Assembly (NCBI GenBank): GCA_028715345.1
Contig: JAQUSB010000002.1
Span: 675-64,674 of the forward strand
Direction of reading: 5' to 3'
Length of the DNA stretch: 64,000 bases
Source: Candidatus Omnitrophota bacterium
GTDB lineage: Bacteria > Omnitrophota > Gorgyraeia > 2-01-FULL-45-10
Shown: in pieces, positions 1-64,000 of the stretch
Layout of the letters: every line of letters starts with the position of its first letter
Numbering within the stretch: position 1 is the stretch's first letter
Position numbers and translations under genes: made by a program
Notes under the pieces: generated by a model
The model's database searches: none
Told to the model about the DNA's origin: nothing
Seen by the model: only the letters and a program-made list of their open reading frames with translations

Positions 1-24
1 CTCATTTTCCTGCCGGATAACCGG

Positions 25-1221
25 ATGCCGCCCATGAAACGCTTTGTTACCCTGACTTCCGTGAAGAACGAGTACCTGAAAATAAAACACAGGAAGATAA
101 AGACCGAGAACCTGCTGCTTAAAATAAAGGGGTTACCTCCGGGCAATATCTGGGTAGCTAAATCCGATAAAAGCCTGATGATGATCGATATACCTTCGAC
201 AGGATTAAGGATCACCCGGTCATTCGAATACAAAGAGACCGAGCCCAGGGAGCGCGCCGTTACTTCCGAAAAATACGTATCCAAAGAAATAACTTTCAGC
301 GGTAAGAACCGTCAGCTGTCGGGCACTTTTACATGTCCGGCTCCGGGCGATACGCCTCAGGGCGGACAGGCATACCCGGCAGTGCTGCTCATATGGGGAG
401 CGGGCCCCCAGGACCGCGATTATCAGGGCCTTTTCCGGTCGATCTCGGATCATCTGTCGAATAACGGGTATTGCGTCCTGCGGTTCGACAAAAGAGGCAT
501 AGGCGCAAGTTCCGGCAAGGCGGCGCCGATAACTCCGGAAGACGAATACGCCGATATCGCCGCCGCTCTCGGCTTCCTGAAAACACAGAAGAACGTCAAT
601 CCGGCCAGGATCGCGGTGATAGCCCATTCCGAAGGCGCGGGAGCGGCCATAAAGCTGGCGGCGGATAACGCGGACATACGGAGCGTGATACTCATGGCGC
701 CTCTTGTAAAAACAAGCCCGCGGGATGACGAAGCGCTTCTCCGCGACAGGGCCGCGAAAGAAAAGTGGGGCGATGAATACCTGCGGTCGGTTATAAACGC
801 AATGCGGGAGGCGAGAGATATCGCCGATAAAACAAAGCGCGACTGGGCATACATTATGGGGAAGCGCTGCTACCTGAAGTCGCTGAGAACGGAATTTACG
901 GACTTGAATGACAAGATAAAACTTATTTCGGCGCCCATCCTTATCCTCCACGGAAAAAATGACACGGAAGTGCCGGTCGAGTACGCGGCGCGGTTGGACA
1001 AGGCTTTATCCGAACACGGCAAGATGAAACATTCCGTTACTTACTACAGCTACCTGGGCCACTTTTTCGGCAAATTAATGAACGACGGCGTTCACAAGAA
1101 GTACTACGATGCCGATAAGGATGTTTTGGCCAATATCCGCGACTGGTTGGATATCAATAACGTCGAACCGGTTAAAATAGAGACGGTTAAACAGGTAGAA
1201 CCTGCCTCTGAAACACCTTGA
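25..1221 (+). CDS. alpha/beta-fold hydrolase (dienelactone hydrolase / peptidase S9-like)
   Basis: 398-aa ORF; nucleophile elbow AHSEGAG (GxSxG); typical a/b-hydrolase layout with later acidic/His residues; no in-frame stop upstream of first ATG so N-terminus may lie outside window. Confidence 0.55.
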   Translation: MPPMKRFVTLTSVKNEYLKIKHRKIKTENLLLKIKGLPPGNIWVAKSDKSLMMIDIPSTGLRITRSFEYKETEPRERAVTSEKYVSKEITFSGKNRQLSGTFTCPAPGDTPQGGQAYPAVLLIWGAGPQDRDYQGLFRSISDHLSNNGYCVLRFDKRGIGASSGKAAPITPEDEYADIAAALGFLKTQKNVNPARIAVIAHSEGAGAAIKLAADNADIRSVILMAPLVKTSPRDDEALLRDRAAKEKWGDEYLRSVINAMREARDIADKTKRDWAYIMGKRCYLKSLRTEFTDLNDKIKLISAPILILHGKNDTEVPVEYAARLDKALSEHGKMKHSVTYYSYLGHFFGKLMNDGVHKKYYDADKDVLANIRDWLDINNVEPVKIETVKQVEPASETP

Positions 1222-1279
1222 TTAGAGTTGACCCGTTGGTTATTGTGTGTTATATTTTGATGACCGGGAGGGGTGTAAA

Positions 1280-1684
1280 ATGACAAAACCCAGAGACAAG
1301 ATAGCCGAGAGGCGAGGTTTTATCCGCCTTCGTAAGCCTATAAACATAACGTATACGATAGCGGGACAGGACAAGATACATAACGTCACTGCCAAGGACA
1401 TATCCGCTGACGGAATAAGGTTCCAGACTACCGATAAGAATATATCGGAAGGCAATACGATAGAGACAAAGCTCGATATCCCGGAAGTCGTGAACCCTGT
1501 ACACGCAAAAGGCCGGATAATGTGGAAGAAGAAACTATCCCTGGAAGACAATGCGCCGTTCGACATAGGCGTCGAATTCACGGAAATAGAAGAGGACAAT
1601 AAGAACACTTTTCTGAAATTTTTATGCGACCTTATCTATAACTTACCGGAGGAAATGAAAAATGCAAAACATAAAAAGAATTAG
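1280..1684 (+). CDS. PilZ domain protein (c-di-GMP receptor family)
   Basis: ATG at 1280 within ORF 1247..1684; RRGFIRLRK (RxxxR) and DISADGIRF (DxSxxG) PilZ signature pair. Confidence 0.6.
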   Translation: MTKPRDKIAERRGFIRLRKPINITYTIAGQDKIHNVTAKDISADGIRFQTTDKNISEGNTIETKLDIPEVVNPVHAKGRIMWKKKLSLEDNAPFDIGVEFTEIEEDNKNTFLKFLCDLIYNLPEEMKNAKHKKN

Positions 1685-2003
1685 CTTCCTTGCAATAATG
1701 ATGATATCGGCCGCCCTGTTCTCCGGCTGCTCGGCCATAATAATCCCTAACCCCGGGGAAGTCGTAAAGCATCCGCTGGGAACGGAATCTATAAAAATAG
1801 GCATGTCAAAAGCGCAGGTCGAATCCATCTGGGGCAAACCGAGCCAGATAAAGATGGTCGAAGACAAAGAAAAGTGGAAAGGTTCCAGGGAGGTATGGAT
1901 ATACCATGCGCAATACAGTTCCATACCGGTGGATGCCGGTTATTTATCAAGCACGAAGAGACTATACTTTGACGGAAACAACCTCACGGAGATCGGAGAA
2001 TAA
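1662..2003 (+). CDS. lipoprotein, BamE/SmpA-OmlA-like
   Basis: 113 aa; signal peptide with lipobox LFSGC; IGMSKAQVESIWGKPSQ resembles BamE core. Confidence 0.45.
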   Translation: MQNIKRISFLAIMMISAALFSGCSAIIIPNPGEVVKHPLGTESIKIGMSKAQVESIWGKPSQIKMVEDKEKWKGSREVWIYHAQYSSIPVDAGYLSSTKRLYFDGNNLTEIGE

Positions 2004-2012
2004 CGAAAATTT

Positions 2013-2363
2013 ATGCTGCGAATAATGTGCAAATCCAAAATACACAGAGTTAAAATAACTAAAGTAGACCTCCATTACCCGGGAAGCATAGGTATCGATA
2101 AGGACCTGCTTAAAAGATCCGACATATACCCCGGGGAAATTGTCCAGGTGGTAAATATCAATAACGGGTCGCGCTTCGAAACATATGCGATAGAGGAGCC
2201 CGCCGGTTCCGGCGATATAGGGCTTTACGGCGCCGCGGCGCACATGGGCAAGGCGGGCGATCTTGTCATCATACTGTCAAACTGCCTTCTGGAAGACAGC
2301 AAGGCGCGCAAAATGAAGATGAAAGTCGTGCGGGTGAATTCGAATAACAAGCCGCTCAAATAA
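2013..2363 (+). CDS. panD: aspartate 1-decarboxylase proenzyme
   Basis: 116 aa; MLRIMCKSKIHRVKITKVDLHYPGSIGID with Gly-Ser self-cleavage site and GAAAHMGKAGDLVII tail, textbook PanD. Confidence 0.85.
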   Translation: MLRIMCKSKIHRVKITKVDLHYPGSIGIDKDLLKRSDIYPGEIVQVVNINNGSRFETYAIEEPAGSGDIGLYGAAAHMGKAGDLVIILSNCLLEDSKARKMKMKVVRVNSNNKPLK

Positions 2364-2368
2364 TCGAT

Positions 2369-2851
2369 ATGCAAGAACTGACCATAAAGAAATTCCCCGA
2401 CCCTGTACTCCGGAAGAAAGCCTCGAAGGTATTCAGAATAACGCCCCAGATAAAAGAGGCCCTCGCCGAGATGGCGAAACTTATGTACTTATCCCAAGGG
2501 GTAGGGCTGGCAGCCCCCCAGGTCGGGATCGATAAGCAGCTCGCCGTCATAGATATAGGCAGCGGCCTCATCAATCTGATAAACCCGGTAATATCGAAAA
2601 GAGACGGGACGGAGATCCTGGAAGAAGGGTGCTTAAGCGTGCCGGAACTTGCCGTTAAGGTAAAAAGGTCGAAGTCCGTCACCGTTCAATTCCTGGACAC
2701 AGACGGTGAAGCGCGGCAAATTAAGGCGGACGGACTCCTGGCAAGGGCAATACAGCATGAATTGGATCATTTACGCGGAATATTGATAATAGATTACGTA
2801 AATCCCGTAAAAAAGATACTTTTAACGAGAAGCTTGACAAAACGAAAATGA
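2369..2851 (+). CDS. def: peptide deformylase
   Basis: 160 aa; three canonical PDF motifs GVGLAAPQVG, EGCLSVP, QHELDHL. Confidence 0.9.
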   Translation: MQELTIKKFPDPVLRKKASKVFRITPQIKEALAEMAKLMYLSQGVGLAAPQVGIDKQLAVIDIGSGLINLINPVISKRDGTEILEEGCLSVPELAVKVKRSKSVTVQFLDTDGEARQIKADGLLARAIQHELDHLRGILIIDYVNPVKKILLTRSLTKRK

Positions 2852-2993
2852 TGTGCTATATTTGTAACATTAATAAAATGAATCATTTAGTAAAAAACAC
2901 GTCTTTGAACATATAGCCATTCGCAAGCAGTTATCAAGCTTCGGGTGGCTCTTTTTAGTGTGTAAATGCTTGGCGAGGAGGTGACACTCTAAA

Positions 2994-3197
2994 ATGGCGC
3001 AGGGAACAGTAAAATGGTTCAATGACAAAAAAGGGTTCGGCTTTATTATAGCGGATACCGGAAAAGACGTATTCGTTCACCATTCAGCTATCGAGGGGGA
3101 AGGCTACAAATCCCTCAAAGAAGGCGACAAGGTGCAGTTTGAGATAGTGCAGGGACCTAAGGGTGATCAGGCGACGAAAGTCGTCAAGCAATCTTAA
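2994..3197 (+). CDS. cold-shock protein (CspA family)
   Basis: 67 aa; [21 protein letters not shown]-1 motif and [11 protein letters not shown]-2 motif. Confidence 0.9.
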
Positions 3198-3263
3198 GGC
3201 GCGCTCCAGACCAACCTGATTCAAAATATCATTTACGCAATGGTAGAGGGGGAAGTGTTTTCT

Positions 3264-3710
3264 ATGAATTTATACGAAAAGCTGGATACAGATGTCAAGA
3301 ATGCTTTAAAGGCAGGAGATGCCCTTAAAGTATCCGTATTAAGGATGGCCCTGGCGACCATCAAAACCTTGATGATAGAGAAAAACCTGAAGTCGCTCGA
3401 CGATAACGGGGTCATAGAAATACTCCAGCGCCATGTTAAACAGCACCGCGAATCGATAGATCAATTCACCAGGGGCGGAAGAGCCGACCTTGCGGATAAA
3501 GAAAAGGCCGAGCTCAAGATCCTCGAGGGATATTTGCCGGAGCAGCTGGGTGAAGAAGAGCTGGCGAAGATCGTCAAAGCAACGATAGCTGAAGTCGGAG
3601 CCTCTACTAAAAAAGATACGGGTAAAGTAATGAAGGCTGTAATGGATAAAATAAAGGGCAAGGCCGATGGCAAAGCGGTCAGCTCGATAGTCCAGCAGGT
3701 GCTCAAGTAA
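3264..3710 (+). CDS. GatB/YqeY domain protein
   Basis: ATG 3264 after GAGGGGGAAG RBS; YEKLDTDVKNALKAGD...EKNLKSLDD pattern of YqeY family. Confidence 0.65.
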   Translation: MNLYEKLDTDVKNALKAGDALKVSVLRMALATIKTLMIEKNLKSLDDNGVIEILQRHVKQHRESIDQFTRGGRADLADKEKAELKILEGYLPEQLGEEELAKIVKATIAEVGASTKKDTGKVMKAVMDKIKGKADGKAVSSIVQQVLK

Positions 3711-3774
3711 GATTTTACTTGCTTACGGCCGGATGTTGTGATAAACTAGCTCAAATTACGAAAGGGGGAAGTAA

Positions 3775-4134
3775 ATGACAAAGAAATTAGTCATTGTAGC
3801 ATTGGCATTATGTTTCATACTTAGCGGCATCTCTTATGCGGCGGATGCCGAGACCGGCACCCAGAAGGCAAAGAGCTGGTGGCAGAAACTTTTTAACTAC
3901 CCTGCAAACGTGACGAACGAGACGGCGGGCGTGGTTACAGAGGCTGCGAAGGGCGCAACGAGCGTAGTTACTAATGAAGTTAAGACTGTCGGACAGGTTA
4001 CATCAGGCAGCCTTGGAAAGACGCAGAATCTCGTGACAGACCCTGTAATGGGAACGGCCGAAACGGTAAAGAAAGCGGCGGAAGGAACAGCTGCAATACC
4101 GTCGAACGCGAATAAACCCGAAGAAGCGAAATAA
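3775..4134 (+). CDS. secreted low-complexity protein, unknown function
   Basis: 119 aa; cleavable signal peptide (ISYAADA), Thr/Val/Ala-rich repeats; followed by terminator. Confidence 0.4.
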   Translation: MTKKLVIVALALCFILSGISYAADAETGTQKAKSWWQKLFNYPANVTNETAGVVTEAAKGATSVVTNEVKTVGQVTSGSLGKTQNLVTDPVMGTAETVKKAAEGTAAIPSNANKPEEAK

Positions 4135-4165
4135 ATATACGAAAAGTATATTTTATTTATAAGGG

Positions 4166-4198
4166 AAAGCCATATTTTCACAAGAGATATGGCTTTTT
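4166..4198 (+). terminator. intrinsic terminator
   Basis: AAAGCCATAT / ATATGGCTTT 10-bp stem with 11-nt loop followed by TTTTT. Confidence 0.5.
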
Positions 4199-4220
4199 CC
4201 TTGCGCAAGAAAGGCTTATC

Positions 4221-4358
4221 ATGAAAAATTTTGTATTGGCCATGGCAGTTCTCATAACGGCTATGATGCTGGCCGGGTGCGGAGAGACGGTTTCAGGGGT
4301 CGGTAAAGATATCAATCGCATGGGGCGGGGCGTAAACACTTTCTTCTTTCGCCAATGA
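4221..4358 (+). CDS. entericidin EcnA/B-family small lipoprotein (45 aa; absent from ORF track because shorter than 60 aa)
   Basis: MKNFVLAMAVLITAMMLAGCGETVSGVGKDINRMGRGVNTFFFRQ: lipobox LAGC then TxxGxGKDIxxxG entericidin signature; placed between terminator and next gene. Confidence 0.5.
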   Translation: MKNFVLAMAVLITAMMLAGCGETVSGVGKDINRMGRGVNTFFFRQ

Positions 4359-4370
4359 TCGGGGGCCTTA

Positions 4371-5084
4371 ATGGCTATACGGATAAGGGAACAGAATAAC
4401 ATACATATACTTGATATAGACGGCCGCATCGATATAAATTCTTCCGAGCTTATCGAGATGGTTGGATGGCTTGTAAATTCCGGCAAGGTAAACCTCATAT
4501 TCAATTTCGAAAATGTCGACATGATCGATTATAACGGGCTTTCGATACTTGCCATAGCATATAAAAACATAGTGAACCATAAAGGCAAGCTGAAACTGCT
4601 TAATGTGCCGATCTCGGTAATAGAGATGATCAAAGTGGTAAAGCTCGACTCTATTTTCGAGCTATACACGGACGAAGAGACCGCGGTCAACAGCTTTGCC
4701 GAAAGCGAAGTCCAGAAACTGCACTTAAGGCGCAAATTCCCCAGACTTGATATCCACCTGAACGTAGAATACAAGCTTATCAGCGACAACAAGAGCCCTA
4801 AGACATTCAGCGGCAACGTCCTTAATATAAGCGCCGCAGGCCTCTATATTTACACTAAAAATACACTCCCGATAGGCACATTGCTGGACCTGCACTTCAC
4901 CATACCCGACTCAAGCGCAGCGCTTGAAGCTACCGGCCGCGTATCGTGGATCGCCGACAAAGACCTGCAGCCTCACGCCTACCCGGGCATGGGCGTATCC
5001 TTTTCTCATCTCACTCCCGAAAAAGAACTCGCGATAGTCGATTTTATCGATAAAAATGTAAGCCACAGGGCCGACCAATCGTAA
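4371..5084 (+). CDS. STAS (anti-sigma-factor antagonist-like) domain fused to C-terminal PilZ domain
   Basis: N-terminal 110 aa SpoIIAA/STAS-like (NNIHILDIDGRIDINSSELIEMV...LNVPISVIEMIKVVKLDSIF); C-terminal RRKFPRLD (RxxxR) and NISAAG (DxSxxG-like) PilZ motifs. Confidence 0.55.
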   Translation: MAIRIREQNNIHILDIDGRIDINSSELIEMVGWLVNSGKVNLIFNFENVDMIDYNGLSILAIAYKNIVNHKGKLKLLNVPISVIEMIKVVKLDSIFELYTDEETAVNSFAESEVQKLHLRRKFPRLDIHLNVEYKLISDNKSPKTFSGNVLNISAAGLYIYTKNTLPIGTLLDLHFTIPDSSAALEATGRVSWIADKDLQPHAYPGMGVSFSHLTPEKELAIVDFIDKNVSHRADQS

Positions 5085-6025
5085 TGAGTAAGCTCGAGGC
5101 CTTACGCAGGGCAAGCGAAGCATTCAAAGAATCTCTGAAAGACTGTACCATATGCCCGCGCGAATGCGGCGTCGATAGAACGAGCGGTCAAACAGGATAT
5201 TGCCGCGCCCCTTATAACCCGGTAGTATACAGCTATCTTGCGCACAGGGGCGAAGAGCCGCCGATCTCCGGGCGGCGCGGATCGGGCACAATATTCTTCT
5301 CCGGCTGCAATATGAAATGCGTCTACTGCCAGAACTATACATTCAGCCAGCTTGACAGAGGCAGCGGGATGTCCATAGAGAAGCTCTCCGAGACGATGCT
5401 CTACCTGCAGAAGATGGGCTGCCATAACATAAACCTCGTGACCCCCGCTCATTTCGTCCCACAGATAGTGTTCGCTCTCGAAAAAGCGGCAGAGGCCGGG
5501 CTCGATATACCTATCGCGTATAATACAAGCGGATACGACAGCGTCGAAACCCTGAAACTGCTGTCGGGGATAATCGATATCTATATGCCGGATATGCGTT
5601 ATTCTAATAATGAGATGGCCGCGCGGTATTCCGACGCGCCCGGCTACGTGGAAATAAACAGGGCTGCCGTAAAAGAGATGTACAGGCAGGTCGGGAACCT
5701 GGTAATAGATAAAGACGGCATTGCCGTGCGGGGCCTTATAATAAGGCTACTCGCTTTGCCCGATAATATATCGGGGACGATCGAGACGCTTAAATTCATA
5801 AAGGAAAGCATATCTCCCGGCGCATATTTGAGCATCATGAGCCAATACTACCCGACCCACAAGGCATTCGATCACAAAGAGCTGTCGCGGGGCATAACGG
5901 GCGATGAGTACAAAAATGTAGTTGACGCTGTAAAACTTTTGGGGTTAAATAATGGCTGGATACAGGAAATGCCTTCAGGGCCGGACGACAAATTTTTAGG
6001 AACGAACATAAAACCCAGGACATAA
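5084..6025 (+). CDS. radical SAM enzyme, PflA/AmmeMemoRadiSam-type activase family
   Basis: 313 aa; CNMKCVYC (Cx3Cx2C) radical SAM motif preceded by extra N-terminal Cys cluster CTICPRECGVDRTSGQTGYC; start overlaps upstream stop by 1 nt. Confidence 0.65.
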   Translation: MSKLEALRRASEAFKESLKDCTICPRECGVDRTSGQTGYCRAPYNPVVYSYLAHRGEEPPISGRRGSGTIFFSGCNMKCVYCQNYTFSQLDRGSGMSIEKLSETMLYLQKMGCHNINLVTPAHFVPQIVFALEKAAEAGLDIPIAYNTSGYDSVETLKLLSGIIDIYMPDMRYSNNEMAARYSDAPGYVEINRAAVKEMYRQVGNLVIDKDGIAVRGLIIRLLALPDNISGTIETLKFIKESISPGAYLSIMSQYYPTHKAFDHKELSRGITGDEYKNVVDAVKLLGLNNGWIQEMPSGPDDKFLGTNIKPRT

Positions 6026-6026
6026 A

Positions 6027-6740
6027 ATGGCGGCAAGCCGAAAGAAGACGATCTCTCACGCAGACCAATTCGAAGCCCTCTCGAAGGTCAGTAAGACCAT
6101 AACGTCAAATCTATATCTCGAGGACATCCTTAAGCTTATAGTGACCGTCACGGCGGAGATAATGGATTCGAAGATATGTTCCATAATGCTTCTCGACGAT
6201 AAGACCAAAGAATTGGTCTTAAAAGCAACGCAGTCGATGAGCGAAGTGTACAATAAGAAGCCGCCGCTTAAGCTGGGTGAGGGCATAGCAGGTAAGGTCG
6301 CCATTGAAAATAAGCCTAGGGCTATATTCGACCTTTCGAAAGAACCGGAATACAAATACAAAGACATCGCCGTCAAAGAAGGTTTGAAGTCGCTTTTGTC
6401 CGTGCCTCTGGCCGTGAGGGGAAAAGTGATCGGCGTATTGAATAACTACACTTCGCACCCCCACAAATTCACCAAAGACGAGATAAACATCCTTAATACC
6501 GTCGCCAGCCAGGCCGCCATCGTCATCGACAACGCGGAGCTTATGGTAAAAACGAAGGTGGTCCAGGAGGAGCTCGAGACGCGCAAGCTCGTCGAGCGAG
6601 CTAAAGGCATCCTCATGCGCGAGCAGGGGCTGGGCGAAGATGAGGCTTTCCGAAAGATACAGAGACAAAGCATGGATATGCGAAAATCGATGCGCGAGAT
6701 AGCGGAAGCGATAATACTCATAGAGAACATGAAAAAATAA
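6027..6740 (+). CDS. GAF domain + ANTAR domain RNA-binding antitermination regulator (paralog 1)
   Basis: 237 aa; N-terminal GAF-like fold; C-terminal ELETRKLVERAKGILMREQGLGEDEAFRKIQRQSMDMRKSMREIAEAII is a canonical ANTAR helix pair; ~60% identical to ORF 60379..61074. Confidence 0.75.
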   Translation: MAASRKKTISHADQFEALSKVSKTITSNLYLEDILKLIVTVTAEIMDSKICSIMLLDDKTKELVLKATQSMSEVYNKKPPLKLGEGIAGKVAIENKPRAIFDLSKEPEYKYKDIAVKEGLKSLLSVPLAVRGKVIGVLNNYTSHPHKFTKDEINILNTVASQAAIVIDNAELMVKTKVVQEELETRKLVERAKGILMREQGLGEDEAFRKIQRQSMDMRKSMREIAEAIILIENMKK

Positions 6741-6742
6741 TT

Positions 6743-6769
6743 TGACAAAATACGCGGAAGTGATATACT
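6743..6769 (+). promoter_or_regulatory. sigma70-like promoter upstream of nadE
   Basis: TTGACA, 15-16 nt spacer, TATACT. Confidence 0.4.
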
Positions 6770-6856
6770 TACTATGTTAATGATGACATTTGAGGACTCC
6801 GGCGTCCGAATCCTAAGAAAGGATGAGGGCGCTTTTCTGTTTTCAGGATAAATTTT

Positions 6857-8533
6857 ATGAAGAAAAATATGAAGATAGCCATAGCTCAGGTAAATTGCAC
6901 GGTCGGCGATCTCGACGGCAACTCCGCGAAGATAATCGAATATATACAGAAGGCCAAAGCCTTAGGAGCAGATATGGTCTCGTTCCCCGAGCTTGCCGTA
7001 ACCGGCTATCCTCCGGAAGACCTTCTTTTAAAAGACGCATTTATCGCGGATAACCTGGAAGCGTTGAAACGCATAGCGAAGTCCGTGAATGACATAGTGG
7101 CGATAGTGGGATTCGTAGATAAAAAAGAGGGTAGCCTTTATAACGCCGCGGCTATTATATATAAAGCAGAGGTAAAGGGCATCTGCTATAAAGAGCTCCT
7201 GCCGAATTACGGTGTGTTCGATGAGCACCGCTATTTTAAACCCGGCAAAGATTCTCTTGTGTTCAGGCTCGGCGATCTCGTATTCGGCGTGAACGTCTGC
7301 GAAGATATCTGGCATACCGAGGGGCCGCTCTGTTCACAGGCCGCGCTCGGCGCCAAGCTCATCATAAACATAAATTCTTCGCCGTACCACGCGGGAAAAG
7401 TAAAAGAGCGCGAGGATATAGTGAGGCGCCAGGCAAAAGAGAATAACGTAGTGGTGAGCTACGCGAACCTCGTCGGAGGACAGGACGAACTCGTCTTCGA
7501 CGGGCAGAGCATGGTCGTGGACAATACCGGTAAAGTCCTGGTGAGGGCGGAGGCGTTCAAAGAAGACCTCGTCGCGATCGACATAGACATACCGGACGAT
7601 AAAGGCGCTCCTTCTAAAAACGTCATAGTGGTAGCTGACGCATATACACCGAAGAACAAGGCCGCCGCGCCTAAAAAAGACGCAAAGACGCTGGACCCGG
7701 CAGCTGAAATATACGAGGCGCTCCTTCTCGGTTTGAGGGATTACGCCTTCAAGAACGGCTTCAAAAAAGCGGCCATAGGGATGTCGGGCGGCATAGATTC
7801 GGCGCTTGTCGCGGCGCTTGCCAAAGATGCCTTGGGGGGAGAGAACGTTATCGGTATCTATATGCCGACCAGGTATTCGTCGGCGCAATCGGGTATAGAC
7901 GCTAAATCGGTTTCAGACAACCTCGGAATAAAATTTACTACGATCTCTATAGACCATATATATAAACTTTACCTGATGTCTCTGGAACCGCAGTTTGCCG
8001 GAGCCCCTAAAGATATAACGGAAGAGAATATACAGGCCAGGATACGCGGCAACGTCCTGATGGCATTATCGAATAAATTCGGCTACCTGGTATTAACTAC
8101 CGGGAATAAGTCCGAAATGAGCACAGGTTACGCTACATTATACGGCGATATGGCCGGCGGGTTCGCCGTGATAAAGGACGTGCCAAAGACGCTCGTCTAT
8201 AAACTTGCCTCATACCGGAATTCAGTGAGCAGGGTCATCCCGGGATCGGTTATCGCTAAAGCGCCTACGGCGGAATTGCGGCCTAACCAGCTCGATCAGG
8301 ACAACTTGCCCCCATACGACGTCCTCGACAAGATACTGAAAGAATACATAGAGGAAGACAGAGGCTACGATGAAATAGTGGCAATGGGATTCGACAAAGA
8401 CGTTGTGACCAAAGTGATGAATATGGTCGATAGAAGCGAGTACAAGAGGAGACAGTCGCCTCCGGGCATTAAGATAACGCCCAAGGCTTTCGGCAGAGAC
8501 AGGAGGATGCCGATAACGAACAAATACAAATAA
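6857..8533 (+). CDS. nadE: glutamine-dependent NAD+ synthetase
   Basis: 558 aa; N-terminal nitrilase/CN-hydrolase domain + C-terminal NAD synthetase with GMSGGIDSA PP-loop. Confidence 0.9.
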   Translation: MKKNMKIAIAQVNCTVGDLDGNSAKIIEYIQKAKALGADMVSFPELAVTGYPPEDLLLKDAFIADNLEALKRIAKSVNDIVAIVGFVDKKEGSLYNAAAIIYKAEVKGICYKELLPNYGVFDEHRYFKPGKDSLVFRLGDLVFGVNVCEDIWHTEGPLCSQAALGAKLIININSSPYHAGKVKEREDIVRRQAKENNVVVSYANLVGGQDELVFDGQSMVVDNTGKVLVRAEAFKEDLVAIDIDIPDDKGAPSKNVIVVADAYTPKNKAAAPKKDAKTLDPAAEIYEALLLGLRDYAFKNGFKKAAIGMSGGIDSALVAALAKDALGGENVIGIYMPTRYSSAQSGIDAKSVSDNLGIKFTTISIDHIYKLYLMSLEPQFAGAPKDITEENIQARIRGNVLMALSNKFGYLVLTTGNKSEMSTGYATLYGDMAGGFAVIKDVPKTLVYKLASYRNSVSRVIPGSVIAKAPTAELRPNQLDQDNLPPYDVLDKILKEYIEEDRGYDEIVAMGFDKDVVTKVMNMVDRSEYKRRQSPPGIKITPKAFGRDRRMPITNKYK

Positions 8534-8577
8534 GATAGTTGTTTCGGCGATGAGATAACGATAAGCAGGACGAGGAC

Positions 8578-8616
8578 GCCCTTTTTGCGCCATGACGCGC
8601 GAGAAGGGCTTTTTTT
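8578..8616 (+). terminator. intrinsic terminator after nadE
   Basis: 13-bp GC-rich stem (GCCCTTTTTGCGC / GCGCGAGAAGGGC, with G-U pairs) + hexaloop, followed by TTTTTTT. Confidence 0.6.
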
Positions 8617-8648
8617 ATTCAACTGGAACAGAAAAAGGAGAAAACGTT

Positions 8649-9890
8649 ATGAAACAGCTGCGAAAAATTTATTTGATATTGACCGCGTTATCAATTATGG
8701 GTTTACAGGCGCCGTGCCTGCATGCGGAAGACAAACCGGAAGGGCTTGCCATGAGCGCGCTGGGTAAAGCAGGGCTTTCAGAATTTCTCGACAAGGCGGG
8801 TATAAAAATATACGGCTATGCCGAGGGCGGTTATATGTACGACGCTACCGCTCCGCAGCCTTACGCCGGACCGGCCTTTCTGGCATTCAATAATTTAAGG
8901 AATACTCCCATCGTCGATAAAATAAGCCTTAACGCCGAACGGACGGTCGATCCCGCAAAGAAACAATTCGACCTCGGCTTCCGGCTGGAAGGTATATGGG
9001 GATACGACGCGAGATTCATACATTCCAACGGGCTCGGCGATACGCAGACAGGAAGGTACCAGCTTGACCCTCTGCAGGCGTACGTCGATATGGCGCTCCC
9101 TTATGTACCGGTAAAGATCCGGGCGGGCAAATGGATAGAACTGGCGGGTTTCGAACATTTCAGCGCGAATCTTTACGGGGCGTTCGGAGACCCTATGAGA
9201 GCCCTATATTCCTACAGCTACCAGTTCTTTTACGCCGAGCCGGGAACTCAGACGGGCGTCCTCGGCACATACGTGCTTAATCCGCAATGGACGTTCGATT
9301 TCGGATTTACCGAGGGCTGGAACCAGTCCACACGCAATACCGACGGGTACTTGGACCTTTTAGGACGCGTCATTTACACGCCGACGGACAGGACCGCCGT
9401 TACGCTCGTCCTGAACGTAGGCCCGGAATATCCCATAGGCGTTGGGCGGGGGCTGCCTGCTGGGGACACCAAAAACTGGTGGACGGCGATCGACCTGGTC
9501 ATTACGCATAAGCTCACCGACAAATTGAGCCTCGGTACAGGGATCGATATCGTTAACGCGCCGCATATACCCGGCCTGGAGCGGGGATCCAAACAATGGG
9601 GAGGTATAGCCGGATACGCGAGTTATGCCGTCGCTCCGCATTCAACGGTCAATACACGGCTCGAGTGGTTCAACGACTCTTCGGACGGTTTCGCTACCGG
9701 GGCGGGGACGGGAGCCAATTATTACGAAGCGACCCTGGGGGTAGCGGTGAAACTTTTCCCGAAAGATAAGATATTATCCAACTTCCTGTTCAGGCCCGAG
9801 GTGCGCTACGACTGGTCCGACCATGCGGTTTTTGCCGGAGGCGACAGGAGCCAGGTAACGCTGAGCGGAGATGTACTGTTCACTTTTTAG
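8649..9890 (+). CDS. outer-membrane beta-barrel porin (nitrogen cluster-associated)
   Basis: ATG 8649 within ORF 8592..9890; signal peptide ending LHA; alternating aromatic beta-strand pattern; C-terminal ...VLFTF with terminal Phe typical of OMPs. Confidence 0.55.
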   Translation: MKQLRKIYLILTALSIMGLQAPCLHAEDKPEGLAMSALGKAGLSEFLDKAGIKIYGYAEGGYMYDATAPQPYAGPAFLAFNNLRNTPIVDKISLNAERTVDPAKKQFDLGFRLEGIWGYDARFIHSNGLGDTQTGRYQLDPLQAYVDMALPYVPVKIRAGKWIELAGFEHFSANLYGAFGDPMRALYSYSYQFFYAEPGTQTGVLGTYVLNPQWTFDFGFTEGWNQSTRNTDGYLDLLGRVIYTPTDRTAVTLVLNVGPEYPIGVGRGLPAGDTKNWWTAIDLVITHKLTDKLSLGTGIDIVNAPHIPGLERGSKQWGGIAGYASYAVAPHSTVNTRLEWFNDSSDGFATGAGTGANYYEATLGVAVKLFPKDKILSNFLFRPEVRYDWSDHAVFAGGDRSQVTLSGDVLFTF

Positions 9891-9945
9891 GTAAGTAAAG
9901 GTGCAAGGCGGTTAAAGACCGGCAACAAAAAGAAAGGAGAAGGTT

Positions 9946-11181
9946 ATGATAAACTCAGGTGACACAGCTTGGATCCTGATGTCGACGGCGCTCGTTATGC
10001 TGATGACGGCGCCGGGGCTCGCCTTTTTTTACGGCGGCCTGGTGCGGCGCAAAAATGTCCTCGCCACGATGATGCAGTCGTTCTTCGTTTTATGCTTGAT
10101 CAGCATTCAGTGGATATTGTGGGGGTACAGCCTGTCGTTCGGCCCAGACCAGGGCCATTTCATAGGCAGTCTGGCGTGGTTTGGATTAAAAGGGGTCGGG
10201 ATGGCGCCAAACCCGGATTATTCCTCGACGATACCGCATCTTCTGTTCATGGCATACCAGATGATGTTTGCCGTCATTACGCCGGGGCTCATAACAGGCG
10301 CTTTCGCCGAAAGGATGAAATTTTCGGCATATGTGCTCTTTACCTTATTATGGGCGACACTGGTCTATGATCCCGTCTGTCACTGGGTCTGGGGAGCGGG
10401 CGGGTGGTTGCGGAACATGGGCGCCCTGGATTTTGCCGGCGGGACTGTCGTTCACGTCTCTTCGGGTATATCGGCGCTCGTCTGCGCTTTAGTGCTTGGA
10501 CGCAGGAGAGGCTATGGACGCGACCCGATGCCGCCGCACAACCTGCCGCTGACCATCCTCGGCGCTTCCTTATTGTGGTTCGGGTGGTTCGGTTTCAACG
10601 CAGGTTCGGCGCTCGGCTCTACAGAGCTGGCGGTCTGGGCATTCATTGCCACGAATACGGCCGCGGCGGCCGCGGGCCTTACGTGGATGTTCATAGAGTG
10701 GAAGGCTACCGGCAAACCTACGATACTCGGAGGCGCTACCGGAGCAGTGGCAGGGCTCGTCGCGATAACTCCCGGGGCAGGGTTTGTATCACCGATGTCA
10801 GCGATACTCATAGGAGCGATCGTGGCGTTCGTTTGCTATGCGGCAGTCGCTGTGATAAAACTTAAGCTGGCCTATGACGATTCTCTCGATGCGTTCGGGG
10901 TGCACGGGGTAGGCGGAACGCTCGGGGCACTGCTTGTAGGGCTATTTGCCCAGAAACTCATCAACCCCGCGGGAAATAACGGCTTGTTATTCGGCAATGC
11001 TGCCCAACTCGGAGTACAGGCGATAGGCGTAGCCGCTACCATAGTATATTCCGTGGTCGTTACTTTCATACTGCTGAAAGCGGTTGATGCCATAGTAGGA
11101 TTGAGGGTGCCTGACGAAGAGGAAGTGGTCGGGCTCGATATTACCCAGCACGAAGAGAGCGCGTACACGCTGCTGGATTAA
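9946..11181 (+). CDS. amtB: ammonium transporter
   Basis: 411 aa; DTAWILMSTALVMLMTAPGLAFFYGGLVRRKNVL Amt signature, 11 TM pattern. Confidence 0.9.
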   Translation: MINSGDTAWILMSTALVMLMTAPGLAFFYGGLVRRKNVLATMMQSFFVLCLISIQWILWGYSLSFGPDQGHFIGSLAWFGLKGVGMAPNPDYSSTIPHLLFMAYQMMFAVITPGLITGAFAERMKFSAYVLFTLLWATLVYDPVCHWVWGAGGWLRNMGALDFAGGTVVHVSSGISALVCALVLGRRRGYGRDPMPPHNLPLTILGASLLWFGWFGFNAGSALGSTELAVWAFIATNTAAAAAGLTWMFIEWKATGKPTILGGATGAVAGLVAITPGAGFVSPMSAILIGAIVAFVCYAAVAVIKLKLAYDDSLDAFGVHGVGGTLGALLVGLFAQKLINPAGNNGLLFGNAAQLGVQAIGVAATIVYSVVVTFILLKAVDAIVGLRVPDEEEVVGLDITQHEESAYTLLD

Positions 11182-11191
11182 GGAGGAAAAG

Positions 11192-11533
11192 ATGAAACTG
11201 ATAATCGCTATAATCCAGCCTCATAAGCTTGAGGATGTGCTCCACAGGCTCGACAGCGTCGAGATACACCTGCGGACCGTAAGCAACGTCCTCGGCTGCG
11301 GGAGGCAAAAAGGCAGGACCGAAATATACCGCGGGAGAAAAGAGGCGGGCAGCCTTCTGAAGAAGGTCAGGCTCGAGATCGCGGTGAACGAGCCGTTCGT
11401 GAGGCCTGCCCTGGACGCCATAACGCTCGGCGCGCGTTCAGGCACCATCGGGGACGGGAAGATATTCATACTTCCTATGGAAGGATGCGTCAGGATAAGG
11501 ACTGGAGAGGAGGGCGAGGTCGCTATAGGTTAA
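11192..11533 (+). CDS. glnK: nitrogen regulatory protein P-II (Tyr51 replaced by Glu)
   Basis: 113 aa; GCGRQKG T-loop base and SGTIGDGKIF B-loop; immediately downstream of amtB; T-loop reads YRGRKEAG so no uridylylatable Tyr51. Confidence 0.85.
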   Translation: MKLIIAIIQPHKLEDVLHRLDSVEIHLRTVSNVLGCGRQKGRTEIYRGRKEAGSLLKKVRLEIAVNEPFVRPALDAITLGARSGTIGDGKIFILPMEGCVRIRTGEEGEVAIG

Positions 11534-11546
11534 ACGTCATTTTTAC

Positions 11547-11575
11547 TTGCATTCGCGAAGGGAAGGTGGTATACT
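11547..11575 (+). promoter_or_regulatory. sigma70-like promoter for glnN leader
   Basis: TTGCAT-17 nt-TATACT; predicted start ~11582 coincides with first leader hairpin. Confidence 0.4.
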
Positions 11576-11581
11576 TAAATT

Positions 11582-11661
11582 GCACGTGGAAGTGCTTTTA
11601 TTTAAAGTAAAAATGAACAGAGACGTTCGTATTACAAAAATATGAATGTTTCTGTTTTTTT
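11582..11661 (+). promoter_or_regulatory. glnN 5' leader: dual small hairpins with hexaloops overlapping an intrinsic terminator (ANTAR-target-like antitermination element)
   Basis: hairpin GCAC-GUGGAA-GUGC (11582..11595); hairpin GAAC-AGAGAC-GUUC (11615..11628, loop A1/G4); 13-bp terminator stem 11616..11628 / 11644..11656 + U-run to 11661 uses the same nucleotides as hairpin 2. Confidence 0.5.
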
Positions 11662-11722
11662 ATTGGCTTTCGTGGTAATATATATCGGAACAATATAGCT
11701 TTTAAAATCAGGAGGAAATTCG

Positions 11723-13693
11723 ATGAACGTTCGGCAAAAAGCCCTATTCAGCATTAAAAGCATAGAGCCCCAAAAAGACAGGCTTGCGAAAAAGGTTTCG
11801 TCATATTTCGGTGAAAACACATTCAGCCTGTCGGCTATGCAGAAACATATTTCCAAAGGCACATTCGAAGCCTTCAAACGCTGGATGAGCGAGGGCGCCA
11901 TCATAACGCTCGATCAGGCAAATGAGATAGCGGCCGCTATGAAAGAGTGGGCGATATCCAAGGGCGCCACGTATTATACTCACTGGTTTCAGCCAATGAC
12001 GGGCCTGACCGCCGAAAAGCATGACAGCTTCATCTCCGTGACCGGGCAGGGCAAGGTCATCGAAAAATTCTCGGGCAATAAGCTGATCCAGGGCGAGCCC
12101 GACGCGTCGAGTTTCCCGTCGGGAGGCATAAGAGCGACTTTCGAGGCGAGAGGCTATACCGCATGGGACCCATCGAGCCCGGCTTTCATCATAGAGTCGA
12201 GGCTCGGCAAGACGCTTTGTATACCGACGATATTCATTTCCTATCACGGCGCGGCGCTTGATAAAAAACTGCCGCTTTTGCGCTCCGACGAAGTTCTGAA
12301 CAAATCGGCCGTAGCGTTATTGAAGCTTTTCGGCCATAAAGATGTTAAGAAGGTCGTGTCCACCTGCGGGCCGGAACAGGAATATTTCCTGATCGATAAA
12401 AATTATTATAACCTGCGCCAGGACCTTTTAATGACCGGCAGGACGCTGGTGGGAGCGGCTTCTCCTAAAGGGCAGCAGTTGGAAGACCAGTATTTCGGGA
12501 CGATAAAGGAACGCGTCCTTAATTATATGTTCGAGGTCGCGGAAGAGGCTTATAAGCTCGGCATACCCATAATGACGAGGCATAACGAAGTCGCGCCGCA
12601 CCAGTATGAATTTGCTCCTATGTTCGAAGAATCGAATATAGCCGCAGACCACAATCAGCTCCTCATGGAATTGATGAAAAAAGTGGCGCTCAGGCATAGC
12701 CTTGTCTGCCTTTTACACGAGAAACCTTTTGCCGGGATAAACGGGAGCGGCAAGCATGTGAATTGGTCGCTAGCGGATGACAAAGGGAACAACCTGTTGA
12801 ACCCCGGCGATACGCCTGAGGATAACCTGCAGTTCCTGGCAGTCCTGGCAGCTGTATTGAGGGCGGTATATCTGCATTCCGACCTCTTGAGAGCTAGCGT
12901 TGCCATGGCCGGCAATGAGCATAGACTGGGCGCGAATGAGGCGCCGCCCGCCATAATAAGCGTATTCCTGGGAAACCAGCTGACAAAAATACTGGACATG
13001 CTCGAAAAAGGAGTTAAGAAATCTGTATCTAAAAAAGACATAATGGATTTCGGTATAGCGCGCCTGCCCAGGTTCAATAAAGACTCCACCGACAGGAACA
13101 GGACATCGCCTTTCGCGTTCACGGGAACTAAATTCGAATTCAGGGCCGTCGGCTCGTCGCAGAATATATCGACCCCCATAACGGTCATAAATACTATCGT
13201 TGCCGAGTCGCTCGATCATGTAGCCGATAAGATAAAAAAGGCTTCGGACGGTAAGGATTTTAACACCGCCGTCCTGAAAGTGGTGGCGGAGATAGTAAAA
13301 GAGACGAAGGATATCCGCTTCGAGGGCAATAATTACTCTCCGGAATGGGTAAAAGAAGCGAAGAAGAGGGGGCTACCCAACGTCGCGTCGACGGCAGAAG
13401 CGTTAAAGGCCCTTACAAAAGAGAAGAACGTAAGCCTTTTCGCGAAATACAAAGTCTTTTCCAAAGAAGAGATGGTCGCCAGGTACCACATCTGGGTGCA
13501 TACTTATAACACGATACTCGAGATCGAAGGGAACACGCTCAATGAGATGGTCAATGCGAGCATCATTCCTGCCGGGTTCGAATACGAAAAATTACTGGCG
13601 GACAATTTAAGCGACCTGGCGAGCCTCAAGAAGTCTTCCGCTCTAAAGGTAGATAAATCGGCGTTTGAAGACCTGAAAGCGCACCTGGCGTAA
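11723..13693 (+). CDS. glnN: glutamine synthetase type III (GlnN), first 656 codons, ends at an in-frame TAA
   Basis: N-terminal MNVRQKALFSIKSIEPQ...FGENTFSLSAMQKHISKGTFEAFKRW typical of GS-III; size and domain order match ~729-aa GS-III when joined to next segment. Confidence 0.85.
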   Translation: MNVRQKALFSIKSIEPQKDRLAKKVSSYFGENTFSLSAMQKHISKGTFEAFKRWMSEGAIITLDQANEIAAAMKEWAISKGATYYTHWFQPMTGLTAEKHDSFISVTGQGKVIEKFSGNKLIQGEPDASSFPSGGIRATFEARGYTAWDPSSPAFIIESRLGKTLCIPTIFISYHGAALDKKLPLLRSDEVLNKSAVALLKLFGHKDVKKVVSTCGPEQEYFLIDKNYYNLRQDLLMTGRTLVGAASPKGQQLEDQYFGTIKERVLNYMFEVAEEAYKLGIPIMTRHNEVAPHQYEFAPMFEESNIAADHNQLLMELMKKVALRHSLVCLLHEKPFAGINGSGKHVNWSLADDKGNNLLNPGDTPEDNLQFLAVLAAVLRAVYLHSDLLRASVAMAGNEHRLGANEAPPAIISVFLGNQLTKILDMLEKGVKKSVSKKDIMDFGIARLPRFNKDSTDRNRTSPFAFTGTKFEFRAVGSSQNISTPITVINTIVAESLDHVADKIKKASDGKDFNTAVLKVVAEIVKETKDIRFEGNNYSPEWVKEAKKRGLPNVASTAEALKALTKEKNVSLFAKYKVFSKEEMVARYHIWVHTYNTILEIEGNTLNEMVNASIIPAGFEYEKLLADNLSDLASLKKSSALKVDKSAFEDLKAHLA

Positions 13694-13915
13694 GTGGTCG
13701 CAAAAATATATTACGTGCGCCGCAACGCCAAAGAGATGATGGATCTTCTCGAGAAGGCGCAGAAGAAACACCACGAGGAACGCGCCGCCATATATTTCAG
13801 CCGGCTGAAGCCGCTTATGGAACACATCCGTAAGCACGCCGACCAGTTGGAATGCGTGGTTTCGGATGAACATTGGGACCTTCCCAAATACAGGGAGATG
13901 TTGTTCGTTAAATAA
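13694..13915 (+). CDS. glnN: GlnN C-terminal 73 codons, same frame as 11723..13693, directly after internal TAA
   Basis: Starts at the codon after the TAA (13691..13693) in the identical frame; open for 73 codons; ends ...WDLPKYREMLFVK resembling GS-III C-terminus; 656+73 = 729 aa. Confidence 0.6.
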   Translation: MVAKIYYVRRNAKEMMDLLEKAQKKHHEERAAIYFSRLKPLMEHIRKHADQLECVVSDEHWDLPKYREMLFVK

Positions 13916-13935
13916 CAGCGGTAAGTATTTTAGCG

Positions 13936-13955
13936 CCTGCACTACGTAGTGCAGG
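13936..13955. promoter_or_regulatory. 20-bp perfect palindrome CCTGCACTACGTAGTGCAGG (TGCAC/GTGCA half sites)
   Basis: exact reverse-complement symmetry; between glnN and gltB. Confidence 0.4.
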
Positions 13956-13975
13956 ATAACCGGAAGACTGGACAT

Positions 13976-14024
13976 AGGCGTTCAGATTGGTCATAAGACG
14001 ACCGATTTGAATGCCTATTTTTTT
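13976..14024 (+). terminator. intrinsic terminator with apical GGUC-AUAAGAC-GACC mini-hairpin, 20 nt upstream of gltB start
   Basis: 13-bp stem AGGCGUUCAGAUU / GAUUUGAAUGCCU (three G-U) + U7 run; apex hairpin loop ends GAC like the hexaloops in other leaders. Confidence 0.55.
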
Positions 14025-14044
14025 ATTCAGACAGGTGACTTTTT

Positions 14045-17000
14045 ATGAGACATACAGCGATACCGAAAGCACAGGGTTTATACGATCCGCAATTCGAACA
14101 CGATTCATGCGGCGTCGGGTTCGTCTGTAATATTGACGGGAACCCGTCCAATGAGATCGTGCTGCAGGGGCTCCGGGTCCTTGACAGGCTCTCTCACCGC
14201 GGCGCTACGGGCGCAGACCCAAAGACGGGCGACGGCGCGGGCGTTCTTATACAGATCCCTCACGATTTTTTCAAGAAAGTGTGCGCGGCTAAAGGTATAG
14301 AGTTGCCCGGCAAAGGCGAGTACGGGACAGGGCTATTCTTTCTTCCGGTCGACGTGAAAGAAAGAGAATTCTGCAAAAATACGGTAAAGAAGATCGTAGA
14401 GAGCGAGGGGCAAACGTTATTGGGATGGCGTAGTGTTCCCGTCGACAATTCCGATATAGGAGTGACCGCCCGCCAGACAGAGCCGGTGATCGAGCAGCCC
14501 TTTATCAAGAGAGCCCCCGGAATGAAAGGCGAGCTTGAATTTGAACGGAAATTATTCCTGATACGCAAGCGCATAGAAAATACGGTCCGCTCATCCCGTT
14601 TAAAACAGGGGTCGTCTTTTTACATAACCAATCTGTCGGGCCGCACATTCTCCTACAAGGGGCTTCTCATGCCGCACCAGGTCGGCAGTTTTTTCCCCGA
14701 CCTGAAGGATAAGGATATGAAGAGCGCGTTGTGCCTGGTGCATTCCCGGTATAGCACGAATACTTTCCCTACGTGGGACAGGGCTCAGCCTTTCAGGTTT
14801 CTCGCCCACAACGGCGAGATAAACACCCTGCGCGGCAATATAAACTGGCTCAAAGCGCGCGAAAGCTTATTGGCGAGCAAATTGTTCGGTAAGGACATCA
14901 GGAAATTATACCCTGTCATAGTGCCGGGCGGGAGCGATTCGGCTTCGTTGGACAACCTATTCGAACTGCTCGTCCTGTCGGGGCGATCCATGCCGCACGC
15001 TATGATGATGCTGATACCCGCTGCATGGGAACAGGACCATTCCATGAGCGACAAGCTCAAAAATTTTTACAAATATCATTCATGCCTGACAGAACCGTGG
15101 GACGGCCCCGCCGCCATAGCTTTTACGGACGGCGCCAGGATCGGCGCATGCTTAGACAGGAACGGCCTGAGGCCCGCGCGCTACATAGTCACAAAAAGCG
15201 GGTTCGTCGTAATGTCGTCGGAGGTGGGCGTGCTCGACATACCGCCGGCAGAGATACTGAAGTCCGGCAGGGTTGAGCCGGGCAAGATATTCTTCATAGA
15301 CACGGTGCAGGGCAAAATAATAGATGACCGCGAACTTAAGGATAAGATGGCATCGCGTTCACCTTACGGCGCATGGACAAAAAATAACATAGTCGAACTG
15401 GATTCGCTGCCGAGATCCAAAAAGACGGTAAAGAAAGCCAAGGGCACGGATACTTTACTTAAAGCGTTCGGATATACGAGAGAGGACCTTAAAGTCATAA
15501 TAAAACCGATGGCTGAAAAAGGCGCCGAGCCCGTCGGCTCTATGGGTAACGACACGCCGCACGCAGTGCTTTCCCTGAAGCCTCAGCTCCTTTACTCGTA
15601 TTTCAAACAGCTATTTGCGCAGGTCACGAATCCCGCGATAGACCCGATAAGGGAAGAGCTTGTAATGAGCCTGGAAAGTTATATAGGCCCGGAGAAGAAC
15701 CTTCTCGACGAGACGGCGGACCATTGCCATAGGCTTCACGTAAAAAGACCCGTCCTCACCAACGAAGAGCTTTCGAAGATACGCGATATCAAATTCAACG
15801 GCTTCAGGACAAAGACCATATCGACCTTATTTAACGCGGAAGACGAAAAAGATTTTATCGACACGATCGACCATATTTGCGCCGAAGCTTCCGGGGCTAT
15901 CAAAAAAGGTTACAAGTTCATCATATTGAGCGATAAAGGTCTCAATAAGAAGAAAGCCGCCCTGCCGGCTCTTTTGGCTGTGGGAGCCGTCCACCAGCAT
16001 CTCGTCAAAAGATCCTTGCGCACGCAGATAGGCATAGTGGTGGAAAGCGCGGAGCCCAGGGAGGTGCACCATTTCGCGCTCCTGTTCGGTTACGGAGCCG
16101 ATTGCGTCAATCCATACCTTGCTTACGAAGCGGCAGGTAAACTTATAGAGGACGGCGACCTTGACATGGATCCCGGGAAAGCGAGGCACAATTATATAAA
16201 GGCCGTCAATAAAGGGATACTTAAAATATTGTCGAAAATGGGCATATCGACGCTGCAGAGCTACAGGGGCGCCCAGATATTCGAAGCGCTCGGGCTCAAT
16301 GACAAAGTGGTGGAAAAATGTTTTACCGGCACTGCCTCAAGGATCGGAGGTATAGGCTTCGACCATATATATAAAGAATGCCTTTTACGCCACCGCGATG
16401 CATATTACGGGCTCGGAGAGCCGTATCTTGCCACGGGCGGGCTGTATCAGTGGAAGAAAGACGGGGAATTTCATTTATGGAACCCGGAGACAATAGCTGC
16501 TCTCCAGGACGCCACGCGCCTTAACGACCCCAAAAAGTACAGGGAGTTCGCCGATCTCATAAACGATCAATCTAAAAATCCGTGCACTTTGCGCAGCATG
16601 CTGAAATTCAAGACCGTGACTCCTGTGCCTTTAAGCGAGGTCGAGCCCGCCGGATCCATTTTCAAGCGCCTCGTCACAGGAGCTATGAGCTTCGGTTCGA
16701 TAAGCAGGTCGACGCACGAAACGCTCGCCCTGGCGATGAACAAGCTGGGCGGCAGGTCAAATACCGGAGAAGGCGGGGAAGACCCGGCAAGGTTTGCGCC
16801 GTTGCCTAACGGAGATTCGGCCAGAAGCGCCATAAAACAGGTTGCGTCGGGGAGGTTCGGAGTGACGACCAACTATTTAGTGAACGCCGATGAATTACAG
16901 ATAAAGATCGCACAGGGCGCTAAGCCGGGCGAGGGAGGGCAATTGCCGGGGCACAAAGTCAGCCCCATAATCGCCAGGACGCGATACACGACGCCCGGCG

Positions 17001-18568
17001 TGACGTTGATATCTCCGCCGCCGCATCACGATATATATTCGATCGAGGACCTGGCGCAGCTTATTTTTGACTTAAAGAACGTGAACCCTAAAGCGCGCAT
17101 CAGCGTCAAGCTCGTATCGGAGATCGGCGTCGGCACTATAGCGGCCGGCGTAGCGAAGGGACATGCGGATATGATCCTGATATCCGGAGGTGACGGCGGG
17201 ACGGGCGCGTCGCCTATGAGTTCGATCAAGCACGCGGGCCTGCCGTGGGAGCTGGGGCTGTCCGAGGCCCACCAAACGCTCGTCTTAAACGACCTGCGCA
17301 GCCGTGTGCGTCTGCAGACGGACGGGCAGATGCGCACAGGCAGGGACGTCGCGATAGCGGCGCTTTTAGGGGCTGAGGAATTCGGTTTCTGCACGGCGGC
17401 GCTTGTAGTGTCGGGATGCGTGATGCTCCGCCACTGCAACCTCAATAATTGTTCGGTCGGCATCGCCACTCAGAACGAGATACTCGAAAAGAGGTTCCGG
17501 GGGAGACCGGAATACCTTATAAATTATTTCAATTTCGTCGCCGAGGAGCTGCGCGGGATAATGGCTTCTTTAGGCTTAAGGTCTATCGATGAGATGGTCG
17601 GGAGGACCGATCTTTTGGAACCGAACGCATTTATCTCGTCGGGGAAAGCGGACAAATTAGACCTTTCGCGAATATTATACAAACCGGTGATGCCGGAGGG
17701 CGTCGGTACTCATTGCACCAAAAAACAGGACCACGGCATAGACAAAATACTCGACATCAAGCTTATCGATCTTGCCGATAACGCGATAAAGAACAGCGAG
17801 CAGATAAATATAGAGCTCGGCATAAAGAACACCGATAGGACCGCGGGGGCTATGTTGAGCGGCGCCATATGCCGCCTTCACGGCGAAGAGGGGCTGCCTC
17901 AGGACACGGTAAATTTCAAGTTTAAGGGAATGGCCGGCCAGTCCTTCGGCGCGTTCCTGGTGAAAGGCGTGAAGTTCGAACTCGAGGGAATGGCAAACGA
18001 TTATGTCGGCAAAGGCATATCGGGCGGAACGATAATAATATATCCCGACAAGTCCAGCCTGTATGCGCCCGAGGAGAATGTGATCATAGGAAATACCGCG
18101 TTCTACGGGGCGATAAGCGGCCAGGCGTATATAAGAGGCGTGGCCGGAGAGAGATTCTGCATACGCAATTCCGGATTGTTGGCGGTGGTGGAAGGTACAG
18201 GCGATCATGGCTGTGAATATATGACCGGGGGCAGAGTGGTGGTGCTCGGTAAAACCGGCAGGAACTTCGCTGCCGGCATGTCAGGGGGGATAGCATATAT
18301 ATACGACCCTGAAAAAGAATTTGACGGAAGGTACAATAAAGAAATGGTCCGGGCGGAGAAAGTCACGGCTGAGGATGAGGCGACGATCAACGACCTTCTC
18401 CTGAACCACTCGAGATATACGCAAAGCCCTATCGCGAAAAAGATACTTGCCAATTTCAGGAGCAGTATGAAAAAATTCGTGAAGGTCATGCCGATAGAAT
18501 ATAAACGCATACTCGAGAACGCCGCGATAACGGCAAAAAAAGATTCGACAGAGGTGTCAGATGGGTGA
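14045..18568 (+). CDS. gltB: glutamate synthase large subunit
   Basis: 1507 aa; N-terminal Cys1-type amidotransferase (CGVGFV), FMN/Fe-S central domain and C-terminal GXGXG beta-helix domain. Confidence 0.9.
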   Translation: MRHTAIPKAQGLYDPQFEHDSCGVGFVCNIDGNPSNEIVLQGLRVLDRLSHRGATGADPKTGDGAGVLIQIPHDFFKKVCAAKGIELPGKGEYGTGLFFLPVDVKEREFCKNTVKKIVESEGQTLLGWRSVPVDNSDIGVTARQTEPVIEQPFIKRAPGMKGELEFERKLFLIRKRIENTVRSSRLKQGSSFYITNLSGRTFSYKGLLMPHQVGSFFPDLKDKDMKSALCLVHSRYSTNTFPTWDRAQPFRFLAHNGEINTLRGNINWLKARESLLASKLFGKDIRKLYPVIVPGGSDSASLDNLFELLVLSGRSMPHAMMMLIPAAWEQDHSMSDKLKNFYKYHSCLTEPWDGPAAIAFTDGARIGACLDRNGLRPARYIVTKSGFVVMSSEVGVLDIPPAEILKSGRVEPGKIFFIDTVQGKIIDDRELKDKMASRSPYGAWTKNNIVELDSLPRSKKTVKKAKGTDTLLKAFGYTREDLKVIIKPMAEKGAEPVGSMGNDTPHAVLSLKPQLLYSYFKQLFAQVTNPAIDPIREELVMSLESYIGPEKNLLDETADHCHRLHVKRPVLTNEELSKIRDIKFNGFRTKTISTLFNAEDEKDFIDTIDHICAEASGAIKKGYKFIILSDKGLNKKKAALPALLAVGAVHQHLVKRSLRTQIGIVVESAEPREVHHFALLFGYGADCVNPYLAYEAAGKLIEDGDLDMDPGKARHNYIKAVNKGILKILSKMGISTLQSYRGAQIFEALGLNDKVVEKCFTGTASRIGGIGFDHIYKECLLRHRDAYYGLGEPYLATGGLYQWKKDGEFHLWNPETIAALQDATRLNDPKKYREFADLINDQSKNPCTLRSMLKFKTVTPVPLSEVEPAGSIFKRLVTGAMSFGSISRSTHETLALAMNKLGGRSNTGEGGEDPARFAPLPNGDSARSAIKQVASGRFGVTTNYLVNADELQIKIAQGAKPGEGGQLPGHKVSPIIARTRYTTPGVTLISPPPHHDIYSIEDLAQLIFDLKNVNPKARISVKLVSEIGVGTIAAGVAKGHADMILISGGDGGTGASPMSSIKHAGLPWELGLSEAHQTLVLNDLRSRVRLQTDGQMRTGRDVAIAALLGAEEFGFCTAALVVSGCVMLRHCNLNNCSVGIATQNEILEKRFRGRPEYLINYFNFVAEELRGIMASLGLRSIDEMVGRTDLLEPNAFISSGKADKLDLSRILYKPVMPEGVGTHCTKKQDHGIDKILDIKLIDLADNAIKNSEQINIELGIKNTDRTAGAMLSGAICRLHGEEGLPQDTVNFKFKGMAGQSFGAFLVKGVKFELEGMANDYVGKGISGGTIIIYPDKSSLYAPEENVIIGNTAFYGAISGQAYIRGVAGERFCIRNSGLLAVVEGTGDHGCEYMTGGRVVVLGKTGRNFAAGMSGGIAYIYDPEKEFDGRYNKEMVRAEKVTAEDEATINDLLLNHSRYTQSPIAKKILANFRSSMKKFVKVMPIEYKRILENAAITAKKDSTEVSDG

Positions 18569-20006
18569 TACGCACGGTTTTCTTAAAATACGGCGAAAAA
18601 CGTCGTCCTACAGGCCGGTTTGCGAAAGGGTCAAGGACTACGATGAGGTCGTGCAGTTGCGTTCCGATGAAAGTTCCGAGGAGCAGGGCGCGCGATGCAT
18701 GGATTGCGGCACACCTTTTTGTCATTGGGGATGCCCTATCGGCAATTACATCCCGGAATGGAACGACCTGATATTCCGCGGGCAGTGGAAACAGGCCATG
18801 GATATCCTGGGCGGGACAAATAACCTTCCCGAGATAACAGGACGCATATGCCCGGCGCTATGCGAATACGCCTGCGTCCTCGGTATAAACGACGATCCTG
18901 TCACCGTCCGTGAGAATGAGCTGGCGATAGTCGAGCATGCCTTTAAGAACGGGTTCATAAAGGCCAGGCCTCCGAGGAAACGGACAGGAAAGAAGGTGGC
19001 TGTGATCGGATCAGGGCCGTCGGGCCTGGCAACAGCGGATCAGTTGAACAAAGCAGGGCATGCGGCAACGGTATTCGAGCGCGATGACAAGATAGGCGGA
19101 ATATTAAGGTATGGCATACCGGATTTTAAACTGGATAAAGGTATTTTGGACAGGCGTATAAAGATATGGAAAAAAGAAGGCATAAAATTCGTTACAAAAG
19201 TAAGTGTCGGCGCAGACCTTAAAGCTTCCAGCCTGAAGAAAGAATTTGACGCTATATGTCTGGCAGGCGGGAGCAGGACGCCGCGCGATATAAAGATAGA
19301 GGGGAGAGAACTTTCAGGCATCCATTTCGCGATGGATTATCTCACCCAGTCGAATAAACGCGCCTCCGGAGAAAAGATACCCGAAGACAGGCTCATCGAC
19401 GCAAAAGGCAAGAAAGTCGTCATCATAGGCGGCGGAGACACCGGGGCCGATTGCGTGGGAACGGCGAACAGACAGGGCGCAAGCTGCGTAGCCCAGATAG
19501 AGGTTATGCCGAAGCCGGCCGAATGCAGGCCGGATAACCAGCCCTGGCCTAAATACCCGCTTATCCTAAAGACCTCGACCAGCCATGAAGAAGGAAGCCA
19601 GCGCCATTGGTCGATCCTTACAAAGAAATTCGCAGGACAGGGTGGACGCATCGCCAAAATATCGTGTGCGCGCGTGGATTTCTCCCAAAAAGACGATAAA
19701 GGATGCCCGGTAATGAAAGAGATCCCGGGAAGCGCATTCGAGATAGAAGCCGACCTCGTGATACTCGCCGTAGGCTTCCTGCATCCCGAACACTCAAGTC
19801 TACTTAAGGATTTAGACGTAGAGCTGGACGTGAGGGGCAACATAAAGACAGGCGCCGATCATGCCACGTCCGTAAAGAACGTGTTCGCCGCAGGAGATAT
19901 GAGAAGAGGCCAATCTCTCGTAGTCTGGGCTATATCCGAAGGCCGGAGCGCCGCGCACTATATAGACAAACACCTGATGGGGGCTACCTCGCTGCCCAGG
20001 ATGTAG
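18561..20006 (+). CDS. gltD: glutamate synthase small (NADPH) subunit
   Basis: 481 aa; CMDCGTPFCHWGCPIGN Fe-S motif; two Rossmann GxGxxG (VAVIGSGPSG; VVIIGGGDTG); overlaps gltB by 8 nt. Confidence 0.9.
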   Translation: MGDTHGFLKIRRKTSSYRPVCERVKDYDEVVQLRSDESSEEQGARCMDCGTPFCHWGCPIGNYIPEWNDLIFRGQWKQAMDILGGTNNLPEITGRICPALCEYACVLGINDDPVTVRENELAIVEHAFKNGFIKARPPRKRTGKKVAVIGSGPSGLATADQLNKAGHAATVFERDDKIGGILRYGIPDFKLDKGILDRRIKIWKKEGIKFVTKVSVGADLKASSLKKEFDAICLAGGSRTPRDIKIEGRELSGIHFAMDYLTQSNKRASGEKIPEDRLIDAKGKKVVIIGGGDTGADCVGTANRQGASCVAQIEVMPKPAECRPDNQPWPKYPLILKTSTSHEEGSQRHWSILTKKFAGQGGRIAKISCARVDFSQKDDKGCPVMKEIPGSAFEIEADLVILAVGFLHPEHSSLLKDLDVELDVRGNIKTGADHATSVKNVFAAGDMRRGQSLVVWAISEGRSAAHYIDKHLMGATSLPRM

Positions 20007-20010
20007 TTGA

Positions 20011-20077
20011 CTGAATTAACTTGGCCGCTCGTAGAACTCGCGGCACTTAGCTAACCCATAGGCTGAATTAACTTGCT
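20011..20077 (+). repeat. REP/MITE-like intergenic repeat, copy A
   Basis: CTGAATTAACTTGGCCGCTCGTAGAACTCGCGGCACTTAGCTAACCCATAGGCTGAATTAACTTG; related to copies at 50801..50856 and 57268..57337 (reverse); internal 13-bp direct repeat CTGAATTAACTTG at both ends. Confidence 0.6.
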
Positions 20078-20110
20078 ATCTCGCCTTACCTATAATAGAA
20101 TAATTACCTT

Positions 20111-22099
20111 ATGACGGATAAGCTTAACATATTCGGAAAAGCCAAGGAATTTGTCATAGGGAAAGCCCGAAACCTGCATGATCCCCGCCTTTTTCACAAT
20201 ATCTCGCTGGTAGCTTTCTTTGCCTGGGTGGGCTTGGGTTCGGACGGCCTTTCATCGTGCTGTTACGGACCCGAAGAAGCCTTTCTTGCACTCCAGTCAC
20301 ATATGTTCCTGGGCATCTTCGTCGCCATAGCGACCGCCATAACCATCTTCGTTATAAGCTCCAGCTATTCACAGATAATCGAGCTGTTCCCGTCAGGCGG
20401 GGGAGGATACCTTGTAGCGAGCAAACTGCTTTCGCCGGCCGTGGGAATGGTCTCAGGCTGCGCTTTGCTCGTAGATTATGTCTTGACTATAGCGATATCC
20501 ATAGCCAGCGGAGCCGACGCGCTCTTCAGTTTTCTGCCTCCGTATCTTTTACAATTCAAGCTGCCTGTCGCTATAACCGGGGTATTTATCCTTACACTGC
20601 TGAATCTGCGCGGCGTAAAAGAATCTATCCTGCCGCTCGTGCCCATATTCCTGACATTCCTGATAACACATTTATTTACGATAGTTTACGCCGTGGCTAC
20701 CAATACATCCCGGTTTGGCGCCATCATAAACACTACGGCCAGCGATGTAACCCTTGCCCGGGCGGAGTTGGGTATATTCGGCATGCTGGTGCTGATAATG
20801 AAAGCATACAGCATGGGTGCAGGAACATATACAGGTATCGAGGCCGTATCAAACGGTATGTCTATATTACGGGAGCCTAAAGTCGAAACGGCAAAGAAGA
20901 CGATGCGCTACATGTCCATTTCGCTTGCCGCTGTCGCCGGCGGCCTTATGCTAGGCTACCTGTTTTACAACGTTAAATTCCAGCCGGGAAAAACGCTCAA
21001 CGCCGTGCTTCTAGAGAACTTAACCTTAAGCTGGAACCCTCAGGTTGGATATATATTCATATTGGTCACCCTTCTGGCAGAAGCCATAATACTTTTTGTC
21101 GCGGCCCAGACAGGGTTTTTGGGCGGCCCGCGCGTTTTGGCCAATATGGCGCAGGACAGGTGGTTCCCGCTGCAATTTTCGCTGCTCAGCGAACGTTTTG
21201 TAACGCAGAACGGTATATTGCTGATGGGCGGAGCGGCACTCGTCCTGATAACCTTGAGCCGCGGATCGGTAAAATTTCTCGTCGTTCTGTACGCCATCAA
21301 CGTTTTTATAACTTTCTGCCTGTCACAGCTGGGGATGGTGCGCCACTGGTGGAACGTCAGAGGCAAGGCATCACGATGGCTTAAGAAACTGGCCATTAAC
21401 GGCCTCGGACTCGTCCTCACAACGTTTATCCTGTTTTCCGTAATAATAATAAAATTCGACGAGGGCGGCTGGATAACGATATTCATTACCGGCTCACTGA
21501 TAGCCCTGGCAGTCGCCATCAAGCGATACTACAGGAGGACGACAAAACTGCTCGTAAGGCTCGACAGCCTCGTCCACGCGGCGGAGATAGCAAGATCGGT
21601 CGAGTCGACGGAAGAGAAGGGGCCTGAGCCGCAGTATGACCCGGAATCGAAAACAGCGGTAATACTGGTGGGCGGTTTCAACGGTATGGGGCTTCACACT
21701 CTATTCAATGTGCGGCGCTTATTCGGCGATATCAAAAATTTTGTTTTCATAAAGGCGGGGATAATCGATTCCGGTAATTTTAAAGGCGTCGATTCCATAA
21801 ACGACCTTAAAAAGCACGTCCAGGACGAGCTTAACCACTATGTAGTTTTTATGAAAAACCAGGGATTTTACGCCGAGGCCTTTTCTACCATAGGAACTGA
21901 AATCGCCGACGATATTTCAGGGATGGCTTACGAGATATTCGAACGCTACCCGAACAGCGTATTCTTCGGGGGGCAGATCGTATTCCCGCAGGACACCATA
22001 TTTACCAAGATGCTGTATAATTACACGACCTTTGCGGTCCAGCGCAGGCTCCATCAGAATGGTATACCGTTCATAGTCATGCCTATCAGGGTAAGTTGA
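20111..22099 (+). CDS. KimA-family (APC superfamily) K+ uptake transporter with C-terminal cytoplasmic domain
   Basis: 662 aa; FPSGGGGYLVASKLLSPAVG and LLVDYVLTIAISIASGADALFSFLP closely mirror the B. subtilis KimA core motifs; ~200-aa soluble C-terminal domain. Confidence 0.55.
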   Translation: MTDKLNIFGKAKEFVIGKARNLHDPRLFHNISLVAFFAWVGLGSDGLSSCCYGPEEAFLALQSHMFLGIFVAIATAITIFVISSSYSQIIELFPSGGGGYLVASKLLSPAVGMVSGCALLVDYVLTIAISIASGADALFSFLPPYLLQFKLPVAITGVFILTLLNLRGVKESILPLVPIFLTFLITHLFTIVYAVATNTSRFGAIINTTASDVTLARAELGIFGMLVLIMKAYSMGAGTYTGIEAVSNGMSILREPKVETAKKTMRYMSISLAAVAGGLMLGYLFYNVKFQPGKTLNAVLLENLTLSWNPQVGYIFILVTLLAEAIILFVAAQTGFLGGPRVLANMAQDRWFPLQFSLLSERFVTQNGILLMGGAALVLITLSRGSVKFLVVLYAINVFITFCLSQLGMVRHWWNVRGKASRWLKKLAINGLGLVLTTFILFSVIIIKFDEGGWITIFITGSLIALAVAIKRYYRRTTKLLVRLDSLVHAAEIARSVESTEEKGPEPQYDPESKTAVILVGGFNGMGLHTLFNVRRLFGDIKNFVFIKAGIIDSGNFKGVDSINDLKKHVQDELNHYVVFMKNQGFYAEAFSTIGTEIADDISGMAYEIFERYPNSVFFGGQIVFPQDTIFTKMLYNYTTFAVQRRLHQNGIPFIVMPIRVS

Positions 22100-22111
22100 T
22101 CTTAAAAAGTC

Positions 22112-22139
22112 TTGACATTTTTGGCTTAAGGGTTATAAT
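22112..22139 (+). promoter_or_regulatory. consensus sigma70 promoter for hppA super-operon
   Basis: TTGACA-16 nt-TATAAT. Confidence 0.55.
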
Positions 22140-22145
22140 ACTGCT

Positions 22146-22217
22146 ATAATCTGACAGACAACGACGTCTTCCAAAAGACCTCCCTTGTTAGGATGGTGCA
22201 GGAGGTCTTCTTTTTTA
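22146..22217 (+). promoter_or_regulatory. hppA 5' leader: AGAC-AACGAC-GUCU hexaloop hairpin + intrinsic terminator
   Basis: hairpin 22156..22169 (loop A1/G4); alternative GUCUU/AAGAC pairing; terminator AAGACCUCC...GGAGGUCUU (22175..22209) + U6; 35 nt before hppA ATG. Confidence 0.5.
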
Positions 22218-22251
22218 ATACTTAATACTTATACATGGAGGGAAAGAGAAA

Positions 22252-24576
22252 ATGGTTTATGGATTGACTTTTTTCGAACAGATCGCCATATGGAGCGTTC
22301 TGGGAGTATCTATACTGGGTTTACTGTATGCGCTCTTCCTGCGAAAACAGATATTGCTCGAGGATAAAGGCGACAACAAAATGATAGAGGTATGGAACGC
22401 CATCCGCGAGGGCGCGAACGCTTACCTTAAGAAACAGCTATTTTCCATCCTTCCTTTAATAGGCATACTTACATTCGCGCTATTCTTTTCCGTGTATATA
22501 GTCCCGCCGTCCGAAGAGGCGTTACAGCGCTTCGCCGGCCAGCCGGAGAATACGGTCAGGTTCATCATAGGTATAGGCAGGGCGCTCGCGTTCGTTATGG
22601 GCGCGATATTCTCGCTGCTCGTAGGACAGCTCGGTATGCGCATGGCGGTCCAAGGCAACGTCAGAGTAGCCCAGGCCGCGAAGAGATCGTTCGGGGACGC
22701 CCTCAGGATCGCGTATCGATCGGGCACCATCACAGGTATGCTCACAGACGGCCTCGGGCTTTTCGGAGGCACGATAATCTTCATCATATTCGGGGTCGCA
22801 GCGCCGGACGCGCTGTTAGGGTTCGGTTTCGGCGGAACATTGCTCGCGCTCTTTATGAGGGTGGGCGGCGGCATCTACACCAAGGCAGCGGACGTAGGGG
22901 CGGACCTCGTCGGTAAAGTCGAAGCGGGAATACCCGAGGACGATCCGCGCAACCCCGCAGTGGTCGCGGACTTAGTCGGTGACAATGTCGGCGATTGCGC
23001 CGGGATGGCAGCCGATATTTTCGAATCTTACGAAGTCACAATAGTCTCGGGCCTTATACTCGGGCTCGCGCTCTATCATATAACTCACAGGCTGGAATGG
23101 ATAGTCTATCCGCTTTTAGTCCGCGGCATAGGCGTGCTCTGCTCGATCATCGGCACTTACGCCGTCAAGGGCAGCCCGTCGAAGAGCGGCAACGCGATGA
23201 AAGCGATATTCCACGGCTTTCTCACGTCGGCGGCGATATCGATCGCTTTATTCGGCATTCTCGCATATGTTTACATGAACAAACTGCCGGGCGGCTGGTG
23301 GAGGCCTTTTCTGGCAACGGCTGTCGGAGTAGGTCTTGCGATAGCGATCGACCGCCTTACCGAATATTTCACCGGTACAGAAGGTAAACCGGTGCGCGAG
23401 ATCAGGAAGTCCACAGGCACGGGTTCGGCTACCACTATATTGTCCGGCATCGCGGTAGGATACGAATCGGCCGTCTGGTCGATCATCGTTATCGCTACGA
23501 CGATATTCTCATCCATCGTCATATTCGGCACAATACCCGGTATCGAGGGCGCGGCAAGGGTCACTTATATACTCTACGGCGTCGCGATGACAGGCATAGG
23601 CATGCTGACCCTTACGGGCAACAACGTGGCCATGGATTCGTTCGGCCCGATCGCGGATAACGCGAACGGGATAGGAGAGATGGCCTGGCACGGGAAACAG
23701 GATAAAGACACCAAGGACGCCCGCAAGATCATGGCCGATCTCGACGGCGTAGGCAATACCACAAAAGCGATCACCAAAGGAGTTGCAATAGGCTCGGCGG
23801 TTATCGCGGCTGTGGCGCTGTTCGGTTCATACATGGTCGACGTAAGTAAAGTCCAGGCGGCTTTAGGGATATTGCCGGCCGACCAGTTAAATTCGATAGG
23901 TATACGCGTATCGGTCCCGCAGGTCTTCGTCGGCATGCTGATCGGAGGAGCGATACCGTGGCTATTCTCGGCGTTCAGCATACAGGCTGTGGCGAGAGCC
24001 GCATCCCTTATTGTCCATGAAGTCAGGCGCCAATTCAAGCTCGGCGTCCTCGAAGGCAAAATGAAGCCCGATTATCAGCAGGCAGTATCGATCTCAACGA
24101 CCGCGGCGCAGAAAGAATTGGTAGGGCTTGCGGTCATAAGCATAGTGTCTCCTATAGTAGTAGGTTTAGTCCTCCAGGTCGAAGCACTCGGCGGATTCTT
24201 GGCCGGTATAATCCTGTCAGGCCAACTGCTCGCAGTATTTATGTCGAATGCCGGCGGGGCGTGGGATAACGCTAAAAAGACCATAGAAGACGAAGCCCGC
24301 AGCATAGAAAATAATACCGGTAAAGGATCCGAGCGCCACAAGGCGGCGGTAGTAGGGGATACGGTCGGCGATCCGTTAAAAGATACAGCGGGCCCGGCGC
24401 TCAATCCGATGATAAAAGTAGTCAACCTTGTTTCGGTAATAATCGCACCTATAATAGTGCAATACAATAAACTCGGCATAGGCGGCTGGGTAGTCGTTTC
24501 ATTACTCTGCGCATCTTTGGTCTGGGCAATACTCAAGAGTAAACGCCCGGCACCGGAATTGGCGCCGACAAAGTAA
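22252..24576 (+). CDS. hppA: membrane-bound proton-translocating pyrophosphatase, K+-independent type
   Basis: 774 aa; GGIYTKAADVGADLVGKVE, DNVGDCAGMAADIFESY and GNTTKA (Lys = K+-independent) signatures. Confidence 0.9.
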   Translation: MVYGLTFFEQIAIWSVLGVSILGLLYALFLRKQILLEDKGDNKMIEVWNAIREGANAYLKKQLFSILPLIGILTFALFFSVYIVPPSEEALQRFAGQPENTVRFIIGIGRALAFVMGAIFSLLVGQLGMRMAVQGNVRVAQAAKRSFGDALRIAYRSGTITGMLTDGLGLFGGTIIFIIFGVAAPDALLGFGFGGTLLALFMRVGGGIYTKAADVGADLVGKVEAGIPEDDPRNPAVVADLVGDNVGDCAGMAADIFESYEVTIVSGLILGLALYHITHRLEWIVYPLLVRGIGVLCSIIGTYAVKGSPSKSGNAMKAIFHGFLTSAAISIALFGILAYVYMNKLPGGWWRPFLATAVGVGLAIAIDRLTEYFTGTEGKPVREIRKSTGTGSATTILSGIAVGYESAVWSIIVIATTIFSSIVIFGTIPGIEGAARVTYILYGVAMTGIGMLTLTGNNVAMDSFGPIADNANGIGEMAWHGKQDKDTKDARKIMADLDGVGNTTKAITKGVAIGSAVIAAVALFGSYMVDVSKVQAALGILPADQLNSIGIRVSVPQVFVGMLIGGAIPWLFSAFSIQAVARAASLIVHEVRRQFKLGVLEGKMKPDYQQAVSISTTAAQKELVGLAVISIVSPIVVGLVLQVEALGGFLAGIILSGQLLAVFMSNAGGAWDNAKKTIEDEARSIENNTGKGSERHKAAVVGDTVGDPLKDTAGPALNPMIKVVNLVSVIIAPIIVQYNKLGIGGWVVVSLLCASLVWAILKSKRPAPELAPTK

Positions 24577-24586
24577 CTGTGATATA

Positions 24587-26032
24587 ATGATCCCGATGGA
24601 AAACAACTGTCTATTAGCCTGTGTTTTCGTCCCTGTCATAGGAGCCTTCGCACTTCCTTTGATAGGGAGGGTATCCGAGCTTGCCAGGAACCTGACGGCT
24701 CTTGCGCTCGTTACGGTATCGCTTGTAACATCACTCTTTCTTGCGCCGGCAGCCATTGCCGGGCATGTGATAAGCGTAAGTTATAGCCTTCCTCTCGGGT
24801 TCAATTTCATCCTTACCGCGGACGCACTCGCCGTATTCATGGCCGCAGCTTCTTCGCTCGTCGGCGCCATAATAGTCCTGTACTCTTTCGGATACATCAG
24901 CCACTACAATAACCGCAATGAATATTACCTGATGGTAACGCTTTTCCTCGGTTCTATGATGGGGCTCGTCTATTCCGGCAACCTCATTTTCATGTATTTA
25001 TTCTGGGAGATCACCGCCATAGCAAGCTGGCGCCTGATAGGATTTTTCCGGGAAAAGGAATACGTCCTGAAAGCGGACAAGGCATTTCTCGTAACGGTCT
25101 TCGGAGCTCTTGTAATGCTTTTGGGCTTCATCTATATCTATCAGGTCACGGGTTCTTTCGATCTTTCGGCGATAAAGGCCGCCTTTAAGAACAACGCAAT
25201 ACCCGATATAGCGGTAGCGTTGATACTCATAGGCATACTATCGAAATCGGCCACTCTGCCGTTCCACACATGGCTGCCGGACGCCGGCGTCGCGCCGTCA
25301 CCGGTCACAGCGCTTCTGCATGCCGCAGTCCTCGTCAAAATAGGCGTATACGTCTTCGCAAGGCTCTTCATAGCTACGTTCACTTTGAGCCAGATATGGC
25401 ATACGGTAGTGCCTGTCATAGCGGGCGTCAGCGCGCTCGTAGCGGCAGGGGCGGCGCTGGTCGAGACGGATATGAAGCGTATCATCGCGTATTCGACCGT
25501 AAGCCAGATAGGATTTATCCTTTTAGGTTTTGCCGTAAGTAACGAAGTGGGGGTAGTAGGGGCGCTTCTTTACATATTGATGCACGGGCTCGCTAAAGGC
25601 GGGCTATTTTTATGCGCAGGCATTGTCGAGCAGAATACAAAGACCAAAGATATAACAAAGATGGGCGGGCTCATCGCTACGATGCCGGTCACGGCCTTTT
25701 CATTCCTTGCGTGCGCGTTATCGGTAATGGGCGTACCGCCGTTCGGCGGTTTCTTCAGCAAATACCTCGTATTCTCGGGCGCGGCGACGAGCGGCAGTAT
25801 TATGATAACGAGTATATTTTTATTCGGTGCCTTCCTGACGCTGATATATCTATTCAGGATATTCAATATGATATTCCTGGGCGATCCGCAAAAACCGCCC
25901 GCAAAAGAGGGTTCAGGCGTAATGGTGCTTTCTGTGGCGATGCTCGCGGTCCTTTCGATAGCAGGCGGGATATTGATCAAATATCCGTCGGATTTTGTCC
26001 AGACGGCGGTAAAACAGATGATGGGAATTTAA
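24587..26032 (+). CDS. group 4 hydrogenase antiporter-like membrane subunit (NuoN/MrpD family) 1
   Basis: 481 aa; ~14 TM, NuoL/M/N-MrpA/D conserved helices (WLPDAGVAPSPVTALLHAA...). Confidence 0.7.
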   Translation: MIPMENNCLLACVFVPVIGAFALPLIGRVSELARNLTALALVTVSLVTSLFLAPAAIAGHVISVSYSLPLGFNFILTADALAVFMAAASSLVGAIIVLYSFGYISHYNNRNEYYLMVTLFLGSMMGLVYSGNLIFMYLFWEITAIASWRLIGFFREKEYVLKADKAFLVTVFGALVMLLGFIYIYQVTGSFDLSAIKAAFKNNAIPDIAVALILIGILSKSATLPFHTWLPDAGVAPSPVTALLHAAVLVKIGVYVFARLFIATFTLSQIWHTVVPVIAGVSALVAAGAALVETDMKRIIAYSTVSQIGFILLGFAVSNEVGVVGALLYILMHGLAKGGLFLCAGIVEQNTKTKDITKMGGLIATMPVTAFSFLACALSVMGVPPFGGFFSKYLVFSGAATSGSIMITSIFLFGAFLTLIYLFRIFNMIFLGDPQKPPAKEGSGVMVLSVAMLAVLSIAGGILIKYPSDFVQTAVKQMMGI

Positions 26033-26033
26033 C

Positions 26034-27866
26034 ATGACGGCTAACGTAATATTTTATCCGATAATAGTCCCGCTCGTAACGGCGCTTGCGCTCTTGGTCA
26101 CGCCTAAAAAGATGAAGTGGGGCAAGGAGATCGTCGCGATAGCCGGGACGGCCTTAAATCTGTTATTGGCCATAGCGCTATTTAAATCGAATATTTATTT
26201 CTCGGCCCCATGGTCGGGCTTCGGTATCGATTTTTCGCTCAAACTGTATCAATTCAGCTCATTCATCATCCTCGCCGCGGCAGGGTTCGCATTCTTAATA
26301 ACTCTGTATTCTACGGCTTCATTATTCAATAAAGATTACGCGAAACCGTTTTATGTTTACCTTGCGCTGTCGCTTTTAATGGTGAACGGCGCCGTCCTGG
26401 CCGACAATCTCGTCCTGATGCTATTCTTCTGGGAAGGCTTACTCGTAACACTATTCGGCATGATCACGATAGGGAATAAGCATGCGTTCAAAACTGCCAC
26501 AAAAGCGTTCATCATAGTAGGCATAAGCGATCTATTTATGATGGTCGGGATAGCGCTCGTGGCGTATCTTGGCGGGACGATAACGATATCGCAAATAAAT
26601 CTGACGACCGCGGGACTGGGAGGGTTGGCATTCATCTTCCTTATAATAGGAGCCATATCGAAGGCCGGATCGATGCCTTTCCATAGCTGGATACCGGACG
26701 CGGCAATAGACGCTCCGCTTCCTTTCATGGCGATACTTCCTGCGTCATTGGAAAAATTGCTCGGCATATACTTTCTGGCGCGCATCTCGCTCGATATGTT
26801 CGAACTGAACGTCCATTCGTGGGCGAGCACAACCTTGATGGTAGTGGGCGCTATAACGATACTTCTTGCCGTAATGATGGCGCTCGTCCAGAAAGATTAC
26901 AAGAGGCTATTGTCATATCACGCGATAAGCCAGGTAGGATATATGATATTGGGCATCGGCACGCTTGTGCCCGTCGGGATCGTGGGCGGTCTATTCCACA
27001 TGATCAACCACGCGATGTATAAGAGCTGCCTATTCCTGACAGGCGGTTCGGTCGAGAAGCAGGCAGGCACAACCGACCTGGCAAAGCTGGGCGGGATCGC
27101 GAAGAGCATGCCCGTCACGTTCATCTGTTTTATAATAGCGGCCGCGTCCATATCGGGCGTGCCGCCTTTCAACGGTTTCTTCTCCAAAGAGCTCGTCTAT
27201 GACGGGGCGCTGGAGCGCGGGATGATATTCTATGTCGCCGCTATATTGGGGTCGTTCCTTACAGCAGCGTCTTTCTTGAAACTCGGCCACGCCGCGTTTT
27301 TAGGCAAAAAGCAGGGTAATGCCGAGGTAAAAGAAGCTCCGATGAGGATGCTGATACCTATGATAACTATCGCGTCGTTGTGCGTACTGTTCGGGCTATG
27401 GAACGCGCTTCCTCTGAACAATCTTATTCAGCCTATACTTGGTAAAAGATTGGAAGGGCATAACTTCTCGGGCCTTCCGACAAATGCGCTATTGGTAATA
27501 GCTACGGTGGTGGTCCTGGCGCTGGCATTATTGAACCATATTTACGGAGTGAAGAAGACAGGTAAGGCGCTGAAAGCGACAGACCATATACGTTACGCGC
27601 CCTTACTCGGGCATCTTTACGACATGGCGGAGAAGAGATTCTTCGACCCTTACAACATAGGCCTGGACATAGTGAATTTTTTCGCGAAGATCGCGGCCTG
27701 GTTCGACAGGGCTATCGACTGGGTCTATAATATATTAGTCGTCAATGCCGCAAACTTGGTCACGGGCCTGATAAAGCGACTGCATACCGGGAATTATGGG
27801 TCATACATAATCTGGTCGCTGGCAAGCGCGGCCGTTATATTAATATTTTTGATAAGAGCCATCTAA
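26034..27866 (+). CDS. group 4 hydrogenase antiporter-like membrane subunit (NuoL/MrpA-like, long form) 2
   Basis: 610 aa; WIPDAAIDAPLPFMAILPAS motif plus C-terminal extension. Confidence 0.7.
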   Translation: MTANVIFYPIIVPLVTALALLVTPKKMKWGKEIVAIAGTALNLLLAIALFKSNIYFSAPWSGFGIDFSLKLYQFSSFIILAAAGFAFLITLYSTASLFNKDYAKPFYVYLALSLLMVNGAVLADNLVLMLFFWEGLLVTLFGMITIGNKHAFKTATKAFIIVGISDLFMMVGIALVAYLGGTITISQINLTTAGLGGLAFIFLIIGAISKAGSMPFHSWIPDAAIDAPLPFMAILPASLEKLLGIYFLARISLDMFELNVHSWASTTLMVVGAITILLAVMMALVQKDYKRLLSYHAISQVGYMILGIGTLVPVGIVGGLFHMINHAMYKSCLFLTGGSVEKQAGTTDLAKLGGIAKSMPVTFICFIIAAASISGVPPFNGFFSKELVYDGALERGMIFYVAAILGSFLTAASFLKLGHAAFLGKKQGNAEVKEAPMRMLIPMITIASLCVLFGLWNALPLNNLIQPILGKRLEGHNFSGLPTNALLVIATVVVLALALLNHIYGVKKTGKALKATDHIRYAPLLGHLYDMAEKRFFDPYNIGLDIVNFFAKIAAWFDRAIDWVYNILVVNAANLVTGLIKRLHTGNYGSYIIWSLASAAVILIFLIRAI

Positions 27867-27884
27867 TATCGAAAGGAAATTTAA

Positions 27885-29324
27885 GTGCCGTCTTTAATGA
27901 TCTTGATACCGCTATTCGGGGTGATAATATTAAACCTCGTATTCGCCGTGAACAGCCGGATGAAAAAGGCCGCGTTCTGGCTTGCGCTGGCAATATTCTC
28001 TCTGCAGGTCGTTGTCGCCGTATTCCACCACCCGGCGCTATGGAACGATTCGCTGGGCCGCATCGATTCGTTCTTAAATGTAAGCTTTTTCGTCGATCAC
28101 CTGAGCTTTATAATGTTCATCTGCATAGGCATGGTATCGATAGCCAGCCTTTTTGTAGCGCGTTACGGAATGAAAGATGAGGACGATATCTTTAAATTCA
28201 TAAACCTGCTCATTATGGCGTCGATAGGGATGAGCGGCATCGTAATGGTAAAAGACATATTCTCGCTTTACGTATTCATGGAAATAACGGCGGTATCGTC
28301 ATTTCTTTTAATAGCGTTCCCCAGGTCCCTGGAATCCCTTGAAGGTTCGTTCAAGTACCTTATCCTTTCGTCTATAGCGACCGTACTGATGCTCACATCC
28401 ATAGGTATATTGTTCCTTGCGGCGGGCGGCACAGACTTTGACGCTATCGCCGCTGCGATAGGGGCATCCTACGAGAACGCGCTTGTGCTTGCGGCGATAG
28501 GGCTGTTTATTTGCGGCCTATTCATAAAAGGCGGGCTCGTCCCGTTCCATGGATGGCTGCCGGACGCGTATACCGCGGCGCCGGCGCCGGTATCGGTGCT
28601 TTTAGCCGGCGTCGTTACGAAATCCGCCGGTATCTACACGATGATACGCATCACAACCTCGCTCCTGCCGCACTACCAGAGCGTAAATAATATTCTCATG
28701 CTGGTCGGGACGATATCCATATTCGCGGGAGCGCTGGCGGCGATAGGCCAGGATAACTTTAAACGCATGCTCGCGTACTCAAGCATAAGCCAGATGGGCT
28801 ATATCATCCTCGGCCTCGGGACAGGCACGATCCTCGGGATCGCCGGCGCGGTATTCCATCTTTTGAATCACTCGATATTTAAATCGCTTCTCTTTGTGAA
28901 TTCAGCCGCTGTGGAAAAAGAGATCGGCACCAGCGACATGAATAGGATGGGCGGGATATCGCAGAAGATGCCTGTGACCGGCACGACTTCGGTCATCGCA
29001 TTCCTTTCAACGTGCGGCATACCGCCGCTGTCCGGTTTCTGGTCAAAGGTAATAATAGTAATAGCGTTGTGGCAGGCAGGCCAATACGCTTACGCCTCGC
29101 TTGCGATAATAGCTAGCATCATAACTCTGGCCTATTTTCTTTCTATGCAGCGCCGGGTATTTTTCGGCAAATTGCGAGCAGGCCTTGAAAATCTTAAGGA
29201 TGCGGAGGGCGGGGTGCTGACGGTGTCGGTGGTTTTAGCGGCGCTTACTATAGGCATAGGCATATTCTTCCCGTTCGTTTTTAACACATTGATACTGCCC
29301 GTAAAGGAAATACTGGTAAGGTAA
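27885..29324 (+). CDS. group 4 hydrogenase antiporter-like membrane subunit (NuoM/MrpD family) 3
   Basis: 479 aa; GTG start after GAAAGGAAAT RBS; WLPDAYTAAPAPVSVLLAGV motif. Confidence 0.7.
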   Translation: MPSLMILIPLFGVIILNLVFAVNSRMKKAAFWLALAIFSLQVVVAVFHHPALWNDSLGRIDSFLNVSFFVDHLSFIMFICIGMVSIASLFVARYGMKDEDDIFKFINLLIMASIGMSGIVMVKDIFSLYVFMEITAVSSFLLIAFPRSLESLEGSFKYLILSSIATVLMLTSIGILFLAAGGTDFDAIAAAIGASYENALVLAAIGLFICGLFIKGGLVPFHGWLPDAYTAAPAPVSVLLAGVVTKSAGIYTMIRITTSLLPHYQSVNNILMLVGTISIFAGALAAIGQDNFKRMLAYSSISQMGYIILGLGTGTILGIAGAVFHLLNHSIFKSLLFVNSAAVEKEIGTSDMNRMGGISQKMPVTGTTSVIAFLSTCGIPPLSGFWSKVIIVIALWQAGQYAYASLAIIASIITLAYFLSMQRRVFFGKLRAGLENLKDAEGGVLTVSVVLAALTIGIGIFFPFVFNTLILPVKEILVR

Positions 29325-29326
29325 AT

Positions 29327-29830
29327 ATGACGATTATTAATATAGACAATGCGCTTTTGATAGTTACGGCCATAGCGGCCATCTGGACCGTAATGGGCAG
29401 GAGCCTCCTGAAAGCGACGATAGGCCTCGCCGTGACAAGCGCGGCGATATCGGTAATTATATTCAGGCTCGAGAGCCCGCTCGCGGCCGTATTCGAGCTT
29501 TCGGTCTGCGCAGGCCTTATAACGGCGGTGTTTGTCAGCGCCATAAGCCTCACAAAACCATTGACGCACAAAGAGATACTGTACGCCTCAAAGGACAGGA
29601 TGAAGCGGTATATTTATCTTCCAGTGATCCTTTTGGTATTAGGCGCGGCTTTGGCATTTGTCAAAATATGGCCGGGGCTGGTCATTGCGGCGCCGGCAGC
29701 GGCCTCACAGCCGGAAGCCCGATCATTACTGTGGGACTTCAGGCGTTTGGATATACTGGGGCAAGTTATAATTTTATTGGCAGGAGCTTTCGGCATAGTG
29801 TTATTATTCGGGGAGAAGAAGAACAAATGA
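29327..29830 (+). CDS. MrpB/MnhB-like membrane subunit (DUF4040 + MnhB-type)
   Basis: 167 aa, 4-5 TM; pattern LAVTSAAISVIIFRLESPLAAVFELSVCAGL typical of MnhB-N/DUF4040. Confidence 0.5.
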   Translation: MTIINIDNALLIVTAIAAIWTVMGRSLLKATIGLAVTSAAISVIIFRLESPLAAVFELSVCAGLITAVFVSAISLTKPLTHKEILYASKDRMKRYIYLPVILLVLGAALAFVKIWPGLVIAAPAAASQPEARSLLWDFRRLDILGQVIILLAGAFGIVLLFGEKKNK

Positions 29831-30117
29831 TCGCCTTCCTTATTCTTTTACTGTTAATATGCGGGGCTTATTGCATAGTCGTCACGCGAAGCATGATACG
29901 CGCCATAATCGGGATAGAACTTTTGATAAAGGCCGTTACGCTTCTTATAATAGCGGCGGGCAATATGACCGGCAGGACCGCGACCGCGCAAAGCCTGGCG
30001 ATCACAATAATCATCATCGAAGTAGTAGTGGCGGCTACGGCTGCCGGCATCGCGTTATGGGTATTCAAACGGACCGGCACGCTGGATGTACGGAATTTAA
30101 GGAATCTCAAAGGTTAA
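29827..30117 (+). CDS. NuoK/MrpC-like membrane subunit
   Basis: 96 aa, 3 TM; ATGA overlap with upstream gene; IIGIELLIKAVTLLIIAAG... NuoK-like. Confidence 0.6.
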   Translation: MIAFLILLLLICGAYCIVVTRSMIRAIIGIELLIKAVTLLIIAAGNMTGRTATAQSLAITIIIIEVVVAATAAGIALWVFKRTGTLDVRNLRNLKG

Positions 30118-30126
30118 GGACGATAA

Positions 30127-30459
30127 ATGGATAATATTTTACTGTCTCCTCCGCTGGCTTTTCTGGTAGTCCTGGCAGCCATGCTGGTATTTTCGAGGCT
30201 TTTATCTGCTCTTGCATGTAAACCGAAAACTCACGGCGAAGGGGAAGGCAAATCGTACGCATGCGGGGAAGAGGCCCCTACGGGTTTGGTCCAGCCCGAT
30301 TACAGCCAGTTCTTTCCGTTCGCGTTCTTCTTCACGCTTTTACACGTATTTACGCTGACTATCGCGACGGTTCCCGCGCTCACAGGCGGATCGTTCATCG
30401 TAGCGGTAATTTATATATTGACCGCGATAACCGGCATGGTAATTCTTTTCAGGAGATAG
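30127..30459 (+). CDS. NuoA/MbhI-like small membrane subunit
   Basis: 110 aa; TM1 then KSYACGEE loop reminiscent of NuoA YECG motif, then 2 TM. Confidence 0.4.
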   Translation: MDNILLSPPLAFLVVLAAMLVFSRLLSALACKPKTHGEGEGKSYACGEEAPTGLVQPDYSQFFPFAFFFTLLHVFTLTIATVPALTGGSFIVAVIYILTAITGMVILFRR

Positions 30460-30462
30460 GAT

Positions 30463-30912
30463 ATGGGTTTGGTCCATAAGATAGTTACATGGTCGAGAAT
30501 AAAATCCCCGTGGATAATACACTTTAACACGGGCGCATGCAATGCCTGCGATATAGAAATAGTCGCGGCGCTCACCCCGCGTTACGATATCGAGCGCTTC
30601 GGTATACAGCTCAAAGGTACACCGCGCCACGCCGATGTGCTCGTCTGCTCTGGCCCGGTGACGAAGCAGATAAAATGCAGGCTGAAGAGGATCTACGACC
30701 AGATGCCGGAGCCGAAATTCGTCGTAGCGGTGGGGACGTGCGCGTGTTCGGGCGGCGTTTTCGACGGCTGTTACAACGTGGAGTCTGGCATTGATAAAGT
30801 GATACCCGTTTCCGCGTATATACCCGGATGCCCCGCGAGCCCCAAGGCGATAATAGACGGCGTAGTGAAATTACTGACCGGCCTCGAAGCGAAGGAAGCG
30901 AAAGCGAAATGA
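30463..30912 (+). CDS. [NiFe] hydrogenase small subunit (NuoB/MbhJ family)
   Basis: 149 aa; CNACDIE ... GTCACSGG proximal Fe-S cluster Cys pattern. Confidence 0.8.
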   Translation: MGLVHKIVTWSRIKSPWIIHFNTGACNACDIEIVAALTPRYDIERFGIQLKGTPRHADVLVCSGPVTKQIKCRLKRIYDQMPEPKFVVAVGTCACSGGVFDGCYNVESGIDKVIPVSAYIPGCPASPKAIIDGVVKLLTGLEAKEAKAK

Positions 30913-31385
30913 CGAAAACAAAAGAAGAGAGCCTGCAGGGCGAGTTGATAAAAAATTTCCGGTTTCTCGACGGTAAAATAACCGTGAGCCGGCCGCGGCG
31001 CATGTCCGCGGAAGTGCCCCCGGCGAATTTCCGGGAAGTTTTAGAGTATGCTGTCGATAAATTGTCGTTTACCATGCTATGCGCCATAACCGGCCTGGAC
31101 GAAACGGCAAACCTGGCATTTATATATCACATAGCCAGGGAAGATGGTATCATATTGAATATAAAAGTGGCGGTCGACAGAAATAACCCTGCCATCGAAA
31201 CCATAACCGGTCTTTTCCCCGGCGCGGATGTTTATGAACGCGAGCTGGTCGATCTTCTCGGCGCGAAAGTCGAGGGATTGGCTAAAGGGTCGAGATACCC
31301 CCTCACGGACGATTGGCCGGCCGGCGAATATCCTCTTCGGAAAGACTGGAAGAAGAACGACACAAAAGAGGTGACTAATGCATAA
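30909..31385 (+). CDS. NuoC/MbhK-like subunit
   Basis: 158 aa; ATGA overlap; NuoC-type 30-kDa fold signature (ERELVDLLG...). Confidence 0.7.
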   Translation: MTKTKEESLQGELIKNFRFLDGKITVSRPRRMSAEVPPANFREVLEYAVDKLSFTMLCAITGLDETANLAFIYHIAREDGIILNIKVAVDRNNPAIETITGLFPGADVYERELVDLLGAKVEGLAKGSRYPLTDDWPAGEYPLRKDWKKNDTKEVTNA

Positions 31386-32601
31386 AGTGGTTATCCCTAT
31401 AGGACCGCAGCATCCGGCGCTGAAAGAGCCCGAAAGCTTCAGCGTTACTTTAAGCGGCGAAAAGATAATGAAGTTCTCGGCAAGGCTCGGCTACAACCAC
31501 CGGGGTATAGAAAAGGCCTGTGAAGAGAGGACCTACGTGCAGGACGTCTATCTGACCGAGCGTATCTGCGGCATCTGCTCGCATTCACATTCCACATGTT
31601 TCACCCAGGCGGTGGAAGAGATCGCCAAAGTGGACGTGCCGAAACGCGCCCTCTATATACGCACGCTCGTCGGAGAACTCGAAAGGATACACAGCCATCT
31701 ATTATGGCTCGGCGTCGCCGGCCACGAAGTAGGCTTCGATACTCTTCTTATGTATACCTGGCGCGACCGCGAAGTGGTCATGGATATACTTGCCATGCTC
31801 ACGGGAAACCGCGTCAACTACGGCATAAATATGATAGGCGGGGTCAGGCGCGACGTGAGCGCAGAACAAGCCAAAGCGATACTGAAGGCAATGGATACCC
31901 TCGAGGAACGCACAAAATATTACATCCAGGTCGCCACGCAGGAGACTACGCTTATCCAGAGGCTGTCCGGGGTGGGGATACTGTCGCATAAGGACGCGCT
32001 TAAGCTGGGCGCTGTCGGGCCCACTGCACGCGCCTCCGGCGTAAACAGGGACGTCAGACGGGACGATCCGTATGCCGCTTATTCGGAAGTGAAGTTCAAG
32101 GTCATTACAGACGATCACAACGACGTTTACGGACGGACGCTTGTGCGCATGGGCGAACTTTTGGAATCCTACAGCATAATACGCCAGATAGTAAAAAAGA
32201 TGCCCGAGGGCCCCATAATCACAAAAGTCCCGCGGAAGATCCCCGCCGGAGAAGCGACTTCGAGATACGAAGCGCCGCGCGGCGAAGATATGCATTACGT
32301 GAAGGCGAACGGCACCGAAAAGCCCGAAAGAGTAAAGGTGCGCGCCCCGACCCTGGCAAATATACAGACCGTCGCGAAGATGCTCGAAGACAGACAGCTT
32401 GCGGACCTGCCGATAGTCATAGCCGCCATAGATCCTTGCTTCTCCTGCACGGACCGGCTGACAGGCATACGGCAAACCGGAAAACGTAAAAAGAACGTGC
32501 TGAAGTGGGAAGAGCTGCATACTTACAGTATCACTTTCTACAAAGAACACGGGATAGATTTTACCGACCTGAACAAAAAAATGGCAAAGGCGCTGAAATG
32601 A
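31378..32601 (+). CDS. group 4 [NiFe] hydrogenase large (catalytic) subunit with C-terminal extension
   Basis: 407 aa; both Ni-Fe ligand motifs present: RICGICSHSH (L1) and DPCFSCTDR (L2); ~45 aa follow L2, consistent with HycI-type processing. Confidence 0.85.
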   Translation: MHKVVIPIGPQHPALKEPESFSVTLSGEKIMKFSARLGYNHRGIEKACEERTYVQDVYLTERICGICSHSHSTCFTQAVEEIAKVDVPKRALYIRTLVGELERIHSHLLWLGVAGHEVGFDTLLMYTWRDREVVMDILAMLTGNRVNYGINMIGGVRRDVSAEQAKAILKAMDTLEERTKYYIQVATQETTLIQRLSGVGILSHKDALKLGAVGPTARASGVNRDVRRDDPYAAYSEVKFKVITDDHNDVYGRTLVRMGELLESYSIIRQIVKKMPEGPIITKVPRKIPAGEATSRYEAPRGEDMHYVKANGTEKPERVKVRAPTLANIQTVAKMLEDRQLADLPIVIAAIDPCFSCTDRLTGIRQTGKRKKNVLKWEELHTYSITFYKEHGIDFTDLNKKMAKALK

Positions 32602-33536
32602 TGGGATTGTTTTACATGCTGGTCTTCCCGGGATTCATATTCTTGAGCGTATTCGGCATGGCAGCCGAATATTGCGACAGGAAGCTTTACGCGAGACTGC
32701 AGAACAGGGTAGGCCCTCCGTGGTTTCAGCCTTTGGCGGACTTCATAAAACTGGTGTCCAAGGAAGAGATAATACCCGAGGAAGCGAACCCTTCGATGTT
32801 CAAGATCATGCCCGTACTCGCCCTGACCGCGACGATCACAGCATTTTTCTACATACCGGCCTGGGGTTATAAAGCGTTATATTCTTTCAACGGCGACCTT
32901 ATAGTCGTTCTGTATCTTCTGACAATACCTACGCTGACATTCTTCCTCGGAGGGTGGTATTCGACTTCACTGTATTCGAAGATCGGCGCGGTAAGAGCGC
33001 TCACCCAGTTATTCGCTTACGAAGTCCCGCTCCTCATGAGTATCCTGGCCCCGGCGCTTCTGGCAAATTCCTGGTCGCTGAGCGAGATCGCAAAATTTTA
33101 CGCCCAGCACCCGGTATATTGGTTCTTCAACCTGCTTGGCTTCGCCATATCGATGATATCGCTGCTCGGCAAACTCGAAAAAGTCCCGTTCGACATACCC
33201 GAAGCGGAGACGGAGATAGTGGGCGGCACTTTTACCGAATACGGCGGGAAACTGTTGGGGCTATTCAGGCTCGGCATAGACATAGAGGCGATCGTGGGCT
33301 CCGCGCTTTTAGCGGCCGTATTCCTGCCGTTCGGCCTGGGATTACCGCCGGTAGCGGGATTCCTACTGTTCGTCCTTAAGGTTATGGGCGTCATCTGCAC
33401 GTTATCGATACTGCGAACGATCTTCGCGCGCTTACGCATAGACCAGATGATGGCTTTCTGCTGGAAGGTCCTGGCGCCCCTGGCTTTTGTGCAGTTATTT
33501 ATCGATCTCATATTAAAATGGATACCGCTCAAATGA
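32598..33536 (+). CDS. NuoH/MbhM/HyfC-like membrane anchor subunit
   Basis: ATG 32598 (ATGA overlap with large subunit); 8 TM; RVGPP-type N-terminus (LQNRVGPPW). Confidence 0.75.
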   Translation: MMGLFYMLVFPGFIFLSVFGMAAEYCDRKLYARLQNRVGPPWFQPLADFIKLVSKEEIIPEEANPSMFKIMPVLALTATITAFFYIPAWGYKALYSFNGDLIVVLYLLTIPTLTFFLGGWYSTSLYSKIGAVRALTQLFAYEVPLLMSILAPALLANSWSLSEIAKFYAQHPVYWFFNLLGFAISMISLLGKLEKVPFDIPEAETEIVGGTFTEYGGKLLGLFRLGIDIEAIVGSALLAAVFLPFGLGLPPVAGFLLFVLKVMGVICTLSILRTIFARLRIDQMMAFCWKVLAPLAFVQLFIDLILKWIPLK

Positions 33537-33910
33537 TCCGCCCCGGGAAAATGTTAAAACAGGTGCTCGATTCGATCTTTAGGAAACCCGCTACAACGAA
33601 TTATCCCTTCACAAAGGCCGTAATGCCGGATAAATTCAGGGGAAAGATAATATTTCACCCGGAAAAGTGCATAGGCTGTAAGATGTGCATGCGCGATTGC
33701 CCGGCGGGCGCCATCCAGATCCGGAAGATAGGAGATAAAAAATTCGAATGCGAGATCGATCTGGGCAAATGTATTTATTGCGCCCAGTGCGTAGACTCCT
33801 GCTTGAAGAAAGCGCTCGAAACGACAAAAGAATTCGAGCTCGCGGCCCTGGAAAGGAATAAGCTTAAGGTAACTTACCATGCCGACACTGGAGAAGTATC
33901 TAAAGAATAG
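33518..33910 (+). CDS. 2x[4Fe-4S] ferredoxin subunit (NuoI/MbhN-like)
   Basis: CIGCKMCMRDCP and CIYCAQCVDSC motifs. Confidence 0.75.
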   Translation: MDTAQMIRPGKMLKQVLDSIFRKPATTNYPFTKAVMPDKFRGKIIFHPEKCIGCKMCMRDCPAGAIQIRKIGDKKFECEIDLGKCIYCAQCVDSCLKKALETTKEFELAALERNKLKVTYHADTGEVSKE

Positions 33911-34388
33911 GTTCGCGAATGCTAAAAAGATCGCTCTTCTTGCTATCGGCTCGGAGCTCAGGGGAGATGACGCGGCCGGCCTCCTTGTCGCTGATAACGT
34001 AAAGAAACTGCTCAAAACCTCAAACCGTAGATTCAAGATATTCAACGGCGCGACGGCGCCGGAAAACCTCACGGGCGACATCAAACGGTTCAACCCATCC
34101 CATATACTTTTACTCGACAGCGTAGACTTTAAAGATAAACCCGGTTCGATCATAGTCTTAAACCCCCGCGACATAGGCGACGGGGTGTCATTCTCTACCC
34201 ATAAGATGCCGGCCAAAATCCTGATGCGCTATTTTTATGAGTCTATCGATTGCGATCCCATATTGATAGGCATCCAGCCGCTTTCAATAAATTTCGGAGC
34301 AAAACCGTCCGGGGCTGTGGTCAGCTCGGCCAAAGAGGCGGCGGCCGCGATCGTAAAGTCATTGAAGGCTTTGCCGAAGCAAGGATGA
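33879..34388 (+). CDS. hycI: hydrogenase maturation endopeptidase (HycI/HyaD family)
   Basis: 169 aa; ALLAIGSELRGDDAAGLLVA metal-binding motif. Confidence 0.7.
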   Translation: MPTLEKYLKNRFANAKKIALLAIGSELRGDDAAGLLVADNVKKLLKTSNRRFKIFNGATAPENLTGDIKRFNPSHILLLDSVDFKDKPGSIIVLNPRDIGDGVSFSTHKMPAKILMRYFYESIDCDPILIGIQPLSINFGAKPSGAVVSSAKEAAAAIVKSLKALPKQG

Positions 34389-34391
34389 AAA

Positions 34392-34634
34392 TTGACAAAA
34401 GCTTATAAGTGGATTAAAATAGGTGGATTATTATCATTTATCCCGATAGCCATGGCCGTGGGCCCTCTGGCGGGGTATTTTGCCGCAGATTACCTTGAAA
34501 AGAAGTTCAATTTTCCCGGTTTCACTTCGGCTATATTCATAATAATAGGTTTTACCGCGAGCACCATAGAGACCGTGAAGATAATACGCCTGGCGCTCAA
34601 GACAGAGAAAGAGATGGATGGAAAACACGTTTAG
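34392..34634 (+). CDS. AtpZ-like small membrane protein preceding ATP synthase genes
   Basis: 80 aa, two TM helices, Gly-rich, basic C-terminus. Confidence 0.4.
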   Translation: MTKAYKWIKIGGLLSFIPIAMAVGPLAGYFAADYLEKKFNFPGFTSAIFIIIGFTASTIETVKIIRLALKTEKEMDGKHV

Positions 34635-34893
34635 GTGGGTCTTAGGGTTCGGTATAGGCGCGGCGTGGTCGTGCGCAAATTTATATTTTACGACAAATAT
34701 ATTAAAGATAAGCGTACTCAAAAAAGAGCGGGCAAAATTAACGGCGCTTCTGCTTCTTAAATTCCCGGTCCTTTACCTGGCAGGCCTTCTTATATTACTC
34801 TCGAAAGTCTTCCCGGTCGCGAGCCTTTTGACCGGACTTACGATCGTTATAATAATAGCGGGGATACGAAGATTATGGCCGAAACAGGCGTAG
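34618..34893 (+). CDS. ATP synthase protein I-like (AtpI/AtpR family)
   Basis: 91 aa, 3 TM, position directly before atpB. Confidence 0.4.
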   Translation: MENTFRWVLGFGIGAAWSCANLYFTTNILKISVLKKERAKLTALLLLKFPVLYLAGLLILLSKVFPVASLLTGLTIVIIIAGIRRLWPKQA

Positions 34894-35642
34894 CAAAAAC
34901 TCCGGAACTCCCGAATCTGGTAACGATCCTGGCGGAGAAATTCCACGGCAGCCCGTTCGCGTCATTTTTGATCGCGTGGGAAAACGTGATATTCTCTTTG
35001 ATAATAATCGCCGCTATAGCGATCACGGCATACGCGGCATCCCGCAAAACAGCGCTCATACCCGGCCGCCTGCAGAGCCTGTTCGAAATGTTCGTCGGCG
35101 GCGTGGACGATTTCGTTTGCGGCATCATAGGGCACGACGGCAGAAAATACGTTCCTTTCATAGGCACGCTATTCATATATATTTTATGCATGAACTTGTC
35201 TGGGCTCGTCCCGTTCATAAAAGCGCCTTCGGCGAGCTGGTCGACGACGCTGGCGCTCGCGATATGCGTATCGGTTTATACGCTATACGCGGGTTTTTCG
35301 TCGATGGGATTCGTGGGTTTTGTCGACCACCTGGCGGGCAGGCCGCGCGGAATAGTCGCTTTCCTGGTCTTTATACCGGTAATGATGTTTTTCCTGGAAA
35401 TGGTTTCTCTTTTATTCGTACGGCCCTTAAGCCTGTCACTTCGTCTTCGAAGCAATATATGGGGGGACGATATGCTTCTTGCCGTATTCGCGAGTTTTGG
35501 GCTGAAAGGGCTGGCGCTCCTTATATTCAATTCGATAATGGCGATAGTGGTTTCTATAGTGCAGACGCTCGTATTTTGTCTTTTGACGACGATATATTTT
35601 ACGCTGATATTGAGTCACGAAGAAGAAAGTACGGCTAAATAA
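34875..35642 (+). CDS. atpB: F-type ATP synthase subunit a
   Basis: 255 aa; LSLRLRSNIWGDDML matches conserved a-subunit Arg helix. Confidence 0.85.
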   Translation: MAETGVAKTPELPNLVTILAEKFHGSPFASFLIAWENVIFSLIIIAAIAITAYAASRKTALIPGRLQSLFEMFVGGVDDFVCGIIGHDGRKYVPFIGTLFIYILCMNLSGLVPFIKAPSASWSTTLALAICVSVYTLYAGFSSMGFVGFVDHLAGRPRGIVAFLVFIPVMMFFLEMVSLLFVRPLSLSLRLRSNIWGDDMLLAVFASFGLKGLALLIFNSIMAIVVSIVQTLVFCLLTTIYFTLILSHEEESTAK

Positions 35643-35654
35643 AAAGGGGGTATT

Positions 35655-35885
35655 ATGGATTTCAGATCGATGCTTGCAATAGGATTGCCGCTCGGGCTCG
35701 GTATCGCGGCTTTCGGATCGGCAATGGGGCTGGGAAAAGCGGTAGCGGCGGCAATGGACGCCACGGGACGCCAGCCTGAAGCTGCGACGAAGATATTGAT
35801 CAATATGGCCACCGGATGCGCGTTCATAGAAGCGCTGACCATATACGCGCTCGTATTCGTTTTCGGCCTTGCCGGAAAGATCTAA
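35655..35885 (+). CDS. atpE: F-type ATP synthase subunit c (H+-type site)
   Basis: 76 aa; GRQPE loop; ion-site helix AFIEALTIYALV (E-A-L-T, no Ser/Thr pair, helix-1 Gln absent). Confidence 0.9.
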   Translation: MDFRSMLAIGLPLGLGIAAFGSAMGLGKAVAAAMDATGRQPEAATKILINMATGCAFIEALTIYALVFVFGLAGKI

Positions 35886-35906
35886 AACTCCGCTGACAGG
35901 TAAAAA

Positions 35907-36401
35907 ATGGAACTACTGAAACTCTTAAGCGCAAATGAAATAGTCGCGCAGGTAATAACATTCCTGCTCTTGCTGTTTTTGATGAAACGGTTCGCGTGGA
36001 AACCGTTCCTCAAGACGCTCGATACCAGAAAAGAGCGCATCGCTTCGGAGCTCAAAAGGATAGAGGCCGCTAAAGCCGAGGTGAATGGCCTTAAAACCGA
36101 TTACGAATCTAGGCTCGCTTCCATCGAGGCCGAAGCAAAAAACAGGATCCGCGCCGCTGTCGAAGAGGGCAGGAAGTCTGCCGAAGATATCCGCCGGCTC
36201 GCCAGGGAAGACGGCGAGAGGATATTCGCAAAAGCCCAGGAGAGCATAAAGGCGGAGGTAGCGAAGGCCGAGGAAGCGCTTAAGGATAAGATAGTCAACC
36301 TGACGATAGACGTGGCATCCAAGGTAGTGCAGGAACGGCTGACCGAAGAAGACGACAGGGCAATAGTGGAAACGTTCATTAAAGAGATGGAAAAGAAATA
36401 A
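35907..36401 (+). CDS. atpF: F-type ATP synthase subunit b
   Basis: 164 aa; one TM then long charged helix. Confidence 0.8.
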   Translation: MELLKLLSANEIVAQVITFLLLLFLMKRFAWKPFLKTLDTRKERIASELKRIEAAKAEVNGLKTDYESRLASIEAEAKNRIRAAVEEGRKSAEDIRRLAREDGERIFAKAQESIKAEVAKAEEALKDKIVNLTIDVASKVVQERLTEEDDRAIVETFIKEMEKK

Positions 36402-36955
36402 TGGATCGCGACATACTGGCCAAACGATACGGCGACGCGTACATGGCCTTCGTAAAAGAAGGGTGCGGGCTGGAGAAAGGCGTTACCGACCTGCATAACG
36501 TGAAACGCATACTGCTCGACAACCCGGAGCTCAACGGATTTTTGCTGACGCCCGGCATAGATAAGCAGGAGAAGTTCCAGGTGCTCGAGAATGTCGTCCG
36601 GAACGGGTTCTCGGAAGAAGTCATATATTTCCTGCGGCTTCTCATAGATAAAGGGCGGTTCGATAAATTCAGCGATATGGCCAATTACGTCAGGATCATT
36701 TATTCCCACGGCATCGAAGCCGACGCGCTCCTTAAGGTAAGTTATCCTCTCGGAACGGATACGATCAGGCGGATCAAAAGCGGAATAGAAAATAAGTTAA
36801 ATAAAAAATTACACTTGTATATAGAGCTGGATTCGGACCTTCTCGGCGGTGTTTACCTGAAGATCGAAAATATACTTATCGACGGATCGGTAAGAAAACG
36901 CCTTGAAGATATGAGATCGAAACTTTTGGCAATGAAGGTGGTATATGGCAATTAG
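36401..36955 (+). CDS. atpH: F-type ATP synthase subunit delta (OSCP)
   Basis: 184 aa; position b-delta-alpha; its presence argues standard F-type, not N-type. Confidence 0.75.
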
Positions 36956-38465
36956 ACCCGAGGAAGTAACCTCTATAATAAAGAAGGAGCTGGAGAAATA
37001 CAGGACGCGCCTGCGCGTCGAATCCATAGGAACGGTCCTGCAGGTAGGCGACGGCATCGCGCTTGTATATGGCTTAGATGACGTAATGGTAGGCGAACTG
37101 GTCCAGTTCCCGGGCAATATAATGGGCATAGTCCTGAACTTGGAAGAGGACAAGGTCGGCATAGTCATCCTCGGCTCGGAGAAGAACATCCGGGAAGGCG
37201 ATATAGTCAAAAGGACGGGGAAGATAGCTCAAGTCCCCGTAGGCAAAGCGCTCCTCGGCAGGGTCATAAACGCACTGGGTATGCCGATAGACGGCAAAGG
37301 GCCCATAGCGACCAATAAATACCGGCCCATCGAATCGCCCGCGCCGACCATCGTACAGCGCCAGCCCGTCAAAGAACCGCTGCAGACGGGCATCAAAGCG
37401 ATCGACTCTATGATACCGATAGGGCGCGGACAAAGAGAGCTGATAATAGCAGACAGACAGACCGGCAAGACCGCCATTGCCATAGATACGATAATAAACC
37501 AAAAAGGCAAAGGCGTCTATTGCATATATGTAGCGATAGGCCAGAAGATGTCCAGCGTCGTTGCCATAAGCGAAGTGCTGGAAAAAGCGGGGGCAATGGA
37601 ATACACGATAATAGTAAGCGCGTCTTCCAGGGCGACTGCATCCATGCAATATATAGCTCCATACGCCGGATGCGCGATAGCCGAAGAGTTCATGTATGCC
37701 GGCAAACACGTCTATGTAGTCTACGACGACCTGTCGAAACACGCCCAGGCTTACAGGCAGTTGTCGCTTCTTTTACGCAGGCCGCCGGGCAGGGAAGCAT
37801 ACCCGGGAGATATCTTCTACCTGCATTCAAGGCTCCTGGAACGGTCGGCTAAGCTAACCGATGAGCTGGGCGGCGGATCGCTCACTGCTATACCTGTCAT
37901 CGAGACACAGGCAGGAGACCTTACGAGTTACATACCCACGAACCTTATATCGATAACCGACGGCCAGATATACCTCGAGACGGACCTCTTCTATTCCGGC
38001 GTGAGGCCGGCCATCAACGTCGGCCTTTCGGTGTCGCGAGTGGGCGGCAGCGCCCAGACGAAAGCAATGAAACAGGTCGCCGGCAGGCTGCGCATAGACC
38101 TCGCCCAGTACAGGGAGCTCGTGGCATTCACCCGGTTCGGCACAGAACTCGATAAAGCGACGCAGGCGCAGCTGACGCGCGGGGCGCATATGGTAGAGAT
38201 ACTCAAACAGCCTCAATACTCACCGCTCCCTATGGCAAAACAGGTAATGATAATCTATGCGGGAACGAACGGGTACCTTGACGACCTGCCTATCCCGGCC
38301 GTCTTAAGATTCGAATCGGAATTCTTCGTTTTTATCGATGCCAAATATTCCGACCTTGAAAAAGAGATCGAGGAAAAGGGCGCGCTCGACGACGCTCTAA
38401 AAGCAAAGCTCGACAACGCGATCTCAACATTCAAAAGAAAATTTAAGGAAACCCATAAAGTATGA
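36945..38465 (+). CDS. atpA: F-type ATP synthase subunit alpha
   Basis: 506 aa; GDRQTGKT Walker A, classical alpha N-terminus. Confidence 0.95.
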
Positions 38466-39316
38466 TACAAAGTTTCAGGCAGTTAAAAGACAGGATAAAG
38501 TCGATCGAAAGCACGCGCAAGATAACGCGCGCCATGGAAATGGTCTCTGCCGCGAAACTTAATAAGGTAAAAAGCGCGTTTTTTTCTTCGAAGAATTATT
38601 TCGCGCGTACGGAACGTATATTATTCGATCTGTTATCCGACCTCGAACCCGCGGACCATCCGCTGCTTGAAAAAAGGAAGGCCAAGAACGCGATAGCTCT
38701 GGCGGTCATCGCGTCCGACACCGGTTTATGCAGCACGTATAACAACAACGTCATAAAGCTCGCCAAAGATTTTGCCGACCGGTTCGATAGAGAGCGCGTA
38801 AAAATAATAGCCGTCGGGAAAGAGGCTTTTTCGTATTTCAAAAAAGAAAATTACGGGATAAATAATTTTTACTTGGGCATGCGGGGTAAGTTTTCCGAAG
38901 AGATCGCCGCAGACATGACCGGCACGCTTGTAAAATTGTTCACAGGCGGCGAGGCTGATGAAATTTATATTGCCTATACTCATTTCAGCCCCAACCTGCG
39001 CCACAAGCCTGTCGTAGAAAAATTCCTGGATATCGAATACGCTCATAAGGAAAAACGGCACTACATCCTGGAACCGGATAAAGAAGCCATATTAAATGAA
39101 CTTATATCGAAATATCTGGCGGATAAGATACGGGTAATATTACTCGATTCGTTCACAACCGAGCATTCCGCGCGCATGCTCGCTATGAAGCTCGCTACGG
39201 ATAATGCCAACGAGCTCATAGATACATTAACGCTTTTGAAGAACAAGGCCAGGCAGGCGGCTATAACAAAGGAAGTCCTTGAAATAGCCAATTCCGCCGA
39301 GGCCCTTAGAGGTTAA
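38462..39316 (+). CDS. atpG: F-type ATP synthase subunit gamma
   Basis: 284 aa; [34 protein letters not shown]-terminus. Confidence 0.9.
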
Positions 39317-40732
<1,416 letters not shown>

Positions 40733-40733
40733 C

Positions 40734-41003
40734 TTGGCCTCATCGTTCCGTCTGAACATAACCATACCGGACAAGGTCGTTTTCGACGGGGAAGCGTCGA
40801 GCTTAGTGGTGCCGGCCGAGAAAGGCTACCTCGGCGTCCTGGCACACCACGCCCCGATAATAGCAAGATTGAAGCCGGGGAAGATAACGCTGCAGAGCCC
40901 CGACGGCAAGACATCGGCCTTCGATCTCAAGACGAACGGCTTTCTCGAATTCTCCGAGAACAGGGCTACCCTGCTGCTCGATTCCCTCGATATCCAGTCA
41001 TAA
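40734..41003 (+). CDS. atpC: F-type ATP synthase subunit epsilon
   Basis: 89 aa, TTG start; N-terminal beta-sandwich pattern. Confidence 0.8.
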   Translation: MASSFRLNITIPDKVVFDGEASSLVVPAEKGYLGVLAHHAPIIARLKPGKITLQSPDGKTSAFDLKTNGFLEFSENRATLLLDSLDIQS

Positions 41004-41042
41004 TTTTTTTATTATAAACCACCTAAAACAAAAGGACACTAT

Positions 41043-41483
41043 ATGCAATATACTAGGGGAGAGATCGGCAGGGTATTTTTGCTTAAATTCAAGGACGACG
41101 ACATCCTCACGGATGAACTCGCAGGATTTGCCAAAAAAGAGAAGCTGAAAGCCGCTACACTCGTTTTTCTGGGAGCGCTGAAAAAAGGCGACCTGGTGAC
41201 GGGGCCGAAAAAACCGGTAATACCTCCGGAGCCGAACTGGGTAAGTTTCAAAGACGCCTGGGAGGTGATGGGTATCGGCAGTATATTCACGAATAAGAAA
41301 GGCCCGCAGATACACATCCATACCGCGATGGGTAAAAAGATGAATACCCTGATCGGCTGCGTCAGAAAAAAGTCCAAAGTCTTCCTGGTCATAGAGGCGG
41401 TCGTATTCGAATTGAAAGGCGTGAAAGCAACCAAAGATATAGACCCTGCGACGGGACTTAACCTTTTAAAAATATTAAAATGA
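41043..41483 (+). CDS. PPC (DUF296) domain protein
   Basis: 146 aa; overall pattern (…HIHTAMG…CVRKKSKVFLVIEAVVFELKGV…) of PPC/DUF296 fold. Confidence 0.45.
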   Translation: MQYTRGEIGRVFLLKFKDDDILTDELAGFAKKEKLKAATLVFLGALKKGDLVTGPKKPVIPPEPNWVSFKDAWEVMGIGSIFTNKKGPQIHIHTAMGKKMNTLIGCVRKKSKVFLVIEAVVFELKGVKATKDIDPATGLNLLKILK

Positions 41484-42142
41484 AACCTCCGAAATACAAA
41501 CTCATCATATTCGATATCGACGGGACGATAACACGGCACATAAGCTCCTGGAGGTATATCCACGAAAAGCTCGGCCTATGGCAAAAACGCGCGTTCGCCT
41601 ACCAGGAACGGTTTTTCGCCGGCCGCATAAGTTACCGCAAGTTTTGCGAACTTGACGCCGCCCACTGGAAGGGGATGCCCGAAAAAAAGATACGCGCGAT
41701 ATTTAAAGACGTGCGCTATTCAAGAAATGCCGTGCCCGTCATAAAGAAACTTAAAAAAATGGGTTTCAAGCTTGCGGCCGTTTCTACAGGGCTTCAATTC
41801 ATGCCCGACAGGATACTGAAAGAGCTTAAATTCGATTACGCGCTCTCCAACAGGCTTGCCTCCAGGGCCGGCCGGCTGACAGGCGGAGTAATAATAAAGA
41901 TAGCCCACGGCGCAAAGCACAAGACCTTAAGCGCCATATTTAAACGTTTCAACGTTAAGCCGCATGAAGTGATCTGCGTCGGGGACAGTGAAGGGGACAT
42001 ACCTTTGGCAAAAGAATGCGGCTATTCGATCGCATTCAACTCTTCCTCGAAAGAGTTGTCGAAAATTTCCGACTATAACTGCAGGGCCCTGGATTTTAAC
42101 GAAGTCTTCAAAAAGATCGCGGCGATAACCGATGACCGATAA
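41480..42142 (+). CDS. HAD-superfamily phosphatase (SerB-like, HAD-IB)
   Basis: IFDIDGTIT motif I and VGDSEGD motif IV. Confidence 0.65.
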   Translation: MKPPKYKLIIFDIDGTITRHISSWRYIHEKLGLWQKRAFAYQERFFAGRISYRKFCELDAAHWKGMPEKKIRAIFKDVRYSRNAVPVIKKLKKMGFKLAAVSTGLQFMPDRILKELKFDYALSNRLASRAGRLTGGVIIKIAHGAKHKTLSAIFKRFNVKPHEVICVGDSEGDIPLAKECGYSIAFNSSSKELSKISDYNCRALDFNEVFKKIAAITDDR

Positions 42143-43928
42143 ATTCCTGCCGATGACACGTGAAGATATGCGCTCGCGCGGCTGGAGCGAGCCGGACGTC
42201 ATCATAGTAACGGGCGACGCCTATGTCGACCACCCGTCATACGGAGCGGCCATAATGGGGCGCGTCCTCGAGGCTGACGGATTCAAGGTCGGCATTATTC
42301 CTCAACCCGCCTGGACAAGCGCCAAAGATTTTACCGCATTAGGCCGGCCGAAATTGTTTTTCGGGGTGACTGCCGGCAACCTCGATTCTATGCTCGCCAA
42401 TTACACCTCAAACAGGAACCGCAGGCGCGAAGACGAATATTCGCCGGGCGGGAAAACCGGCGCGAGGCCGGACAGGGCTACGATAATATACACGAACAGG
42501 ATCAAAGAAGCGTTCCCCGGCGTAGGCGTCGTAATAGGCGGCCTCGAAGCAAGCCTCAGGCGGCTTGCGCATTACGATTACTGGTCCGACAAGGTCCGCA
42601 AATCCATACTTCTGGATTCAAAAGCCGATATCCTCATATACGGTATGGGCGAGCGGCAGATAGTCGAAATTGCCAGACGTTTAAGATCGGGTGAAGACAT
42701 AAAAAAAATAGATAATGTCAAAGGAACTGTGATAGCCCGCTCAAATGCCGATAACACCGGCGAGCATATTATCATCCCGTCCTTCGAAGATGTTTCAAAA
42801 GATAAAGATAAATTTAACACGGCCTTTAAGGCGGTCTACGAAGAGGCCGATCCCCGGCGCGGCAGGACGATAATCCAGCCCCACGATAACAGGTTCGTGA
42901 TACAGCTTCCTCCGGCGCTGCCGCTCACTGCGAATGAACTCGATAAAATTTACAGCCTCGATTACGCGAGGAACTGGCATCCTAAATATGATAAAGAAGG
43001 CGGCGTCCCCGGTTTCGAAATGATACGCTTTTCTATAACATCCCATCGCGGCTGTTTAGGCGCATGCAATTTCTGCTCGCTCTACCTGCACCAGGGCAGG
43101 ATCGTCCAATCACGCAGTCCCGCATCCATAGTAGCCGAGGCCGAAAAATTGAGCCGGCGGCCCGATTTTAAAGGCACGATCACCGATATAGGCGGCCCGA
43201 CGGCAAATATGTTCCTCGCCGTATGTAAGGAATGGGAAACGAAAGGCGCCTGCAAAACAAAACAGTGCCTTATACCTTCGAAATGCAAGAACCTTCTGGT
43301 AGATCACAAAGACACTATAAAAATGTGGGAACGCGTAAGAAAACTTCCTAAAGTCAAACACCTGTTCATAGGAAGCGGCTTAAGATACGATCTTTTAGCC
43401 GATAAAGGCGCGGAAGAATATTTAAAGGAATTGTGCAGATGTCACATAAGCGGGCGTTTAAAAGTCGCCCCGGAACATACCGAAGAAGCGGTGCTTAAAC
43501 TGATGAATAAACCGCCGTTCGATATATATGAGGAATTCACCAAGAAATTCGAAGCGGCGAACCGCGCGATAGGCAAACGTCAATTCCTGGTAAATTACAT
43601 CGTAAGCGGCCACCCCGGCTGCACGCTCGAAGATTCCCTGAGCATGTCGCTAAAATTTGCAAAGAAACATATACACCCGGAACAGATACAGGATTACATA
43701 CCCTTGCCCATGACGATGTCCGGCAGCATGTATTACACAGAAAAAGACCCCCTGACGGGTAAAAAGATATACGTCGCTAAAGGCCTGCGCGAGCGAAAAC
43801 TTCACAGGGCGCTCATCCAGTATGACAACCCGGACAATAAACGCTACGTGATCGAAGCGCTGAAAAAGCTCGGCCGGATGGACCTTGCAAAAACATTTTT
43901 TAACAGGAAAAGAACTTATGGGAAATAA
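42132..43928 (+). CDS. YgiQ-family (UPF0313) radical SAM protein
   Basis: 598 aa; N-terminal B12-binding-like region MTREDMRSRGWSEPDVIIVTGDAYVDHPS, CLGACNFCS radical SAM motif. Confidence 0.8.
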   Translation: MTDKFLPMTREDMRSRGWSEPDVIIVTGDAYVDHPSYGAAIMGRVLEADGFKVGIIPQPAWTSAKDFTALGRPKLFFGVTAGNLDSMLANYTSNRNRRREDEYSPGGKTGARPDRATIIYTNRIKEAFPGVGVVIGGLEASLRRLAHYDYWSDKVRKSILLDSKADILIYGMGERQIVEIARRLRSGEDIKKIDNVKGTVIARSNADNTGEHIIIPSFEDVSKDKDKFNTAFKAVYEEADPRRGRTIIQPHDNRFVIQLPPALPLTANELDKIYSLDYARNWHPKYDKEGGVPGFEMIRFSITSHRGCLGACNFCSLYLHQGRIVQSRSPASIVAEAEKLSRRPDFKGTITDIGGPTANMFLAVCKEWETKGACKTKQCLIPSKCKNLLVDHKDTIKMWERVRKLPKVKHLFIGSGLRYDLLADKGAEEYLKELCRCHISGRLKVAPEHTEEAVLKLMNKPPFDIYEEFTKKFEAANRAIGKRQFLVNYIVSGHPGCTLEDSLSMSLKFAKKHIHPEQIQDYIPLPMTMSGSMYYTEKDPLTGKKIYVAKGLRERKLHRALIQYDNPDNKRYVIEALKKLGRMDLAKTFFNRKRTYGK

Positions 43929-45180
43929 AACTTTACGGCTCCTCCTCGCTGATCGAAAAGGGCGGATCTTCGAGCATGCGAGCCTTGAGCCTGCCGGAAT
44001 GAAAGCCGGGAAATTTTTCAGGCTTGGCGAAGAAGACCTGATAAAGGTGCCGGCGGGAAGCCAGCTATTCAGGCTGCCCGACAGAAAGCCTGTAGGCTAC
44101 GATCCCTGGACGGGCTGCTTCATCACCATCGACAATGCCTTTGCCGTAGCCGCATTTGCCTCGCCCGGCCACACGCTCACTCACAACACTGCCTATACCG
44201 AAGACGGCCCGGCAGGACCGTTACCGTTATTTTCATACGGCGCATGCGCAAGTTATAACGGCAATACTTATGTCACGGCTATACAGGTCGATAAAGACAA
44301 GCGGCACGATACGACATTGACCGATCCCGCCCGGGTCAGAAAGAATATTTCAAAATTCAAAAAACTTTTCCGCAAAAACAGGCTCATAGGACATCTGGCG
44401 ATTTGCGCTACCGAATACGGCTGCCCGAACGCGCAAAATTTCTTTTTGTCCAGATACGAGGCGCCGCTGCCGACGTCGCCTTCATGCAACGCGGGATGCG
44501 CGGGGTGTATTTCCTATCAGGGCGGTAAAATAAAATGCAGCCAGCCCAGGATAAAATTCGTCCCGTCCAAAGAAGAGATCACGGAGATAGCGTTATACCA
44601 CATCGCGAATGTCAAGGATGCGATAGTGAGTTTCGGACAAGGCTGCGAAGGAGAGCCGCTCTTACAGGCAGAATTGATAGAAGATTCTATAAAGATGATA
44701 CGCAGGCAGACAAACCGTGGGACCATAAACCTGAATACGAACGGCAGTAAACCCGAAGCCGTATCGAAACTTTTCGACTCCGGGCTCGACACAATAAGGA
44801 TAAGCCTGAACAGCGCAAGAGAGAATTATTACTCGCTTTATTATCGCCCACGCGGGTATTCGTTCAGGGATGTGCTCACGTCTATAACCGTATCGAAAAA
44901 GAAGGGCCTTTTCGTTTCGCTGAATTACCTGACTATGCCGGGCTTTACCGATTCTAAGGCCGAAATGGATGCCCTGATGGAACTTCTGGCGAAAACAGGC
45001 GTCGATATGATCCAGTGGAGAAACCTCAACTACGATCCTATGCGATATTTTAAATTACTGGATGTCGCGGCAGGGGAAATGGCAGGCATAGCGCAGGAGA
45101 TCGACCTGTTAAAGGAACGCTTCCCGCGCCTTCGCATGGGATATTTTAACCCTCGCGCAGCTGCTTCTCGGCGTCGATGA
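43918..45180 (+). CDS. radical SAM protein with ~180-aa N-terminal domain of unknown function
   Basis: CNAGCAGC (Cx3Cx2C) followed by TIM-barrel-like pattern (GEPLL...NTNGS); ATG 43918 within ORF 43885..45180. Confidence 0.55.
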   Translation: MGNKTLRLLLADRKGRIFEHASLEPAGMKAGKFFRLGEEDLIKVPAGSQLFRLPDRKPVGYDPWTGCFITIDNAFAVAAFASPGHTLTHNTAYTEDGPAGPLPLFSYGACASYNGNTYVTAIQVDKDKRHDTTLTDPARVRKNISKFKKLFRKNRLIGHLAICATEYGCPNAQNFFLSRYEAPLPTSPSCNAGCAGCISYQGGKIKCSQPRIKFVPSKEEITEIALYHIANVKDAIVSFGQGCEGEPLLQAELIEDSIKMIRRQTNRGTINLNTNGSKPEAVSKLFDSGLDTIRISLNSARENYYSLYYRPRGYSFRDVLTSITVSKKKGLFVSLNYLTMPGFTDSKAEMDALMELLAKTGVDMIQWRNLNYDPMRYFKLLDVAAGEMAGIAQEIDLLKERFPRLRMGYFNPRAAASRRR

Positions 45181-47020
45181 TATCGCGGTTTATCATGCGG
45201 ATCGTATTTTTTATCCGCCCGGCGAGAACGGGGGAAATAGGCGCATCGCTTATCTCGCGTAATATCTGTATCGCCATCCTGAAATAACGTATCACTTCGC
45301 CTTCATCCGTATCCGTAAGATCCAGTATCTTCTCGAACTTCATCCCGTGCATCCAGCCCTCTATGGCTTTGGCCAGGTTAAAATGCGGAGCCTTGCAGTA
45401 AGGGTGTATCCCGAGCCTCGACTCTTTACGCACGATACTGTCGTGCAGGCTGGTAGAGACGGACTTCATATATTGGACGTTCTTCGAAAGGCCGACCACG
45501 ACCTGTCCTTTTCGCGGCTCGAATACCGTCGCGACCGCGAGTATGCCCAGGCCGATCTCGTCGAGATTTTCGAAAACGCCGTCGTCATACAGTTCCGCCA
45601 GGAGAAGCTCATACCCGTAAACGGCTTTTGCGAATTCACCCTTGGGGGTCAGTTTGCCGCCCGATATATGCCCGAGTTCTTTTAAAAGCGTCAGCTTCGA
45701 CTCCATGACCTTAAGGGCTTCGCGCTGCTGCCTGGCTTTCGTCTGAAAATAATGGAAAGACATCGGGTATATATTGAAGAGCTCGTCCTTATAGCGCGAG
45801 TAAAGGTTCAGCATTGTCGCGTATGAAGCGTTGAACTGGCTGTTCACATCCTCCGGCTTGCCGTAAATGATACGCCTTATCTCCTCGATCCGTATCCTGC
45901 GCAGATTTATCCTGCTGTAAACGAAACCTTCGCTGTCTATGCCGCGCCTGCCCGCGCGTCCGGCCATCTGATAAAAATCGCGCGTCTTGAGGGGGCGGGT
46001 ATAACTGCCGTAAAATTTTGACAGCTCGTCGAAAACTACGGAACGGCTCGGCATATTTATCCCGAGAGCAAATGTTTCGGTGGTAAATATGACTTTCAGA
46101 AGCCTGCTCGTAAATAACCTTTCGATGGCCTCCTTCAGCGTAGGAAGCATCCCGGCGTGGTGGAAAGCAACGCCTCTTTCTATAAGAGGCAGCATATCCT
46201 GCGCGCTCTTTTCGTGCGTGAGGTCGAATTTAATGCAAAGTTCTTCGTACATTGAGAGTATCTTCGCCGATCCGGCCTTGTCCAGGAAATGGCAGTCGTA
46301 AAGCTCCGAGGCAAGGTATTCGGCGCGTTTGCGGCCAAAGACAAAATATATCAGAGGCAGACCGTCCTTCTCCTCCACGTAGCGTATAAGAGAATGCGCG
46401 CGATTCTGCTTGTAGCTGCGCAAGCCTTTGATCTTATTAAGGTCATCGGCAACCTTATCGTAACACTGGAAGAAAAAATGCAAGGGAACGGGCCTTTTAT
46501 CCTCGATAACGACCCTGACGTGTTTTTTGTGTATCGATTCGACCCACTCGGCGAATTGCTTGATATTAGGTATGGTGGCGGACAGACATAGTATATTCAT
46601 ATGGGTAGGGAGGAATATCAGGGATTCCTCCCAGACGGTACCGCGTTCGGGGTTATCAATGTAATGGACTTCGTCGAAAATTATCCAGGAGTATTTTTTG
46701 AGGCTGTCCGGAGCGTCGAGGACTTTATTACGGAATATCTCGGTCGTCATGATCAGGACGGGCGCGTCTGCGTTAAGCGAGACATCGCCGGTAAGTATAC
46801 CGATGCTGTCGCCGTACTGGGCCTGGAAGTCGCGGAATTTCTGGTTGGAGAGGGCCTTTATCGGCGCGGTGTATATAACGCCTTGCTTGGTCTGGATACA
46901 GCTTTCGATCACGTGCTCTGCGATCGCGGTCTTGCCGGCGCCCGTGGGAGCCGAAACGATGACCGAATGGCCCGCGTTTATGTGCTCGATCGCCTCATTC
47001 TGGAACCTGTCGTAGATCAT
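45146..47020 (-). CDS. Ski2/HelY-like DEAD/DEAH-box (DEVH) helicase
   Basis: 624 aa; SAPTGAGKT Walker A, DEVH box, SAT, QMAGRAGRRG motif VI. Confidence 0.75.
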   Translation of the reverse strand: MIYDRFQNEAIEHINAGHSVIVSAPTGAGKTAIAEHVIESCIQTKQGVIYTAPIKALSNQKFRDFQAQYGDSIGILTGDVSLNADAPVLIMTTEIFRNKVLDAPDSLKKYSWIIFDEVHYIDNPERGTVWEESLIFLPTHMNILCLSATIPNIKQFAEWVESIHKKHVRVVIEDKRPVPLHFFFQCYDKVADDLNKIKGLRSYKQNRAHSLIRYVEEKDGLPLIYFVFGRKRAEYLASELYDCHFLDKAGSAKILSMYEELCIKFDLTHEKSAQDMLPLIERGVAFHHAGMLPTLKEAIERLFTSRLLKVIFTTETFALGINMPSRSVVFDELSKFYGSYTRPLKTRDFYQMAGRAGRRGIDSEGFVYSRINLRRIRIEEIRRIIYGKPEDVNSQFNASYATMLNLYSRYKDELFNIYPMSFHYFQTKARQQREALKVMESKLTLLKELGHISGGKLTPKGEFAKAVYGYELLLAELYDDGVFENLDEIGLGILAVATVFEPRKGQVVVGLSKNVQYMKSVSTSLHDSIVRKESRLGIHPYCKAPHFNLAKAIEGWMHGMKFEKILDLTDTDEGEVIRYFRMAIQILREISDAPISPVLAGRIKNTIRMINRDIIDAEKQLREG

Positions 47021-47057
47021 AACGGATATTATAGTCTAAATACCCGGCGAATAACAT

Positions 47058-47268
47058 AAAATTTTTCGCTCGTAGCTGGGATTTGCTGTGTCGAGTGGTT
47101 CGCAAGGACGTGCGATTTTTAACCATGTAAAATCGCACTCCGTAAAATTGCTCGGACCCTGCCGAGCAATTTTAAGGCCTTGCTCACCACATCGCCACAG
47201 CATATCCCCGAGCAGCGAAAAATTTTACGCCCCGCTCGGCACGAATCCCTACGGGAATTCTTCCCGTA
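47058..47268. repeat. hairpin-rich divergent intergenic region: array of AAAATTTT-centred half-sites in alternating orientation
   Basis: 13-bp inverted repeat AAAATTTTTCGCT (47058) / AGCGAAAAATTTT (47214); hairpins GTGCGATTTT/AAAATCGCAC (47110..47138), TAAAATTGCTCGG/CCGAGCAATTTTA (47143..47174), TACGGGAATTCTTCCCGTA (47250..47268). Confidence 0.5.
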
Positions 47269-47321
47269 TATACATAAAAATTTTCCCACTTTTCTGAAAA
47301 AGATATAGTATACTATACGTT

Positions 47322-47885
47322 ATGAGCTACCAGCAGGCGATAGAAAAAGCGTGGGGCGCGATCTCCGCGACGGCCGATGACGGAAATAAGCAGGTTAAGG
47401 TCAAGCTGCTCGGCGATACATACACGGTCGACCTGAAGGCTAAGACCATACTTTCCGATTCCTGCAATGTACCCGCAAAAGAGTACGTCTCGATAATACT
47501 GCTCCACTACCTGGCCAAGAAAGCAAATTTAAAGGAACTCCCGCGGCCGACAGGCGAATGGATAGATTTCAAAGAACTCGCGGGCGGGGAAGGTTACTAT
47601 CCCGCCTTCAAGAAACGTACCATAGACCGCATCGTAAAGAAATACGGCGCGGATCCCGACGCGCTCAAGACCGTTCTCAGGCGCATGCCGGGTAAACCCG
47701 GGGATAAAGACGATGTCAGTGTGGTCATACGCCCGTTCGAAGAGACCGCCATACTTATAACGATGTCGAAAGCCGATGAAGAGTTCGGCCCAGACGCGGC
47801 AATTTTGTTCGATAAGAACATTTCGGCCATTTTCTGCACAGAGGACATAGTCGTCCTGACCGAAATGGTAGTGCATTTACTCTAA
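47322..47885 (+). CDS. hypothetical protein (possibly DUF3786-like)
   Basis: 187-aa ORF with coding-like composition; 14-bp palindrome TATAGTATACTATA 5-18 nt upstream of ATG. Confidence 0.35.
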   Translation: MSYQQAIEKAWGAISATADDGNKQVKVKLLGDTYTVDLKAKTILSDSCNVPAKEYVSIILLHYLAKKANLKELPRPTGEWIDFKELAGGEGYYPAFKKRTIDRIVKKYGADPDALKTVLRRMPGKPGDKDDVSVVIRPFEETAILITMSKADEEFGPDAAILFDKNISAIFCTEDIVVLTEMVVHLL

Positions 47886-47904
47886 AATACAAAGGATGTC
47901 AAAA

Positions 47905-49008
47905 ATGAAGAGGAGAATGAGGGTAGGCATACTGACGGGCGGCGGCGACTGCCCCGGCATCAACGCGGTCATCCGCGCCGTGGCGCGAAAAGTTATGCTT
48001 GAAAATGACGCCGAAATAATCGGCATAGTGGACGGCTACGAAGGCCTTGTAAACAATAAATACCGCAAGCTGGAACTGGCCGACCTGTCCGGCATATTGA
48101 CAGTAGGCGGGACCATTCTGGGAACGTCCAAAAAAGCCAACCCATACAGGTATGCCATAAAGCAGGACGGTAAGCTCATCTTCAGAGATATGTCCAAAAA
48201 AGTCATGGACAATATCGATAAAATGGAACTAGATTGCATGGTGGTAATAGGCGGTGACGGAACGCTCGGTATTGCTTACAAACTTTTTAAAGACGGCGTC
48301 CCTGTAATCGGGGTGCCCAAGACCATAGATAACGACATAATGGGTACGGACATAACGTTTGGGTTCGACTCGGCCGTATGGATAGCCACCGAGGGCATAG
48401 ACAGGCTTCACACGACCGCTCAATCGCATCATCGCGTCATGATAGTGGAAGTCATGGGGCATAACGCCGGATGGATAGCGCTCCATTCGGGGATAGCGGG
48501 CGGCGGCGACATAATCCTGATCCCCGAGATACCCTACAGCATCGACGCGATCGCCCAGAAAGTCCGGGAACGGCACAAGCACGGCAAGAGATTCAGTATC
48601 ATAGTAGTGGCGGAAGGAGCCAAATCGAAGGGCGGGGAAGTCGTAGTCCAGCGCATAGTCAAAGAGAGTTCAGACCCGATCCGTCTGGGCGGCATAGGAT
48701 TTGTCCTGGGCAAACAGATCGAAGACGCCACGGGCATCGAAACCCGTACCGTAGTGATGGGCCATCTCCAGCGCGGCGGTTCGCCCACGCCTTTCGACAG
48801 GGTGCTTGCCACGCAGCTCGGTACCAAAGCCGCCGAAATGATCCAGAAGCGCCAATTCGGCAACATGGCCGGGATACAAAAATACGAACTTGTGAAAGTT
48901 TCGCTGGAAGAGGTCTCGAAGGGCATAAAGAAGGTGCCGCTGGGCCATCCCTTGATAGCATCCGCCAGATCTTTAGACACCTCTTTCGGGGATAAAAAGA
49001 TACGGTAA
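47905..49008 (+). CDS. pfk: 6-phosphofructokinase (PfkA family; mixed ATP/PPi-type specificity residues)
   Basis: GGDCPGINAVIRAV, GGDGT (Gly104 equivalent retained) but PKTIDND (Lys at Gly124 equivalent), MGR motif. Confidence 0.8.
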   Translation: MKRRMRVGILTGGGDCPGINAVIRAVARKVMLENDAEIIGIVDGYEGLVNNKYRKLELADLSGILTVGGTILGTSKKANPYRYAIKQDGKLIFRDMSKKVMDNIDKMELDCMVVIGGDGTLGIAYKLFKDGVPVIGVPKTIDNDIMGTDITFGFDSAVWIATEGIDRLHTTAQSHHRVMIVEVMGHNAGWIALHSGIAGGGDIILIPEIPYSIDAIAQKVRERHKHGKRFSIIVVAEGAKSKGGEVVVQRIVKESSDPIRLGGIGFVLGKQIEDATGIETRTVVMGHLQRGGSPTPFDRVLATQLGTKAAEMIQKRQFGNMAGIQKYELVKVSLEEVSKGIKKVPLGHPLIASARSLDTSFGDKKIR

Positions 49009-49020
49009 AGGAGCCTGATC

Positions 49021-49497
49021 ATGCCGAACGTCTTTAACGCAGCCGAAGTCATAGACATGGGCATAGAGAAAGAGCGCAAGAGGCGCGATTTTTACGGTTA
49101 CGCGGCCGAAAATTTTAAAGAGAAAGACCTGAAAACGCTCTTCGCGCAGCTGAGAGACTGGGAAGATACTCATATAAAGAAATTCTCGGAAATACGTTCA
49201 AGCCTCAAAGAGTCGGAAGCGACCGAAACTTATAAAGGCGAACTTGCCTCTTATATGAATGCCACGGTCGACGATCTGATATACAAGAAAGTATCGGCCG
49301 AATGGTTCTTGAAAAATGTGCGCCGGCCGGCCATCGCCATACAGTACGGGATAGGTTTCGAAAAAGACGCCATACTGTTTTTCAATGAGCTTCTCAAATA
49401 TATGAACCCATACCACAAGGAGAAGGTCCAGGAATTGATCGATGAAGAAAAAAAACACCTGGTATATTTGAGCGAATTGAGTAAAAAATACACGTAA
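49021..49497 (+). CDS. ferritin-like diiron protein (rubrerythrin-family domain without rubredoxin)
   Basis: two E...ExxH pairs (EKERKRRDFY...WEDTHIKKF; ...EEKKHLVYL). Confidence 0.5.
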   Translation: MPNVFNAAEVIDMGIEKERKRRDFYGYAAENFKEKDLKTLFAQLRDWEDTHIKKFSEIRSSLKESEATETYKGELASYMNATVDDLIYKKVSAEWFLKNVRRPAIAIQYGIGFEKDAILFFNELLKYMNPYHKEKVQELIDEEKKHLVYLSELSKKYT

Positions 49498-49581
49498 GGG
49501 TATCCAAAAAATACACAATTACCTGCTTTACATTACTACGGCAATATAGTATGTTATTTACGTAAATCTGATTGTCGGGAG

Positions 49582-49782
49582 GTGATGAAGATGGCAAGGA
49601 TCGGCACAGGGAGATCGTCGTCCACCGGGACATTCGGTTCAAAGACGACCGGCAGTGATCGCCTGACTGAAATGATCAGGAAAAAAGCTTACGAGCTTTA
49701 CGAGAAGCGAGGGCGCAAGTCGGGGCACGCAATGGACGACTGGTTCGAAGCAGAGCGCATCGTCAGGCAAAAAAGATCTTAA
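49582..49782 (+). CDS. DUF2934-like small protein
   Basis: AYELYEKRGRKSGHAMDDWFEAER matches DUF2934 core. Confidence 0.5.
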   Translation: MMKMARIGTGRSSSTGTFGSKTTGSDRLTEMIRKKAYELYEKRGRKSGHAMDDWFEAERIVRQKRS

Positions 49783-49866
49783 ATAAGTACGGTTTATAAA
49801 CACTATGACAAAACCCCCGCTGTGCTCGCGCATCGCGGGGGTTAATGAATAAAGTTAAGGACCTGC

Positions 49867-50799
49867 ATGGATAATCGCGATCATACCGGCAGTGAAAAGC
49901 GCCATACCGCTATGGGCTTGTTTTTAACTCTCCTCGCAATAGTTTTCCTGACAGACATACTTACAAATATCATTACCGCTATATTCCATATTCCCATAAT
50001 ATTAGAATCCGTACTGGGCGGGTTTTTGGTAATTTCGATCGCATACCCGGCCCTCTATCTGCTTATTTTCAAACCCCTATCCGTAGAAATAGCCAGGCGA
50101 AAACGCGTCGAAAAGATGAAGGACGAATTCATCGGCACGGTTTCGCACGAATTAAGAACACCCTTGTCTATCACCAAAGAAGGCCTAAGCCTTGTCCTCG
50201 ACAAGATACCCGGGCCGTTGAACGAACAGCAGGCAAGAATTCTTACAGTATCAAAAAACAATATAAACCGGCTCTCCCGCATAATAAACGACCTGCTCGA
50301 TATTTCGAAGATAGATGCAGGAAAGAAGGTCGTCCGCCATGAAGCCTTCGACATAATACCTGTTATATGGCAGACGATGGCTCTTTTCCAGGCAAGGATC
50401 AGGGATAAAGGCCTGGCATTCAGGAGCGTTCTGCCAAAAGGCGCTATAGTAGTTCGCGGAGACGTTGATGCCATTATTCAGGTATTGACGAATCTTATAG
50501 GGAATGCTCTCAAATTTACCGAGCGCGGGTCCATAGATATATCGCTCAAGGATACCCCGGAAGAGATAGAATTATCGGTCCACGACACGGGGGTAGGCAT
50601 ATCAAAGGAAGACATGCCTAAGTTATTCGAGAAATTCCAGCAGTTCGGGCGCGTCAACGGGCCCGGGGAAAAAGGGACCGGCCTGGGGCTGGCTATAGCC
50701 AAAGGCATAATAACCGCCCACAACGGCAGGATATGGGCGGAAAGCGAATTCGGCAAAGGCACAAAAATTACTTTCGTCCTGCCTAAGAACAAAGAATAG
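49867..50799 (+). CDS. sensor histidine kinase (membrane, HisKA + HATPase_c)
   Basis: two N-terminal TM; H-box FIGTVSHELRTPL; N, G1 (DTGVGI), G2 (GTGLGLAI) boxes. Confidence 0.8.
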   Translation: MDNRDHTGSEKRHTAMGLFLTLLAIVFLTDILTNIITAIFHIPIILESVLGGFLVISIAYPALYLLIFKPLSVEIARRKRVEKMKDEFIGTVSHELRTPLSITKEGLSLVLDKIPGPLNEQQARILTVSKNNINRLSRIINDLLDISKIDAGKKVVRHEAFDIIPVIWQTMALFQARIRDKGLAFRSVLPKGAIVVRGDVDAIIQVLTNLIGNALKFTERGSIDISLKDTPEEIELSVHDTGVGISKEDMPKLFEKFQQFGRVNGPGEKGTGLGLAIAKGIITAHNGRIWAESEFGKGTKITFVLPKNKE

Positions 50800-50800
50800 C

Positions 50801-50856
50801 AAGGCCTCGGTCGGAGACCTCGGCACTTAGCCAACACTATGGCTGAATAAACTTGG
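50801..50856 (+). repeat. REP/MITE-like intergenic repeat, copy B (between kinase and response regulator)
   Basis: AAGGCCTCGGTCGGAGACCTCGGCACTTAGCCAACACTATGGCTGAATAAACTTGG; shares the CGGCACTTAGCnAACnCnATGGCTGAAT(T/A)AACTTG core with 20011..20077. Confidence 0.6.
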
Positions 50857-50866
50857 GAGAATATAC

Positions 50867-51253
50867 ATGGCAAAGCACAAATTGCTTATAGTAGATGATG
50901 AGATAGATTTCCTGGAAATGCTCAAGCTGAGGCTTGAGGCCAATAATTATTCCGTCGTGACAGCGATGGACGGCAATGAGGCCCTGGAAAAATTCAAGAC
51001 CGAAAAACCCGCGGCAGTGCTTTTGGATATACTTATGCCCGGGATGGACGGCATCGATGTGCTAAAAAAGATACGCAAAGAGAACAGTAAAGTTCCGGTC
51101 TTTATAATAACGGCTTTTTCGAATGAGGAACGGTTCAAGATGGCCAATAAACTCAACGCTTCAGGGTTTATAGTAAAGACGAATGACCTGCAGAAGGAGA
51201 TACAGAACATAACTTCAGCCATAGCTATCTCGGAAGGCTTTAAAGGACGTTAA
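50867..51253 (+). CDS. single-domain response regulator (CheY-like receiver)
   Basis: LLIVDDE, phospho-acceptor D in LLDILMPGMDG, T/K residues. Confidence 0.85.
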   Translation: MAKHKLLIVDDEIDFLEMLKLRLEANNYSVVTAMDGNEALEKFKTEKPAAVLLDILMPGMDGIDVLKKIRKENSKVPVFIITAFSNEERFKMANKLNASGFIVKTNDLQKEIQNITSAIAISEGFKGR

Positions 51254-51260
51254 CATACAA

Positions 51261-52109
51261 ATGAAGGTAAAAACCGTAAAAATAGTAGCATTGGCAGGGT
51301 TCCTCTCGCTGGCCTTGACACCGCAGAAAACTTTCGCCGCCGACCAGGGCGAAACGGAAAGGATGCTCAGGCGAATAACCCCTCCTATCGCGGTAATAAA
51401 AGAAGAGATAAAGCCGAAAGACCAATGGTACGTGGATTATTATTACGAACCCAGTGTAATAATACAGGGGAACAGGACGGGGAGATGGAGCGAAAATACC
51501 ACCACTTTCGGATATACGCATCAAAATGTCCAGGGATATTTTTATGTCACAGAACTGGACAGGATTGGTAACAACGATTATAACGCCAACTGGGGATCGT
51601 ACATTACGCTCAAAGACGCTTATGTCCATATGGAGACCGGGTTCGGATGGAATGTAAATTACACATATAATTTCCAGGCTATAGCGGAATACGGCCATAA
51701 ACTGGTAAATAATGTTTTCTGGCAGATCGGATACAATTATCGCGCTTACACCGTCGGAGATACCCATAATATATACCCGGGGCTTATCTACTACTTCGGC
51801 AACAGCTATATCAGCGCTAATTGCGGGACTTCATGCATAGAGTCGAGGGACGCCGCCAATTTCGGCACCGTAAGGGGAAGCTTTGCCATAACGGATTTCC
51901 TGACCCTATACGGGGGCGTGGCCTTCGGCGAACGCCTTTATGATATTTACGCGCTCAACGCCGCGAAAGAAAAAGGCTATATATTATTTATCGGCACAAG
52001 CATAAAGCTTTACAAGGGCATCAACTGCCGCGCCGGATATACTTACGGCGCGGAGGAGCCCAAATTCCAAAAACACGGCGTCCATTATAACGTTTCGGTA
52101 AAATTCTAA
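51261..52109 (+). CDS. outer-membrane beta-barrel protein
   Basis: signal peptide ...KTFAAD; alternating hydrophobic/aromatic strands; C-terminal ...VKF. Confidence 0.45.
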   Translation: MKVKTVKIVALAGFLSLALTPQKTFAADQGETERMLRRITPPIAVIKEEIKPKDQWYVDYYYEPSVIIQGNRTGRWSENTTTFGYTHQNVQGYFYVTELDRIGNNDYNANWGSYITLKDAYVHMETGFGWNVNYTYNFQAIAEYGHKLVNNVFWQIGYNYRAYTVGDTHNIYPGLIYYFGNSYISANCGTSCIESRDAANFGTVRGSFAITDFLTLYGGVAFGERLYDIYALNAAKEKGYILFIGTSIKLYKGINCRAGYTYGAEEPKFQKHGVHYNVSVKF

Positions 52110-53285
52110 ATGTTCACGCATTACACAAGCATTGTAGCTAAGATCAACCTGTTATTGCTAACGGCTTATCTCGTATTTTCCGTAACGCTCGTTTTATACA
52201 TCATAGTCAGGGATTGGCGGGCAAAACGGCACATCAAAAGACTGCTCAAAATAAAACACGACCTCTTCAAATTGCTCCTGGCCCCCGGATCTTCCGACGT
52301 ATGCGTCCCGTCCATAGAGAACGCGACCGCTTCGGATTTTATCGATGTAGTGACCAATAGACAGAGATATTCCGTCTTCTTCAATGAATCGGAGCAGCAG
52401 TTATTCAAAGAATGCTTCATAAACGCCGGCAAGATAAAGATGCTCGAATCACTGGCAAAAAAAAGAGCTAAGAAATGGCGCAGGATAGACGCGATAATGG
52501 CATTGGGCTACATACAGGATGAATCGGCCCTCGACGCGCTGGAAAAGTCGCTGCACAGTAAAGACGAGGACGTCTCTTATTTCTCGGCCCAGGCTATAGG
52601 GCAGGTCAGTACAATGCGGTCTGTGCACATACTGATGGATTTCCTGAAAACTACCCCGTCGATGAGGCGCAAGACGGCGTCGATACTGGAAAGCTTAAGT
52701 CCGAACATAACCGATGAGGTCGTAAAGTTCGCCGATGATAAAGATCCCGAGGTGCGTGTATGGGCGGCGAAATTGCTTTCCAAGTCGGTGTCGAAAAAAT
52801 ATGTAAAGAAAGTGGAGGCGATGGCCGGCGACCCTTCGCCTGACGTGAGGGCTGCCGCTTGTGAGTCGCTGGCAAGGCTTGAGGATAAAGATTCGAAAGG
52901 GCTGCTCAAAAAACTCTTGAAAGACGACAGCTGGTTCGTGCGGATGCATGCGGTGCGGGCGATATCCCGCATATTCGGCAAAGACGCTATGCCGGAATTG
53001 ATCGAGCAACTGAACGACGGGTCGCTCCTGGTCATCGAAAGCGTCAAACAAGCGATGGTAAATCACATAGAATCCGCATTGCCGTACATAATAAAATTAC
53101 TGAAAGGGACCGACGAGTTAGCCAAAAAGATCTGCGCGGAAGCGCTCGATCAATCAGGCAGGGCGGTAAGTTCTATATTGAATAAAATGGACAAACCCGC
53201 AAAAGACAATATTGTGGAAACCATAAGGTCTTACAACAACAATCTTGCCGAACGCATAACATCTGCGGGATCGGACGAAATATGA
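52110..53285 (+). CDS. membrane-anchored HEAT/PBS-lyase repeat protein
   Basis: N-terminal TM; repeated ...D.D..VR..A..AL..I pattern (HEAT-like) across ~300 aa. Confidence 0.55.
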   Translation: MFTHYTSIVAKINLLLLTAYLVFSVTLVLYIIVRDWRAKRHIKRLLKIKHDLFKLLLAPGSSDVCVPSIENATASDFIDVVTNRQRYSVFFNESEQQLFKECFINAGKIKMLESLAKKRAKKWRRIDAIMALGYIQDESALDALEKSLHSKDEDVSYFSAQAIGQVSTMRSVHILMDFLKTTPSMRRKTASILESLSPNITDEVVKFADDKDPEVRVWAAKLLSKSVSKKYVKKVEAMAGDPSPDVRAAACESLARLEDKDSKGLLKKLLKDDSWFVRMHAVRAISRIFGKDAMPELIEQLNDGSLLVIESVKQAMVNHIESALPYIIKLLKGTDELAKKICAEALDQSGRAVSSILNKMDKPAKDNIVETIRSYNNNLAERITSAGSDEI

Positions 53286-54703
53286 TACGTGAAATATTTA
53301 CCAGTATATCGAATACGGTATTCTACATGATGTTCGGATATTTCCTGTTAATGTTAACCTATTATGCGTTCCTGACCATGATAGGCCTTGCCGAAGCGAG
53401 AAGGCGGTGGCGGCAGAATATCATGGACGATTACCCGCTGCTTTATTTTTCTTCTTTCACCTTGTCGGTCAGCATAATAATACCGGCCCGCAACGAAGAG
53501 GACTGGATACACGATTCCGTCCTGTCAGCGGTGAACCTGAATTACCCGGAATTCGAAGTTATCGTCATCGATGACGGCTCCACCGACAAGACAGTGGAGG
53601 TTCTTACCAAAGCCCTGGACCTGCGGGTGGTCGAAGCGCATTACGTGAAACATTTCAAAGACGGCAAGGTGCAGAACATCTTAAAAAGCAACAAATACCC
53701 TAACGTCACCGTCGTGTCCAAATCCCCGGGATTCAAAAAGGCCGGAGCCGTAAATGCCGGCCTGAACGTTGCCAAATACAAATATATTTGCGTGATAGAC
53801 GCCGATACCATACTCGAACCGGACACCCTTTTGAAGGTAATGGCCCAGGTGGAAAAAGACCCCGAAAAAGTTATAGGCATAGGCAGTTATTTTGGGCTGG
53901 TGAACGGTTTCAAGATAAAGGACGGCAGGATCCTCGACCACAGCTTCTCGTACAATCCGATCCTCGTTTACCAGAACCTTGAATACATACGATCGTTCTT
54001 CGGCAATCGTATCGCCAGCAGTAAATTCGGCGCCACGCCGAATATAGCGGGAGGGTTCGGTTTGTGGCGCAAAGATGTCCTGTATGAGCTTGGAGGATAT
54101 TCGGCCGCTTTTACGTGCGAAGATCTGGAGATGACTTTCAGGGTCCATGATTACATCGCGAAAAATAAAGAAAAAAAATACAAGATGCTGACGCTGCCGT
54201 ATTACGCGGTCTGGACGGAGGGGCCGAGCAACATCAGGTCCCTGGTGTCTCAACGCGACAGGTGGCAGAGGGTCACGAATGAGACCGTGTGGAGCTACAG
54301 GCATATGTTATTTAATCCGAAATATAAAGGAATGGGGATGCTGACGCTGCCGTACTTTTTGATATATGAGGTATTCGGGATATTTGTCGAGGTTTCCAGC
54401 CTGTTGTTGATAGGCACCGGTTTTCTGTTCGGCGTATTCAGCGCGCACGTATTCTTAACGTATTTCTTCTTTATGCTGCTATCGCAGGCCCTTGTATCCG
54501 CGATGTCCTTATTTGCGTTCGCGCGCGACCAGAAAGCGTTCCGCTTAAAATATATCGTTTATATGCTCTTCCTGGGTATGATAGAGACGCTTTGCTACAG
54601 GTGGATAACCTCATTCGCAAGATTGGTAGGGACGATCAGGGCATTGCTTAATCAAAGGACTTTCGAGCAGTACATAAGAGAAAAAAGGGCCAAGACACAA
54701 TAA
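53282..54703 (+). CDS. processive family-2 glycosyltransferase (PgaC/IcaA/cellulose-synthase-like)
   Basis: VIVIDDGSTD, DAD(T), and QRDRWQRV (QxxRW) motifs; N- and C-terminal TM helices. Confidence 0.75.
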   Translation: MIREIFTSISNTVFYMMFGYFLLMLTYYAFLTMIGLAEARRRWRQNIMDDYPLLYFSSFTLSVSIIIPARNEEDWIHDSVLSAVNLNYPEFEVIVIDDGSTDKTVEVLTKALDLRVVEAHYVKHFKDGKVQNILKSNKYPNVTVVSKSPGFKKAGAVNAGLNVAKYKYICVIDADTILEPDTLLKVMAQVEKDPEKVIGIGSYFGLVNGFKIKDGRILDHSFSYNPILVYQNLEYIRSFFGNRIASSKFGATPNIAGGFGLWRKDVLYELGGYSAAFTCEDLEMTFRVHDYIAKNKEKKYKMLTLPYYAVWTEGPSNIRSLVSQRDRWQRVTNETVWSYRHMLFNPKYKGMGMLTLPYFLIYEVFGIFVEVSSLLLIGTGFLFGVFSAHVFLTYFFFMLLSQALVSAMSLFAFARDQKAFRLKYIVYMLFLGMIETLCYRWITSFARLVGTIRALLNQRTFEQYIREKRAKTQ

Positions 54704-54716
54704 AAGGGGAGAAGCG

Positions 54717-56108
54717 ATGGAAAAGAAGAAATTTTTATTGAATGAAGAGGATATGCCAAAACAGTGGTACAACATAGCCGCTGACCTGCCGACACCGATG
54801 CAGCCGCCCATGGGGCCGGACGGCAATCCGATAAAGCCTGAAATGCTTGCGCCGGTATTCCCGGACAACATTATAGAGCAGGAGATGAGCCGTGAGCGAT
54901 GGATAGACATACCGGCTGAAGTTCTCGACCTTTTACGCATCTGGCGCCCGACGCCGCTTATCAGGGCGACACGGTTGGAGGCATACCTGAAAACACCCGC
55001 GAAGATATACTACAAAGACGAGAGCGTAAGCCCGGCCGGAAGCCACAAACCGAATTCAGCCGTTCCTCAGGCCTGGTACAATAAACAATTCGGGATAAAG
55101 AAGCTCACGACCGAGACCGGAGCGGGGCAGTGGGGATCCGCCCTTGCCTTCGCTACAAGCCTTTTGGGCCTGGAATGTAAAGTTTATATGGTCAGGATAA
55201 GCTTCGACCAGAAGCCTTTCAGGAAAACGCTTATGCAGGTATGGGGCGCCAATTGCATAGCCAGCCCCAGCAAAGAGACTAAGTCCGGGCGGGAGATACT
55301 CAAGAAGATGCCCGATACTCCTGGAAGTTTAGGCATAGCCATAAGCGAAGCTATCGAGGAGGCGGTATCTGACAAGACAGGGAAGACCCGCTACACATTA
55401 GGCAGTGTATTAAACCACGTCCTGCTCCACCAGACCATCATAGGCCTGGAGGCAAAAAAACAGCTTGCCGCCGCAGGGGTAAAAAAGCCCGACATAGTCA
55501 TAGGCTGTGCCGGCGGCGGTAGTAATTTCGCGGGGCTCTCCTTTCCTTTCATATGCGACAAGATACACGGGGCGAAGATCGAGGTCTATCCCGTAGAGTC
55601 TACGACATGCCCGAAGATGACGCGCGGGCCGTTCGCTTACGATTTCGGAGATACGGCGCGCATGACGCCGCTATTGCCTATGTACACGCTCGGCCATACC
55701 TTCGTCCCGCCGCCGATACACGCGGGCGGGCTGCGTTATCACGGTATGGCGCCGCTTGTGAGCCAGTGCATAGTAGAAGGCCTGGCCACGCCGCGCTCTT
55801 ACGACCAGGTGAAATGCTACGACGCGGCCCTTACATGGGCGAGGACCGAAGGCACGATATGCGCTCCCGAGACGAGCCACGCGATCGCCTGCGCCATAGA
55901 CGAGGCTAAAAGAGCGAAACAGGAAGGAAAAGAGAAGACCATCCTTTTCAGTTACAGCGGGCACGGGTTATTGGACCTGACAGGTTACGATAAATACATG
56001 TCCGGCCACCTGAAAGAACTCCATCTTTCCGACAGCGAATTGTGCGAATCCCTTGAGATAATCAAGGATTTCCCGAAAGTCAAAAAAGCAAAGACCGGCA
56101 AGTGGTAA
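54717..56108 (+). CDS. TrpB-like PLP-dependent enzyme (TrpB2 family)
   Basis: 463 aa; PLP-Lys motif GSHKPN; Gly-rich GCAGGGSNFAG loop. Confidence 0.7.
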   Translation: MEKKKFLLNEEDMPKQWYNIAADLPTPMQPPMGPDGNPIKPEMLAPVFPDNIIEQEMSRERWIDIPAEVLDLLRIWRPTPLIRATRLEAYLKTPAKIYYKDESVSPAGSHKPNSAVPQAWYNKQFGIKKLTTETGAGQWGSALAFATSLLGLECKVYMVRISFDQKPFRKTLMQVWGANCIASPSKETKSGREILKKMPDTPGSLGIAISEAIEEAVSDKTGKTRYTLGSVLNHVLLHQTIIGLEAKKQLAAAGVKKPDIVIGCAGGGSNFAGLSFPFICDKIHGAKIEVYPVESTTCPKMTRGPFAYDFGDTARMTPLLPMYTLGHTFVPPPIHAGGLRYHGMAPLVSQCIVEGLATPRSYDQVKCYDAALTWARTEGTICAPETSHAIACAIDEAKRAKQEGKEKTILFSYSGHGLLDLTGYDKYMSGHLKELHLSDSELCESLEIIKDFPKVKKAKTGKW

Positions 56109-56329
56109 AAATATCCGTAAAAGTCAAAGCCGGATCAAAGCAATATCTGGTCGAGCCCGCCGGAGAGAACCAATACGTCCTGCGCGTAAAGGAAAAAGCG
56201 CTCGAAGGCAGGGCAAACAAGGCAGTGATAGAATTATTGAGCGAATATTTCGACATACCCAAAAGCGCAATATCGATAATCGCCGGGTTTAAAAGTAAAA
56301 ACAAATTGATAGCGATAAAAAAAGATTGA
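56102..56329 (+). CDS. DUF167 (YggU-like) protein
   Basis: 75 aa; VKAGSKQ...EGRANKAVIELL pattern of UPF0235. Confidence 0.55.
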   Translation: MVKISVKVKAGSKQYLVEPAGENQYVLRVKEKALEGRANKAVIELLSEYFDIPKSAISIIAGFKSKNKLIAIKKD

Positions 56330-56353
56330 CATTTTCCCGGAGTATGTTATAAT
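56326..56353 (+). promoter_or_regulatory. consensus sigma70 promoter for nfnAB-gdhA
   Basis: TTGACA-16 nt-TATAAT; first 10 nt TTGACATTTT identical to hppA promoter. Confidence 0.55.
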
Positions 56354-56359
56354 CGCTTT

Positions 56360-56425
56360 TGACAGTACAATTTAAATTAATAGCGAAGACAAAGACGTCT
56401 GCCACTATAGTGGCGGCGTTTTTTT
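56360..56425 (+). promoter_or_regulatory. nfnA 5' leader: AGAC-AAAGAC-GUCU hexaloop hairpin abutting intrinsic terminator
   Basis: hairpin 56387..56400; terminator CUGCCAC-UAUA-GUGGCGG (56399..56418) + U7; terminator stem uses CU of the hairpin 3' arm. Confidence 0.5.
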
Positions 56426-56458
56426 ATTTTTACGGGGCTAATAAAGGCAATCTGATTT

Positions 56459-57286
56459 ATGAAGATACTGAATAAAAAAGTTTTGGGTGAGGTCCAGGGC
56501 ATAAAGATAACGATGCTGGAGGTTGCGGCACCGGACATTGCCCGCAAAGCTAAAGCCGGGCAATTCGTAGCGCTCATGGTAAAAGAAACGGGCGAGAGGA
56601 TACCTCTCACCATTGTAGATAGGAGCGACAAGAACGGCTCTATAACACTCATATTCCAGGAGGCCGGGCTTACCACGCGCCTCCTGGGAAGCCTCAACAT
56701 CGGCGACTCCCTCTACGCGATCGTCGGCCCGCTCGGCCACGCCACGGAGATAAAAAAATACGGCAGGATAATACTGGTAGGCGGCGGCGTAGGCATAGCC
56801 GAGATATACCCGGTCGCTAAAGCTTTTAAAAAAGCGGGCAACAACGTTACCACAATACTGGGGACGCGGACCAAAGACCTGCTCATACTCGAAAAAGAAT
56901 TAAAAGAAACCTCCGACATCTTACACGTCGTCACCGACGACGGCTCGTACGGTAAAAAAGGTTTCACCACCGACGTATTGACGGATCTCCTGAAAAAAGA
57001 CAGATACGACCTCGTTTACGCGGTCGGCCCGATACCTATGATGAGACGGGTCTCCGACATCACCAAAGGGTTCGGCGTGAAGACCGTAGTGTCGCTGAAC
57101 GCTCTCATGGTCGACGCTACCGGCATGTGCGGGTGCTGCAGGGTCACGGTCGGAGGCGCGGTCAAATTCAGCTGCGTAGACGGCCCCGAATTCGACGCAG
57201 GCGACGTCGACTGGGACGAGCTCGTGAAGAGGAACAGGATATACGAAGACAAAGAAAAACATATATGTAAGTTAATTCAGCCATAG
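56459..57286 (+). CDS. nfnA: NfnA/SudB-type FAD/[2Fe-2S] oxidoreductase small subunit (PyrK-like)
   Basis: 275 aa; ferredoxin-NADP reductase-like fold and C-terminal CGCCRV...C cluster. Confidence 0.65.
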   Translation: MKILNKKVLGEVQGIKITMLEVAAPDIARKAKAGQFVALMVKETGERIPLTIVDRSDKNGSITLIFQEAGLTTRLLGSLNIGDSLYAIVGPLGHATEIKKYGRIILVGGGVGIAEIYPVAKAFKKAGNNVTTILGTRTKDLLILEKELKETSDILHVVTDDGSYGKKGFTTDVLTDLLKKDRYDLVYAVGPIPMMRRVSDITKGFGVKTVVSLNALMVDATGMCGCCRVTVGGAVKFSCVDGPEFDAGDVDWDELVKRNRIYEDKEKHICKLIQP

Positions 57287-57337
57287 TGTTGGCTAAATGC
57301 CGAGATCTCCGATCGAGGCCAAGTTGTTAATTAAACC
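57268..57337 (-). repeat. REP/MITE-like intergenic repeat, copy C (inverted), overlapping last 6 codons of nfnA
   Basis: reverse complement TTTAATTAACAACTTGGCCTCGATCGGAGATCTCGGCATTTAGCCAACACTATGGCTGAATTAACTTAC aligns with copies A/B. Confidence 0.6.
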
Positions 57338-57340
57338 ATC

Positions 57341-60143
<2,803 letters not shown>

Positions 60144-60230
60144 TACCATTGACAGACTGATGGGACCATGCTAAAATAAGTAAAATTTGGATATAAAAGC
60201 ACAATGTATGTGCTTTTGCGAAGAAGGGAC

Positions 60231-60268
60231 GAAGGCGTTCTCGAAAAGGGAACGCCTTCTTCTTTTTT
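60231..60268 (+). terminator. intrinsic terminator after gdhA
   Basis: GAAGGCGTTC / GAACGCCTTC 10-bp stem, 10-nt loop, TTCTTTTTT. Confidence 0.6.
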
Positions 60269-60378
60269 ACCTTCTTTATTAAGATAAGTTAAATTATCCG
60301 AAACAAAGGTGTTTCATATGCCGATGACAGGCACTATGGGGCATCTTTTCTATTTTTTAATCAGATATCGAGGTAAAT

Positions 60379-61074
60379 ATGGATAGGCCGCTTGATAAAC
60401 AGATAACAGCATTGTCAAAAATAAGCAAGGTCATCGTGTCGGACATGTATCTGGAAGACATCCTTAAGCTGATAGTGAACGTGACGGCGGAAATGATGGA
60501 TTCGAAGATATGCTCTCTTATGCTTATCGACTACAAAACAAAACAGCTCGTAATACGCGCGACCCAGAGCATGAGCGACGCGTACAATAAAAAATTGCCT
60601 TTGAAGATAGGGGAAGGCATAGCCGGAAAAGCGGCAAAAGAGAATAAGCCTATCATCGTAAAGGACATCGCAAAAGAAAAAGAATATAAGCACAAGGATA
60701 TAGCGGAAAAAGAGAATCTTTCGTCCCTTCTATGCGTGCCTTTGTCCGTGAAGAACAGGGTAATAGGCGTGATAAACTGCTACACTTCGAAGCCCCATGA
60801 TTTCACCGAAACGGAAGTCACTATACTGACTTCCATAGCAAATCAGGCCGCGGTCGCGATCGAAAATACGGAGCTGGCCATAAAGAGCAGGCTCGCCAAA
60901 GAAGAACTCGAGACGCGAAAAAAGATAGAACGCGCCAAGGGCATAATAATGAAAGACGAGGGCAAGACCGAAGAAGAGGCGTATCTGAAATTGCAGAAAT
61001 ACAGTATGGATAACCGCAAGAGCCTGCGCGAAGTAGCGGAGGCCGTCATACTTGCGGCGGATATAAAAAAGTAA
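60379..61074 (+). CDS. GAF + ANTAR domain regulator (paralog 2)
   Basis: 231 aa; collinear with 6027..6740; ELETRKKIERAKGIIMKDEGKTEEEAYLKLQKYSMDNRKSLREVAEAVI ANTAR. Confidence 0.75.
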   Translation: MDRPLDKQITALSKISKVIVSDMYLEDILKLIVNVTAEMMDSKICSLMLIDYKTKQLVIRATQSMSDAYNKKLPLKIGEGIAGKAAKENKPIIVKDIAKEKEYKHKDIAEKENLSSLLCVPLSVKNRVIGVINCYTSKPHDFTETEVTILTSIANQAAVAIENTELAIKSRLAKEELETRKKIERAKGIIMKDEGKTEEEAYLKLQKYSMDNRKSLREVAEAVILAADIKK

Positions 61075-61148
61075 ATGGACGCGTACAGGAAAGAGGCGGA
61101 AAAGATACTGGACGGTAAAAAGTAGTCCAAAAGAAATAGGGAGGGGTT

Positions 61149-62943
<1,795 letters not shown>

Positions 62944-62954
62944 CTTTTTTAAAT

Positions 62955-62982
62955 TTGACATTCCGACTTAATAGTATATAAT
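62955..62982 (+). promoter_or_regulatory. consensus sigma70 promoter for carA
   Basis: TTGACA-16 nt-TATAAT. Confidence 0.5.
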
Positions 62983-63002
62983 TAAGCTCAAAAAGATACA
63001 TT

Positions 63003-64000
63003 ATGGTTGCGATACTCGCATTAGAAGACGGACAGATATATAAAGGGCTATCTTTCGGGGCGGAAGGCGAAAGATACGGCGAGATCGTCTTCAACACAAG
63101 CATGACCGGCTATCAGGAGATCCTCACCGACCCATCCTATAAAGGCCAGATAGTCGCGATGACCTGTCCGCTCATCGGCAATTACGGAGTCAACGACGAA
63201 GACGCCGAATCCCGCAAGCCTTTCGCGGAAGGTTTCGTAGTAAAAGAGTATTCGAAAATATTCAGCAACTGGCGCTCCAAAAGATCCCTCGGCGATTACC
63301 TTAAAGAGAACGGTATAATAGGCATAGAAGGCATCGATACCCGATCGCTTACGCTCCACATCAGGGAGGCGGGGGCTTTAAAAGCCGTCCTCTCCACCGT
63401 AGATACAGACGAGAAAAGCCTCGTCGAGAAAGCGAAAAACTCTCCGGGGCTCATAGGCGTGGACCTTGTAAAAGAGGTCGCCTGTCCGAAAAAATACGAA
63501 TGGAATAACTCCGGTAAATACAAAGTGGTCGTCCTCGATTGCGGCGTAAAGCTCAATACTCTCCGCGCCCTGGCAAAGAGAAACTGCAAGGTTATAGTAG
63601 TGCCTGCGCGCGCCTCGGCCAAAGATATACTCGACCTGAAACCAAACGGAGTGCTTTTATCGAACGGCCCCGGCGATCCTGCCGCCTTAGGATATGTGGT
63701 AAAAACGACTATAGGCCTTTTGGGCAAAGTCCCGATATTCGGCATATGCCTGGGCCACCAGATGCTGGGTCAGGCCTTGGGCGGGAAAACGTATAAGCTC
63801 AAATTCGGCCATCACGGCGGCAATCAGCCCGTAAAAGACGTAAAGACGGGCAAAGTAGCGATAAGCGTCCAGAACCACGGCTTTTGCGTAGACATCGATA
63901 CGCTGAACAAAAAAGATGTCGAGCTGACCCACGTAAACCTGAACGACGACACACTGGAAGGGATGCGGCATAAGAAATTACCCGCCTTCTCCGTCCAGTT
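63003..64000 (+). CDS. carA: carbamoyl-phosphate synthase small subunit (partial, runs off window end)
   Basis: [51 protein letters not shown]; GATase domain GICLGHQ; no stop before window end so absent from ORF track. Confidence 0.9.

What the first reader, a model, noticed from the sequence alone, without database searches (positions are those of the whole stretch)
56326..56425. nfnAB-gdhA leader: second copy of the promoter-hexaloop-terminator cassette
- TTGACA-16-TATAAT is followed by AGAC-AAAGAC-GUCU (56387..56400).
- The last two nucleotides of that hairpin are needed to extend the weak GCCAC-UAUA-GUGGC terminator to 7 bp, and a U7 tract follows.
- So hairpin formation should destabilise the terminator. 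That is the polarity expected for ANTAR antitermination.
- The downstream operon (NfnAB-type electron-bifurcating NADPH generator plus NADP-GDH) fits nitrogen-responsive control.
Basis: partly seen in the sequence, partly recalled or inferred. Interest (0 to 1): 0.7.

Follow-up and report, generated by a model that had tools for sequence, protein, structure and literature searches.

The report
ANTAR antiterminator leader of nfnAB-gdhA
The stretch in front of the nfnAB-gdhA operon is a real, conserved RNA switch: a promoter, a small six-base-loop hairpin of the kind bound by ANTAR proteins, and a terminator that competes with the hairpin. It is one of at least five such switches on nitrogen-assimilation genes in this uncultivated Omnitrophota bacterium.

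Summary

- **Terminator overlap.** The hairpin AGAC-AAAGAC-GUCU (56387-56400) shares its whole loop and 3' arm with a 14-bp terminator (-17.9 kcal/mol, against -3.4 for the hairpin alone), not just two bases.
- **Conservation.** The window is from a Candidatus Omnitrophota genome. The same promoter-hairpin-terminator leader precedes nfnA in 30 of 31 Omnitrophota loci where gdhA follows nfnAB, and in 0 of 11 where it does not.
- **Hairpin signature.** The hairpin has the ANTAR features: loop G4 in 35 of 35 leaders, A1 in 29 of 35, and a C:G closing pair in 35 of 35.
- **Link to ANTAR proteins.** The window encodes two GAF-ANTAR proteins, one just after gdhA. It keeps most EutV residues that contact the loop.
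- **Wider context.** In metagenomes the same 14-mer is the terminator-overlapping hairpin of two-hairpin leaders on nitrate-assimilation genes. 42 of 120 such loci encode an ANTAR domain nearby.
- **Copy number.** The window holds at least five firm cassettes: nadE, glnA, gltB, nfnAB-gdhA and the ANTAR gene itself. The hppA copy is doubtful.
- **Departure from the canon.** The nfnA leaders lack the usual upstream P1 hairpin.

It is a variant of a known kind, not a new mechanism. Regulation itself is untested.

The parts
56326..56353 (+). Sigma-70-type promoter: TTGACA, 16 nt, TGnTATAAT (12 of 12 matches plus extended -10)
   Evidence: A TTGACA -35 with a good -10 lies 5-36 nt upstream of the hairpin in 33 of 36 related leaders.
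56359..56370 (+). Weak candidate P1 hairpin UUG-ACAGUA-CAA (3 bp, loop A1/G4). Doubtful.
   Evidence: It overlaps the predicted transcription start (about 56360), it is not in the minimum-energy fold, and it is not conserved in orthologous leaders.
56387..56400 (+). ANTAR-type hexaloop hairpin (P2-like): AGAC-AAAGAC-GUCU, with loop A1, G4 and a C:G closing pair
   Evidence: The GAC/GUC stem core and G4 are conserved in 35 of 35 leaders.
56391..56425 (+). Intrinsic terminator: 14-bp stem (56391-56397 and 56399-56405 with 56410-56423, U56398 bulged), UAUA loop, U7 tract 56419-56425
56459..60143 (+). Controlled operon: nfnA-like (56459-57286), nfnB/gltD-like (57341-58762), gdhA (58806-60143)
   Evidence: Pfam hits. 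The same synteny is found in 31 Omnitrophota loci.
60149..60269 (+). Sister cassette in front of the GAF-ANTAR gene: promoter 60149-60177, hairpin GGAC-GAAGGC-GUUC 60227-60240, terminator 60231-60259 plus U tract
   Evidence: (33.4 bits). The same position is occupied in L003, L004 and L021.
60379..61074 (+). GAF-ANTAR protein 2, the candidate regulator
   Evidence: Pfam ANTAR E = 1.2e-19 and GAF_2 E = 1.6e-26. It keeps the equivalents of EutV Arg142, Lys143, Lys149, Glu160, Tyr164, Met172 and Arg175 (with PMC8934654).
6027..6740 (+). GAF-ANTAR protein 1 (paralog)
   Evidence: The two genes share a 245-nt stretch at 71% identity.
6743..6839 (+). Sister cassette before nadE: promoter from TTGACA at 6743 to the TATACT -10 ending at 6769, hairpin GGAC-UCCGGC-GUCC 6794-6807, terminator GGCGUCC..GGGCGCU plus U tract
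   Evidence: 27.7 bits. nadE leaders in L029 and L030 also match.
11615..11661 (+). Sister cassette before glnA (type III GS): hairpin GAAC-AGAGAC-GUUC 11615-11628 inside a 19-bp terminator, then a U tract
   Evidence: -22.5 kcal/mol, z = -6.8. The stem carries a both-sided change relative to GGAC/GUCC. The model score is low (8.8 bits).
13970..14024 (+). Sister cassette before gltB: hairpin GGAC-AUAGGC-GUUC 13970-13983 inside a 19-bp terminator, then a U tract
   Evidence: (20.2 bits, E = 0.03, not in the training set).
Membership is doubtful.
   Evidence: 17.5 bits.

Best explanation
This is a transcription-attenuation leader of the ANTAR type.

**Proposed mechanism**
1. RNA polymerase starts at the strong promoter (56326-56353).
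2. About 27 nt later it transcribes AGAC-AAAGAC-GUCU.
3. Left alone, the loop and 3' arm of this weak hairpin pair with 56410-56423. This forms a 14-bp terminator followed by U7, and transcription stops before nfnA.
4. When an active GAF-ANTAR protein (60379-61074 and/or 6027-6740) binds the hexaloop, the bases GACGUCU are held in the hairpin. Binding uses G4, the C:G closing pair and the backbone of the top three base pairs.
5. Only the 5-bp GCCAC/GUGGC stem can then form. It sits 4 nt away from the U tract, so polymerase reads through into nfnAB-gdhA.

The same device sits on nadE, glnA, gltB and the regulator's own gene. Together they form a nitrogen-assimilation regulon.

**Shown and inferred**
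- Shown: the anatomy, the mutual exclusivity, the conservation, the covariation of the terminator, the linkage to gdhA and to ANTAR genes, and the identity of the hairpin with canonical P2 hairpins.
- Inferred: protein binding, the direction of regulation, which paralog acts, and the signal. A nitrogen-status metabolite sensed by the GAF domain is a guess. It rests on the regulon and on GAF similarity to the PtsP (enzyme I-Ntr) and NifA-like GAF domains.
For: **Anatomy and energetics**
- With the hairpin enforced, the best fold is -11.4 kcal/mol, against -17.9 for the terminator.

**Comparative evidence in Omnitrophota genomes**
- The cassette precedes nfnA in 30 of 31 loci with nfnAB-gdhA, and in 0 of 11 with nfnAB but no adjacent gdhA.
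- In 5 of those 11 loci it sits instead in front of a Glu_synthase-domain gene.
- All 46 model hits are on the gene strand. None falls in the 31 more distant nfnAB loci L050-L081, which are mostly not Omnitrophota.

**Structure support**
- Terminator base: 97% of cells paired, 4 of 7 pairs with both-sided changes, and A-U versus G-C at 19:14.
- Hairpin: the GAC/GUC core is invariant, and G4 and the C:G closing pair are present in 35 of 35.
- The invariant 5' GAC has no role in the terminator. Its alternative partner in the terminator's 3' arm is mismatched in 14 of 35 leaders.

**Protein**
- Two GAF-ANTAR genes are in the window.
- GAF-ANTAR genes are adjacent in 7 orthologous loci.
- EutV RNA-contact residues are conserved (PMC8934654).

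**Wider context**
- The pattern GGACANNGRCGTCC..terminator retrieves 120 metagenome loci.
- Most of their terminators are very stable.
- 62 of 117 have an upstream A1/G4 hexaloop hairpin, against 11.6 expected.
- The downstream genes are mostly nitrate or nitrite assimilation and ammonium genes.
- 42 of the 120 encode an ANTAR domain within the short flanks.

**Literature**
- PMC3369931, PMC7496416, PMC8934654.
- PMC2995071: the Geobacter regulator GnfR binds CAGGCAANGGCGCC where it overlaps terminators of nitrogen genes.
Against: - No experiment or transcript data were available.
- The hairpin stem gives almost no covariation evidence. Three pairs never vary, and the outer pair is mismatched in 8 of 35 leaders.
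- The canonical P1 hairpin is absent from this leader family. In orthologs there are 3 with an A1/G4 hairpin against 3.6 expected. In 11 of 36 leaders the hairpin starts 5-13 nt after the -10 box, which leaves no room for P1.
- In EutV, deleting P1 abolished induction (PMC3369931).
- GDH and GS-GOGAT carry the same cassette although they are usually regulated in opposite directions. The physiological logic is therefore unclear.
- No Rfam family matches, so nothing curated could be compared.
Confidence: 0.78

Rival explanations
1. The terminator simply ends the upstream PALP-DUF167 operon. The promoter-like hexamers and the small hairpin are incidental, and nfnAB-gdhA is not regulated here.
For: - The DUF167 stop codon lies inside the -35 box, and no other terminator separates DUF167 from this site.
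- The hairpin alone is not better than shuffled sequence.
Against: - The cassette travels with nfnA whatever the upstream gene is. That gene is DUF167 in L005, L008 and L009, an ANTAR gene in L024 and L032, and something else in other loci.
- Presence of the cassette tracks gdhA at 30 of 31 against 0 of 11.
- The promoter is conserved.
- The 5' GAC and loop bases outside the terminator are invariant.
Confidence: 0.04
2. The conserved 14-mer is a DNA operator. It is an inverted repeat RGAC-N6-GTCY containing the palindrome GACGTC. A transcription factor binds it and acts as a roadblock downstream of the promoter.
For: - AGACGTCT (56393-56400) is a perfect 8-bp palindrome.
- The stem bases barely vary, as expected for a sequence-specific site.
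Against: - All 46 hits have one orientation relative to the genes.
- The distance from the -10 box varies from 5 to 49 nt, while the distance to the terminator is fixed.
- Conservation is asymmetric: A1, G4 and C6 of the spacer are conserved.
- Loop positions co-vary with the terminator's 3' arm.
- In other phyla the element follows a second RNA hexaloop hairpin.
Confidence: 0.04
3. The leader is a regulated attenuator, but the hairpin is read by something other than the GAF-ANTAR proteins. Candidates are another RNA-binding protein, a small RNA or a metabolite. Alternatively the ANTAR protein acts with the opposite sign.
For: - Binding was not tested.
- P1 is missing.
- The hppA copy has a geometry in which hairpin formation would favour termination.
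Against: - The hairpin has every sequence feature of an ANTAR loop (PMC7496416).
- The same 14-mer is enriched next to ANTAR genes, in 42 of 120 loci.
- 14 nt is too small for a ligand-binding aptamer.
- The hairpin sequesters the terminator's 5' arm in the nfn, nadE, glnA, gltB and ANTAR2 leaders.
Confidence: 0.12

Closest known systems
EutV / eut leaders of Enterococcus faecalis (the ANTAR reference system; PMC3369931, PMC8934654)
   Same: - Hexaloop hairpin with A1 and G4.
- The 3' half of the hairpin overlaps the 5' arm of an intrinsic terminator.
- Several copies form a regulon.
- The protein residues that hold G4 are conserved.
   Different: - EutV needs two hairpins (P1 and P2) at a constrained spacing. 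The nfnA leader family has only the terminator-overlapping one.
- The regulator here is a one-component GAF-ANTAR protein, not a phosphorylated response regulator.
- The targets are ammonium-assimilation genes, not ethanolamine utilisation.
NasR/nasF (Klebsiella oxytoca) and NasT/NalA (Pseudomonas putida) nitrate-assimilation leaders (PMC7496416, PMC10783516)
   Same: - Metagenome loci retrieved with this hairpin's 14-mer lie mostly upstream of nrtA-, nirB-, narK- and nirC-type genes.
- Those loci carry an upstream P1 hexaloop and adjacent ANTAR genes.
- The hairpin has the C:G closing pair, A1 and G4 found by in vitro selection with NasR.
   Different: - Those leaders have two hairpins and respond to nitrate or nitrite through NIT or NasS partners.
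- I did not compare the published nasF or NalA sequences directly. The link is through gene content and motif only.
GnfR binding site CAGGCAANGGCGCC in Geobacter sulfurreducens nif, glnK and amtB leaders (PMC2995071)
   Same: - One conserved 14-nt element, readable as GGC-AANGGC-GCC, that overlaps a leader terminator.
- It occurs on several nitrogen genes.
- It is bound by an ANTAR protein.
   Different: - The stem is GGC/GCC rather than GAC/GUC.
- The regulator is a REC-ANTAR protein driven by a kinase.
- In Geobacter gdhA is not in that regulon. It is repressed by GnfL/GnfM instead.
Predicted ANTAR nitrogen regulons, for example Desulfotomaculum acetoxidans with 13 sites (PMC3369931)
   Same: Many ANTAR sites sit on PII, ammonium-transporter, glutamate-synthase and glutamine-synthetase operons within one genome.
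   Different: - Those were found with a two-hairpin model in cultivated Firmicutes and Deltaproteobacteria.
- This case is in Omnitrophota, lacks P1 on nfnA, and includes nfnAB-gdhA, nadE and carB.

Membership tests
ANTAR-target leader RNA (Ramesh et al. 2012 definition) | Terminal hexanucleotide loop with A at position 1 and G at position 4 | tested here: met
   The window loop is AAAGAC. Across 35 aligned leaders G4 is present in 35 of 35. Position 1 is A in 29, G in 5 and U in 1.
ANTAR-target leader RNA (Ramesh et al. 2012 definition) | C:G closing base pair on top of the stem (NasR in vitro selection, PMC7496416; closing pairs matter for EutV, PMC3369931) | tested here: met
   Columns 10/17 are C:G in 35 of 35 leaders.
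ANTAR-target leader RNA (Ramesh et al. 2012 definition) | Two tandem hexaloop hairpins (P1 and P2) separated by a short linker | tested here: not met
   - Upstream A1/G4 hexaloop hairpins occur in 3 of 32 orthologous leaders, against 3.6 expected.
- In 11 of 36 leaders the hairpin starts 5-13 nt after the -10 box.
- The window has only a 3-bp candidate (56359-56370), which overlaps the predicted start.
- By contrast, 62 of 117 metagenome leaders with the same P2 do have a P1.
ANTAR-target leader RNA (Ramesh et al. 2012 definition) | The 3' part of the (second) hairpin overlaps the 5' arm of an intrinsic terminator, so the two structures exclude each other | tested here: met
   The loop and 3' arm (56391-56400) lie inside the terminator stem. 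The same holds in the nadE, glnA, gltB and ANTAR2 leaders.
ANTAR-target leader RNA (Ramesh et al. 2012 definition) | An ANTAR-domain protein is encoded in the genome, often nearby | tested here: met
   - Two GAF-ANTAR genes are in the window.
- GAF-ANTAR genes are adjacent in L003, L004, L006, L021, L022, L024 and L032.
- 42 of 120 pattern-retrieved metagenome loci encode an ANTAR domain.
ANTAR-target leader RNA (Ramesh et al. 2012 definition) | Protein binds the RNA and prevents termination in response to a signal | not testable with these tools
   This needs EMSA, in vitro transcription or reporters.
Single-hexaloop ANTAR site (minimal motif of Walshe et al. 2022) | One hexaloop with G4 available for stacking on the conserved Tyr, and a Met 'plug' residue in the protein | tested here: met
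   The window protein aligns Y to EutV Tyr164 and M to Met172. It also aligns with Arg142, Lys149 and Glu160 (PMC8934654). Binding itself was not tested.
Rho-independent (intrinsic) terminator | G+C-rich stem directly followed by a U tract | tested here: met
   14 bp at -17.9 kcal/mol, with U7 at 56419-56425. Covariation is shown.
Any curated Rfam family | Score at or above the family's gathering threshold | tested here: not met
   There were 0 hits in the whole window. In E-value mode only sub-threshold, terminator-driven matches appeared.

The most novel reading that the evidence does not exclude
In Omnitrophota, one-component GAF-ANTAR proteins are the master nitrogen regulators. They act on single-hexaloop attenuators that lack the P1 'recruitment' hairpin and often start right at the 5' end of the transcript. 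These attenuators control GDH, GS, GOGAT, NAD synthetase, carbamoyl-phosphate synthetase and the regulator's own gene.

This would be the first natural antitermination system that runs on the minimal single-hexaloop motif. It would also give the first assigned function and regulon for the large GAF-ANTAR class.
Probability: 0.35. Interest if true: 0.6.

Novelty: new variant of a known kind. Interest (0 to 1): 0.5.

Why it matters
- **A regulon for an uncharacterised class.** It gives a concrete, testable RNA target and regulon for GAF-ANTAR proteins. These are a large class: more than 5,500 relatives at E <= 1e-20. I found no characterised member in the searchable literature.
- **First view of nitrogen control in Omnitrophota.** It provides this for an uncultivated phylum.
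- **A natural test of the P1 question.** The missing P1 tests whether the recruitment hairpin is dispensable, as the single-hexaloop model of Walshe et al. 2022 allows.
- **Annotation value.** The short pattern RGAC-[A/G]NNGRC-GUCY followed by a terminator marks nitrogen-regulated operons in metagenome-assembled genomes.

Tried and rejected
- **Rfam.** Nothing at gathering thresholds in the window. Only terminator-driven noise in E-value mode on 56300-56470.
- **Exact-protein lookup of NfnA.** It gave only a 1.2-kb contig.
- **Conserved P1.** I searched upstream of the hairpin and for a second hexaloop inside the terminator. Neither is enriched in the 32 orthologous leaders. The window's own candidate (56359-56370) is weak. 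The glnA and gltB leaders do have upstream hexaloop hairpins with a C:G closing pair and G4, namely GCAC-GUGGAA-GUGC and CCUGCAC-UACGUA-GUGCAGG, but these lack A1.
- **Alternative partner for the invariant 5' GAC.** Pairing with the terminator's 3' arm is rejected, because the middle pair is broken in 14 of 35 leaders.
- **Loop class as a specificity code.** The idea was that ..GAC versus ..GGC loops match the two ANTAR paralogs. It is unlikely, because orthologous nfnA leaders switch class 19:14.
- **hppA 'first copy'.** Five orthologous hppA leaders were fetched. A leader terminator is common, but the hexaloop hairpin appears in only one of the five (L204, where it overlaps the terminator). 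I do not count hppA as a firm member.
- **Literature.** No paper in the library links ANTAR to Omnitrophota (the hits were 'Antarctic').

Full report
**1. What is in the sequence**

Positions 56326-56353 hold TTGACA, 16 nt, then TGnTATAAT: a 12-of-12 sigma-70 match with an extended -10. Only three perfect TTGACA-N15-18-TATAAT sites exist in the 64-kb window, against 0.01 expected.

The hairpin AGAC-AAAGAC-GUCU is at 56387-56400. The stem GCCAC-UAUA-GUGGC is at 56401-56414, and T7 is at 56419-56425.

RNAfold pairs 56391-56397 and 56399-56405 with 56410-56423: 14 bp, one bulged U, -17.9 kcal/mol, z = -4.25 on the 46-nt piece. All six loop bases and the whole 3' arm of the small hairpin are therefore inside the terminator.

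The hairpin alone is worth -3.4 kcal/mol and is not better than shuffles. With the hairpin enforced, the best fold is -11.4 kcal/mol. What remains of the terminator is a 5-bp stem that ends 4 nt before the U tract.

**2. Gene context**

| Position | Feature |
|---|---|
| 54717-56108 | PLP-dependent enzyme |
| 56102-56329 | DUF167 gene; its stop codon lies inside the -35 box |
| 56459-57286 | NfnA-like (PyrK-type) protein |
| 57341-58762 | NfnB/GltD-like protein |
| 58806-60143 | Glutamate dehydrogenase |
| 60149 to about 60269 | Second promoter, hairpin and terminator |
| 60379-61074 | GAF-ANTAR protein |
| 61228-62943 | CTP synthase |
| 6027-6740 | Second GAF-ANTAR paralog |

The second paralog sits next to a nitrogen cluster. 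This holds glutamine-dependent NAD synthetase, a porin, AmtB, PII, type III glutamine synthetase, GltB, GltD and an amino-acid permease.

**3. Source and comparative evidence**

NfnA relatives place the window in Candidatus Omnitrophota. The ANTAR protein is 100% identical to one from an NCBI Omnitrophica genome bin.

Upstream of nfnA, most Omnitrophota loci show the same layout. The order is cTTGACAa promoter, RGAC-[A/G]NNGRC-GUCY, a variable insert, RGRCGYC and a U tract.

- The cassette precedes nfnA in 30 of 31 loci in which gdhA follows nfnAB.
- It precedes nfnA in 0 of 11 loci with nfnAB but no adjacent gdhA.
- In five of those 11 it lies after nfnB, in front of a Glu_synthase-domain gene.
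- Further copies precede nadE (L029, L030), carB (L028) and GAF-ANTAR genes (L003, L004, L021).
- All 46 model hits are on the gene strand. None is in the 31 more distant nfnAB loci L050-L081, which are mostly not Omnitrophota.
- GAF-ANTAR genes flank the operon in seven loci.

A model built without any window sequence ranks 56381-56426 first in the window, at 29.5 bits and E about 0.001. The next five hits are all intergenic and on the gene strand. They lie before nadE, the ANTAR gene, hppA and gltB, and in the nadE-porin gap. A sixth copy before glnA was found by eye: GAAC-AGAGAC-GUUC at 11615-11628, inside a 19-bp terminator.

**4. Structure support**

In the 35-leader alignment, the terminator base (columns 14-20 with 60-66) is paired in 97% of cells. 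Four of its seven pairs show both-sided changes, including A-U versus G-C at 19:14. No shuffle reached the observed covariation.

The hairpin's three inner pairs essentially never vary (a single G-U departure in 105 cells). The outer pair is G-C in 17 leaders, A-U in 8, G-U in 2 and mismatched in 8. Covariation therefore says little about the hairpin.

The argument for the hairpin is different. The 5' GAC and loop position 1 are conserved, yet they lie outside the core conserved terminator helix. Their only consistent partner is GUC at columns 17-19. Pairing with the terminator's 3' arm fails in 14 of 35 leaders. Isolated both-sided changes do exist: AAC/GUU in L041 and GAAC/GUUC in the window's glnA leader.

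**5. Why ANTAR**

The published target is a hexaloop with A1 and G4 and a C:G closing pair. The terminator-proximal hairpin overlaps the terminator (PMC3369931, PMC7496416). Here G4 and the C:G pair are present in 35 of 35 leaders and A1 in 29 of 35.

The window protein's ANTAR domain matches Rv1626, EutV and NasR. It aligns identical residues to EutV Arg142, Lys143, Glu146, Lys149, Glu160, Glu161, Tyr164, Met172 and Arg175. Tyr164 stacks on G4, and Met172 is the loop 'plug' (PMC8934654). Arg168 and Arg177 are not conserved.

An independent test came from a metagenome scan with GGACANNGRCGTCC, 8-38 nt, GNCGYCTTTT.

- Most of them have very stable terminators.
- 62 of 117 carry an upstream A1/G4 hexaloop hairpin with a long stem, against 11.6 expected.
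- Of 90 downstream proteins, 28 are NrtA-like binding proteins. There are also 8-15 NirB-type reductases, 10 MFS transporters, 4 NirC, 3 AmtB, GATase proteins, CTP synthase, GS and GDH.
- 42 of the 120 loci encode an ANTAR domain within the few kilobases fetched.

The window's hairpin is therefore the P2 hairpin of the widespread two-hairpin ANTAR leader. The Geobacter GnfR site CAGGCAANGGCGCC, which overlaps terminators of nitrogen genes, is the same type of element (PMC2995071).

**6. Where it departs from the canon**

The Omnitrophota nfnA leaders lack P1. Upstream hexaloop hairpins are at chance level in 32 orthologs. In 11 of 36 leaders the hairpin begins 5-13 nt after the -10 box.

The window's own candidate, UUG-ACAGUA-CAA at 56359-56370, has 3 bp, overlaps the expected start and is absent from the predicted fold. 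Deleting P1 abolished induction in EutV (PMC3369931). Later structural work, however, redefined the minimal binding motif as a single hexaloop and treated P1 as a recruitment site (PMC8934654). I therefore file this as a variant, not a plain member.

**7. The hppA 'first copy'**

Its hairpin, AGAC-AACGAC-GUCU at 22156-22169, does not overlap its terminator at 22175-22208. Of five orthologous hppA leaders, three have a leader terminator. Only one has a hexaloop hairpin, and there it does overlap the terminator. This copy is uncertain.

**8. Mechanism and limits**

The most likely mechanism has two states:

- **Default state:** the terminator forms and transcription stops.
- **Active state:** GAF-ANTAR clamps the hexaloop hairpin while the 3' arm of the terminator is being made. 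The terminator's foot is withheld and polymerase reads through into nfnAB-gdhA.

The GAF domain's nearest solved relatives are an uncharacterised Geobacter-type domain (3e0y), the GAF domains of PtsP (enzyme I-Ntr) and NifA-like Nlh1. That is only a hint that a nitrogen-status metabolite is sensed.

Protein binding, the sign of control, the choice of paralog and the signal are all inferred. It is not explained why GDH and GS-GOGAT share one device.

**9. Novelty**

ANTAR regulons on nitrogen genes were predicted widely in 2012 (PMC3369931). Three things are new:

- the phylum;
- the nfnAB-gdhA, nadE and carB targets;
- the link to the uncharacterised GAF-ANTAR class and the missing P1.

It is a well-supported, moderately interesting variant of a known mechanism.

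Noticed in passing
window 13691-13693 (within 11723-13915): There is an in-frame TAA inside the type III glutamine synthetase gene. The 656-codon ORF continues in the same frame for 74 more codons, with a GSIII-like C-terminus (...WDLPKYREMLFVK). This could be an assembly error, a pseudogene or stop-codon read-through.
   Followed up: partly
L002, L005, L009, L011, L013, L015-L017, L019-L021, L023, L025, L032, L035, L038 about 20-25 nt before the nfnA ATG; window 56434-56450 (degenerate): A conserved palindrome TGCMTAAAAATTAGGCA lies between the cassette terminator and the start codon in many Omnitrophota loci. It is also found before the Glu_synthase gene in L018 and L045. It could be a hairpin that hides the ribosome-binding site, or a protein operator. 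The window has only GGGGCTAATAAAGGCAA.
   Followed up: partly
window 22112-22216 and L202-L206: Four of the six hppA (pyrophosphatase) leaders examined, the window's included, carry a leader terminator. In the window the hexaloop hairpin does not overlap it. GUCUU can instead pair with the AAGAC at the terminator's foot, which would give the opposite polarity.
   Followed up: partly
window 11582-11595 and 13937-13957: The glnA and gltB leaders have an upstream hexaloop hairpin with a C:G closing pair and G4 but no A1. They are GCAC-GUGGAA-GUGC and CCUGCAC-UACGUA-GUGCAGG. These may be divergent P1 hairpins. With this criterion the window has 3 of 5 leaders against 0.1 expected, although one of the three lies upstream of its promoter's -10 box.
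   Followed up: partly
window 20041-20075 and 50821-50855: A 35-nt repeat (83% identity), CGGCACTTAGCYAAC..GGCTGAATWAACTTG, occurs in two intergenic regions. One is before the amino-acid permease gene and the other before a gene at about 50888.
   Followed up: no
L104, L108, L119, L135, L137, L140, L141, L147, L185: A group of high-G+C metagenome leaders, retrieved with the same P2 pattern as the mostly nitrate-assimilation set, carries three hexaloop hairpins in a row. These are P1 (CCUUC-AACGAC-GAAGG), a middle UCCCG-AGAGAA-CGGGA, and then GGAC-AAAGGC-GUCC overlapping the terminator.
   Followed up: no
window 6794, 11615, 13970, 22156, 56387, 60227: The window's six loops fall into two classes. 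The ..GAC class holds nfn, hppA and glnA. The ..GGC class holds nadE, gltB and the ANTAR gene. There are also two GAF-ANTAR paralogs. Orthologous nfnA leaders switch class 19:14, so a specificity code is unlikely.
   Followed up: partly
window 8562-8618: A weak model hit (about 15 bits), GGAC-GAGGAC-GCCC plus a terminator, lies between nadE and the porin gene. It may be a degenerate internal attenuator or simply the nadE terminator.
   Followed up: no
window 62955-62982: The third perfect TTGACA-16-TATAAT promoter lies before a CarA-like ORF (ATG near 63002) and has no hairpin or terminator. In L028 a cassette does precede carB.
   Followed up: no
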